Assembly: GCA_001600815.1 (NCBI GenBank)
Contig: BCKZ01000020.1
Coordinates: 212,831 to 276,830 of the forward strand
DNA from: Alloascoidea hylecoeti
Lineage: Eukaryota
Direction: 5' to 3'
DNA: 64,000 nt
Shown: one piece after another, positions 1 to 64,000 of the stretch
Position numbering within the stretch: position 1 is the stretch's first letter
How the letters are laid out: each line of letters begins with the position of its first letter
Made by a program: the position numbers and the translations under genes
Notes under the pieces: model-generated
What the model was told of the DNA's origin: nothing
The model's database searches: none
The model's input: the letters and a program-made list of their open reading frames with translations, nothing else

Positions 1-326
1 TTATTATTTTTCCCATATTCTTCTTCCTCAGCTCTTTTCCATTTCTCTTCAACTCTTGCTCTTCTTTCTTTTGCTTTATCTAAATTATATTTTGCTTTAT
101 CAAGTCTCGATGAAGCAAGACATTTATCTAAATCTGCTTTAATGTTATTACATCTCCCCATTGCTTTATTAACAAAACTAAGTTGATGACATTCTTCAAG
201 AGCTTTGATTAGATCTTCACAACCTATATTTTTAAAGAGGTTAGCTTTATGCTAGATCTCGGCTTTTGTAAAGTTGAACTGAAGCTACATACGTCTGTAT
301 TTGTAATCAGCTAATTGTGGATGCAT
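1..326 (-). CDS. CMC2: Twin CX9C mitochondrial COX assembly factor (Cmc2); exons 326-293 and 223-<1, intron 292-224; 3' end lies outside the window
   Basis: Not in the ORF track. Spliced translation is MHPQLADYKYRRCEDLIKALEECHQLSFVNKAMGRCNNIKADLDKCLASSRL...VEEKWKRAEEEEYGKNN, with twin CX9C and the MHPQL/EEEEYG signature of yeast Cmc2. Intron reads GTATGT...GCTAAC...TAG. Confidence 0.9.
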
Positions 327-1266
327 TGTAAATAGATAGACACAAAATAAATGGAGAAAGATTTTGCTGTGATTCGGTTGGTAATTGGTGTTAAACATCC
401 AAACATACAGATTCCACTTAGGTTCGGCCACGCTTATAGCTAAATATCGGCCCTTCCCGTAACTATTTTTTGGCTATAAATTTACCGGTATGACCCGTGA
501 AGGTGCAGGGATAAGGAAAAACTTCGGGTACCAAAGCAGGCCGATAATTAATAAATAGTATGGCCTAAAGTTAGTGGAATATGACTATTGTTGTTGAAGT
601 CCGGGTAATGAAATTGGAATCAAGTGTATGTGATACAATTGAGATCATTTCAACATGATAATGTTTATCCTCTTTGATGGCCCCACTCAAGCTGCAATTG
701 GGTATTCTGACAATAACAATTAGGTATGGTCATCAGATCTACATTTAAAAGGAAGGGCATCCCATACTTATATCGATGTGCTTCAAATCAAACATCTATG
801 AATTGGATCAGGAATTATGAGGTTACTCAGTAATAGTATAATATTCACACTAATTTAAACTTTCGAACAATTTTTATGGAAATTTCTTCACAAGCGCTTA
901 CAATCGTTTAAGATCGAATGAATAATTAAGACAAAACTTAAAATTAATCATTTTTTTGCTTCTTTTTTCTTATATTTTGATGTAATAAGAATTTTGGTAC
1001 AAAGGTTTCTCCTCGGTGCTTTATATTGAAATATCTATGAAGAAATTTTTAGATAGCGGACAACTAACATACATCAATAAGAAACGATCCTGGATAAAAT
1101 ATCCATGTTTGAAAAAATAATGTTAACCTAATTTTGATAATTATAGTAGGCAAATTTTATATGAATTCTTTATTCTTTTTTGCTTTCTCCATATCCAAAC
1201 GACCTTCGAAGACTAAAATAAGTAATTCAGTATTTGGTCTCTTAACAATTTGCAAAAATTGGGAAA

Positions 1267-2805
1267 ATGTCTATATCTGATTTGGAAAATGGAGACAAAA
1301 TTGAACAATATGAAATAGTGCTAGTTGCTACTGAATCAAATAAACAAGATGGATTCTTTAAAAAGCAGACAAAAAATGGAATCTTAGGATTTTTTCAAAA
1401 AATTGCCATTATAATGAAAGCTGAGATCCGTGGTATCGAACGTATTCCAGAAGAAGAGAAAGTCGATACTTCATTTTGGAACATAGCAACAATGTGGCTA
1501 TCAGCAAATATGGTAATCGCAACTTTTTCAATTGGTTCCTTATCAGTGGGAATTTGGGATCTAAATTTTTATGTAGCAGTATTAACAACAATCTTTTTTA
1601 CTCTATTGGGAATTTCTTCAGTTGCCTTTTTCTCAATATTTGGTGCAAAATCTGGTTTAAGACAAATGATTCTAACAAGATTTTTCATGGGTTGGTATGG
1701 TATGAAAATATTTTCACTTTTAAACTGTATCGCTTGTATTGGATGGACAACTGTTAATACCATCGTTGCAGCACAATTATTAAATATTATTGGAAATGGT
1801 TGTCCTCCGTGGCTCGGATGTTTGGTTATTTCTATCTTGACTCTTTTCGTTGCAATCTTCGGATATAAAATTATTCACTATTATGAACAGTGGTCATGGC
1901 TACCAAATTTTATTGTATTTTTGATAATTGCTGTTAGAATGGGAAAATCACATAATTTTGACGCTGGTGAATGGACTTCTGGAGCTAATACAGCTGCCAA
2001 TGTTCTATCATATGGAGGAGCAGTTTATGGATTTTCAACTGGTTGGACATCGTATGCTTCAGATTACACTGTATACATGAAAAAGGACACAAGCTCATAC
2101 AAAATTTTCCTTTCTATAATTCTAGGATTGGGCACCCCTTGCATTACTATCACGATTTTGGGCGCTGCATGCGCAACTGGTATCAGGAGAGATGCTAGTT
2201 GGGAAGAACTATACAATAAAAAATCAGTTGGAGGGCTCGTTTATGCTATTCTTGTTGAAAATTCACTTGGTGGATTTGGTCAATTCTGTATGGTTCTTCT
2301 TTCACTATCAACTGTTTCAAATAATATCCCAAATCTTTATTCACTTGGATTAGCCGCACAAGCTTTCTGGAGCCCCTTCAGCAAAATCCCAAGAGCTATC
2401 TGGTCACTTTTTGGTTGTGCAATTTCAGCTGTATTATCAATTGTAGGCTATTGGCATTTTAATTCTGTTCTGGAAAACCTTATGAATGTTATTGGTTATT
2501 GGTTAGCTATTTACACATCCACATCCCTATCAGAACATTTTATTTGGAGACGTAGTTTTAAAGGTTATAATTTTGATGATTATCAGGATCCTAAGAAGAT
2601 CCATATTGGTATTTCTGGTGTTATAGGGTTCTGTTGTGGCGTCGTTGGGGCTGTTATGGGGATGTCGCAGACATGGTATACTGGTTTAATTGGCAGAAAA
2701 ATCGGTAATCAAATTGGAGGAGATATTGGTTTCGAATTAGCTGCTTCATTCGCATTTTTGGGGTACAATATTTCAAGATTCTTTGAAGTTAAGATATCGC
2801 GCTGA
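1267..2805 (+). CDS. FCY2: Purine-cytosine permease (NCS1 family, Fcy2/Tpn1-like)
   Basis: 512 aa multi-TM protein with ExRGIER, WLSAN, GLRQM, YASDYTVY and NNIPNLYS motifs typical of the Fcy2 family; exact paralogue uncertain. Confidence 0.88.
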   Translation: MSISDLENGDKIEQYEIVLVATESNKQDGFFKKQTKNGILGFFQKIAIIMKAEIRGIERIPEEEKVDTSFWNIATMWLSANMVIATFSIGSLSVGIWDLNFYVAVLTTIFFTLLGISSVAFFSIFGAKSGLRQMILTRFFMGWYGMKIFSLLNCIACIGWTTVNTIVAAQLLNIIGNGCPPWLGCLVISILTLFVAIFGYKIIHYYEQWSWLPNFIVFLIIAVRMGKSHNFDAGEWTSGANTAANVLSYGGAVYGFSTGWTSYASDYTVYMKKDTSSYKIFLSIILGLGTPCITITILGAACATGIRRDASWEELYNKKSVGGLVYAILVENSLGGFGQFCMVLLSLSTVSNNIPNLYSLGLAAQAFWSPFSKIPRAIWSLFGCAISAVLSIVGYWHFNSVLENLMNVIGYWLAIYTSTSLSEHFIWRRSFKGYNFDDYQDPKKIHIGISGVIGFCCGVVGAVMGMSQTWYTGLIGRKIGNQIGGDIGFELAASFAFLGYNISRFFEVKISR

Positions 2806-3672
2806 GAGTTAAACATCATGTCTGGCTTATTTAAATTAGTCGTGTGTGTTTTATTAAATCTATGAAGATGGTCAAAATAATACTTCATCAAAAAAGAAGA
2901 GCTTTCTATTATGGATTTTGCAACTGGCAGTACTTTACTAGTTGTTAGTTATCCTCCAATAATTTACTTTTAAAGTATCTACATGTATATAAAATCAGGC
3001 CCTGCACGAAATATTTCAGTTTATTTATTTATTTATGATTAGAGTTTTTTCAGTTAAATTTTTGACCTTGTCCTGAATTAGTCGCTCTTCTTAGAATGGA
3101 TATTAGTTTTGAAGATAATTTCTACTAATAGTCCGAATAACTAGTTGTCGGATATAACGATCGTCAATTAACATAAAAAGTCACAGCCCGTAATCTAAAA
3201 CTGTACCTATAAATCCATCTCCTTATCACTATTCATTCAGTAGTGTGAAAACATGCTACTGTACTCTTTTTTTTTTTCTACTTGTGAATAGATTTATGGT
3301 GAGTTATACCAATCGTAATTGCGAAGCTTAATAATTAGTCATACCTAGATTTCTAATTCATCCTCGCTAATTGAAACGCTTAATTTTTTTTAGGTTTTTA
3401 GAAATTGATTGTGTCTTGATTTTTATTTCCCTTGTACCCACATGGCCAAGTACACTCTCTATAGGATCATGAAATTGGATTCGCGTAAAGATACCATTCT
3501 TTGGATGCTTAGCTTACAATATTAATATACCGTTGAATCTTTTTTACAAACATAGCTAATTATAAATAAATTTAATCTATAACCTTTCTTAAACATAGAA
3601 GAAAACTCAAAATAACTTTCAACAAAAGTTGAAACACAGATATAATTATATCTATTGCAGAATTAAAATAAA

Positions 3673-5199
3673 CTACTGATCATTTCTAATGCAACCAGTA
3701 ATATCAGTTAGTGCAGCTGGACATTCAATTTGAACAAAATCAACACTTGGATTATCAGCCCCATCAAACCAATCAAATCTCCAATTACATCCTGATTGAA
3801 GAGCACTTGGCAAAGCACTACATGAATCAGCCGAACTGACACCTCCATATTGCTCACCCCAAATACTACTACTATAACTGCTCCATTGAGAGTTACATCC
3901 TGAGTAAATACCTTGACCTCCTCCAGGAATTGCAAGATCAAATTGATTAGAGCTCAAGTCACTACCTGTGTTAGTAGCTTGAACAACCATTTGCTTTCCT
4001 GAAAGTTCCGTTGATGTAAAAGTAAGTAAATAACAAGAGCAACACATAGAATCATCACTACCACCACTCAAAGATACTGCTGCAAATCCATAAGCAAGAT
4101 CATCAGAAACCTTAAATGGTTGTTGATCGGTACACGTATACGCAGTACCACCAGTGCATCCACTTTGGACATCTACACCAAGAGTTGTAGTACCATCAGC
4201 TGCACAAGCGGCAACGGGAGAATCTACATCAGCTTTACCAGACCATGAACAAGATGGCTTACAACAATCCCAGTATCTGGTCGTTTTACCGGTTCCCGAT
4301 GAACCGCCAGAAATTTCTGTGAAAGAAGAAGAGGAGCTCGAAGATGAAGCAGCAGATGAAGATGCGGATGAAGCAGCAGATGAAGATGCGGATGAAGATG
4401 CAGATGCAGATGACAAAGCAACGGTAGAAGAGACAACAGACGAAGCCTCGGAAACTTCAACATCCACAGAAGATTCGACAGCAGAAGAGGATGGAACAAT
4501 AGTGGTAGAAAAGGACGATACAGCTGTTGATGTTGTATCTTGAGCAGAAGATATCACAAGGGATGTAGCTGATGCAACAGTTGGGGTGTCATAACTTGTA
4601 ATTGAATCATACCCTTGAGATGATGAACTAGTATCATTGGATGCTATAGTGTACGCTTCCTCAAAAGAAGAAGAAAACCCTAATGAAAAAGTCGTTTCAG
4701 CAGAATTTGAAGAACCAGTGGTATCAATACTGGAGACAGTAGTTTCAATACATTGATAGAAATAATCATTTTGTGATACGCAAGATCCAGTCTTGCAGAC
4801 AGTAGGACCATTCCAATTAGAACCACCACATTGTCCATATAAAGCAGCAGCCGATGCACTCGTAGTAGTCTGAAAACTAGAAAGAGCCAAGGAGCTGGTT
4901 GATATCTCTTTTATAGCGACTGAAATAGCTAATGTATCATTAGAGCTTGAAGAAGCACTAGATGGTGCTTGTGTAGGTTCAACACATTGATAGTAGTAGG
5001 GATTTTCGCTATGACAAGTTGCTGTTCCTTGACAGCAAGAAGCACCAGAAAAGTTAATACCACCACACTGATAATAAAGAGAATTGCAAGTAGCAGAAGC
5101 AATTGCTGAAGTTGTATTAGGGAATAGCTCTCCCGCGGTCAAGAGTGGTGAGATGAGCAACCCGTACGAAGTTAAAAGAGTGGATTGGGTCAGTTTCAT
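3673..5199 (-). CDS. Secreted GH45 endoglucanase with two N-terminal CBM1 cellulose-binding modules and a Ser/Thr linker
   Basis: Signal peptide; two CBM1 motifs ([17 protein letters not shown] and [20 protein letters not shown]); GH45 core [33 protein letters not shown] and CNWRFDWF with both catalytic Asp residues present. Confidence 0.95.
4340..4412. repeat. Coding tandem repeat (about 24-bp units) in the Ser/Ala linker of the GH45 gene
   Basis: gatgaagcagcagatgaagatgcg is repeated and encodes SASSSAAS on the minus strand. Confidence 0.75.
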
Positions 5200-7988
5200 T
5201 GATAGAGAATTGAAATTGTTCGATTCTAATAATGATTAGCTATTTGTATAGAACTCTAAAGAATTGAAAGTGTATCCAAAGCTAGATGCGGATTTCAATT
5301 CATTTTATATAATTTCAACAAATCTTATACATTTTGTTTCGGATTGAAGTTGGGGTGTACATTATTATAAGTTAATACAGAACAAGAGGAACATGTAACT
5401 TATATTTTTCAAATCAACAATATACAATAAAATGTTTTTCCTTTTAATCATATATACGACCTACTAAACGGCAAATTTGTTTTAAATCTTTTGCACGTAT
5501 ACATGCAGCTTATAATTAATATAAGGTACGATTTTTAGTTAAAGATTATGGTTACCAATTACATGCTAGCCATGGCTCATCTCATATAGATTAATTATAT
5601 AATATATGTATACAGGCATTCTAATTGTATTGTATAATTGTGGCTAGTCTGTTTTGTCTTCATTCCAATGTTAAACTTAAGTCGCATGTCATAATTGATA
5701 AGCTTTGAAATTGTTCTTCCACCCAATGGCCCATAAATATAATATAGTCCTATAATTTAATTAGGTCCATGAGACAATTATACGCACCTTCTTACTTAAA
5801 ACAATCTATACAGCTGCACCTATAGCGTTAATCTTATCAATTAATACAATAATATTTGATAGCTATACCGGTATAGTATTTCGAAACTTTTTTGCATAAT
5901 ACAAATAATACAAGATCATATAATATATCTTATTATAGGTAAACATTCACAGAAAGGCGGGAATGTTAATTTTTAGCTGATACAAGTTATACAACTGAAA
6001 TTACATCATCATCACACTACCCAGGAGTATAAGCTATAACTATAAGACTCAGTAATAGTCAGTAGTATAGTATGAGTAGAGAATATACATAATCTTCATA
6101 TATTATATTCATTAATATTTCTGATCATGATCACAATTTGTCATGCACCTTCTTTTGAAATTTATAGACTATAGCTATTTAAGCTAATTAGTATCATTAT
6201 ATCAGTAATATATACCGATATATATCGATCAATATATGATGAAATATACATACGTGGTACATGAATTAATGTTCATTTTCTTCATATAATTAACTTATAG
6301 ATATAGGTATAGCTAGTGATTATCTATGTAATATGTATCAAACTTCCAATATTGCAATGCTAGATAAGAAACGAATGGTTCAGATGAGCTCGTAAATCGT
6401 AATATCGATAAAAGTATTATATTTATTATATTTATATTTATTATCATCCATTCATATTCTCATGTAGCTATAAAAAGTATATTTTTTCATCTACATGTAC
6501 AAGACACCCAAGTTCATTAATAGTATCGGCTAACGTTACATATATAGCACCAGCAATAGATATAACAATTGCAACGGGATTGAATCAACTGATAACAATT
6601 AGGTATAGGTTAGTTGCTTGTAAGTTTCACAACCCCAAGCGTATGCAACTGGAATATAAAACATTTAAGCTTTTCATGCATTCGATAATATGAGATTTGT
6701 TTTACTGAATGAATCTCTTTTATATTGCAATAATTAACTATGGGGAATTTTTTATACGTGATAAATTGATAGTACACAATGTACACCGATAAAGCTTTAA
6801 TTTTATTATTGACCAATAGTAGCCTACATCTAAGACCAGTATAAGGGTGGCCATATTGCTAGAGTGGTTGGGAGTCTTGAGACCTTTTTATTTTCGGCAA
6901 GATTCCTCAGAGCGTTTTCATTAAGAGGCAATAAAGTGATAAAAATCATAGCAAGAAATCATCTCGAGCAGAATACAGCGATTAGCTAGATTGTTAGGGA
7001 TACCACCTCAGCTCTCATTATCGTATGAATGGTGGAGAATCTAGACCAGCAGCTAAAGAAGCGTTTCAAATTTCGACTAACATCACAGAGACTCAGCTAT
7101 ATAATGACCTACTTTATTATGCAAAAATGGGGGTGTAGGCCGACTGAGAAAGGCTTTATAACTATGTTTGAGTTATTGGCCTTTCCACAGTTTTTTGGAC
7201 TTGTCTTCCTTATAGGCATTTTTGTATGTAGCTATAGTATATATTAATAATTGTAATAATGACTAGAGTTTAGATCTAATTTAAAATTGAAATCACTATC
7301 TGTAGTTTTTTTTTGATAATTACTTACAAGACTAATCAATCGGGGGACAATTTTGGTGAGTATAATCACGATCCGTTATACGTTTACTATTTAATTGAAT
7401 AATGTTCACTTCTTTTAGTTAAGGAGCGAAAAGGTAGGGGAAAAGTTGGTAAACAAACTCTGTTGAACATCATCGATATCCAGTCTTAAAGTTGTCGTAA
7501 TCAAATACTTATAAGCAGTATGGGACCTTGTCAATTACAATAACTACTAGGGGGATTATTTAGTCATATCCGGAGATGTTATTTGCCACTAACTAGGTAG
7601 TATTTACAGTAATTTGCGGGTACAGTTAATTGATCATTTCAGTATTTGCGTTTGACACCTGAGATTCAAAATTGCTGTCGCCAAAATCAATTGATCTTAC
7701 ATGGTGGAATAATTTGGTAATTCGTAGATCATAGACACCAATTAGTTAGGAGAAATATCTCTGAATAGTTAGGCGAATCATTACTGGAAATAACTATAGA
7801 AACAAGTTCTTGAGAAGCTTAATTAACCTTTCATCTCACTTGCAATTGAGAGCTCGAGTGGTCACACACTATGACCGGGTAATGTCTCTATCGAAATTCC
7901 AATTCTGACTTCACCAGATAGTTACTACTTATAATTATTAACTAATTATCTTGTCATTTTAATCGGAAAGAATTTTGACAGCTCAGAG

Positions 7989-10900
7989 ATGTCGCTTTCA
8001 GTTCCGTCTTTCGCAAACCAGAGAAGGCTCTCTGTTAACAGGGTGTCGGAGAATGAGCAACACCAGATGATAGCATCTCTCGACAACTTAAATAGTATGA
8101 ATTATTTGATTTGATTTGATTAAATGGTTTAAATACCTTCATTATTCATATTCTAACCAAAGCTATTCCTTGATAGAATCACTTTCACGTCTCGAAAGAA
8201 GTTGGCCGGGACTAGCTAAAGATTCGGTAAATCCATTAGAAGTAGCACTTTCTTTATTGGACACGTCTTCGGTTGGAGATGCGAAAAGGATGCCCGAATT
8301 CAAACAGCTAAAACAAGAAGTTTCAGCTCAATTGCAAGCTGCTGTTCATGGTAAGTGTATTCCATAGTTACGTGATTTTACAAGGTTCTCTAAGGTTAAC
8401 AATTATCTAGAACATTATCAGGGGTTCAATAATAGTGTTGGTTCATATTCACAAGCTGTACAAGTTATTTCTAATTCCCAAGATGTTATCCGTGATATTA
8501 AAAAAAACCTTATAAAATCAAAAGAAGATTTTCGTTCTAAAAAACAAGCTCTTACTGGTTTTAAAGAAAGTTCTTTAAAATATTCACAAATGCTAGAGAT
8601 TTTAGATTCAGTCGATAAAGTTAAAAAGATACCTGATGAATTAGATTCTTTAATTCAAGAAAAGAATTTTCAAAAAGCTCAAAAACAATTATCCCAAGCT
8701 TTTGAAATTGCAGAGAAAAACAAATTGTGGAGTTTACCTGCTTTAAATTCAATCAAATTTCAATTACAAACTCAAGAATCAAATTTATTTGGTTTATTAG
8801 TTGAGGAATTACACAATCATCTATATTTCAAATCACCATATACCCAATATCGATGGTGTGCTGTTAGAAAGACAGGGTCTTCTAGTGGTTCTGGTGGCGA
8901 TAACGAAAAGTTCCAAGGATATCTTGTAAATAATGATACATCTAGTGGTTCAACTTCAGAAAATGAGTTTGAACGATTTTTAAAGAAGTTTCAAAAAGAA
9001 AATCTAACATCTGAGCAAATGTTACCTATCCCAGAAACAGATTCTTTTGCTTATATTCAAATGTTGTTGGAAACTATCAACAGTTTGAATAAATTACCAG
9101 CTGCATTGGAATCAATAAACAGAAGGTTACCGATGGAATTAAATAAATTGGTCAATAGATGCATAATCGAAATCAAACAACGTTATCCTAATGCAGTCAC
9201 ATCTGTTAGTGAAGTAACTAGAACATCAGCAACAACATTTGGTCCAACCGTTGGAAGCAAAACTTCAATTTTACTTCAAGATTTATTTTATACAACCTTA
9301 TCAAAATTGCTAGGTGCTTTTCAAGCATTTAGAGTTATTCTTGAAGTTGTAACTGCTATTTATCAAAAGTCAGGTTCAAAGAAGCAAAGCATGTTGAGAG
9401 AAATGTTTAACTCGGATTTTATTTATGTTTGGAAAAGTATAGAGAGTGAAGTAAGATCTTTACTTTATAGTTATATTACTGATTCGATTTCAACAACTGG
9501 CGGTGAGCTTGGGCATATTGACTCTAGAGGAAGATCAAATTCAACAATATCAAGGCATCGCAATAATAAACCGAAACCATTGTATAGTTTAGAAAAGGTT
9601 GAACTGTCAGAGGAGTTAGTCAAAAATGAAAATGAACAATTATTAGATTTATTTAAAAACTTATTTCCTGGTTTACCTGTATCTTCGGGAAATAATAAAA
9701 AAGGAGTATTTATCGGAGAACAAAATGAGACTAAACATGAAGTACTAGTAACGCCAGATCCCTTTAACATGCGTGTTCTTTGGCAAGGTATATCACAATT
9801 TGTTGAAAAATCAAAGTCTATATTCCCAGCCGGCTTACAGAAACAAAGAGATCATATTGAAGTTTTCATTGATCAATTCATGACAAATGTTTTTCAACCT
9901 CAGCTAGAAGATTCTTTATGGGATGTGTTTAATTCGTGTATTGACACATCGGATGCTTTTACTTTTGTTGAATTGCCTGGATCTGGATTACATGTATTCA
10001 AAAATACACAAAACTTTATGGAGATGATATCAAGAGTTTGCAAAGTGTTGAATACTGGTAGCAACTATCGTGAGATGTATACATCACTAATTGTCAAGCA
10101 TATTTCAAAATTCATTCAAAAATATAGTGATTATTATTCCGAGTGCTTAGGTGTAAATGACGGACCTAATAATAGCAATACAACAAGTCAAAATCAATTA
10201 ATCCGGTTATTAAATATTTCTGATTTAACAACGGTTTCCTCAAACTTAATTGGTTCTGCAAAGGAACAGGCTGGACATTTAGTTTCTGCCGAAATGGAAT
10301 TGTTACTTACAGACAGGGAAAAGGAATCAGCCAATTTACTTAATCCAGAGACAGGAGTTTCCAAAGGAGATATTTTAGATGCAAAAAGTTTCGAATCATT
10401 ATGTTATTTAGTATCTAGTGGGGATTGGGTCATCCAGAAGCTTAAAACGATGAAGAGAATCCATGAAGAAAAGAATGATCCCACAACCCCGGGCTCAGGT
10501 ACTGTGGACCAATTCGACATATTACGGAAAAAATGGTCTTTATTAGAATTGAGTAGATCGGCAAATATATCGCAGGGTACGTTAGAATATCTAACCCTTG
10601 CGGGTGATTCGTTGAAGGAATTCGAAGAAATTATTGCAGCATTTGAAAATTTAACTCACAGTGCTCTATTGGCATTACGTTACGATTTAGTAATTCGTGC
10701 CGCTTACTATATTAGTAGAGTGACAGCAGAAGGAAGATATAGCTTACCCACAGAGTCTGAAGAACGAGATGTACACATTTGCGAAATGGATTGGGATTTA
10801 ATATTGTGTAATGAAAAACTATCAAGCATACTCGGGTCGGAAAAGAAGTTTGCTGTTTTATTAGGTTTACCTGATTATGTTGATAAATTCTTGGTAATAG

Positions 10901-11064
10901 GAGCTGAAAATATTAAACAAATGAATGGAAATGGTGTTAAGAAGTTTATTTGTAATATTTTGATTTTAAGGCAAATGCTTAGAGCAATTATGTCGAGACC
11001 CGAAGATGTAGACTTTTCAAAATCTTTGGCGTTTTATGAACAATTGAAAAAAAATTTAAAATGA
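7989..11064 (+). CDS. SEC8: Exocyst subunit Sec8; exons 7989-8094, 8177-8350 and 8411-11064
   Basis: Splicing GTATGA..TCTAAC..TAG (8095-8176) and GTAAGT..GTTAAC..TAG (8351-8410) joins MSLSVPSFANQRRLSVN.., NPLEVALSLLDTSSVG and EHYQGFNNSVGSY in frame with the 824-aa ORF. These are conserved Sec8 N-terminal motifs. Confidence 0.92.
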
Positions 11065-12634
11065 CCGATTAAATAAGCTTTATTATTTTAATGGGTTAAT
11101 ACTAATTTCGTTATCTTGGCTGATACCATTAATATTCCCGGAGTGAATATTAAAGTAACTGACCATTTCATTTAATTATAATTTGAATTTATCTGTTATT
11201 TTTAACTCATCAACAATCAACCTCTTATATTTTGTGGAGTAATATGTTCATGTATTATAAATTAAGTTAAAGCCTAATTATAGTTAGGACATACAAGTGA
11301 CATCGTAAATTATAATATCAATTGCAATCCATTAAAAGCTCATTCGAATTTAATAGTGTATCTGGTTTCATCATATCAATATGTTTGTGTATGTAAAGGG
11401 TAAGGGAATGACGAGGTTTTCATTTTTTCGTTTAAAATATCCGCTATTAGAGACATATAGGCCTACATTATACTAATAGCGAATGCAGAGGGTTGATTTA
11501 ATGAAGGCCCATGATATATAGGCTACGTATACGCATAATATGAGTGTTCGCAGTCCTAATCTTATAGATATGAATAACCAATTGAAGCCTGTGGGTTTTT
11601 CCATAAATTATCGGAGCTTGTAATTAATTTGTTTTTGATGAATATTTTCATTTTATCAGCTGCGCTCAACGTTGGAGAATATTATAATTATACTGAACGT
11701 GAGCATGAGTTAGTTAACGTCCAACATTATTGTTCGCAGCAATTTCCTGATTTAGTGGGTGTCTTGAAAGAACAGATACAATAAGTTCCTTAAACGGCTA
11801 TGCAAACGATAATAACATGATCAGGTCTAAGTTATGGAAGATGATCATAAAATCTTATAAGGGTAAAACTCCGAATAGCAAGCAAATGTTTATAGGGTTC
11901 TGGATTTTTGGCAAATTTTCAACCTTCTTCAGTTTGTGCCAATATGTTTTCAAAATGTTGAAAAATCATTGTAACATTTCAAGTTTCTTATGGGGTATTT
12001 ATATAAGCTAATAAACGGGAAATATATCCTTGAAATTCCTGTATCTTCCCGGTCTATTCCGCAACCGTTTAAAATCCTCATGTCTTAAAAAATTAACATT
12101 ATGTGCAGGCAGTAAAATTAATAATGGCCTGGAGGCTCCTGATGTCGGTACCTACAGAATGGCCATATCATATTGTGGGGAATCCGGGGTTTGAAGTCAG
12201 CAATATGTCATCTGAGAAAGATGATAAAGAACTCTTAATATTATAATTATATTGTAGATCACGAATGTTAATAATTATATGGCTAAATACTAATAAAACT
12301 GATATTGGAAAAGGAGAGCTTAAAAGACGTTGTACGAACACCTTAACCGCATTTTTTATTACTTTATAAATTTAAAATCTTTATCAAATGAAAAATTCGC
12401 AAGTTTCAACTTGCGATTGGTTGAATAATTCAAGCATATGCCCGTTATGTAGTCTCTTTTTCCAGTGCATGTGGTCGAGCATATTATAAGTAAGATCCGC
12501 AACCCTTTTAAAGTAGATCGATATAAATAAATCATTCGGTTATGATTGATATCAAGTATATAGTGGGGTAATATATAAATATAGCTATCTGCCAAATATA
12601 AACCATTCTATATTAGTAAAGAAATTTAAACAAC

Positions 12635-14341
12635 ATGAATCAGTTAACATTACCAGCATTACCAACAGAACTTCTTCATTCTATCGCAGTGGAATTAAGT
12701 CTACAGGATTTCAATAGTTTATTTCAAACGTCCCAATATTTGAATTATGTTCTGTTTTCAAATCAATTGGAATTGTATTTCAAAAACCTTATCACAGAAG
12801 AATGTCCTTTTTGCGACCCAGATAAGATAGAATTCTGGAAATTGTATGCCTCACAATACTATAAAATAAAACATACACTCAGGTCTATAGAGAAAAATGA
12901 GATTCAGCTGCAGAGTTCAAATCTAGATTCATCCGATCGATATTTGCACCCTAATTTTGGGAATATAATCGGCTTAATGAATATTTACACTTACAAAGAC
13001 AGAAGAACAGAAAACATGAATTGGTGGTCAGAAACTACCTTGTGTAGCAGCGTAAAACCCATGATATATCTATTAGATACAGTAGGTGAAAGGCTTATGG
13101 GCGAAAAGAATCTTCTAAGAAAGCAGGAGGAAGAGGACGGTTCTAAAGGAAAAAACTGGGGCTATTGTATTGCATTTGATAGTAGAGAGTGTGAGGGAAA
13201 GTTATCTGAATTAGCGCTTCGGCCACAAAATTTTATAGACCGCAAGCTATTGCACTTGGATAAAAATAATGTTGCCTGGAAGCGCACACATGATGTGAGT
13301 TGGAATTTCACTATTGATGAACATGAAGACAAAAAAAGCATTACACAAATTCAGTCGGTTTATGAACCTTCTAAGAAATGGAACTTGAATCCCACTATTG
13401 AAATTGGTAGCAACAATTGGCACGAATTCTTTCCAATATGTCAAGAATATGGTGACAAGCTCTATGTTTTCAGATATTGCCCATATAATAGAGCTTCCCT
13501 TATATGCTATAGTAACTATAGGCTTGCTCAAGACACAGATGAAAATATTGGAAATGTTGAATGGGAAACTGAGATGTTCTCATTTCAATTTGATAAATAC
13601 TTTTTATTTTTTGGGTGGTTCCATAAAATGATTATTCATTCCCATTATATTTTTACTCTGTTTCATAACTTTAATGGTGGAAAGCATTCCTATGTTTATG
13701 TTTTTGATAGAATAACAGGTGAACATGTGGGGATGTTTGATGGATTGGAAGCAGGATTTTATATTGAGGATATTTCGGTGACACAAGATAAAATATTTTT
13801 GACTACAACGGTTGGAAAGATAAGAAGGGGAGAAGGCGAACATTCGTCGGGCTCTTTGCAATGGAAACCACTAACTGCATTCATTTCACAGCTTAATTTA
13901 GAATACTATGGGTTATTCATTCCGAAAAAGGGCCCTTCATTTTCTCAAAATAAATCAACTCAAAAATCGATTGACCCTTGTACTGATAACCCAAAGACCA
14001 TCTCTAAATTAACACAAAAATTACTCAAATCAAAAGATGCTTATAGGGATGAATGGCATATACTTCATACTCAACAGTTTACGGAGAAATATCCGCTAAA
14101 TACAATAATAACCGAAGAAACTATGATTATCAACACATGGGATATTCCAACCACAATACCAAAGAATATTAAGGTTTTTAAACCTAGAAATATAACTATA
14201 ATGATTGATTTATTAACAGGGGATAAGAAATACTTTGATCAAGGTACAAACCCAGATGGTACGATCATTTTTGATGATAATATGAATGCGATGTTCTTGA
14301 CTCGGAAATATCTTGAGAATGTTGGCATAGGCTCCCGGTAA
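12635..14341 (+). CDS. F-box protein with an unrecognised, probably beta-rich C-terminal region
   Basis: 568 aa; the N-terminal LPALPTELLHSIAVELSLQDFNSLFQTSQYL fits the F-box consensus. Confidence 0.75.
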   Translation: MNQLTLPALPTELLHSIAVELSLQDFNSLFQTSQYLNYVLFSNQLELYFKNLITEECPFCDPDKIEFWKLYASQYYKIKHTLRSIEKNEIQLQSSNLDSSDRYLHPNFGNIIGLMNIYTYKDRRTENMNWWSETTLCSSVKPMIYLLDTVGERLMGEKNLLRKQEEEDGSKGKNWGYCIAFDSRECEGKLSELALRPQNFIDRKLLHLDKNNVAWKRTHDVSWNFTIDEHEDKKSITQIQSVYEPSKKWNLNPTIEIGSNNWHEFFPICQEYGDKLYVFRYCPYNRASLICYSNYRLAQDTDENIGNVEWETEMFSFQFDKYFLFFGWFHKMIIHSHYIFTLFHNFNGGKHSYVYVFDRITGEHVGMFDGLEAGFYIEDISVTQDKIFLTTTVGKIRRGEGEHSSGSLQWKPLTAFISQLNLEYYGLFIPKKGPSFSQNKSTQKSIDPCTDNPKTISKLTQKLLKSKDAYRDEWHILHTQQFTEKYPLNTIITEETMIINTWDIPTTIPKNIKVFKPRNITIMIDLLTGDKKYFDQGTNPDGTIIFDDNMNAMFLTRKYLENVGIGSR

Positions 14342-16706
14342 CCAAAGTTTAATATTGGTGTGTAATTAAAAATGAAACTTTTATGACTCTCTTACTTAGT
14401 TAAATATACAAGATACATTATATATGCTTAATTATGAAATGATGAAAATATAATTATGATGGATAAACATAGATCGTAAGTTTTTTCACCAATTGCTAGC
14501 TATATTTCCAAAATATAGTAGCGAAAATATTTGGAATTAATTAACGATTTTATTTTTAAGTATGGTAGGGGACAGTTAAAACTTAAAATGAAGAACATTT
14601 TTCTGTGTGAAATTTTGGACACCATAAAATATGCATGCAGTTGTACTAATTAAGATATATAGAAATATTTCAGCATACATATGCATTCACTTATCTAGAT
14701 GAAGTGCGCGTAATTGTGTGCAAATGTGACCTAATTCTTAACTAACCGGTTCGAAATCTGGAAGCCTACATAGTTAAGAAATATGGTAAAATAATTTGAC
14801 AGAGAAAATTAATTTGAAACAAGAAGATTTAGATTTGCCATTCATCAACCATCTGTCGTCTTTAATATATAATGGAAGTGATTTTGAAAATTTAAGTGAA
14901 CTCTAGCATCACACAAAACACATAAAATTAGATTATGTAAGATACTAAGATTGTATAACAAGTTGAAAACCTGTGTTTTGTGCCTGTGATTGTTATGATA
15001 TCGATGGTGGCATTTCAGCTATCATATTGGTCACATTTGATCATATAGAGCCATCGCACTACTTGGCGTTCTCTTTATATTCTCTCAGGGGGCCTATCAG
15101 CTTTGGTAGAATAAAAAAATCGCACTATTCATATCCATACCGCTATACTGTTATATAATCATATCCCCTCTATATCTTGTGATTAACATGAGGTACCAAT
15201 GAAAATAATTTCCAGATGGAGGCCATAAATTAATAGATGCTTTTTCCTAGGCTCAAAGAATTAGTTGGTATATCTATAAAGCACAAAAATTAGAATTACT
15301 GAGGAGACTCTGGTGGCGGATTAATTACAAAACCATACACAATCACTAGCTAATTTAGTTTAAAATATGGCCCATTATTTAGCCTGCATAGTGGCCTAAA
15401 TTAAGTGGATTTACTGCTAGTTTTTGATTTGGTGCCCGCGTTAACAATGATTTAGCAGAAGCGTCTAGAGTTGATTAGCGATCTAAACTGGGCAAAATAT
15501 CTGTAATTCAATTAGATCGCTGATTCTTCATGCTAGTCTCGATCCACTGAATAATTGTGGATGAAAGTAAAAAACTTCCGAGTCTCAGAATACTGGATAA
15601 ACCTAATTAATTCAAAAACCTTTCGGTTTCTTTCGAAAATATAACTATCGATATAACTATTGGTGAATGATCTTCTACCGCTAGCTTCTGAGTCAAGTCT
15701 AAAGTCGCGCCTTTTAAAGGCACCACTACAAAAAAATATCAATTTTATAACGTGTTTAACGTTAACTATAGCTAGTACTGAGTACTCTATTCTTAGTGCG
15801 AAAATTTTAGAAATTCTATTATGCTGTATAAAATGAGATTTTAAGTTTAGTGTTTAGTAGTGTAATAAACGGCTGCAGCTCTATGAAATTCTCCACCCAA
15901 ACACACTATATATATGTACGTATAAGCCTTATAGTGAAGTACCGCCTTTCGAAATTGCAGCCCATATCATGAGACTTACAAATCTAAACATCCAAGTTTA
16001 AGGTGAAGTATTATAAATTCTTTGAGGATCAAGTGCCTGGCCTGGCTCTAGTCGAGCATATACTTTTCTGAATTCGGATTCTGTAGCGCCTAAGCATTCG
16101 TCACTTAATACAACAACCTCAAACGTCCTGAGGTCACTCAGATCTGTCTTTGTGACATATCTTTCTGTGCCTTTGGATTTTCTCATTCAGAACAGGCCTT
16201 TTACGTGGTGAAAATGTTCGATATGCATGAATGTTCTTAAGGAGATATTTTGAGTTGCTTCCGAAAAAAAGTGCAACTTAGACTTCACTTTAGGGTATAG
16301 CTAGCGCTAGCTAAGATACACATTCATCCCTACAGTTGCAAGTTATGATTCAAAGGTTAAAAATAGATGATTTTACGAGTATAACTTAAGATGCTTTTCA
16401 ATTTGACTCCAATGAGTTATAACAGTACGATACTGCGCCCTATCAAAATCACAAGAGATATAGATATGGTAAGGTCTCAATGGAATTGAATAAATAAATA
16501 CAAACTGTAAAGTGAAACAAAACACTGGTAAAAAAACCGTTACTACTACGGTATTTTGAATCAATGTTGATGTTTTGTGCTTGAAACTTTATTTTTAACC
16601 TGAACACCACATTTAATTTGATAATCGATCGAGGTTCTTTTATTAACCTTAATACTAGAAAACATGGTTTATACCCGCCAGAGACAATGAAGCAAATATT
16701 CTATAA

Positions 16707-16750
16707 TGTAGAGTCACTGTAGAGTCATTGTAGAGTCATTGTAAAGATAC
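16707..16750. repeat. 11-bp tandem repeat (TGTAGAGTCAY x3 plus one degenerate copy)
   Basis: tgtagagtcac tgtagagtcat tgtagagtcat tgtaaagatac, read directly. Confidence 0.85.
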
Positions 16751-18246
16751 AGTATTGCTGATCTACTATGTATAAAAATTCCAAACGGTTCATCATCATT
16801 TGAAGGTAAGTTGAAGATAAATTCAAGATATAGCTTTAGATTTAGCTCGGCTATAATAGTGAAATAAGATAACGCCATACAGCACTAGCTAATAGCTATC
16901 TCCGGCGGGAATAGTAGATCCTTTTGTTTTTCAATAGACCGCATGGGTTCAATTATAACGGCTCGGCATTAGTCGTGGTAGCTATGCAGAGAAAAATGAT
17001 TGCGAATATTTTTGGTTCCAAATATTGTAAATTATAACCTATTATATAGTATAGGTATCATCGAATAATTTATAGATGACGACATTTCTATATAAATTTC
17101 AATCTTGCTGTTTGCTATTGGATGAGCATTTTACCCCTGAGGAAATGAAACTGGTGTAACTGGCCATGGAAGCTACCACCCCGGAGGCCTGGATATTTTT
17201 TTTTGGTATAGTATTGGTAACTACTAACGATATCGATATCAATATGAAATTTAAGCTAAATTCCGGACAACTTTGAATAATGAGCTTAAAAGCTAGGGGA
17301 AATTGACGATACTTTTTGTAAAAATACAAACCCCTAGAGGACTAGAAATTTACAATATATAGCTAAAAGACGGTAGTATATACTATATAGAGTATATGAT
17401 GATCTACAATAATCAATAACCAATAATCGATATTTATAAAATGTTTGGGGTTCGTTTTGACGCAGAAGCTATCGGAGTGAAAATTACCTAATATATGCAA
17501 TACAAAGTGTATAGATGCAGATCTAGAGTTTAGGCATTGAAGGATGAAACCACCCTTCATGGCCTCCATGGTCTAGCAGAGTCGGCCATATTGTCGGACG
17601 AATGCAAGCTTGGAATGGCAACTTCTACTTTCGGATATATTACTAAATGGTACAAGCCGCCAATGAGATGAACTCTCTCTTGTGCTATCTGTGTGTTTCC
17701 TACTGTTGATCTGGCATCTGTCAGGTGATGTGATATTTGTGACTGCTTACTTCCGGATTCGGCTAATCATCGCGGCATGCCGCAGCAGCTGACAGACAGC
17801 CTGATCGGCTGCAGCTGCAACTGCAGCGCGGACACAATCTGAAAACAGCGGACACAAACATCTTTATTGAGTCCTTGTCGCCAGGAGGGACCCCCGTGTC
17901 CACCCAAACAGAAGCCCTCATGGCCCACAGAATGTATAGCATCGTGTGAAAGCGTTCTTGTAACTGTGTAGGGCGAGAGAGATGTCGGAATGGGTGAGGA
18001 ATCGTAGTGTGAGCCAATCAGAACGTAGACTTTGCATATAGACTTTAAAGATTATACTAATTTGACTCCGAATCCTGATTCTTTCATACCGGTACCTCAT
18101 CTCATCTCGCTACTTCTACCCTCCACATTTTACCTTGCTCTTTCTCCAAAACACTTGGTCTCTCGTCCTGCTCTTGTTGCTCGTTGCTCCTTCCAGTCCC
18201 GACCACTGTCTCCTCCCCTACTTCCAGATCTGATCTACTAATTATC

Positions 18247-19329
18247 ATGGCTTCACCCCCACCTTCGCGTACACCCTCTTCCTGGGATACTAAGGACGAT
18301 ATCCTTCTTCGTCACTTGAAAGAACAGCAAAAGCTCGGCTGGAAACAAATCGCCGCTTACTTCAAGAACAGGACACCTAACGCTTGCCAGTTCAGATGGA
18401 GACGTCTTATGTCTGGATCTCTCAAGTCGTCTGACTCCACCTCTTCGATAGCTGCAACTGTGGCAGGATCAACTGCGTCAGGATCAGCGCACTCCCAGAC
18501 CATGGTTGGAACTGGATCATCCTCTCCTCGGTCGCCTTCCTCTAAACCTTCTGCTACTGTCCATCGACGAAGTACTATTTCCGGGAAATCCAGTAGGGTG
18601 CGACGGGCACGATCAGCATCTGGTCAATCTCCTACGGCCGTCTCACCTAGGCGTGTCATCTCTAATAACACCGGTAATGATTCTCAATCACTTCCTACAT
18701 CGGGATTAGCCCCTAAAATGAACTCTACGAATATTCAACTTCCTTCCAGTGCATCTCACTCACAACCCCAAGGGTTTGGCCGTTATGACTATAGCTTTCC
18801 AAATGTGATGGGCAATCGTTTAGGAGTCTCCCTCGGTCAGGCGCAGAGTCATGCATCCGGGTATTTTTGGTCGCAAGAAGAGGATGAGTTACTGATGACT
18901 CGTAACACACGCAATCTCTCATTTGATGAAGTTTCAATTATTTTGCCATCTAGAACTGAACAGGAAATTATGAATAGAATCGGGTATTTGGACTCCTTGA
19001 ATTCGGCTTCTATCAAACCAAGTCTTTCGAATCTGTGCTCAAATATCCACTCCCAAAGCCGAAAGGATAATGTATTTCCTTCTCTTTCGATGTCTGCCCC
19101 TGCTTCAACGTTTACTCTACCACAGTTTCCTTTACCAAAGTTGGGGACAGCTTTGAATGCATCATTCAGCTCTATATCATCCTCTAGTGACAACGATGGA
19201 GAATATCAATCTGGAATTACTAGTCCTACTTCGTCAGTCTCTTCGTTTTCAAGTAATGACTTGAAGAACAAGATTGTGACTTCTGAAGAAACGAAGATAA
19301 CGCCCTCGTTGCAAAATTTATTGGCTTGA
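18247..19329 (+). CDS. DOT6: Myb/SANT transcriptional repressor of ribosome-biogenesis genes (Dot6/Tod6 family)
   Basis: PSSWDTKDDILLRHLKEQQKLGWKQIAAYFKNRTPNACQFRWRRL closely matches the Dot6/Tod6 Myb domain; second Myb-like repeat WSQEEDELL. First ATG is at 18247; the ORF track starts at an upstream TTG. Confidence 0.88.
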   Translation: MASPPPSRTPSSWDTKDDILLRHLKEQQKLGWKQIAAYFKNRTPNACQFRWRRLMSGSLKSSDSTSSIAATVAGSTASGSAHSQTMVGTGSSSPRSPSSKPSATVHRRSTISGKSSRVRRARSASGQSPTAVSPRRVISNNTGNDSQSLPTSGLAPKMNSTNIQLPSSASHSQPQGFGRYDYSFPNVMGNRLGVSLGQAQSHASGYFWSQEEDELLMTRNTRNLSFDEVSIILPSRTEQEIMNRIGYLDSLNSASIKPSLSNLCSNIHSQSRKDNVFPSLSMSAPASTFTLPQFPLPKLGTALNASFSSISSSSDNDGEYQSGITSPTSSVSSFSSNDLKNKIVTSEETKITPSLQNLLA

Positions 19330-22300
19330 ACATACAATACTTCAATGATTTTTTTTGTTATTATCTCATAATACTACGCCCGACGATCATCATATTTGTA
19401 GTTATAATCTTTTTCCGTTTGATTTCCTCTCTTCCTTGCCAAAAAGAAATGAAGAAGGCTTAAAGAACCAGTTCACAGTCTGTATATTTCTTCCCCCTCC
19501 TTTTTTCTCCTTCTTTATCCTAATTTTTTTTTTTTCTTTTCGCGATACTGACTTAAAAAGTGAATATTTTAACAAGTGTATTTGATATATATATATGATA
19601 TGACTATGTGTGTGACAGTTTCGAATTAGTATATTATCATGGATTTGATATTACTAATCCTCTCTATCTCTTTCTCTCTCTTTTTGTTTTATAAATTGGT
19701 GCCATAACATTTATACCTCATCTAATGTTTTCTTTGTCGTCATTTACTTATTTAGCTGCTACATTGTGCTTCTTTAACTGATATTATTTATTTGGCTCAA
19801 AAATGGTCTATGTGTTTGAATATTTTAACTTCAATTCAGTTCAACTCAATCCATTTTATTGCAATTGTATTGATTTGAAGCTATCAGTCATTCCATTCTA
19901 TTATAACATTCTGTTTGATTTCCATTCACCGTCCTCCTTGTCATTATAAATGGTAATATTAATATTCCTGTATTATACAATGTATTAATATTAAATTGAT
20001 CTTTATCTATATATATTCGTGTCCTTTTCGTTTTAATGTTACCGTTATAAAAGTATAAATATTTTTTAACTTTTTCTTAAAGATGTTGAAATTTATTTCG
20101 TTTATACGTAAAAGTTAATAAATATATGTGTAATTTATTTTTTTTGATTCATCGATTCCCTTTTTTTTTGGGGTTTTCTATTGGTGTCATAGCGTTTTGA
20201 TTATTATATTACAAATTTATAACTATATTATTTTGGAAGATCTAGATGTCACTTTTGAATCCTGGTGAAATATATAGGATTTAATCCTCTCTCGACGGCC
20301 ACTTACGGGTAAATAACTTACTATCTATTACGAACACAATCTTATAATTAAGTTAAGGAATTTTATAATCTTAACATATCATATGCATCAATTAATTTCC
20401 ATTGAAAGTCAAAAAGTAGTCAATTTGAAATACGGAGATGTTTAAGAGAGAGCTGGAGTTATCCGTTTTATACAAATCCAGAGCCGCTTACAATTGAAAG
20501 AATTAGGTTTGATCTCATGAAGACTTAAATGAGAAACAGAATTGGGGAGGCACAAGAGTTATCAAAAGTATATAAAAGACTATTAATTTCATTTGAAAAT
20601 GAAATTCGCACCTTAAATTTAATTTTGATATTTTTGATTTAAAATAATGGCTTGTATCTTATATAAATACCAGTATCAAACACTTTCAACTTTATACCTA
20701 TCAATCATGAATCTTCCAAACAACGAATATGCAGATGTAGCTTGATGCATGACGAAATACGAAATACGAAATTTGCAAGCATTCCCAACAAGGATAAAAT
20801 TCCAGAGATTTTGGCAATATATCACGCAATATAAAATAACTTGGTTTGATGACTAATTAAAATGAAAATAAAATAAAAGATGAGATATGATTGTGCAATT
20901 TCAGGTGTGTCAGAGAGTATTTTAGTGTGTTCCAGTAGTAAATATTTCGCTAGTTAAATTTACTCTTTAATTATTGCGAGTTGTGAACTTATCCATTTCT
21001 CTGTAAATTCCATTATGGAAATATGCATATGCTTTTATCAATAATTTTAAACATCACTTATTGCAATTGTATATAAAGAAATAACTATATAAATCTATAT
21101 TGTTTGTAAAGATTAATTAAACAGGAGATAATTGTTTTATGGAAAACCTCTACTGGTCTTCATTGGAAGCATCATAAGTACCGGCATTATACTGTTTCCA
21201 TTTCCACTTAATCTCGGCCACTATTTGAACTAAATATCGGTCACTACATGGGTAAACATTTACTAAAAATGCAGAATATTTTATCGGCAACTTGATAAAT
21301 CTAATTCCAAGTGTAATATCAGTATGAGACAACATTCTATATTATATATAAACGTAAATGGTATGCTTTTCCTTTAATTTAACTGGTAAAATTACAGAGA
21401 AGAGAATTAAATTGAGATTTATAGTAAAACATTTCTACTTAATTTTGGTAAATTGTAGATAAATTGGTACAATAGAGATTATTAGCCCTTGCATAAAATC
21501 GAATAATTTCCGCGATTACTTATAATTAGTTATGATTTTTCACAAAATTTATGTATTTTTGCTAATTTTATATTATTCAGCTTTAGTCTATTTCAATAAT
21601 AATAAACAGATTCACGGCGTTACATTGCAGTAAACTCTTGATGGACTTACAAAACTGGTTGAATTTATGATCATACTATGATGATCCCTTCATCTAAACG
21701 TTAGCATAGTTATAAAATTTTCTAATTATCATAATCTTAAAATATATAGTTATAATGATATCGTTATAAAGCTTCATCAAATTGTTGTGGTTAATCATAT
21801 AAAAGAATTTATTGTAAAACAAAAAATTAAAAATTCCATTTCACATAAATTTACTGATTTATTTTTTTCTTTCAAATTAATAGCATTTAAAAAAGGACAT
21901 AGAGTTAAAAAAAACGTGTAATCAAATATATATAGGGCTGGTAATAATCATAACTACCTTCTCATCAAAAATTAAATAGCTACTTACTTACAATAGAGAT
22001 TAAAGCAATAATTGCATTTGACATTCAAGTAAAATATTTCTTCTAAGGAAAAATTAATAAGCAAGTGATCTTTTCTGGGGGCTATTCTCATATCATCTAT
22101 CTAGTAACGAATAATAATAATAAAAAAATAAAAAGAAGCTAGAATAATATTAATTTTCTCTTTTAAAAAAAAGGATAGAAAAAGAATAAAGACAAAATAA
22201 AGAAAAAAAGTAAAAAAGTAAAAGTAAAAAAGTAAAAAGTAGGTAACATAACGAAAAATTTCAAAGTCATAAACATAATGATGGTATGGTATAGTAATAT

Positions 22301-22363
22301 ACTTATACTGTATAAATTCAATATTTATTATTTTTTGTATCATAACGACGTAGTTGAAATTAA

Positions 22364-22399
22364 TTCAACTTCAACTTCAACTTCAACTTCAATTTCAAA
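22364..22399. repeat. (TTCAAC)n hexamer microsatellite downstream of PIN4
   Basis: Four perfect TTCAAC units followed by TTCAAT and TTCAAA. Confidence 0.85.
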
Positions 22400-22487
22400 T
22401 CATTCTCATGAGTTCAATTCAATTATTTATATTCTAAGAAGTAATCATTACCATTGACAATGTAAAATCATTGTCATTCACATTAAA

Positions 22488-24521
22488 CTAATTCACCAAG
22501 TAACGTAATGATGATGAACTTGGAGACTTAGACCCAACTTCTGTAGCACTAACACCCAATTCAGAACGGTCTCGACTTGAAGATCTTGAGGAGGGTTTTT
22601 GACCAAGATATGAGTATAAACTTGAAGTATTCGGTAATGTAGATGAATTAGTAGCCCAAATATCTTGCTTTTGGAAGTTTGGTGAGAGATTTGTATGTGA
22701 ATGTGATTGCAAAATAGAAATTCCTGGGGTTGGGGACGATTCGGTGCTACTTGTTCCATCTCCTGCCAATGGCAATGCTTGGTGAGGAATACCTAAAGAC
22801 AACCCATTGAAGGAATCAACAAGATCTGTTGGTTTAGAGTCGCCAGTGAGACTTGATACTGTATTTGCTGCATTAAAACTAATATCAGGGGTTGTTGAAC
22901 CAAATGGATCAAATGCTGATGATGTAGAAGAATCTCCAGCAAAAGGTAAATGATAGGAATTTACCGAAGCTAAAGACCTATTAGAATTTGAGTGACGGAT
23001 CAATAAAGAAGGACCGGAATTTCCTCCACTTGAGGCTAATCCAGAAGTTGTAACAGATGGACTGAGCCTCGCAATCCCCGCTCCCGGGGAATTATATGAA
23101 GGCACGTTAGGTGAGATCGAAGGCGATACCGAGCGATACATACTAAAATCAATTCCGCCTGAGCCTGCAACAGCAGAACTAAGACCATTTCCTGGGCTGT
23201 TTGTAGTAATCATGGGTTGAGTATTACCATTTCCACGCAGAATCGCAGAATTTGAAAGGGTTGTAGCAATTGCAGATGAATTAGGAATTCCTGTTGTTGA
23301 AGTTAAATTTAAGCCGGTTGAACTTGAAATTTGACTGAGATTTGTAGCACTTGCACTTGGTATTCTGCCAAAAGGGTGATTTTGAGGTGGTACCAAGTAA
23401 GAACCTACATTTGTACCAGGACGTTGTAATTGACTTATTGGCGCTCGTAAATTTGAATTTTGTCCTCCATTTGATAATGAAGATAATTGGACAGAACTTT
23501 GACTACGTTGAAGATCAAAACTATATCCAAGATTTGGCTGTTGTTGTTGCTGTTGCTGTTGTTGTTGCTGTTGTTGAATACCTTGGCCAAACGATCTACG
23601 AATAATAAACGATCCATTTTCGATACTTTCTTGTAATCCTAATTGCTGAGTTAATGCTGGCAAGGCTCTGCGTTGAAGGAGGGTTAGAGTGGCAAGAGGA
23701 TAAACAAGTTCCGGTTGAAGTCTATCATCACGGAATAGTAACATTTGAGAATATAACTCCAAAATTTCCGGGTTATTTAAATTTACACCTGATCCGGAAG
23801 CAATTCCCCCCATTCCACCACCTTGACCAAGCCCATTGATATTTCCAACTCCCAAAAATTGATTATTTTGGGGAGGGAACTGAGACTGTTGTCGACCAAT
23901 GAAATATTGCTGATAAGCATTGTTTGATATACCGGCAGGAGCCGAAGAAGTGGAAGCCAAACTAGCACTTGAATGATTGCGGTGCTGCTCCTCCAACTGG
24001 CCTCTTTTCTCTCTCTTTTCTCTTTCAATCCGTTCTCGTTCAGCCAAGGGCAACATCTTTTTATATTCAACTCTTAACTTTCTGCCACCAACCTCACGTC
24101 CATTCAAATTTTGTATGACTACTGCTGTTTCATCAGGGGTGGTAAAATTAGCAAAAGCCAGACCACGAAATACGCCATTATCAAAATGATAGTTGAAGGC
24201 ATAAGGGAACGGCAATCCCAATTCAGACATTACCTCCAGTAGTTGTTCTTTCTTAATGGCGAATGGGATATTTTTAATTACGATGGCGGTGGGGATTAGT
24301 TCGTCATCTTGAACGGAGCCGGCTACGCTTGGTGGATTAGAGGAATGCGAATAAGGATGGCCATGTCCTTGAGTATGGCGACCAGTTGAATGTCCCACCA
24401 TCTGAGAAGCCAACAAAGAAGAGGAAAAGACGCTCTGCTGCTGCGACAGCCATTTCTGCTGGCGATTATAATCCGGGTCGCTCGTGTTTGAGGACTCTCG
24501 ATGGTGTTTATAATTGTCCAT
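22488..24521 (-). CDS. PIN4: RRM RNA-binding protein Pin4/Mdt1 (Cip1/2-like) with polyQ and a low-complexity tail
   Basis: IPTAIVIKNIPFAIKKEQLL...PYAFNYHFDNGVFRGLAFANF...RKLRVEYKKMLP..ERERIEREKREKRGQLEEQHR is the Pin4 signature. Confidence 0.92.
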   Translation of the reverse strand: MDNYKHHRESSNTSDPDYNRQQKWLSQQQSVFSSSLLASQMVGHSTGRHTQGHGHPYSHSSNPPSVAGSVQDDELIPTAIVIKNIPFAIKKEQLLEVMSELGLPFPYAFNYHFDNGVFRGLAFANFTTPDETAVVIQNLNGREVGGRKLRVEYKKMLPLAERERIEREKREKRGQLEEQHRNHSSASLASTSSAPAGISNNAYQQYFIGRQQSQFPPQNNQFLGVGNINGLGQGGGMGGIASGSGVNLNNPEILELYSQMLLFRDDRLQPELVYPLATLTLLQRRALPALTQQLGLQESIENGSFIIRRSFGQGIQQQQQQQQQQQQQPNLGYSFDLQRSQSSVQLSSLSNGGQNSNLRAPISQLQRPGTNVGSYLVPPQNHPFGRIPSASATNLSQISSSTGLNLTSTTGIPNSSAIATTLSNSAILRGNGNTQPMITTNSPGNGLSSAVAGSGGIDFSMYRSVSPSISPNVPSYNSPGAGIARLSPSVTTSGLASSGGNSGPSLLIRHSNSNRSLASVNSYHLPFAGDSSTSSAFDPFGSTTPDISFNAANTVSSLTGDSKPTDLVDSFNGLSLGIPHQALPLAGDGTSSTESSPTPGISILQSHSHTNLSPNFQKQDIWATNSSTLPNTSSLYSYLGQKPSSRSSSRDRSELGVSATEVGSKSPSSSSLRYLVN

Positions 24522-26385
24522 AATGGAGTTCTGATGGACAAAAAGATATGATACTCAAAAACGAAAAAATGAGCTTATTTGACACCAGACATAAACCCGT
24601 CCACCCCTCGAGCAAAATATACCTTTCCGGTTCATAATTGGTTGGGATTAATATACCAATTATTATTATTGTTTATATTTTGCAATTGTTTCATTACCAG
24701 GCACTTATTATCATTCTTATTATACGTGCATTCACACAGTATTACTTAAATTTTTCCGATCACAAGTGGGCGGTCTGCTGCAATATTACAGCTTTCCCTC
24801 TATATAAGCTTATTCTACTCTAATACTAATATTATACCGGTATATCTCAATGAAATTAGAACATTATTGTTAGATATGGTACTATGTAGACAACTAATTA
24901 TAGCATGCTACTATTTTCTAACGTGAGTGCCTGTGATCGTGCTCAATCTGTTCTAACTTGAACATCTATAGGCATTAATATTTTTTTTTCATAATCAAGT
25001 GTTCGAGTATCTTAGATCTAAGGTTTCGTGCGTTATTTCTCGCAAATCTATAAGTTATATATAATAAGGAAGCAAAAAATCGATGTAATTAATTGTCGTC
25101 GAACCAACTACATAATAGAACCAAGTTTTCACATTCCATTAGTATACTGTATACTCAGCTGCCTTTAAAATTTCATGAAATTTCGTTCTTTTTCCTTCTA
25201 GATATCCTAGTCAGTAACGACTGCACGCAGTCGTTTTATAAGAAGAAATTTTACATAAATATTAATGTAAGGCTTAGAGATGTACGATTTGTTTCCCAAT
25301 TGCAACCTTAATTCATGGAGGTTTGGAGTTTAGAGTTTGAAAAGTTTCTCGCATAAACTGATTAAAATTCATAGCTTCACTGTGCAACAAATTACGGATA
25401 CTGGAGTTATTCGTGGTGTTTCGTTCAAGCTATAACCATATAACTAATTATAATTATAATTATATATGTATGTAAACGGCTAATTAGGAACCTGACTTAA
25501 GCTTAGTACATGTCAACCAGCCTCTTCTTTAATACATAAAACATTACATACCCAATTATAAAACATTTCTAATGTATTATAATCTTCCATGTCAATTATC
25601 TGAGTATAATATTAATATCGATATCTGTATATTAAATACTGTTATAATTATCTTTACCAGGTGAAAAAGGGGTAGATTCAACATTGTTAAATCAAATTAG
25701 TGTATTCGTAGATGTACGAACAAGTTCGTATGAATTCGTAAAGATTTATTTAATTAATATCACGCAAACTACTCGTTTCATAATGAAAGGCATATGCATC
25801 ATTATGCTTCGATATCAAAATCGATATATTATAAATATTCAAGCTTTGAGCATAACCTTTTCTTACAAACCCAGTGAGCCCATAAACGATAGCATAAAAG
25901 ATTCCATAGGCCAGATATAACAATCTATATCAGTTATGAATACTAATTATAATATGAATGATATAGGATAAACTGGAAATTTTAAAGACTGCTTCACCAT
26001 AGTTAAATGATGAAAGTCACCTTTAAATTTATAATGCGTTAAAAAAGTTTCTAATATATGTTAGCCTATCTAGAAATAATACTTTTATAAATTCACACAA
26101 AATCATAAAGCACTCTTTTTCAATATGGATATTTTTTGTTCAGGGTAATGTATATCTATTGGAATTGATATTATCTGTATCTCTAGCCTGCTACATATAA
26201 TCACTTACGGATTTTAAAATGATTTGGCCGCAGCTGAAGCGGCTTTTAGATATTTAAATAGAGGTCCTAATTTCTTGCAATGCACTCCTCTTTGAATATT
26301 CATAATATTTGAAAATTTAAAAATATTTTGTCATTACAACTATTTATTCTCAATATTAAGGAGTAAATTTTGATTCACCAATACC

Positions 26386-26781
26386 CTACTTTTTAAACGC
26401 ATCGACAGTTCTTTTAGCTTCATTAACAGCTTCACCAGCATTTTCTTTATAAGCGCTCGCAGCATCCTTAGCATTTTCTTTTGTCTCAGTATATTTACCT
26501 TTAGCTTTATTTTTGGTTGCTTTTGCTTTATCAGTCGTCTCAGATGTTGAACCAAGCGTTTCATTTATAACATCTTTTGTCTTATTAACCAAGCCTTCTG
26601 TTTTCTCAATTCCTTCTGCTGCAGACTGACCAACTTTTAAGTTTATATCTTGGGCAGCATCGGAAACCTTTGATGCGAATTCACTTGCAGTTGATTTATA
26701 AACAGGTGTCGTTGTTGAAAGGAAAGATCTTGATGAACTTGTTTTATTTCTTAAAATTTGTAGAGATCTTCTTGGAAACAT
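26386..26781 (-). CDS. Small LEA-like hydrophilic protein with a probable mitochondrial targeting peptide
   Basis: 131 aa; an Arg/Ser-rich, acid-free N-terminus (RSFLSTT) is followed by K/E/A/T-rich amphipathic repeats (TTDKAKATKNKAK..AKDAASAYKENAGEAVNEAK). Confidence 0.7.
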   Translation of the reverse strand: MFPRRSLQILRNKTSSSRSFLSTTTPVYKSTASEFASKVSDAAQDINLKVGQSAAEGIEKTEGLVNKTKDVINETLGSTSETTDKAKATKNKAKGKYTETKENAKDAASAYKENAGEAVNEAKRTVDAFKK

Positions 26782-29700
26782 TTTGAATTGAGTTTATGAT
26801 GAGTATATATATATTCGTAAATGCAATTGAAAGATTTAAAAGACTTTGAATATATTTTGAAGGAAAGAAGAAGAATTGAGAAAATAGCTTTCTTATATAG
26901 ATATTTATCTTTAATTATGCCATTAATTACTATCCTGATTTATGTGTGTACTACACTGTGTAGTATTGCTCTATGTTATTTAGAGTTTCATGTTTAGTTA
27001 CGTTTATAATTGGAGATGAGTGTCATGCATAAATAGGTCTATGGGACTCTATACGTAACAATGCATATGAGAGATTGAATAGTCTAGTTCATAATTGTTT
27101 GCTGGTTGATCACTATCGTTGTATATCAGCACATAGTTAGTGTACTGTGATTAGGAGAAAAATGATGAAGTAATTAATAAACTCTGAAAATTGATTAACT
27201 AATATGAAAAACTATCTGTAGCTAATAATTTATTAGCTTCTATTATGTTCACAAATTTTAAATAAAAGTCATCATATTTAAAACTCTTAAGCTTAGCTTT
27301 ATATATGTTTGTGTAAAATCTCATTGCAGTTCTGGAATTCTATCTCACTTTTTATTTAGGTAGAACTTATTCCCTATTTCAATACTATCAACTGTGAATT
27401 TAAAAAGTTAAAGTTCTCTAGATCGTAAATTTATCCTGAGAGATTTACTTATTATATCAGAACATACATGCAGCTCAAGAACAGTGTACTGGTTCTTCTT
27501 TTCTTGAGTTTGAACTTTCGGAAAGTTTCAATCATAAAGATCTTAAAGAGCATCTGTTAGATGAGCTGAATTCCCTCTTCATTTATATTATATGATATTA
27601 GGAATATTATTAAATCGTTTAGATGAACTCTTAGTCCCTAACCCTTATTCCTAACTACATTCATTAATCCTTCTTTATTTCATTAATCTAATTACTAAAT
27701 CTTCAAGTTATATAACCTAAATAATCTGTAATGATTCCACAATATGATATAATAACAGTACAAAATATTAACTACCTGTAATATGATATCTTTGATGCTT
27801 TGCAAAATACATATGCCTTTTACATACAGCTTTATTAGAAAGATCTCTATTTTATACAATTGGATGATGTCACATTTAATTAACTGTAGGCCTATATAAA
27901 GTTTTATTTAAAAGAATATTATAAGTATGAAGTATAATATGGGCTCAAATTATAAATACGTCGAGCTCACCAAACCATGATTAAACACAAATTTATATAT
28001 AAGTTTGAAGGATCTTAAACGCATGAATCGGTTGATGATGATTATCAGTTCAAGGTTAACTTTTGGATTGTAAATGAAAAATTATGGTATAACTATTAAT
28101 TGGGTTAATATTGCTATTGCATGCCGTGGTATGATTTAGTAAATATAACTGAAAATAATCATAGTGAAAACGAAGGAAATTTTGGTCCAGAATATATGCA
28201 TGCAACTGCAAACTAACTGCTAGTTAAGGAGATATAATGGTGTGCAGGTGCATGTAATCAACTAGATGAGGTAACCTTTATAATTGTTACCTTTACGCAC
28301 CTTAACAACTTTCACCCGACCAAAATTTAACCTATAGAATGGACTGATAATCACTAGTCGGAATGGACGAAATTAAGTGATATAACTATAAGCTTATAGG
28401 TGAATTAAAAGTACTATTTGACTTCGACAGATGAATCATATGGTATGACACAGCCCTAACAATTACGCCTAAACCTAGCCATGGGATCCATAGCTGGAAG
28501 TACGTAGCAATATTAATCTAAATAGTTATAATTATGATTACTCATAATAATTGAGAAATATCCACGCTCCTATTGCTTTCCATTTGAGATGATACTTGAT
28601 TACCATATAGTTTTCATGGTTTTGAGGCTCTTTAAAGAATTGTACAGCAGAGTGATGAATAATTATCATAATCAATCTTTCAATCATTAGAGATGGATAT
28701 TGGGGATATTTTTTAATAAGTTTTAAGGATAGTAATAGAATAGTAAAGATTAAATTCTATTAAATTTATAAAAGAAAACGTTAACCAAGATTAACTTTAT
28801 TTCCCAACCTGATTTTATCTTATAGTACAGCCTACAAATGGGGATACATTAAATATTGAGGAGCCCGTTGATCACTAAAAGGATTGAAAAATTAATTAAA
28901 GTTGGAAGAATGTTACTAATCTGTGAATTATTTACTCTTGATTCTGGAGAAGAAGCTTATGACTCTATGAACGAAGTATTAATTGCTTAACTTATGGGAA
29001 AACTAAAATTTTGGGAGATAAAAAAATTGTTGGGTAGATCTGAAATTGTAATTAAGATTAGAAAGGGTCATAATCATCTTTATGTTACTTTGAAAGATCT
29101 GAGAACACGGTTTAGATAAAAAAAATTACATTAGAAGATCAATCGTGTCAAAACCCTCTGAAGAATTTGAACACTATATGCATAGTGAAGAAGGAATATT
29201 AGAGTTTAATGTTTATATGGGTATATTATATTTTGCGTTACAGATTTGTTTTTTTATGATTATCTACACTAGGTAAGTCTTTCAATAAATTTCTAGTATA
29301 GTAATATAAATATTATCTTAAATAAAAACTAGATTTATAATCCAAAGGCTTCTATTTTCTGACCTGATTTCATCTGATTGGAAGGCTTACAAAGCGGAAG
29401 GTACAGAATATTAACTTTTTATTAAGCAGTCAAATATAACCATGTAATACATGCAGAGGTTAGTCGGATCGAAAGAACAAGTTCAATATCAATTGTTGAA
29501 TCATTATATATTTAAGCTAGCTATTTTCTTTTTCTATTACATAACCCATTGTTACAATTAGAGTTATAGAGCTGCTACGGCAGCCGACGGCTTTATTATC
29601 TATATTTGCTACCAGTAGATCAAACTTAACGTTAATATAATGCAGAAAAACAACAAAGAGAGACAACTCAGAGTTTCTCAAAATTTTATAATAGAGCTAA

Positions 29701-30298
29701 TTTTTAATTATAACTATTAAAAATAACAATGATTGTGTCACTTCTAAAAATATATAAGTGCCAATCATTAAAAGTTATATGATCATGATAATACAAATTG
29801 TAATTATAATGGTACCGGCATTACCATATAGAAATTTAGTTTAACTTTATAATATGCTATACTTCAAAGAATATTAATAGCTTGGTTCTAATTCTAGAAG
29901 CTCTATATGATTAGCCGTTAAAATTTTAATTTCAAGTTAAAACGCGATGACCATTATTACAACTTGGACTGAAATTTTACTGAAAACCATTTCTAATTTT
30001 TAGCTCTGGTCATGTCTAGTTCGACAATTGTTGATATTATTAATATCAGTTAACCTTGGCTAAGGATCGCTTAGATTGTAATTGTGAAGTTCCAATTGAC
30101 GAATCAAACCTCCAAGCTTAAGAGTAAAGATTAAAACAACTGCACAATATACCATTGCTATGATCAATATCTATATATATCTTTCATTTGCAACTACAAT
30201 AACAAGTTTATGGTACTAGTTAGGTTAGTAGTTATAGAAGAAAATTCAATATAAAAGTACTTATAATAATTGACAATTTCACTTCAAATTGTGATTCA

Positions 30299-30299
<1 letters not shown>

Positions 30300-30328
<29 letters not shown>
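30300..30328. repeat. (TA)n microsatellite
   Basis: Uninterrupted TA run; similar runs at about 30773-30802 and 38725-38750. Confidence 0.9.
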
Positions 30329-30332
<4 letters not shown>

Positions 30333-30769
30333 ATATTGTATATTATATGAAGACATATAAGTTACCTAATTAGTTTTGTATTACATATGAATTTGAATAA
30401 ATTTAAACCGGTTATTCTGGAAATTCTTGCTATTCATTCAAGCCCAAGTATATTTGTGTTATATGTAATTAGAAACTGCTATGGAAATAAGCTATCAGTT
30501 TACAAATGGATTCGAAGTTTTTCTTCCCTCAAACTTGATCATGAGTTTTCAGCTAGTAATTAATATATTAATATTGCTAAATAAATTTCAAAAAAATATA
30601 GGAACTTGTTAAATCATTAATTAGATATTCGAATTCTGTTTCAAATGAAACAAATTGATTCTAGATTTTTTTTTCTTCTATAGTTACACTAATTAGAGTT
30701 TTGTTAATATAGCAATTTTTATACAATTTACAACTGAGATTTAAATTTCAATTTTCAAATATCAAGAAT

Positions 30770-30806
<37 letters not shown>

Positions 30807-32153
30807 AATAGTCAATGGAATGAAGTACTAGCTATCATATTGATATGACCTTGCAATTAATTTCTCGGTTTATTATGAAATTTATGGTATATTAATTTAT
30901 ATTGATCGCGATATCGATATATCAATATATAATAATTAAGATAATATGCAATAAATTAATATTGCAACATGATGTAATAATATTACTGGAATCATCGTGG
31001 CACAGATATAGCGGAAACATGATCAATACAACAATTACATTGAAATAGGAAATGTGTCCAATAGAGCAAGGCACCGAATTGGTAGATGTAGGTTGACATT
31101 ATGTGCTGGATAACAAGTTGCAGTTTCAATCAGTTGCATTTGAGCCGGAAGATTGAGGAATTGGACTTCAAAATTTGAACTTTGATGTTGTTAATGGGAT
31201 TGATTTGATTTTGTTGTGAAAGCATATGTGCAAATGGTATAGAAATTAAAATTACAAATGCATGTGGTATTATAATTTCATTCCCCGGTTGAGTAACACA
31301 ACTAGTTGTTATTAGTAATAGTACAGTACTAAGAGGAGTATTCAGGGCTCATAATTGAATATTTCAGACTTTCTGGAGTTTATTTTATCAAGAAATCTTA
31401 CATTATTCATCATAATCTAAAATAATTTTATTTATTTTATAGAAAGGAGATTCTCGTAAGTTTAAAACTAAATTATAAGTGTCTTGATTTTGCATAAAAT
31501 AACCCGGAATGGCATGTTCCTACGCGCATTAATCGATTCTATTACATGCAATAAACTGGGATATTCAACTGAATTTCCATTAATTTTCGATGGATTCTCT
31601 CAAATACATTTAGTTTTATTTGCATTTTCCAGTTATTAGTCCCTTATTAAAGTGCTGGCTACAAAATAAGTAATACGTAAAAATACCCCTATAAGTAATA
31701 ATACCCTGAACATCTGCTTACAATATATGCTTAAGACCTACATTTATTACCCGGTTGAAAGGCCAAATGAGACATAAGTATGAGGATATAAATATACTCG
31801 TATGTATAAACCCCAAATTGAAAAGGTTGAAAGTGATAAGATGATTCGAAATCTGTGTATAGATATTTAGTGAAAAAAAAAAAAAGTCCATTATTAGTAT
31901 TAATATTAATATTAATCAAAAAGTAATCATGATCATGATGCTTTGTGTAAATTTTAGTATCATGGTTATTCGATTCGATCAGAAACACAAAAATAAGGCT
32001 GACGTTAAAAAAAAGAATTCATTGTTTTATTACATACATACATCTCCATTTTGATTTATTTATTTATATAAATTCAAGATTCCCTTAAAAAGTTCATTAT
32101 TCCGTTTGTGCCCTCACCTATACTATTTTTATTTTCTTCCAAAACTAATTTAA

Positions 32154-34151
32154 ATGGTTTGTGATAAAAGTGCAAGCTTAAATTTAAGAACTAATGTTTT
32201 GGTTTGGACACAAAACCAAAAAACTACACTTTTCACTCAAATATATCATAATAATCAAACACAAAAGCAAACAACAATAACAAACATACCAGAAGTAGAC
32301 CTCAAAATAAATCATAAACAAGATCCTTTATTGATTTTACCCTTTGAAATAATTTTAAATATAACAAGTTACCTTTCAATAAATGATTTAATTTCATTGT
32401 CATTAGTTTCAATAAATTGGAATACAATATTTACATCTTCAGCAATATGGTTACAACAATACCAAAGTTTATCTATTGATATAAAGAATAAATATCCAAT
32501 ATCAACAATTTTAAAGAAAAATCAAAGTTTAGGTACTTCATTTGATGATTTTTTAACAAGGAACCAAAAAAATGAAAAAAAAGATCTAAAATTAATAAAA
32601 TCAAAATCAATATATCAATATTATTTTGAATTTCTAATAAAATTAAAAAATAATTGGTTAGTCAATAATGTTACAAATCATTGGGATTATAATTTTGCAA
32701 TGCCAAATTCTTTTTTATATTCACAGCAATTACAAGGATTAACAAATCTCAATCGTGATAATGATGTAAATTCAACTACAAATTCACATTCAATTTCACC
32801 ATTATCATCATTTTTACAAACACCTGTTACTTTTATTTATAATTATCATAAACAATTTGGTCCAAGAGCCTTTCATGTATCATCAAGAATAATTATTACA
32901 TTATTTAAAAATGAAATTTATATTTTTAACTCAGTTACTGGAAAATTACAACAAATTTTAAAAACACCATTTGAAAATAGTGATATTTTATCGGTATTTA
33001 ATGATGAATTATTTGCAATTGCATATGATTATAATGATGAATTTGATCATTTTAAATCAGGAATTATGGTTGTTGAATTTTCTAAAAAATTTCAAAATTA
33101 TCAATTTAAACATATTTTGATTTCAAATGATAATTTGAATAATAAAAGAATTAAATCAATTTCAATAAATCAAAAATTTATAATTTCAAATTCTTATGAT
33201 TATTCGATAAATATATGGAATTTAAAAACAGGAAATTTATTATATAAATGGAAATTGTCATACCCAAATATTGATATTAATATAACAACAAAATTAAAAC
33301 CAAAATTAATTGAATCTATACAATTTATAAATTCATCAAATTATATTTTAATTGAAATTAAAAAAGATTTATGTCATAATAATTATGAAATTAGAAATAT
33401 AAAGAATGGTTTATTAATTAAAAAATTTGAAAATCAATCAAGTGGTTTAAAATTAATAAATAAATATTCAAATAATAATACCAAGATAAAGAATGATTTA
33501 GAATCCTTATTTATATATGAATCAATTAAAACTAATATGTTTGAAATATGGAATTTAACAAAATTAAGTAAAATTTCTCAATACAGTATAACTACTACTA
33601 CTACTAATAATAATAATAAACACAAATATAACAGCAACAATCATAATAAAAATACAAACACAAGTTCAAATAGAAGGAGGATTAAAAGTCATAATAATAA
33701 TCATAATTCAAAAAGTTTAAATAATTTTGAAATATTATCTATTCAAGATGATAAAATTTTATTATACAATAATAATTTAAATATATTACAAATTAGAGAT
33801 ATAAAATTTAAAATATTACATATTTTAAAAGATATATCTTTTATAAATAAAAATGAAATTAAATTATTTTATGAATTAGATATTCTAATTATAAGACCTT
33901 ATGTTATTGAATCATCAATTTGGAAAATTTCAACCGGTGAAAAAATTAGAATTATTAAAACTGATAATTTAAGAAATGGAAATGATTTAAATAAAGAGTA
34001 TAATTATTCAAATTTTGAAATGACTCAAAAAGAAAAAGAAGAAAAAGATTTTGATGCTGTCTGGCAATTAGGATCATCTGAAAATGGTATTTCAATAATT
34101 GGAAGAAAAGGAATGGAATTTCGTTTAATAACAACTTCTTTTATACCATAA
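32154..34151 (+). CDS. Divergent F-box/WD40 protein, very AT-rich and N/I/K-rich
   Basis: F-box DPLLILPFEIILNITSYLSINDLISLSLVSINWNTI; WD40 repeat IKSISINQKFIISNSYDYSINIWNLKTGNLL; 665-codon open frame. Confidence 0.8.
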   Translation: MVCDKSASLNLRTNVLVWTQNQKTTLFTQIYHNNQTQKQTTITNIPEVDLKINHKQDPLLILPFEIILNITSYLSINDLISLSLVSINWNTIFTSSAIWLQQYQSLSIDIKNKYPISTILKKNQSLGTSFDDFLTRNQKNEKKDLKLIKSKSIYQYYFEFLIKLKNNWLVNNVTNHWDYNFAMPNSFLYSQQLQGLTNLNRDNDVNSTTNSHSISPLSSFLQTPVTFIYNYHKQFGPRAFHVSSRIIITLFKNEIYIFNSVTGKLQQILKTPFENSDILSVFNDELFAIAYDYNDEFDHFKSGIMVVEFSKKFQNYQFKHILISNDNLNNKRIKSISINQKFIISNSYDYSINIWNLKTGNLLYKWKLSYPNIDINITTKLKPKLIESIQFINSSNYILIEIKKDLCHNNYEIRNIKNGLLIKKFENQSSGLKLINKYSNNNTKIKNDLESLFIYESIKTNMFEIWNLTKLSKISQYSITTTTTNNNNKHKYNSNNHNKNTNTSSNRRRIKSHNNNHNSKSLNNFEILSIQDDKILLYNNNLNILQIRDIKFKILHILKDISFINKNEIKLFYELDILIIRPYVIESSIWKISTGEKIRIIKTDNLRNGNDLNKEYNYSNFEMTQKEKEEKDFDAVWQLGSSENGISIIGRKGMEFRLITTSFIP

Positions 34152-34589
34152 TTATAATGTTGTTTTATTATCTATAGCTACTTATGTTTATGTTTATGTT
34201 TATGTTTATTTTCTTTAATGTTTATATTTAAGTTTTTTTTTATATTTGTTTGAATTTTATGATGTATAAAGAAGATGAATGTTTGTACCATACTACAAGT
34301 TAGTATCTTTGGAAAATAATAGTTTAAGGGAAAATATCTAATAATTTAGCTAGTATGATTTGATCAATTATCAAATTTGTTAAGATTTTAAAATTAATAT
34401 TATTATTAATTAATTAATATACAAATACATGAATCATATGTCATGATTTTATTTCTTTTTTGGTTGTCTTCTTTTTTTCAACTATTTGTGCTCAAGATCT
34501 TTTTATTTAGGATCAATTGTACAAGATCATTTGTTTCTGTTAACTTTAAATTTGGTATAAATGAATACTATTAAGATAATAATTATGAC

Positions 34590-34908
34590 TTAAGAAAATA
34601 GTTTCCCTGCTACTTTTGAAGCAATATGTAAAAATATCACACTGAAAATAAAACCAACGGCTAAGAATAAAACAACCATTGGATCAACCTTGAATCCCTG
34701 ATTTTCATCACTGAATAATTTCATCATTGTTGAACTTGATGGGCCAGAAATTGTTTTCTGTCCTGATGCTTGTTTTTTAGCGGCCGGGGCACGCTGACGA
34801 AGTTGACCTTCTGGAGCAGATGCAGCAGATGAAGACTACAAGGTGTGAACAAAAGTTAGCACATCAGTCAATTATCGAGATGGGTGGAAAACAGAAGCAA
34901 CTTACCAT
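34590..34908 (-). CDS. SBH1: Sec61 translocon beta subunit (82 aa); exon 1 is the ATG only (34908-34906), intron 34905-34836, exon 2 34835-34590
   Basis: Not in the ORF track. ATG|GTAAGT...GCTAAC...TAG is followed by SSSAASAPEGQLRQR...SSSTMMKLFSDENQGFKVDPMVVLFLAVGFIFSVIFLHIASKV, the Sec61-beta signature. Confidence 0.93.
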
Positions 34909-34980
34909 TATTAGTATGAATTGAATATATTGATAGTAAGATGGAAAGAGATGACAAAAGACAGGGTGTTACTACTGTGG

Positions 34981-35014
34981 CCGGGTAACACCATGGGATC
35001 GTTCCAGTCACGTG
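34981..35014. promoter_or_regulatory. Reb1-type site (CCGGGTAA) and Cbf1-type E-box (GTCACGTG) upstream of SBH1
   Basis: Perfect motifs at 34981-34988 and 35007-35014. The same Reb1 octamer lies upstream of CMC2 (601), SEC8 (7875), the F-box/WD40 gene (31747) and BDF1 (53017). Confidence 0.6.
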
Positions 35015-36089
35015 GACTCTGTATAAATTATAATTGTGGTGGAATGGTGCTGGAGAAACAAAAAAACATATTTTAATACCCGAAGGGGCTGGACTTAATT
35101 CATGACCAGGCTTTTCTGATGGGCTTAGCAGCCAACTAGCAAGCTTTAGCTATATATAATTATAAGTTTTGTATACCATCATTTAAAGATTCGAACTTCT
35201 CCAAAAACAAAATAGACCAATCGATAATCCAATCGATATTACAAACCGAAATAGCAGGACTTGTTGAAAATTAAACTCAATTTTAAGGGAAATCCATGTC
35301 TTCATTCATAAATTCTTCCGAATATTATCTCTGTCTCAATCATTCTAGACCTTAAAGGTGCAGATAATCATTCCAACTCCAGGTCTCTCTTTAATTGATT
35401 CTGTCATTAACTTGATCTATATCTAAATTTAGAGAGGAAATGCACATATTTGGTTCCTGTTATAAGACTGTTTCCTCGGGTGATTAGCACTGAAGTCTAG
35501 CGCAGGCTCGAGTGAAGTGGCCGTGTTAAATGTAGTAAATGTAATCAACGCTCTACAGCTAGTTGAGGAGATACCGCTTCGGCTTCGCTGGTGATTCGCG
35601 ATGCCTTTTTCTTCGGGAAAATCGATCAAAATAGGCTTCTGACGTTCAAGCTGTAGTTACATGTTTCAACCAAACTGGAATTCGAAAAGTCGCGGTGGGT
35701 AATTTGAAACTAAATAATGCCAAAAATAGACAATTCTCATAATATGCCAGCATTCGTTTAGATAATTGCGGTAAAAACACGTTTCTACATTACGCCTAGC
35801 GCCTTAATTTTTCAGTAGGCGGTTGTTCATTGCATAGTAATAAGGCTTATCATGCGGCGATGAGCAGTCGTGCATATGCATATGTATACTTTCATAGAGA
35901 TACTACTCCAAAGTATGACCCTCGCAAACCCGTCAAATGTATAAATATGGCCCTCCTCCTTCTTCTTTTCGTTCTCCATCACAGGTTCTCCTTTGTATTC
36001 CTTCCTTAAAACTCGATTCTCTTACCAGTCACTCTTTTCGCATCTAATTGCCCAACTACTTTAATTTAATTAAACCCATTACTACAAAA

Positions 36090-36743
36090 ATGAAATACTC
36101 CGTTGCTATTCTCGCCGCCGCTGCCCTTGTCTCCGCCAAGGTTGTCACTGAAGTTGATACCGAAGTCGACACACAAACCACCTTAGCTACCATCACTTCT
36201 TGTGGTTCCGAAGTCACCAACTGCCCAGCAAATTCAAAGACTACTTCTGCTGTCGAAACATCTGCTACACCATCTTCTGTTGCCCCAGTTGCTAAAACAT
36301 CTTCAACTTCAGTTGCCAAAGTTGCTTCTGCTTCTTCTGCTCCAGTTGTTCCATCTGTTGCTACCGCTGTTGTCACTGAAGAAGAAGCTTCAACCGTCGT
36401 TGCTACCATCACTTCATGTGCTGCTGATGTCACCAACTGCCCAGCAAACTCAAAGGCTACAACTGCTCCAGCTTCTTCTGCTCCAGTTGCCTCTGTTCCA
36501 GTTGCTGCTTCTTCCGCTCCAGTTGAGTCTGCCGCTTCTTCCGTTCCAACATCACTTGCTGCTGTCCCAGCCACATCTGCTGCCGCCTCTGTTTCTATTC
36601 CAGTTGTTTCCGCTTCAGGTGTTGCAAATACCAGCAATTCCAGCAACTCTACAATCGAAGAATACACTGGTGCTGCTTCAATGAACAGTCAATACCTTGC
36701 TGTCGTTGCTGCTGCCGTTATCGGTGCTGCTGCTCTCTTCTAA
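36090..36743 (+). CDS. GPI-anchored Ser/Thr/Ala-rich cell-wall protein with two Cys-containing flocculin-type repeats
   Basis: Signal peptide MKYSVAILAAAALVSA (ATG at 36090); repeats ATITSCGSEVTNCPANSK and ATITSCAADVTNCPANSK; hydrophobic GPI tail; strong codon bias; upstream TATAAA at about 35940. Confidence 0.88.
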   Translation: MKYSVAILAAAALVSAKVVTEVDTEVDTQTTLATITSCGSEVTNCPANSKTTSAVETSATPSSVAPVAKTSSTSVAKVASASSAPVVPSVATAVVTEEEASTVVATITSCAADVTNCPANSKATTAPASSAPVASVPVAASSAPVESAASSVPTSLAAVPATSAAASVSIPVVSASGVANTSNSSNSTIEEYTGAASMNSQYLAVVAAAVIGAAALF

Positions 36744-38321
36744 ATCTTTTGAAGTTATTTTGGAAATTTGAGCTGCAGTCTCTATGATCCTTTGTACTTG
36801 AAAATGTTTGGTGGTTAATAATTTTATGGTCTTGTTCAATAGGCATCAGTGTTGGATATTTAAAGTTAAATGTTCTTTATATAATTTTTTTATATAATAA
36901 AATTGTTTATTTGTAACTGAAGTATTGTTCTTAGATTTTAGTTTTTTGTATACTTTGAATTAAAGTTTTTAATTTATATTTGTTTTTCTTTTTTTTTAAA
37001 AAAAAATTTAAGAGAAAGAAATTGTTCATCAGTAGTATTAATAATAGAGTGAGTTTTAATTTATCAATTAAACGAGATTGTTTCGTGGTTTAAATTTAAA
37101 TCTTACTTTGTTTTTGTTTAATCTAGAAGATAGTTTATCATATTTAAAAATCATTGTTAATGTAGTAGGCATATTGTATTTAATAGATTTAGATATCCAA
37201 TAAAAGTGTATTCAAGTCTATTTTGATATCACTAACATACAGAGTAAACGTGAATACTACATTGAATAGAGAATCATATGGAATCACTTTGGCTCGGAAA
37301 TTCCCCATTTGATACCCAACTGGGTATTCCCTGTGATACTATATAATAACAGAGCAATAAACAATAAGGTAACTTAGCTATAGGATTGAATCTTACTTAA
37401 TTGAAGCATAAATTCTTTATAATTACCTTTTTCGTATTTATGATATCTTGTTACATTTACACTTCGCTCTCGAAAAGTATAAACATAAATTTTGAAATTT
37501 ACTCAAGCGCTACATAGAACATGGAAATATAGGATTTCTCAGTCAATTGCATTTAACTAATATGTGCTGAAAGTTATAACTTATAGATGAGAATACTGAT
37601 TTTTTTTTTTTTTTTTTTTTTACTTTAAAAAAATTGCCCAAATTCAATTAAGTACAGTTGCTAAATTTTAAAAAACCAAGTAAAATGTCTTTTCGATCGG
37701 TTATATATTAATATTGTTTAACTCCTCTAAAAATGACGGGCTTGTTTACCTACTTTACTTTATCGTTGGTTAATAAATTTGTATTTCAAAATTAAAAATA
37801 TCCTCGAAATATCCTACAACACACATACAATTTGATTATGTTAGAACATTTAAACAAGATAAAGGGGTTAGAGTTCGATAAATATCAATTAGCTTTAATT
37901 ACATGTAATTATAAAATTTTGACATCTGCATCCTCCTGCCTATATCACGATCAATTATAAGCTCAATTTCAAATGTCTCCCCACTTTTCAGATATGAGCT
38001 CTAGTTTAGCGGCATATTGTTAATATATATACATCTACAATTTTTTCAATTCAAGGATTTTTTTTTTTTAGTTAACACCTAGGTGGGTCGACACAAATTA
38101 CCATTTATGGAAATTCTTACGAAAATTGGAATTTTTTTCACGAATATATTCTTTTGCTACTGTTACCCGACCATGCCGATATTAAGATCCACTCACCAAC
38201 AACCACCCAGTGCAACCCCACCGATATGCAGAGTTATGCACCGTACCATATGCATATATAAAAGAGGAAACACAAAAATTCAAACATTTTTTTAAAATTT
38301 ACAAAATCATTAATACTTTCA

Positions 38322-38570
38322 GTAAGATACAGGAAAATATGTTAATAAATGTCTGACAGATTTTAGAGTTCTTTGGTGTCTCGTGGAATACGCGGTAAAG
38401 ATGGTTTGTGTGGCTTTATCACACCCATGAAATTAGTGCCGATAGGACTGAAACATATACAGTCCTAGGCCTGTAACCGCCCCCGGAGGGGGGCGGATAT
38501 GAGCAATTTCCATCAGAAAGCGAATATTCTTCAACAAAATAGGCTAATCAGTTCATACATTATTTATCAG
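38322..38570 (+). ncRNA. Candidate structured RNA (snoRNA-like, unidentified) inside an intron of an apparently non-coding transcript
   Basis: TATATAAA at 38255, GTAAGA donor at 38322, GCTAAT at 38543 and CAG ending at 38570. Internal perfect stems TAGGACTG/CAGTCCTA and CCGCCCCC/GGGGGCGG. No ORF in the flanking exons. Confidence 0.45.
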
Positions 38571-41115
38571 CGCCTTTGGTAAACCGTTAGTATGTGATCG
38601 ATGTATTTTCAATTGGTTCAGCTGCTTTTTTTCCATGGCTATCACTGTACTTCTTCAAGTCCTCTTATAGATCTCTGGATTGAATGATATAAAAGTTGTT
38701 TTGAAACAATAAAGTATGCACTGTATATATATATATATATATATATATATGTTTTTGAGGGACAATTCCTGACTTAAACACTTATGATATAGGTTACTTG
38801 TGATTAATATAAAAATAATTAATTAAAAGTAATAAAGGGTTTACTGTACATGTTAATTTCGGCATTTGAATCAAAGTCTTTAGTTAGTATGTATATAGAG
38901 CTATAGAGAAAAATTATAGTAAAATTAATTACAAAACACAAACTTTCGATGATGTATCGTATAAATTAACGCTAGGGAATTATAAATGCTCAAAAAGATG
39001 GGAACCAGGGATATTAGGTGGGGGGTAAGGTAGAAAGGACATTTGGGAACTTGGATCCGGGAGGACTGAGACAGATATCGATAACACACTAGGATCTGAT
39101 CTCATATTCTCAGTCTTGCCGAATATACGTCTTTCAGGTAAGGAAAATGTGCCTAATATTAATAAGGATGTATAATTTTTGAGTTTAAGTCATATGAATG
39201 CTTCAAGACCGATTAATTAGTGGTCCAGTGTCCGATAATTGGTGCTTCACATGTCCGAATAATTAGTCCACCAAGTGCCCCATATTAAGTGAAAAGACTG
39301 TATATCAATGTCCACAACCCATATATTGATTTTTACACATCCACCCCTGTGTAGCAGTGATGAAATAATATAATATTTTTTAATTACCTATATAAAGTTA
39401 TAACTTATACAATTATAACCTATAATTCCTCCCTACTACGTTGCAATTGGAAACCTGAAACACTCCTTTGAAAAAAATTTAAAGAAATGAGAGTAAATAT
39501 TTCTAGCATCTTATATTATTATATTTTATGATCATCTGTTGACGACATATACATTTAAGTATTATAAAGTCTAGGCATGTATCTGGGTATCTAGAACTTG
39601 AATCCCACACATCCAACACAATTATGGAAAAGCCTGGTAATTTACAGGTGTTTGTGCCACTACCACAGCTGTAGGACTAGTGAATATTTATCACTCACAT
39701 CTAGACTATAATGAAAATGTAACCCACATAAGGGATGAAGCGACAATCTAGCCATGGACATGTAACTTTCTTATATGACACGGTATACGCAAATATATTT
39801 AAGAAAGAACTAATTCCATTTGCCGCTAATTTATTCACATACATTTTTAGAATTGTCATTAATTTTTGTGTTCACCATGGTTAAGAAGTGAAAGATCTAG
39901 ATTGAACCTTTGATCGTGTGTACTTATATATGGCCGTCAAGTTGCTTGATTGGGTAATTACTTGAGTTGTGGATGAACATATTATTGTATACCGGTACAC
40001 ATTTGGGATGGAGTTAAAAAAAAAAAAAAAAAAAGATCCATATTTAGCACAGTTAAATTCTCTTTAACATTTGTATATCCGGATTGAAAATGATCATTTA
40101 ATGCCGTTGGAGGTTGGTTGTGCTGGATTAAAAAAAGTGTGTAGGGAAAAGCTACAAAATGAAATCTGATTAAGTACAACGGTCACTAATTATGAACAAC
40201 GATGAGATCTAAATAAATTTTATCGGGCTGTTGGGAAAGCGTACGTGGCTCAGTTGTATTGGCAAGTTGTCACTTTTTTAATCCATATATATTCATTAAT
40301 ATTTTAACTTCGAGGTTCTATATACAAGAAGATACTTTTGCAAATGATTTAATCTAGGATAATTTACAGGTAGGGAGATCTACAGACAAAAATATCAGAG
40401 CTTCTCAACTTCAGACAAGCAAAGCTGGCTAGATATGAGAAACGAAAAAGAAAAAAAATATGTATGTAGGAAGAATTCTCTTTTTACCGAATGGGGAATA
40501 ATATGCAGGCGGATTTATGCGACGCATTAATTTTCTACCAGTATAGGTGTCGTTTAGAAATTCATGTTTTACCATATCCAAGTTATACTGTAGCTTCTTT
40601 TATATGGGAATTTTGCAAAGAATTGCCGCAAAACAATAGGCATTTGCTTTTAAAGGTCGACGTGGGTCCAAGTATAGAGCTAAAGGTGTCACCAATTGCA
40701 AAATAGAAAATTCTCTTCGATGGAAATCGTTAACGGTAGGAAAAAATGGTAATGAAAACGATATTTGAGCATAGAAAGAATATGTAACTGGTTTTATATA
40801 GATAAACGTCATTAAAAAGTGTGCAAAAGTGCATAATATTAACTAAATCGTAGCAGTAATTGCTTTCCCCACTAAGGTAATTATAACAATAAACTGCTTT
40901 GGACTTTTATTTGAAAAGATCAAGTTACGTTACATAATGTTAATCGATGATGAGTCGTACACATATAATCCAAAAGCTTCCCTAACGAAATCATTGTCGG
41001 GGTTTTCTAAACAAAAACATGTAAATTTATATATTAGGCATATCAAAGCATATTTACAATCATTAAAAGCTATAAGTTTATATAAATAGCAGATAAATTA
41101 GGTTTTTAATACTGT

Positions 41116-43476
41116 TTACCAAGTTGAGGGACCAAAAGAGTCACCATCTTTCAAAACAATTTGAATTGCAGTATCTAGTGAATCCATTGTACCTGATACT
41201 ACATCATTACCCCACCATGATGGGAAATCAGTATTGGTTAAAGAAAGACATAAAAATATAAGTAAACTTGATAAAGTAAGTCCCAGATCAAGTCCAGCAG
41301 ATAAAGAGTAGTTATATTTTGTCCACCACGATAACCATTTTCTTTTAATCCAAAAACCAAAGATGAAACCAACTATACAATAAGTACTATAGTTATAAGT
41401 AGTAGCAGGTGGAATCATACCAGTACCCGAGAAGAAGATAGGCCAATTTATGTACTTAATAAAGCACCTTGGCCATTTCCAGAGAATCAACCAACTTACT
41501 ATTGGAGCTATAGCACCAACAAAAAAGAACCAAAGCAATTTTCCAAATTGCTTTCCAGGAGAATACATTCTACCAGGACCAATTACACCCCAAATTACCG
41601 AAGCATTGAAAAACACTCTACCATTTGGACAAGTAAAATGTGAATGTTGTTGGCTATCACAAATATTTTCAAAGGCACCTTGAACCCATTTCATTGTTGC
41701 AACTTGCACAATAGCCCCCCAAACACATGCAATACCTTGTGCCCAGAAAAGAGTACGAGGTGCAATCTTCATATAATGTCCTAATTTCATATCCTGAGCA
41801 AAAGTTACAGCTTGACTATTAGTTATATAACCAAAAGTTTTGAAAAACATCATAGCAAAAGGTTTACCAGGAACCATATAACCAATAATAAACTCGGTAA
41901 TCACATTAAGTCCAATTGAAATATTTGTTAAAGCATAAATGATTCCAACAGGAAATAAGAAAACAATAGCAATAATTAAAGCGACAATTAATGACCATAC
42001 GGGCATTTCGGTCTGCCATGCTCTAACTGTAGCAATAGACAAAGCAAAAGACACCAAGAAAATAATTCCAAACCACCATTGAGGAACTTCTCGGTAATTT
42101 TTCATTAATCTGTTGTGAACATCCTGCTTTTCATGTCTATTCTTCCATAATATATTATAAATATCTTTCCCATGGAATAAAGCAGTATGAACGATAGTTG
42201 CAGTGATTGCAGCAAATGATAATCCATAACTTAAGGCAAATGTGGTTGAAAGATAAAGTGGAGAATATTCTTTATAAGCTTCTACATTAAATGAATAATC
42301 ATCATTTAAAATTTTAGAGACATTATATACCTCCCCGTATCTATCATATGAACTTGAGTCAGATAATGGTAAATACTTCCCATACCAAACATTCTTGTAA
42401 TGTAAAATAGGAGTGATAATCCAAAAAAATATAACTACAGAAATAAAAATCGTAGCTATCGCTGGGAATGGAGGAATTAATGGAGACCCAATATATCCTG
42501 CAATTTGATTCCAATCGAAAGTAATTGGAAGAATGCCTATACCACTTGAAACACCAAAAACTTGATTGATAATAACATCATTTGGTCTTATCCAAGTTGG
42601 GAAAGAAAAATAAGATAAAAATGTAGCAATATAGCCTGGAAACCAATACCAAATAAATGCAGAAATAAGAACAACTAGAAAGAACTTTAATCTAGATATA
42701 TGCCAACCGTTAGCAGGATGGTTCACATTTTTATGAACATTTGAAAGGAAAGTGGTAGTAACTAAATTTGTAGGCCATACCATAGAACTTGGATAAACTA
42801 AGACTTTCCTAGCCATTCCAGCAAGCGAATAGCCAATAACCTGAGTTGAAATACCTGCTACAATGTTAAATCCCCAACCAAAATTTACCCCATAAAAGTT
42901 ATTCATAGCAACAAGGATATCCGTGATGTAAGCAGCACCACCACCGAAAGAAACATTAGCCATAATTGTGACCAATGCATGTTCTTTTATATTGAAGGGG
43001 CCTGGATTTAATTCCAATCCAAAGATCTTGACATTAGGGAGCTTATCCCATAATCTACCAACGGGCCAAGCCAACATTGAACAAACTAATGTTGTAATTG
43101 TAAAAGCTGGTGAATGCATTGAAAACAATGTATTTAAAGCAGAACCAATACTACAAAAAACTAACCCCAATACCCACATTCTCAATGTATTTTGAGGAAG
43201 ACTTGGATCATCAGTACTTGGAACGGCAGCTCTTACTTCTGGAAATGGAGAATCATCAGGAATATCAGTTTGTAAATACTCATCTCCTTGCATTTGTGAA
43301 CCTTTCTTTGTACCAAAATAATTAGCAGCTTCACCGTCACTCAAGACGCTCGAAGAGTCAGTGGGCTCTTCCTGATTGAGAGTTGTCACCCTTTTTTCAT
43401 TTTTCTCATCATCTTCAAATCTTCCTGGTTCCACAGTTGGATTTGGATCCCCATTGCTGCTTTTTTGGAAAAACAT
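41116..43476 (-). CDS. Oligopeptide transporter (OPT family, Isp4/Opt-like)
   Basis: 786 aa multi-TM protein with SPFPEVRAAV, NPGPFNIKEH and DMKLGHYMKIAPR OPT signatures. Confidence 0.95.
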   Translation of the reverse strand: MFFQKSSNGDPNPTVEPGRFEDDEKNEKRVTTLNQEEPTDSSSVLSDGEAANYFGTKKGSQMQGDEYLQTDIPDDSPFPEVRAAVPSTDDPSLPQNTLRMWVLGLVFCSIGSALNTLFSMHSPAFTITTLVCSMLAWPVGRLWDKLPNVKIFGLELNPGPFNIKEHALVTIMANVSFGGGAAYITDILVAMNNFYGVNFGWGFNIVAGISTQVIGYSLAGMARKVLVYPSSMVWPTNLVTTTFLSNVHKNVNHPANGWHISRLKFFLVVLISAFIWYWFPGYIATFLSYFSFPTWIRPNDVIINQVFGVSSGIGILPITFDWNQIAGYIGSPLIPPFPAIATIFISVVIFFWIITPILHYKNVWYGKYLPLSDSSSYDRYGEVYNVSKILNDDYSFNVEAYKEYSPLYLSTTFALSYGLSFAAITATIVHTALFHGKDIYNILWKNRHEKQDVHNRLMKNYREVPQWWFGIIFLVSFALSIATVRAWQTEMPVWSLIVALIIAIVFLFPVGIIYALTNISIGLNVITEFIIGYMVPGKPFAMMFFKTFGYITNSQAVTFAQDMKLGHYMKIAPRTLFWAQGIACVWGAIVQVATMKWVQGAFENICDSQQHSHFTCPNGRVFFNASVIWGVIGPGRMYSPGKQFGKLLWFFFVGAIAPIVSWLILWKWPRCFIKYINWPIFFSGTGMIPPATTYNYSTYCIVGFIFGFWIKRKWLSWWTKYNYSLSAGLDLGLTLSSLLIFLCLSLTNTDFPSWWGNDVVSGTMDSLDTAIQIVLKDGDSFGPSTW

Positions 43477-46400
43477 TATATTTTTTTAATTTTGAACCAA
43501 GACCTTTCCCATTAAGGTATTAGGGATTAAGCAAGAGAAAGAGATGAAGATACAAAGGAAATTTCATTATATATAAACGCATTCAAATTTTCCCGTGAGT
43601 CATATATAAATATAGATAAAAATAATTTTCTTCTACTTCTACTATGATCAGCCATGATATATTCGTAATACAAGCCTCGCAGAGCTTGTTCCTAATATTA
43701 ATTAATAGAAGCTTAGTTAAGGATAATAAATATGCAGTATACTCTCATGCATAGTAGCTGCAGATAAGTTCGGAAAAGTTCATAATTGCAAGATCATGGG
43801 AGATACGTATAAGTTTACCTGATAATTATAGCAGTTATAATTAGTTATAATATTATTCCAGATACCCAATATCATGACTTAAGTTTATAAATCGATATAT
43901 CACTAGCTTATGGGATCGGGGCAGATGTAGATGTGCCTTATGGCCATAGAAAATTCTTATGTAAGCTTATATATATATATATGCATACATATCAATTGAA
44001 AATATATGTTATGATCATGATAGCGTTAACAACACCCATAAACACTATTAATATTATGATTACCAGTTGCTAAATCTTCTTAAGCTTCTAGTCGCTCCTA
44101 AAAGATATGCAGATTCCGGAATAAATCTATAATAAGATCTAGATATGAAAAGCTTTATATAATTTATAATTACCATTATGAGCAATTGATCCAGCTAAAT
44201 ATTAAAATGGTTTATTTTGCTATTACTTTGATGTTAATGATGATTTAGAAATATATTAATTATAGGTACCCGTATACTATGTACAGCCGTACTTCATCCT
44301 CGTCATGTATAGAACCACAAAAAGGCATTGCATATATATTGTCATGATAAATTAATAAATAGACATATATTTTTTGTACATGTGGGAAACAACGGCTGTA
44401 CCATATAACTTATAATTATGAATAAATTATGTGCCGTAGAGGGCACGGGAACTGCATGCATATCTACTGATCTGACACAATGGCTATTGGCCATGGCGCT
44501 AATATTGCTTTACATAGAAATAGAATTACAATTTCAAGCTTAATTATGTATAGGCTTCTACATATAGTGTATATGTTTATAAGATTGAAATAGTCAAGCA
44601 ATTTTCGTTCTTAATTATTAAAGCCGTTGTATGCAAATATTTAACATTTATACTATTTATGTGCATATGCATATGCATTATAGTGAATATATTTAAAAGT
44701 CATATAATAATTATATGGATATAAGTTTATAAAATGCATATATTCAATTAAAGCTTAAGCCATATGTGGCATTAATTTACTGCACCTCCGTCACGCCGAT
44801 TTATAGAATTACAATATAGCTCTGTGTCTACATTTGACATTGATAATGTAATGCATTATCTAATGAGCAAACAAATAATATAATAATCGATAAACTAACT
44901 GCAATGAAAAATTATTGTAAACCAATATTTATCATTGTGATATTCACGAATTCAAGTAAGTATATTAAGTTTCAATTTCCTTCTATAGGTATGACTTATA
45001 TTGATAGAAAACACCCTAATATAATACAATTACAGGCTTAAGTAGCGCTAGGTGTACTTAAGCTTTGCAATCGGAATATTTACCATATATATATATAGCT
45101 ATAGACCCAGGTCTTAGGTCATAACATGTACAAAATGAAGCATAAAACCCCCCATACAACTTATACCCTGTAGCACCTGTACATATAAAACTTATAGCTT
45201 ATAAGCTTATATTGGCAATGTCTATAAGATAAGAATGTATATTAGCATATTCGAAATAGCTGATCTAAGAATAATTGATATTATATGCCCTATAGTATTG
45301 ATAGGAAGTGCGCGGTACAGTTATACCTTAATAAGTAGTCATTAAGCTCATTAATATCATCATAGTGCCTTTCGTTTTCTATCTTCAAGGATTTCAAGAT
45401 GTCAAAAATTATCTCCTTTCAATTTAATATTTAAAAATTTAATTGTATTTGAAAACATTAAAGTAATTACGAAGTATGAGAATATTTTTCGATTTAAAAT
45501 GTATTAAACCTGGTAGCTGGCATGATGATCATTGCAATTGATGATTTTTAATCATCAATTATGTTTTATATGGCTACATATAACTACACATATAGCTATA
45601 ACGTTAAAATATATAATTATGATTTGATATGAAGACACAACAATTCCTCTAATGTGAAGACCAAATATTGGACTGATCGCGATATTAACACCAAACAAAT
45701 GTAAGTTTGAAATATAAATGGCACTAATCTACAAAAATTGGAATCTTCAATAATTACGTAAAATATTGGCCTCTAATTATTAGTACTATACTACTATAGT
45801 GCTTGTGCTGTACCTGATTGATGATATTCAATAATTATAAAGCTTGCAATCGGTGCCGATGTTAATTTTAATATTAATGTTGATATCAGTAGGTAGTTAC
45901 CTATTGAAACTACAATTGTAAAAGCTTAATCTCGGTGATTGATTAACATAATACTCGAATTGGACAACAATATTATTACCTATAAGTTTATCCTTACAGT
46001 GAAACTCGAAATTAGCAGCAACCGGCTTGAGATATTTCTTTACCGTAAACTTCCATGACGTAAAGAAACCATTAATATTGATATCGAATCGATATCGACC
46101 ATATAGGCGTAAATAATAACGAAAATTTTCAGAATATTTTAGTATAATGTAATGAATAATGTATAATATAGCTATATTTTTATGTAGACATAACATCTGA
46201 CAATTGATCAGAGTGTAGCTAGCTGATTTCCAATCATTTAAGACTAAATATTTGAAACTCATGATTTTGAGACTTTACATTTCAGATAGTACTTTATGAA
46301 AACCATATATTTGCATTAGTTTTTAGTATAACAGTGAATCAATAAGAGATTACAAAACAAAGTAGTCAGGTTCCGGTTTAAAAGACAGCCGAAATATAAC

Positions 46401-46981
46401 CAATGAGTCTACTTTTGGTGGAGTAGAAAATTTAAGGTTGGTGTGCAATTAGGAATAATTGATATCGTCAGTGAATTCATTTACTGCTAATTACAATACA
46501 TTAAGTTAATGACAAATATAAGAAATCATTCATAGATCGATCCATGCCTATTGCCTATGCATATGCAATGGGTAGATTTATAATTAGACATGTTAAAGAA
46601 AGAAAGAGCTACAAATATTGCAAGGCCTATATATAACTGAAATATCCTTCTGACACCAGATTAAAGTGCCTTAATTATTATTTTTTGTCATGAATTTGCT
46701 CTGTTAAGAGTCAATCTCAAGAGTAATATTGCACGAATTGGAAAAATACAACTTTTTTAGTGACAATTGACATATATATTTCGCAATTTTTTCACACGGT
46801 ATGTATTTCGCAGAAAATACGAACCACAAACATAACATCCTTACACTTATAATTATAGATTTCGCTTAGGTAACAAGACCAGAATACACTGTAGAGTTCT
46901 CAAATATACTTAGCTCCACGTGTTGACAAATGCCTTTATTTCATATCTGTTCGAAACTCCAACCTTTCAATAATAATAATC

Positions 46982-48353
46982 ATGACTGGCTGGACCGTTG
47001 ATCCGGATAATAAGAGAAGATTACTTGTATGTATTAATCCCTTACTTTTTATATTTTTATGCTATAACTTTAAGTCTTTTCAAAAGAAACTGGTATAAGT
47101 TTAAGTCCTTGATTATGTGAAATTATGAACTTTGGAAATTTGGGAAAATAAAAGATTATATCTAACACAATATCTGGGAAAATAGGTTCTTCAAAAAGAA
47201 GGCGCCAATAGAAAATGTATGGATTGTGGTGCGCCAAATCCACAGTGGGCTTCTCCAAAATATGGTATTTTCATTTGTCTTGAATGTGCTGGTATTCATC
47301 GGTAAGTAAAAATATCCTACTCTTGGCTTTTCTACGATGTTAAGATTATGAATATGAATCGCCTTTAATTAACCTCAAAAATCATTTTATAGAGGTCTAG
47401 GTGTTCACATCTCATTTGTCCGTTCGATTACTATGGACCAATTTAAACCAGAAGAAATGAAAAGTATGGAAATTGGTGGAAATGCAAAATGTGCAGAATT
47501 TTTCAAATCAGAGGGGCTTGATTCATCACTGGATGCAAAACATAAATATGATAATACTATTGCTGAGGATTATAAAGATAAATTAAAGGCTGAAGTTGAA
47601 GGTCGACCGTGGATAAGGAGTGATCATTCAAAACAGCAACAATCAGGATCAAATACCCCATCTTCATCTTTTGGACAGGATCCTGCGTCATCTAGAAAAG
47701 GTACTTCTTTAAGTCACCCTTCTGGTTTGAACAATACACCACAAAAGCAAAAAACTGAACAATATTTTGCAGAACTTGGAGCTAAAAATAATTCAAGACC
47801 TGATGGCTTAGCGCCTAATCAAGGTGGTAAATATGCTGGATTCGGCAGTACACCAGCTCCTCAATCAACCAATAATCAATTCAGATCGAGTGATTTATCT
47901 CTTGACCAATTTCAAAAAGATCCTTTGGGTACATTAACAAAAGGTTGGGGATTTTTTGCATCAACTGTTACAAAATCAGTTGAAGAAGTTAATGAAGCTG
48001 TTATTAAACCCGGTGTTAGGAATTTAGCCCAAAGCGATCTTGGTAATAATACAAAAAAGGCGATGATGCAGTTTGGTCAAAAAGTTCAAGAAACAAGTAG
48101 AAGTTTAATAGATGAAAGACCATATGGTGATAATAATAATTCAACTGGGAACACTAAATATTCCAAACTCTTTGATAATTTAGGATTAGAAGATAGTTCA
48201 GACTTTGACTTTTCTGGTGGTTCTAAAAAAGTTGAACCTGCTTTTGGTATACAAAGACCAGCACCAAAAACTGTATTACCAGGTTTAGGTAATACGAAAA
48301 CACACCAAAAGAAGAAAAGTGATTGGGATGAAGATAATTGGGATAATTTTTAA
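46982..48353 (+). CDS. GCS1: ARF GTPase-activating protein Gcs1; exons 46982-47026, 47186-47301 and 47393-48353
   Basis: Spliced translation is [75 protein letters not shown], with the ArfGAP CX2CX16CX2C finger, an ALPS region ([10 protein letters not shown]) and C-terminal WDNF. Confidence 0.95.
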
Positions 48354-49563
48354 AGAAGCATATATTATCTAATATGGAAATATGTTTGTGTTTTTATCGA
48401 TGTTTTGTAACATTAACTCTAATTATAAGGTCATATTTGTTAAATTTTGCTGCTTGATACATATAAAAACATATAAGTATTTATAGCTATTAATCGCTTT
48501 ATTATTTTATTATATTATATTAATATTAACATTACAATTGAAAAGTTAAACGGATGTCATTTTTAGAATGTAACTGGCCATGGACATGTGTGTCTTGAAC
48601 ATCCTTTCAGAAGTCTGTACATGTAGTGTGCTTTTTTAAGGATAGACGCCAATTGCAAATAAAATAGTGTGCTTTTAAATTTATTTGTAAGTTCACCACT
48701 ATTTATAAAAATGCCCAGAGTAGAAATGCCTTGTAGCGCTATATAATGGTCATGATTCTCTCAACTTATAATATTTACTTTTTTAATTGTTATCGTTTAA
48801 AAGGAAACTAACGTTCTCTATGATGTTTTTGATGTCGTTTGGTTTCCAAACAATAACATTCACTTTCGCCTTCATGGTAGATGATCTATCATTAATTACC
48901 TTGACATAAGCTTTAATACAACGTACACAGTTTAGTTTTTCTTGTTTGAGTTAGCCATATTGGAGGGATTAATTTCGTCAATTAAGTATTGAAGATTAAA
49001 AATTAGCTACCGGGGCGACATAAAAGTTCGCTTTTTGTTTCTGTTTTTCGTCATCTATTTTGACATATATTTTGTCATTATATGCGCCACGAGTCTGAAG
49101 GTATTTTAACTACATGGTGTAGTAAAACATTTATTGTAGAGATGCACACACAATTTGTCATATGGGTATTTCGTATTTGAATAAATAATACTCAGACTCA
49201 ATGCGACAAGACATGTCAAAAGTCAAAAGCAAAATTACATCAAATTGAAATATTAATTATATTTTAGAAATGTTTTAGGGACGTTATGATACCCTATCAG
49301 CCTAGCTATAATCCTATATTGTACTTATATAGAAAGCTGATAAATTCAGTAGGTACCATCAATGGTACGCATATATAGGTAGAAAAAAAAAAAAATTCCA
49401 ATTTCAAGGGTTTAATTAGCGAGTGTACTTTTATATTTTTATATTTCAGTTCGAAAATCCCCGCTTATAACTATATTTCAAATCGAATGTGTGTAATGTG
49501 CTATATTCAGTTACAATCTTATAATCGAGATAAGACAACAATAATAAAGCACTACCTTGTTTC

Positions 49564-50871
49564 TTATGAAGATGTATCATCTTCTTCTTGATCTGACGAA
49601 GGTGTTGGGGTAAATTGAGTATCTTTATCACGTACTCTATTAATCCAACCTTTTACATTTTGAACTAATGATTTATTTGAATCAATTTGTAAGTTTGAGT
49701 GTCTTGCACCAGTGTATGATTGAGCAAATTCTGTTGCCGGTGAAGGACAAGTTGAGAACTCGATTTCTGAATCACCATCAGCATCTTCATAATCAGTTGA
49801 ACGAGGTGAATCACCAGAATTTAAATTGTCATCATCATCATCTTCATCATTATTCTGATGATTTGGATTTAATCTTAATCGTGTTCTATTAATCATTGCT
49901 TTTTTTAATGCTTCTCTTACTTCGCTATATAAATCTTTTGGATTCGTATTTGGATTAACACCTATTTTATTTGTAAAATCATTAATATATTTTTTCAAAT
50001 CTAACTCATTCTTTTTAAACCATGAAACATTTAATTCTTTCCTGGTTGCACCACGAGCAAAATTTCTCATTAAATATTTATCATAATCTCTTATAATTTT
50101 GGTTATAATATCAGACGTAGATATACCATCTGTCCTTTGGGTTGTTAAGAACATTCCCATGTTTTTAATTGGGGCATAAATATCATCAGAATCCCCACTA
50201 CCATAAGGTATATCATCATGGGCAACATAATCAATATTATGAGTTTCTAAAAATTCAGGAGTAACACACCATGGAGCATCTGGTATAACTTCATCCACCC
50301 ATTTACAATGCTTTAACGTTTCAACTCTGTCATTATCACGTAGGACAGTTAAACCTTTCCTTTTGTGAGTTTCTGTATCATTTGGAACTCCACATATAAG
50401 TATAACATTTGGTAGAGATTTTTTAGCTTGCTCCAATTGTCTCATATGACCTAAATGAAATAAATCAAAAACACCATCTGCGTAAATACGGATTGGTCTA
50501 TCAGCAGGTGGTGGATTAAATTTATAACCTTTTGGTCTAAATTTTCTATATTTTGGATCTAATAAAGAATCATATTTTTGCTCTTTTTCATCAAATTTGA
50601 GATCTGCTTCAGAGTCAACATCAACAGGAGAATTTGCATGTTCAATTTTTAGTTTTTTCGTTTGGGGTTCATCAATAACGTTTGAATTTAGAGGGGTTGT
50701 CGATGCGATGGATTCATCGGTATGGGTATCGTTATCGTTATCATTTTTCCGTTTCTTTTGAATTAAAATATCTTCGTTGCCATCATATGACTCTCCATTT
50801 TCTCCGCCAATTGATTCATCAATCAGGATAGCTGACTTTGGTGAAGCACCCGTAGTTCTGGATTCGCTCAT
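49564..50871 (-). CDS. PCT1: Choline-phosphate cytidylyltransferase
   Basis: [36 protein letters not shown] and [29 protein letters not shown]; first ATG at 50871. Confidence 0.95.
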
Positions 50872-51082
50872 ACTGATGAAAAAGGCAGGAAACAACAAAG
50901 AGATATAAAAAGGATGTCATAATAATCATAAGCATTGCTGATCACGTGTATGCACAAGGTTATCTAGACTCCTCATTTAAAGCGGCTTATTTCGATATAC
51001 TTCTTCTTTTCCTCTTCATTTCATTTATTGAAGTTGGAAATACATTTCTTTCAAATTTGGATAGACTTGATAAATATTAATA

Positions 51083-52894
51083 ATGACCATTGAACTTGCT
51101 GCTAATAAGTCAAAAAAAATAGATCTCGGCATCTATCTCTTTACCCGTATTAAACAATTAGGTATAACATCCATTTTTGGTGTTCCTGGTGATTTTAACC
51201 TTCAATTACTTGACTATGTATATAAAGTACCTGATTTGAAATGGGTCGGTTGTTGTAATGAATTGAATGCTGCTTATGCTGCTGATGGCTTCGGCAGAAT
51301 AACAGGTCTTCCTGGCATTTTGATCACAACTTATGGGGTTGGTGAAACCTCTGCACTGAACGGAATTGCAGGTGCATATGCCGAACAGTCGCCAATTTTG
51401 CATATTGTGGGTATGACTGCAAGACCCTTCCAGGACAAAAAGGTACTAATTCATCATGTCATACCTTCTATAGGTAGAGGATTGCCTGATCACAGTGCCT
51501 ATATTGACATGTCTGAAAAGATTCGTGTAGCTCATGGTTTAATATGGGACGAGGAAAATGCCCCTGACATTATTGATGATGTGATCGTCAAAACATGGCA
51601 ACAATCGAGACCTGGTTATATTCATATACCAATTGATATGGCAAATGCTCAAGTCGATGCTTCAAATTTAGATACACCATTAAAGCTCGAAATCAAAAAT
51701 AACGATATTAAATTAGAAGATGAAATTGTTGATTCAATTTTAAATGAAATTAAATGTTCTAAAAATCCTGTTATTTTGGCGGATACTTTAGCTGAAAGAC
51801 ATCGCGCTAAAGATCTTGTAAGAAAATTGGTTTCAATCACAAAATTTCATTCTTACACAACACTATTGGGTAAAGGAATCATTGATGAAACTGATCCAAA
51901 TTATATTGGTACTTATATTGGTAACCTATCATTAGATGGTATTGTTAAAGACATTGAAGTAGATTCAGATCTAGTCATCGATATCGGATCATTACCCTCA
52001 GATTCAAATACTGGAGCATTTTCTAGATCAATCCCAGAAAATAAATTGATCTCTTTACATCCTCATTATGTTTCAATTAGAGATAAATATTATGATGGCG
52101 TTCATTTCTATCCAATTTTAAAAAAGATTATTGATAAGCTTACTGTACAAGTCAATAGTAATGATATTTTATCAACATTACCAATTCCTTCTTTGCCAAT
52201 ACCAAAAGTTGGTCAGATTCCAATTGTTAAATCAAAAGCGGATATTTCCCATACTTTTCTTCATAAAGTTATATCAGATTATTTACAACCAAATGATACG
52301 ATTTTAACAGAAACTGGCACCATTCAATTTGCATTACCAGATTTAAAATTCAAAGAAAATACAAACTCAATTACTCAAATATTCTTTTCATGTATTGGGT
52401 TTACATTGCCAGCAACTTTGGGAGCTTTAGTTGCAAATCATGACTTCAATTTACCTGGTAGAGTCATATTGATTGAAGGAGATGGATCAGCCCAAATGAC
52501 AATTCAAGAATTGGGTACAATGGTAAAATTAGGCTTAACACCAACTATTTTCTTACTAAATAATGAAGGTTATACAATTGAAAGAGCTATTTGGGGACCA
52601 AATCAACAATATAATGATATTTGTCCAAATTGGAATTGGACGGAATTATTGAAAGTTTTTGGTGGTCGTGAGGAGGATATTTTTTCAACTACAGTAAAAA
52701 CAGAACAAGAATTACAAGATTTATGTAATGATGAAGAATTTAAAGCAAGTAAAAAAATCCAATTAGTTGAAGTTATTTTGGATATTATGGATATTCCATG
52801 GAGATTAAGTCAAGCTGTTGAAGGAGGTAAGAAGAATATGGCCAATACTTTGAAGAGTTATGCTGAAAAGAGAGCACAACTCAAAAATAAATAA
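51083..52894 (+). CDS. ARO10: TPP-dependent 2-oxo-acid decarboxylase, Aro10-like (PDC family)
   Basis: GVPGDFNL, CNELNAAYAADG, TTYGVGE.SALNG and the GDGSAQMT...NNEGYTIER TPP motif. The extended HH-IP...DH loop is more Aro10-like than Pdc1-like. Confidence 0.8.
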   Translation: MTIELAANKSKKIDLGIYLFTRIKQLGITSIFGVPGDFNLQLLDYVYKVPDLKWVGCCNELNAAYAADGFGRITGLPGILITTYGVGETSALNGIAGAYAEQSPILHIVGMTARPFQDKKVLIHHVIPSIGRGLPDHSAYIDMSEKIRVAHGLIWDEENAPDIIDDVIVKTWQQSRPGYIHIPIDMANAQVDASNLDTPLKLEIKNNDIKLEDEIVDSILNEIKCSKNPVILADTLAERHRAKDLVRKLVSITKFHSYTTLLGKGIIDETDPNYIGTYIGNLSLDGIVKDIEVDSDLVIDIGSLPSDSNTGAFSRSIPENKLISLHPHYVSIRDKYYDGVHFYPILKKIIDKLTVQVNSNDILSTLPIPSLPIPKVGQIPIVKSKADISHTFLHKVISDYLQPNDTILTETGTIQFALPDLKFKENTNSITQIFFSCIGFTLPATLGALVANHDFNLPGRVILIEGDGSAQMTIQELGTMVKLGLTPTIFLLNNEGYTIERAIWGPNQQYNDICPNWNWTELLKVFGGREEDIFSTTVKTEQELQDLCNDEEFKASKKIQLVEVILDIMDIPWRLSQAVEGGKKNMANTLKSYAEKRAQLKNK

Positions 52895-53143
52895 ATATTT
52901 AAACAAATAGATAAATAAATGTGTCTTATGGAAAATATAGAGAATATACTTTTGAAAATTGAGTTTCCTAATCAGGGAGGGGCATGCATGGAGACGTTAT
53001 ATATATATACGTAAAATTACCCGGCTTCTGTAAATCCTCACCTCCTAGCTTGCTTCAAGATTATTGTAGTTTGTTATCTCCAACAGTTGGCTCTATATAT
53101 TGATATTTCCTGCGTATTTTATCCTACTGGTTATCTTGGAAGG

Positions 53144-55411
53144 ATGTCCGATCTCAATGTTGCTTCTCCTGTTGATCAGGCAATTGCAGATAGTACAACT
53201 GTCTCTGAACGCGATAACGCGGACGCGAGTCCACAGCAAGAAAAAACAACACAAAGCGTGACAAATGGAAAATTCACTTCTGACACTTTATCTGTTACCA
53301 ATAACGACACAAGTGATATCCCTTCGATAAACGGAAATGACAATACCAATGGGAATGGTAATGATGGCCTTGACCTCGTTGACCCTTTAAAACGCGTCCG
53401 TCCCAAAGAAGAGGGGGACATTCAACAAGAAGTCGACACAGTCCCTGGACCCAAAAGAATTAAGTTAGCTGAAAAGGATTATGTATCCATTGATAATAAA
53501 AATGGATTTGATATTAACACACCACCTGTTTCTGGTGATGGTCTAGAAGATGTTAATGCTGATAAGGTCGAAGCTAGTGAACCGTCAACAACGGGCATAA
53601 ATGAAAATTCAACTAAACAAGATCAAACATCAAATGAGGCTAATATTTTCGACAATCCAGATTCAATTAATAATTCAACTCCATCAAATGATGATAAAAA
53701 ACTGAACGATTCGGTATTGGAACCAAAGGAAAACCCAACTGAGCAGCTACCGAGACATCAACAACGCTCAATTGTTCAAACGATTAAAGCAGTTAAACGA
53801 CTTAAAGATGCTGGTCCATTTGTCCATCCTGTTGATATTGTTAAATTAAACATTCCTTTATATCCAACTATTGTCACAAACCCAATTGATTTAACAACAA
53901 TGGAGAAAAAAGCACAAGACAATGAATATTTCTCTCCTGATGAAGTAATATCTGATTTTCAACTTCTTGTTGATAATTGCATTAAATTTAATGGAGTTGA
54001 ATCGCAAATTTCTACAATGGCTAGGAACATTCAAGCCAATTTTGAAAGACATATGGCTCAAATACCTCCGAGAGAATTACCTCCACCTCCAATTAAAACC
54101 AAACAAAAAGCAATTTCTCCGCTTTCAAATGGTCTTATAAGAAGAAGTGCTAGAACATTAACTGACTCGACAATAATAACAGTACCAGTATCATCGCCAA
54201 CTTCAAAAGGCGCCGATCCAAGTTCAATGTCGCATTCACAATCAAATTCTATTTCAAAAACTCCAAAAGTAAAATCAGAAAGACCGAAACGTGAAATTCA
54301 TCCTCCAAAAAGAGATTTAACATATTCAAAACCAAGACCAAGAAATTCGAAACTTGTTGCTGAGTTAAAATACTGTAATATTATTATAAAAGAACTAACT
54401 TCAAAAAAACATGATAGTTATTCTTTTCCATTTTTAGTCCCTGTTGATCCCGTTGCTGCTGAAGCTCCAAATTATTTTGATGTTATTAAACATCCAATGG
54501 ATTTGGGTACAATTAATAATAAATTAACGAATGGTGAATATAATACAGCAGAAGAATTTGAAGATGATGTTCGCCTAGTTTTTACAAATTGTTATGCTTT
54601 TAATCCTGAAGGTACACCTGTTAATGAAATGGGTAAGAAACTAGAAGCTGTTTTTAATAAAAAATTAACTGAGAAACCTGTTTTTCAAGACCGAAAAACT
54701 CCTACTATTGAATACGAAGAAGGAGGTGAAGTAGACGGAGACAGTGAAACTGAAGACTCTGAAGATGAAACATATGAAACAGTGACGAATCCCGCTATTG
54801 AATTTTTAGAGAAACAATTGATTCGAATGAAGAGTGATTTACTTCAATTAAAGAAAAAACAATATGAACAAGACAAAAAATTAAGAAGAAAATTACATGA
54901 TAAGAAAAGAAACTCGGTTGCTAATGGTAGAAGAAAATCATCAAAGGTAAATAGTGTTGAAATTCATATTACTTATAAGATGAAAGAAGAAATATCTGAA
55001 AAAATTCAAGAAGTTTCAGAAGACAAAATGGAAAGATGTATTAATATCATTAGACAAAGTTTACCTGATTTAGATCCATCTGAAGAAATTGAATTAGATT
55101 TTGATTCATTAGATGATCGGACAATTATGAAATTATATAAATTTTTAAAATGTGGTGATACTAAAGTACCAAAAGGTCCTCGAAAATCAGTAGCTGATAA
55201 TGATAATAAAGGAAAGAGAAAAAGCAAAGCACTTACAGAAGCTGAACAAAATAGTCAAATTAAACAACTCCAACAACAAATTAAAGCTTTTGATACAGCA
55301 GCTGGTACAGGTGCTAATTCCAATAATCCAGAGAAATCTGATGGAGATGAGAATGGAAATGATGATAGTGATGATGATGATGGTGATGAATCTAGTTCAG
55401 AAGAAGAGTAA
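53144..55411 (+). CDS. BDF1: BET-family double-bromodomain protein with ET domain
   Basis: BD1 (DAGPFVHPVDIVKLNIPLY..NCIKFNG), RPKREIHPP, BD2 (FPFLVPVDPV..NYFDVIKHPMDL..NCYAFNP), ET domain (EEIELDFDSL) and an acidic SSSEEE tail; first ATG at 53144. Confidence 0.95.
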   Translation: MSDLNVASPVDQAIADSTTVSERDNADASPQQEKTTQSVTNGKFTSDTLSVTNNDTSDIPSINGNDNTNGNGNDGLDLVDPLKRVRPKEEGDIQQEVDTVPGPKRIKLAEKDYVSIDNKNGFDINTPPVSGDGLEDVNADKVEASEPSTTGINENSTKQDQTSNEANIFDNPDSINNSTPSNDDKKLNDSVLEPKENPTEQLPRHQQRSIVQTIKAVKRLKDAGPFVHPVDIVKLNIPLYPTIVTNPIDLTTMEKKAQDNEYFSPDEVISDFQLLVDNCIKFNGVESQISTMARNIQANFERHMAQIPPRELPPPPIKTKQKAISPLSNGLIRRSARTLTDSTIITVPVSSPTSKGADPSSMSHSQSNSISKTPKVKSERPKREIHPPKRDLTYSKPRPRNSKLVAELKYCNIIIKELTSKKHDSYSFPFLVPVDPVAAEAPNYFDVIKHPMDLGTINNKLTNGEYNTAEEFEDDVRLVFTNCYAFNPEGTPVNEMGKKLEAVFNKKLTEKPVFQDRKTPTIEYEEGGEVDGDSETEDSEDETYETVTNPAIEFLEKQLIRMKSDLLQLKKKQYEQDKKLRRKLHDKKRNSVANGRRKSSKVNSVEIHITYKMKEEISEKIQEVSEDKMERCINIIRQSLPDLDPSEEIELDFDSLDDRTIMKLYKFLKCGDTKVPKGPRKSVADNDNKGKRKSKALTEAEQNSQIKQLQQQIKAFDTAAGTGANSNNPEKSDGDENGNDDSDDDDGDESSSEEE

Positions 55412-55898
55412 GACATTTGGAGGAAGTTGTTGATTGATTTGTGTTTGTTTGGAAAAACATGTACTCTATATGGTTCATTGATTGTGTTATAGATAAGAAG
55501 AAAAGACAGTTGTATACTTATCCTAAATTACTTGTTTTATTACTTTTTTTTGCTTTCTATTAAATTTAATTTTATTTATATTTATATCAGTTACAGTTCG
55601 TGTATAGGTTAGTATATATTAAATAATTACAATCAATATAATTGTTTTTTTATTATATACTGCAAAACAAACAAGCTATCCCTTGCAGTTAAGCGCAGTT
55701 TGGCTAAATTAATTTACAAGGTTCACATTGTAAGAGAGCTTAGTACATTTGGAGTAGGGAACTCCCCATTGCGGCTGAGAACCAAATGAGGCATATTAGA
55801 TGTTGAGAGTTATTCATTTCTAGTGTGAATAAATTCCCGATTCTTTTGCTTGAGTAGTTCTATTAACAATTATATATATTTAAATTTAATAGTGAGGT

Positions 55899-57275
55899 TC
55901 AATTGTTACTAAATGTAACATTCCAATCCCAATAAAAGGTTAAGTTAGTTGGTGTTCCATTATCAAGACCACATGCTTCGGCATAAGTAGTATCAACTCT
56001 TTCCTCCATATAACTAAGATAACTATCCAAAGGACACGAAAATCCAGGTCCAGTTGTACAATTTTTCAAAGGTATAACCGCATCGTTAAGATTAAATCTG
56101 ACATATGTTCCATTAGCTCCTGTTATTGAATCACTACATGATAATCTTTCAACTAACAATCGTGTACCCATTGGAACCATTTCACTTGATTTATAAGCAT
56201 TATCAACTAAAAATTGATTGGTTGGTAAATCTTCTGAAGGTGTAAATAATCCAATTGCGGAAAACATGAAAAAAAGATCAAGATCGTGCAAAAAATTTAA
56301 AAACAACCTTCCTGAACTTGGGCCTGCTTTTAAAAAATATGAGATGGCATTAGTAACTGGGGTTGCCATAATCTTTCCTAAACTATGTCCAATACCGAAA
56401 CTATAATAATCAGTTATGCTATTAGAATAATCATAAGATACCCAATCATCGGGTTTTAATAATCCACAGAAATCAGAAAACCCTTTCGCATTTAATTCAA
56501 AAGTACAAGCAGCAAATAAATAAGGAACATCAGAGGCAGTTAGATTAGCAGAAGGTGATGCCTTATTCAATCTAACTGCAATCTTTCTTAGGTAAGTGTC
56601 AGGAGTAGAATCAATAATTGATTTTTTTTCAGAAGCATTATAATTTGTACAACTAATTCTTGGTGTTAATGTATTAGCTCCAACTTCAACTGTTTCTGGT
56701 ATAACTTGAATTGAAGCTAAACTTGAATAATTTCTCGCAAAAAAACCTTTAGCAAAATGTTGTGCAGTTTCAATAACTCTGAAATAATCTCCAGCGAAAA
56801 CTGGTAAAACTGATTCTCCATCCCATAAGGAACCATATTTATTTCTAAATTCAACTCCATATTGAAACAAATTAGATAGACCCGAGTAAGGACCAGTTGT
56901 GGTTTCAGTTTCTAATAATGATTCATCTGTGATCCAAAACTCATAACCGTTTAAAAATTCCAATACACCGGTCTGTTTGTTTTCTTTTAATTTATTGATA
57001 ACTTTTTTAATGTTTTGGCCAATCTCCATTTGGGGATATCTTTCACCATGTCGATTATAAAGAAATACCTGATCGACAACACATTCATCTGGAGTTTCAG
57101 GACTAATTCCATACCCATGAAACGGAACCCATGGTCCACTTTGTGCAGAATATCTCAAGATATTATATTGCTCATCTCCAGTTTGTGGATACTGCTTATC
57201 AAATGATAGTCCTGAGACTATATTAGGAGCTAAAAAAAGCGTGAGTATAAATGCAGAGAAACTAATTAATCCCAT
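55899..57275 (-). CDS. Secreted histidine acid phosphatase/phytase (Pho5/Pho3-like)
   Basis: Signal peptide; catalytic RHGERYP and HD (FLHD) motifs; GPGFSCPL and LTFYWDW C-terminus. Confidence 0.93.
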   Translation of the reverse strand: MGLISFSAFILTLFLAPNIVSGLSFDKQYPQTGDEQYNILRYSAQSGPWVPFHGYGISPETPDECVVDQVFLYNRHGERYPQMEIGQNIKKVINKLKENKQTGVLEFLNGYEFWITDESLLETETTTGPYSGLSNLFQYGVEFRNKYGSLWDGESVLPVFAGDYFRVIETAQHFAKGFFARNYSSLASIQVIPETVEVGANTLTPRISCTNYNASEKKSIIDSTPDTYLRKIAVRLNKASPSANLTASDVPYLFAACTFELNAKGFSDFCGLLKPDDWVSYDYSNSITDYYSFGIGHSLGKIMATPVTNAISYFLKAGPSSGRLFLNFLHDLDLFFMFSAIGLFTPSEDLPTNQFLVDNAYKSSEMVPMGTRLLVERLSCSDSITGANGTYVRFNLNDAVIPLKNCTTGPGFSCPLDSYLSYMEERVDTTYAEACGLDNGTPTNLTFYWDWNVTFSNN

Positions 57276-59671
57276 GGTATTGATATTGAGTGTAGAATGC
57301 TATAAATTGAACCTGTAAAGGAGGAAGTTCCCAATGTTTTATACTCCATTTCTCGAGATATATGGTAATTAATATTATTTGAATAAACTAAAAGAAGTTC
57401 AAATTAATGTGGGGATAGCTTTTGGTGATAGCGCACAACAATATTTGTTTAATATAAATTTAGATATTTCTTATTAAATAGTATGGATTTTAGATCATTT
57501 GTTGCTTCCCAGATGCCCATAAATTTTTGATTTTTATATGCACTGATCAGGATTAATATGATGAACGAAATAAAATAAAAATATTTCACGGTTAATACGG
57601 TTATAGCTTATAGGTCTTTACAGTTTCTTTAGACTATATCAATCCCGCAGAAAGGAAGTCCTCTTCATTCAGCAAGCCGATCCCTAAGAATTCAGATTAA
57701 GCTACTTGATTCGCTAAATTTTTGATTCAGACAAGGTGTTGAAATGCATCATGTTAAACAACTCTATAAAGATAGAAAGAAACCTACATGTTTAAGACAA
57801 TTGACGGCCTAGCTAATTATTTACTTTACTACTTAGAGAGCTATCTGCAGTGAAAGTTGCTCATACGGTTCGCTTAACTTCTCTATTCATTGTCAGTTGA
57901 CACCTCCTCAATCATGGTGCATAATCGATCCTACCTCCTCATTAGTTTTATTATTAATATCAAAATTCCAAGAAAGTGGAGCAGGGACAGGCCGAGATTA
58001 ACCAACCATTAAATTATTGAAAATTTGGAGTGTAAGTATATTAATACTCCATTTAGGCTTCTGTTCTTTCGATCAAATAATAAACACCGCGAGTATAAAA
58101 GTTTCTCCGGCTGCCGTTAGTTTATAGATGGTTATTAGAGTTAAAATGAGGTTTACAATTGTGAAGTATACATGATAATTATGAGCCTTTCAGGCAAAAA
58201 TGATAATAGCTTCGTAATTGCAATTATTTTTTGGTGTTATTGAATATTGTATCAACTATTTCTTCTTATGCACAGATGAGGCTCGAACGGAGGTTAACAT
58301 TGCTTCTTCGCACTACCAACTAAATTTCAAAATGTCATCATGTTAATAGAATTAAATATATTTTGTAAGGTTTATAGAGAGAAACCAAGTTGGAGTTTTT
58401 ATTAGAGGGGAAATATGGACCTATACACAAACGAATAACTATGCATATGCATATGTAAGAAAAGGACTACTATAAGCAGTTTGGGGTTATGCATGTGTAC
58501 GGCTGGATCACATAGGCACCGGATAACAATAATGCTATAAAAAGGTATTGAAGACGATTCGAAATCTTAAAGTCACTTTTGATCTGAAGGTGAAAAATGA
58601 AAAAATGAAGTGAAAGAAGATGATTAATTATTAAGCCGGGATGTGTATATTTTATTAAGTAACGATCGGGGAAAACTCTAATTTATGTACATCTTTCCCT
58701 GACACCCCTCCAAAAAAAAAGATTTTTTAAATAATACAGTAGAATGGCTTTTAGAATTTCGTTGAGTGAAATCTCACGTAATTCTAAATTTTCAAAAAGT
58801 ATTTGGAACTAGCTAAGCCAGTTAAAATTCGCTATATGACTGAGAACAGTTTCTCAATGCGAAAATAACCAAGCTTAATAATGCACCTTTTTAATTACAT
58901 GGTTCGTACCGTGAATAAAAATAGCAACAACTCCTCTGGTGTAACCTTCTCGAAAAATAAAGCCGGCAGAAATTTCTGGGTAGCATTGAAACAAAGTCTG
59001 GGGGCTGTGAAAACCTCCATATTGAATACTTTTGAGGAGCAGACTTCAAAATTCAACATTGGAATATTAATATCGATATCAAAGACGGCCTAAGAAGTTA
59101 GTAAGAACCCCTCTGTAAAACCATAAATATGGAATATTTTCGGCATGCAAATGATCTGATATAAATGAGAAGAACGAAATGAATTAATTATATTGTCTAA
59201 GGTTGGAGTGGTCTTATCACATTTTGGATGGTGTCGTATTTAGTGACGAATGTTAAGTCGTTACAGGATAGTCACACCAAAATTATAGCTATAGTATAGA
59301 GAAGCACGAGCTCGAATCTATGATTCTTATAGTACGGGCAAAAATTTGGAAAAGATGCCGTGTTTCACTGTATATAGGGTGGTTGAGGCTCCTAATAGCA
59401 GAAAAAAGGAGTTCCTACATAGAACTTTTGTAAGATATATATATTTGATTAGATATTGATGAGGGGCAGCCGTCTATGGCGTTAAGGGGGCCAACTTTAA
59501 AGATTCGGTTCAAATTTTCATTTTAGGTAAACTACAGTACTTTAATCTCTAGTATCTACGAAACATTATGAACTACTTTAAAAACAGTTTGAGGCACCGT
59601 AGAGTATTTAGTGACTGGTCATAATATTCTTTTTGGAGGTGGTCTAGAAAAGGATATGGGTAAATTAGAGA

Positions 59672-60510
59672 TTTTTATTTTTTACCTTTCATATATTTTC
59701 AATTAAATTATATATATAATAAAAACCTCTTTATCCATTTTTCTTATTATTTTTGTATATTTTTGACATATATCATTCTTCTCTTTTTATGTTTCTTTAC
59801 CTAGACCACCTTAAAAGTAAATATATTTTAATTTTTTTTATTTTTATTATTATTTTTTTTTTTTTTAACTTTTCATATATTTTCCAATTAAATTATATAA
59901 CTAGAAACTATGTAAATTCTGAGGAAATCTCTACTATATATAGTGAAATAAAAACCTCTCTTTCTATTCTTCTTATTTTTGTGTATTCTTGACACTCTTC
60001 TTTCTTCCCTTCTTATGTAGCTAGACCACCTATAAAGTAAAATTTTTTTTTCTTTTTTTTTAGATATATTTGGTTGAGCAATCTTCAAATAGATGCAATA
60101 TGTCGTCTTTACCTTGTTGACATACACTACAAATATCAATTTTTTTCCACCATTGTTTTGCTTTTTTGTTTGGATGTAGCATATGAGTAACGTATCCCAA
60201 GCTGAGCAAATGTATCTATTGTGTCTCCTCAGGGTGTTCCTTATATGTTTCTTTGATAAATCCCCACCATTTCTTCCAATTTTCATTTTTTAGTTCCGGA
60301 ATTAACTGCATCCATTTGTTTGGTTTCAATATAATTTTGTTTTTATTGTACCACTTTTGGCTTATTGATTTAATCGAGTATTTGGATATGTTTTCTTCTT
60401 CCATGTTTTTTATTCTTTTTCGATATCTTCTCCTGCTGGGTTTTCCACCAGTTTTTGTAACGCTTCATTTGTCAATTTTGGTACCCTTACAGTAGTTTTT
60501 CGCTGACTGC
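59672..60510 (-). mobile_element. Decayed, 5'-truncated L1/Tx1-type non-LTR retrotransposon relic (ORF2 C-terminus plus repeated A-tailed modules)
   Basis: One frame 60404-60060 reads ...NWKKWWGFIK..ETQ*IHLLSLGY..WWKKIDICSVCQQGKDDILHLFEDCSTKYI*, containing a CX2CX8HX4C finger and one premature stop. It is followed by an A-tract and two related modules that each end in an A-rich tail. Boundaries are approximate. Confidence 0.7.
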
Positions 60511-60564
60511 ACAAAATACATGGTGTTCTTCATCACGTGAATCATTTTCCTCCGTTATATGTTC

Positions 60565-60636
60565 GGCCGTGTGGTCTAGTGGTATGATACTCGCTTTGGG
60601 TGCGAGTGGCCCTGGGTTCAATTCCCAGCTCGGCCC
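60565..60636 (+). tRNA. tRNA-Pro(TGG), intronless
   Basis: 72-nt cloverleaf GGCCGTGTGGTCTAGTGG...CTCGC TT TGG GT GCGAG...GGTTCAATTCCC..CGGCCC followed by an oligo-T terminator. Confidence 0.97.
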
Positions 60637-61120
60637 GATTCTTTTTTTAACCTTGAAAAGGTTTCTCCCACCATAATTTAGCCAAACGGCGCTTAGCTGT
60701 AAGATGACTTGCTTCAGACTGCCATAAATGTATGAGTCTGTCTGACTGTAACGTAATTTTTTCTTTCTTTCTTTCTAGGTTTCAACTTTTTTCATCACTA
60801 CCAGTAGCCGTCTTCTTCTTAAGGGACCACCCAATAATATCGTGGGACTATAAAACAAATAGTGGTTAATATGATTGCTACTTGCGCCCATAAAACTAAT
60901 TAACCCCAGCCACAGGCATTCCTTGGTTCTATTATATAATACATGTACATAATTACATAATCTAATTTTATTTGTTTCGTCTTTAAAAAAAAAGTTTCGG
61001 CTTCGGATCGATGCAAAAGGTCCAACTGTGCCACGGGGGGCCCTGATTGGTTGGTTTGTGAGACATAAATAATAATTTTTTTTCAAGCCATTAAGGCTCT
61101 ATAATAAAAACAAAAAACTA

Positions 61121-61194
61121 TGGTCTCTAGCAGGATCGAACTGCTGATCCCCGCGTTATTAGCACGGTGCCTTAACCAACTGGGCCAAGAGACC
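61121..61194 (-). tRNA. tRNA-Ile(AAT)
   Basis: Reverse complement is GGTCTCTTGGCCCAGTTGGTTAAGGCACCGTGCTAATAACGCGGGGATCAGCAGTTCGATCCTGCTAGAGACCA (74 nt), followed by a T-run. Confidence 0.97.
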
Positions 61195-62108
61195 TATCCA
61201 TATGAGAGTTTTTGAACCCCATTATGATGTGGTAACATGCATTGAGTTTGAGCCTGACATGTAAGGTTAAAAATATACCTGGTAGTACTTAAAGAAATCA
61301 GAAAATAATTAGAAATGAATAAGTTCTGATAGAATGGCGTGAAATATAGAAATAAGAATAGAGATTCATAATATTGGAATTGTACATAGACAATTATTTG
61401 ATAAACCGTACGCTTTATATCTTATGCTCTTCCTTAATTCCAAAGCCTTTTCTATGTTTTGAAATAAAGAATAGAAGGGCCAATTTATAGAAAGTGCATT
61501 GGAATTATTGAATATCATAAGATATAGCTATATAATACAAAATTAAAATAAAAATTAGAAGTAATTGCGGTTTTCACACTATGAGTAAAAAAACCAAAGA
61601 TTATTGTCTTTTCAATTATTCTTTTCTTCTATAATCTACAGTGGATATGGTTCCTTAATTAAGCGTATACCTTATATTTTCTTACAAGATTATCACTAGA
61701 ATTGTTAATTATAAACACAATCCTTCAATATAATCCAGCTGAACACTACTAGTAACTTATATTTCAGTCAAAGGCGTAACCAATAGATGAAGTTTAAGTC
61801 ATTATGTTTCTGGAAAAGATTCGCAATCTAATCTTTTTGTTATTGAACGTGGTCGCTCTCCAAATCAACTAGCTATCGCTTCCCAATTGACTGCAAGCGC
61901 TAATCAATAGCACAATATAAACTAAAGTACCTTACTAATACTATTATGCTCTTGTCAGTTATCGCTAGGTTACAGCACTGGTGTTTTAACATGGAATTGA
62001 AATCAAATATAAAATACAATAGAAATTAATTACATATATAGTCTATAAACTTATATAAGTAGCATTAAAAATACATTAGTTAAAGTAAAGTAGAATAAGG
62101 TACATCAA

Positions 62109-63821
62109 TTATAAAGATAATGCCAACCAATTAGATAAACCTTCCTGTTGATTATTTATATCACTTTTCTTCTCTAATTGTTGGAAGCCAATTAATTGAT
62201 CATGTATGATATGTTCGTGATCATTTTCAATAAATTTCCAGATTTTTTCGAAATAACTTTCAGAAATACAGTAAACATTGCCATTTGAATCTACACACCA
62301 AGAGCCAATTAGTTTTGAATCGTAACCATATCTTGATGACTTATTATTATTTGATGGTTCAACATACGAAGAAATTGAATTATTATTGTTATTGATTAAT
62401 ATAACAAACGGTTTATTTTTGGAAATATTATGATAAGTTACCATTATAAATTGTTCATCTGATGAAATTTTTGTTGAGATATAACGAGAAGATCTAAGTT
62501 CTGGTTGCATTTCTTTTAAATTTACAATTTGATCATGATCTTTTTTATCTTCGGGTGAGTTATAAATGTTATAAACATTTTCTGGTGATGGAGTTAAATA
62601 TTTCATTATTTCTCTAATTGATTTAATAACGATTGAGGAATTTGTAATGAAATAAATATGACTTGAACTTAAAACCATTGATGTTTTATTTCCCTCTTGG
62701 TGATTTGATACGAAGTAATTAATTGGCAAATATCCAATTAGCTCACCTCTTAACCGTCTGTCGAGTACAATATTAGTACTAGTTGTTTTTGATTCCGTTG
62801 TGGAACTTGAGCTATATTGTGATTTATAACCATTAATAAAAACATATTTTGTGTTTAAATTTAAAGATTGATGATATTTTGAATCTTTCAATAAATTAGT
62901 TAGATCTTTTGACCAGAATTTATCACAGTAAGAAATTGGTGTTAAACTAAATGTAAAAACATCTAGACTGACTTTTGGTATATTAACTGATTCATCATTA
63001 TCCTCATTGAAAAGGTTGATAATATAGAGTTTATTATGATAAATTTTAATTAATTCTGCTGCACGGTTTATATCACTAATAATGACTTGATTTCGTGATG
63101 AGTTTTGATCGAATCTCCATAATTTATGGGTCTTAATACATCGAATGGATTTAATTATAACAGAACTATTATCAAAATAATAATTATAAGATGTATTTCT
63201 GATATATTTTATAACCATGCTATCAATAAAGATTGTTTCAAGATTTTCAAATTTATCATTTGGATTAATTAGTTCATGCCAAACCCTTATATCACTATCA
63301 TTTTGTTGTTGTGGAATATCCAATACTCTATAAATGAATTTATTGTTTAAATATTTTAAGCCACCGACGCTAACTAAGTTTTCATCATCATTTTGTATCA
63401 TTGAATAGCCAAAATCACCCTGTGATAAAACCAAATTATTTGGCATTTTAATAGTCTTTTTTATCTTATAATTATTCTTTGTTGTTGACCTTTTAGCTAT
63501 TTTATTATTTGTGCAATTGATTGGTTGCTTTTTAATTGAAATTTCCGGATTATTGATTAATATTGCTTCTTTTGATTTTTGTATTGAAATGTTATATCTA
63601 CTATTCCTTAAATTGTTTTCGACATTTTGATATTTTTTAGACTCTGATAAATATTTAATTAAAATATTATAATTTCTCTTATCGAAACGGTCAACATTAA
63701 GTGATTCAAAATTAATGATACTGTAGAGTTCCTTTGACGACCTCGATAGGTTGTAAATGTCCGCCACAGATGAAGTAAGATTGGCAATCTTTAGGATAAG
63801 TTCAGTTGGTAAAGACTCCAT
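62109..63821 (-). CDS. F-box-like protein with an unrecognised, probably beta-rich C-terminal region
   Basis: 570 aa; starts MESLPTELILKIANLTSSVADIYNLSRSSKELYSI (F-box consensus); AT-rich coding sequence. Confidence 0.72.
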   Translation of the reverse strand: MESLPTELILKIANLTSSVADIYNLSRSSKELYSIINFESLNVDRFDKRNYNILIKYLSESKKYQNVENNLRNSRYNISIQKSKEAILINNPEISIKKQPINCTNNKIAKRSTTKNNYKIKKTIKMPNNLVLSQGDFGYSMIQNDDENLVSVGGLKYLNNKFIYRVLDIPQQQNDSDIRVWHELINPNDKFENLETIFIDSMVIKYIRNTSYNYYFDNSSVIIKSIRCIKTHKLWRFDQNSSRNQVIISDINRAAELIKIYHNKLYIINLFNEDNDESVNIPKVSLDVFTFSLTPISYCDKFWSKDLTNLLKDSKYHQSLNLNTKYVFINGYKSQYSSSSTTESKTTSTNIVLDRRLRGELIGYLPINYFVSNHQEGNKTSMVLSSSHIYFITNSSIVIKSIREIMKYLTPSPENVYNIYNSPEDKKDHDQIVNLKEMQPELRSSRYISTKISSDEQFIMVTYHNISKNKPFVILINNNNNSISSYVEPSNNNKSSRYGYDSKLIGSWCVDSNGNVYCISESYFEKIWKFIENDHEHIIHDQLIGFQQLEKKSDINNQQEGLSNWLALSL

Positions 63822-64000
63822 TTTTTTATTTGCTTTATTTGCTTTATTAGTTATTTTTCATACAATATAATTTAATTGCGATTTTAATGTTCTTATATAT
63901 AGGTTTACCCCAGACTATATGAGAAGGAGAATATCGGAAACCGATGATGAATTCCGACGGAAGGAAAATATCGGACATTCTAAATAATAATTATATAAAA

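Follow-up and report, generated by a model that had tools for sequence, protein, structure and literature searches.

For mobile elements in compact genomes, settling beside tRNA genes is the textbook 'safe haven' strategy. LTR elements with an integrase are, to our knowledge, the only ones that do so in yeasts: Ty3 inserts at the transcription start, and Ty1 over a span of up to ~1 kb. For the non-LTR element TRE5-A, the ORF1 protein binds TFIIIB.

TRE5-A of Dictyostelium discoideum integrates ~40-54 bp upstream of the mature tRNA coding sequence and in the opposite orientation (PMC5911963, PMC5006619). Its ORF2 encodes an endonuclease, a reverse transcriptase (RT) and a zinc finger, many of its copies are 5'-truncated, and it ends in an oligo(A) tail (PMC5911963, PMC5006619). 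NLTR-B of Polysphondylium pallidum, a non-LTR element unrelated to the TREs, is found 39-64 bp upstream of tRNA genes, and the LTR elements Ty3 and Ty1 of Saccharomyces cerevisiae integrate upstream of Pol III genes (PMC5911963). Among tRNA-targeting non-LTR elements, the table of a 2018 review has dictyostelid families only, and in the same review the target specificity of fungal LINEs is described as not yet worked out (PMC5911963). Zorro3 (L1 superfamily) of Candida albicans has an ORF2 and poly(A), targets poly(A) tracts and carries poly(A) on both flanks, with no known regional preference in the accessible part of its description (PMC7175516). Ylli (L1 family) of Yarrowia lipolytica occurs as many 5'-truncated fragments with poly(A) tracts and, according to the portion of the source available, without recognisable target-site duplications (PMC5014426). 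Full-text searches, which covered the literature outside subscription-only papers and supplements, found no yeast or fungal LINE with tRNA-gene targeting.

The locus described here belongs to a 64-kb window, that is, the whole stretch of DNA that was analysed. It holds a LINE relic that lies head to head with a tRNA-Pro(UGG) gene, 67 nt from the 5' end of the tRNA. TRE5-like targeting upstream of tRNA genes is the likely explanation of this arrangement.

Layout and identity of the relic

The features of the locus, in window coordinates, are the following.

60565..60636, plus strand: tRNA-Pro(UGG), 72 nt, followed by a T7 run (ARAGORN; Rfam RF00005, 59 bits)
60498..60564, no strand: spacer of 67 nt from the tRNA 5' end to the 5' junction of the relic (loose end at 60497)
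60410..60497, minus strand: ORF2 piece in frame A, TTVRVPKLTNEALQKLVENPAGEDIEKE followed by a stop; the copy is 5'-truncated here (reading frames; P0014 joins it with the next piece)
60216..60409, minus strand: ORF2 piece in frame B, MEEENISKYS...KEHPEETQ, after the frameshift and with the in-frame TAG at 60218-60216 (tblastn of P0001, P0002 and P0003; aligns to P0009 from residue 952 onward)
60060..60215, minus strand: ORF2 piece that includes the CCHC finger (60131-60078) and stops early at a TAA, 60062-60060 (reading frames; zf-RVT matches in family members)
60043..60061, minus strand: internal A-run of 19 nt including one G (sequence; intact relatives have ..ILKK.. here)
59876..60042, minus strand: unit 1, putative 3'-terminal segment of 167 nt and the most abundant part of the family (contig depth)
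59816..59875, minus strand: A-rich tail of the proximal element, 60 nt (sequence)
59684..59815, minus strand: unit 2, a second, more diverged and distal 3' segment (75% identity to unit 1; depth)
59672..59683, minus strand: short A-rich tail of unit 2 (sequence)
61121..61194, minus strand: tRNA-Ile(AAU), context (ARAGORN; Rfam, 56.4 bits)

The tRNA-Ile(AAU) gene was missed by Rfam at the gathering threshold with fast filters and scored 56.4 bits in a permissive run; the miss is a filter effect, and the gene is not doubtful. Within the window, blastn found no relic in front of this gene. A 40-nt inverted repeat (61416-61526, 83% complementary, 31-nt loop) lies ~220-330 nt upstream of it. Two motifs occur in the spacer at 60498-60564: CACGTGA ~35 nt and TTATATG ~9-15 nt ahead of the tRNA. 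Beyond the relic, 57276-59670 forms ~2.4 kb of gene-free DNA, part of 3.3 kb without a long ORF in front of tRNA-Pro. Low-copy repeats (~2-10 copies each) with sharp ends at 59022, 59067, 59102, 59269 and 59590 occupy 59000-59670, and the low-copy repeats in 57276-59670 are probably relics of other mobile elements. The stretch also occurs in a wood-decay metagenome.

On the minus strand, the frame 60464..60216, which after the frameshift reads MEEENISKYSIKSISQKWYNKNKIILKPNKWMQLIPELKNENWKKWWGFIKETYKEHPEETQ, closes at the TAG 60218-60216. The next frame, 60215..60060, reads IHLLSLGYVTHMLHPNKKAKQWWKKIDICSVCQQGKDDILHLFEDCSTKYI and includes the Cys/His motif CX2CX8HX4C at 60131-60078, and an upstream piece, VRVPKLTNEALQKLVENPAGEDIEKE, lies in a separate frame (60529..60410). 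The original prediction had read through this TAG into the finger and had assigned the frameshifted upstream piece to the same ORF. Stop and finger are both present in the minus-strand frames, and P0014, a fragment of another copy, carries the two pieces in a single frame (..TNEALQKLVETPAGEDIEKRIKDMEEENIFKYSIKS..); the frameshift interpretation of the window relic is therefore right. Where the window has the A-run, the fragments P0004, P0005 and P0012 continue with ILKKMMLGRERIG... In 60497..60060 (minus strand), a LINE ORF2 survives as a decayed C-terminal fragment with one frameshift and one in-frame TAG.

Taken on its own, the window peptide matches zf-RVT with an E of 1.5, below Pfam significance, as would suit a chance Trp/Lys-rich frame that happens to contain a Cys/His pattern and has no connection to a mobile element. 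The family to which the peptide belongs refutes this reading. An HMMER (phmmer) search of 1.84 billion representatives gave nine matches, comprising eight short ORF fragments (43-89% identity) and one long LINE ORF2, P0009 (1140 aa, E 5e-5, 24% identical to the window family). Further searches raised the number of fragments to 17 (43-90% identity), all from NCBI contigs and none long, and the relic is multi-copy in three sequencing runs. A profile built from 15 family members aligns collinearly with residues 950-1115 of P0009, in the C-terminus of the LINE ORF2 (157 columns; hhalign 93%, E 2.8e-7); the aligned stretch spans PEL..W..W, LGY, the finger and the tail GAFIKKALELRKNIRF. Three of the 15 family members match zf-RVT in Pfam (best E 3.5e-4), and a language-model look-up of P0012 placed 8 of 30 neighbours in the zf-RVT set (score 0.96).

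P0009 itself has Exo_endo_phos (E 6.9e-5, just under the Pfam cut-off), RVT_1 and zf-RVT domains, and its best solved relative is human LINE-1 ORF2p, with an E of 7e-46 vs 3e-18 for R2. By these matches, the relic is identified as the C-terminus of a predicted endonuclease-type LINE ORF2 with a zf-RVT-type finger, in agreement with what had been proposed from the motif. The proposed membership in the L1/Tx1 clade is retained in part, as a putative L1-like affinity that comes solely through the distant relative P0009 and its resemblance to human L1 ORF2p.

No family copy carrying an RT, an endonuclease or an ORF1 was found among the 17 fragments and in library-wide searches, and the window copy is truncated at 60497. 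A word-indexed search among longer proteins yielded 224 candidates, none of which scored for a full-length ORF2. Searching the PDB with the family profile returned no matches at E up to 10, and an AlphaFold2 model of P0012 (16 sequences) had a mean pLDDT of 51, too poor for fold comparison. P0009, P0010 and P0011, from Logan assemblies (contigs of 4.2-5.3 kb), are three near-identical, intact L1-like ORF2 proteins of 1140 aa; a LINE still active in a different organism may be their source.

Copy number, truncation and 3' segments

Contigs of four runs were mapped onto 59000-61500 at 80% likeness and their depths were summed. In run X1, the ORF2 piece at 60092-60511 reached a summed depth of 1270-1580 vs 45.6 in single-copy bins, with the same ratios in X2 and X3, which suggests about 20-35 copies in the same organism. 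For the 3' segment at 59840-60007, the depth was 13200-15400 in X1 (but 7772 at position 59960), with similar ratios in X2 and X3, suggesting a few hundred copies in the same organism. Unit 1 (59875-60031, ~160 nt), with a depth of 13000-15400 in X1, has ~10x the depth of the adjoining ORF2 piece, and its copies are very alike. The near-identity of this abundant 3' unit suggests a fairly recent amplification. Every copy recovered is either broken or short, and the family may therefore be extinct.

Five contigs in each of X1, X2 and X3 match the window up to 60497 and then share a continuation that the window does not have (agreement 0.91). The 5' truncation of the window copy thus falls at 60497 and leaves 67 nt up to the 5' end of the tRNA. 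The relic had been predicted to lie ~60 bp from this end and to point away from it; the orientation stands, and the gap becomes 67 nt, since the likeness between copies stops at 60497. The 5' end varies among copies, falling at 60497, at 60466 and, in P0008, at about the position of WQKSDIC. Elsewhere in the 64-kb window, tblastn and blastn found no further family copies. A pattern search of metagenome contigs for other copies returned 97 pattern stretches, none of which was confirmed, and a 20-nt exact pattern from unit 1 hit two loci in these contigs, both in unrelated bacterial-looking DNA without tRNAs.

Unit 2 shares 75% identity with unit 1, of which ~35 nt are missing; its depth of ~290-410 in X1 corresponds to ~5-9x single-copy. 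The proximal element is nearer to the family consensus than the distal unit 2, and unit 1 is close to the abundant form. Unit 2 looks like an older insertion than unit 1.

Unit 1 occupies the position at which relatives have ~45-65 further codons, and an A-tail closes it. Its alignment with the family ORF2 tail is collinear (..NRKRGFYF.. / ..IEKWGFYQ..) and not significant (tblastn best E 0.26, 501-nt subject), and a tblastn search of 59600-60100 with that tail gave no significant match beyond ..EDCST... Unit 1 is probably a decayed ORF2 tail plus 3' UTR, which would make it the LINE's own 3' end.

Both units bear the 10-mer GGTGGTCTAG at their 5' edge, in minus sense at 60021-60030 and 59801-59810; the same 10-mer recurs inverted (plus strand) at 59637-59646. 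It has 9 nt in common with the A-box region of tRNA-Pro (60571-60579), and the ~25 nt around it in the units have no counterpart in the family ORF2 tail. The resemblance to tRNA-Pro may be due to chance or to a tRNA-related head. The 10-mer raised the possibility that unit 1 is a tRNA-derived SINE, which is rejected for now: Rfam at E up to 1 showed no tRNA-like structure, and there is no B box. An identity of the units as solo LTRs is ruled out by the A-tails, the tandem head-to-tail order and the placement immediately after the end of ORF2. Elsewhere in the run contigs, units are joined to one another in tandem, with a period of ~200 nt.

tRNA genes beside other copies and the choice of site

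Among the 17 fragments, only P0008 includes an upstream flank, which reads ..GASPPGVEPGIFRCDHLIVGERLAIGPRG... Back-translation and reverse complementation of its PPGVEPG forces CCNGG-YTCNACN-CCNGG, and the resulting antisense T-arm has a 5-pair T-stem (4 pairs forced), G53, T55, C56, A58, C61 and a TTC.A loop. This signature was present in 7 of 20000 random 95-aa peptides and in none of the 106093 residues of the window's six frames, by a criterion so strict and of such low sensitivity that the window's own two tRNAs were not picked up. Fitting a full cloverleaf to P0008 gave 33/34, a score compatible with a tRNA, yet matched by 5 of 60 shuffles and not significant; the best model has 83 nt with an intron of 9-12 nt and no assignable anticodon. 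A class-I-only model gave 25/28, inside the shuffle range. The implied tRNA is antisense to the LINE, with its 5' end turned towards that of the LINE part and 58-70 nt before it. This part starts with ..WQKSDIC.., ~350 nt deeper into the element than the window copy, and the T-loop is of the TTCGACT type, unlike that of the window tRNA-Pro; P0008 therefore represents an insertion independent of the window copy.

A further copy emerged from a contig joint in X1 and X2 that connects 60466 with 61199 on opposite strands, so that a copy whose 5' truncation lies at 60466 stands head to head with a tRNA-Ile-like 5' end. Since 61199 precedes the 5' end of tRNA-Ile by 5 nt, the distance at the joint amounts to these 5 nt and whatever letters separate the two sides. 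The distances to the tRNA may accordingly not be tightly clustered. This joint analysis was of a kind that could reveal only joints to Pro-like or Ile-like genes. All 3 of the inspectable copies, out of ~20-35 and including a window copy chosen for its tRNA, show the same orientation, opposite to the tRNA gene, at three tRNAs and with three truncation points. For the predicted tRNA-targeting family, the P0008 T-arm and the Ile-like joint add limited support, extending to 3 of ~20-35 copies.

From this evidence, 60497..59816 is a dead, 5'-truncated copy of an L1-like LINE of the predicted apurinic-endonuclease type, probably inserted by target-primed reverse transcription at a site chosen via the Pol III gene or its complex. 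Target-primed reverse transcription would have placed the copy 67 nt upstream of tRNA-Pro(UGG), with the LINE 5' end facing the tRNA 5' end. Two successive insertions may have occurred at a similar distance from the tRNA, with the older one (59815..59672) displaced by the newer. Sequence alone would not have determined the site; the cue would be the Pol III gene or the transcription complex on it, as in Dictyostelium TRE5. A consensus-like element next to the tRNA with a diverged fragment behind it fits repeated hits at one target, and the position of the newer element on the tRNA side does not fit insertion into the tail of the older one.

Some features of the locus would also be produced by an ordinary L1-like LINE that does not recognise Pol III genes but prefers A/T-rich or poly(A) tracts, and whose copies survive in the AT-rich, gene-free and tolerant regions upstream of tRNA genes. 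There is precedent for such a preference in Zorro3, which integrates into poly(A) tracts (PMC7175516), and in Ylli, which nicks AT-rich DNA and, in the available description, leaves no recognisable target-site duplications (PMC5014426). The window order of A-run, unit, A-tail, unit and A-tail agrees with this account, as do the 3.3 kb before the tRNA, devoid of a long ORF and holding other low-copy repeats. The window likewise has no target-site duplication of at least 7 nt when the 5' flank is compared with the DNA beyond each tail, which in an old and stacked copy is weak evidence. Against Pol III-gene targeting, 3' units are joined to A-rich sites in LINE copies (59808->60416, 60006->60408) or to one another in tandem, and such joints fit A-tract targeting or array formation. 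At the 5' junctions, however, the poly(A) that marks both flanks of Zorro3 is missing: the window reads ..GCGAAA before 60497, and the P0008 flank (..LITITIHI) is not Lys/Asn-rich. In addition, of the two elements the newer is the one closer to the tRNA and lies outside the tail of the older, and three independent copies within ~70 nt of three tRNAs, all head to head, are very unlikely to result from base composition alone. A preference for A-tracts without Pol III recognition is thus an unlikely, if serious, account of the locus.

The association with tRNA genes could also be secondary, if LINE pieces entered a repeat cluster built by a tRNA-targeting LTR element or another repeat, or arrived by recombination or segmental duplication. 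The sharp-ended repeats in 59000-59670 are of the kind such a history would leave, and repeat clusters are typical in front of yeast tRNA genes (PMC5911963). In the window, however, the LINE is the element nearest to the tRNA, with a 67-nt spacer free of other repeats, and the different truncation points and tRNAs of the three copies imply that they are not duplicates of one block. A secondary arrival is accordingly quite improbable.

Targeting of Pol III genes, the reading that we prefer, leads to a broader proposal whose chances we consider about even: that an L1-like LINE of a budding yeast independently evolved TRE5-like integration, ~60-70 bp upstream of tRNA genes and head to head with them, as the first such fungal element, and that its 3'-terminal 160 nt were later amplified to a few hundred copies. 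If true, this would be a further independent origin of the tRNA-gene safe-haven strategy, achieved by target-primed reverse transcription in a yeast LINE, and organisms with tractable Pol III factors and LINE assays would allow its study; Zorro3, for one, is already functional in S. cerevisiae (PMC7175516). If the association is incidental, the relic is merely one more dead LINE fragment.

Comparison with known systems

Among LINEs of budding yeasts, the window family resembles Zorro3 as a putative L1-type element. By description, the two differ in their surroundings, as the 5' flank of the window copy has only AAA and the copies described here adjoin tRNA genes. Ylli differs in that full-length copies exist, whereas none was found for the window family, and the available part of its description mentions no association with tRNA genes (PMC5014426). 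Ty3 and Ty1 are further removed, being LTR elements with an integrase that integrate at other distances.

The dictyostelid elements offer closer parallels. The distance range of NLTR-B overlaps that observed here, and this element sets a precedent for independent origins of integration upstream of tRNA genes; however, it has an RNase H domain in the place of the zinc finger (PMC5911963), whereas the window family has a CCHC finger. TRE5-A differs in its host, an amoeba as opposed to a presumed yeast, and in its distance, which is somewhat smaller than that of the family described here. In arrangement, the likeness to TRE5-A lies in the orientation opposite to the tRNA gene and in a gap upstream of it, which here measures 67 nt for the window copy and 58-70 nt for P0008.
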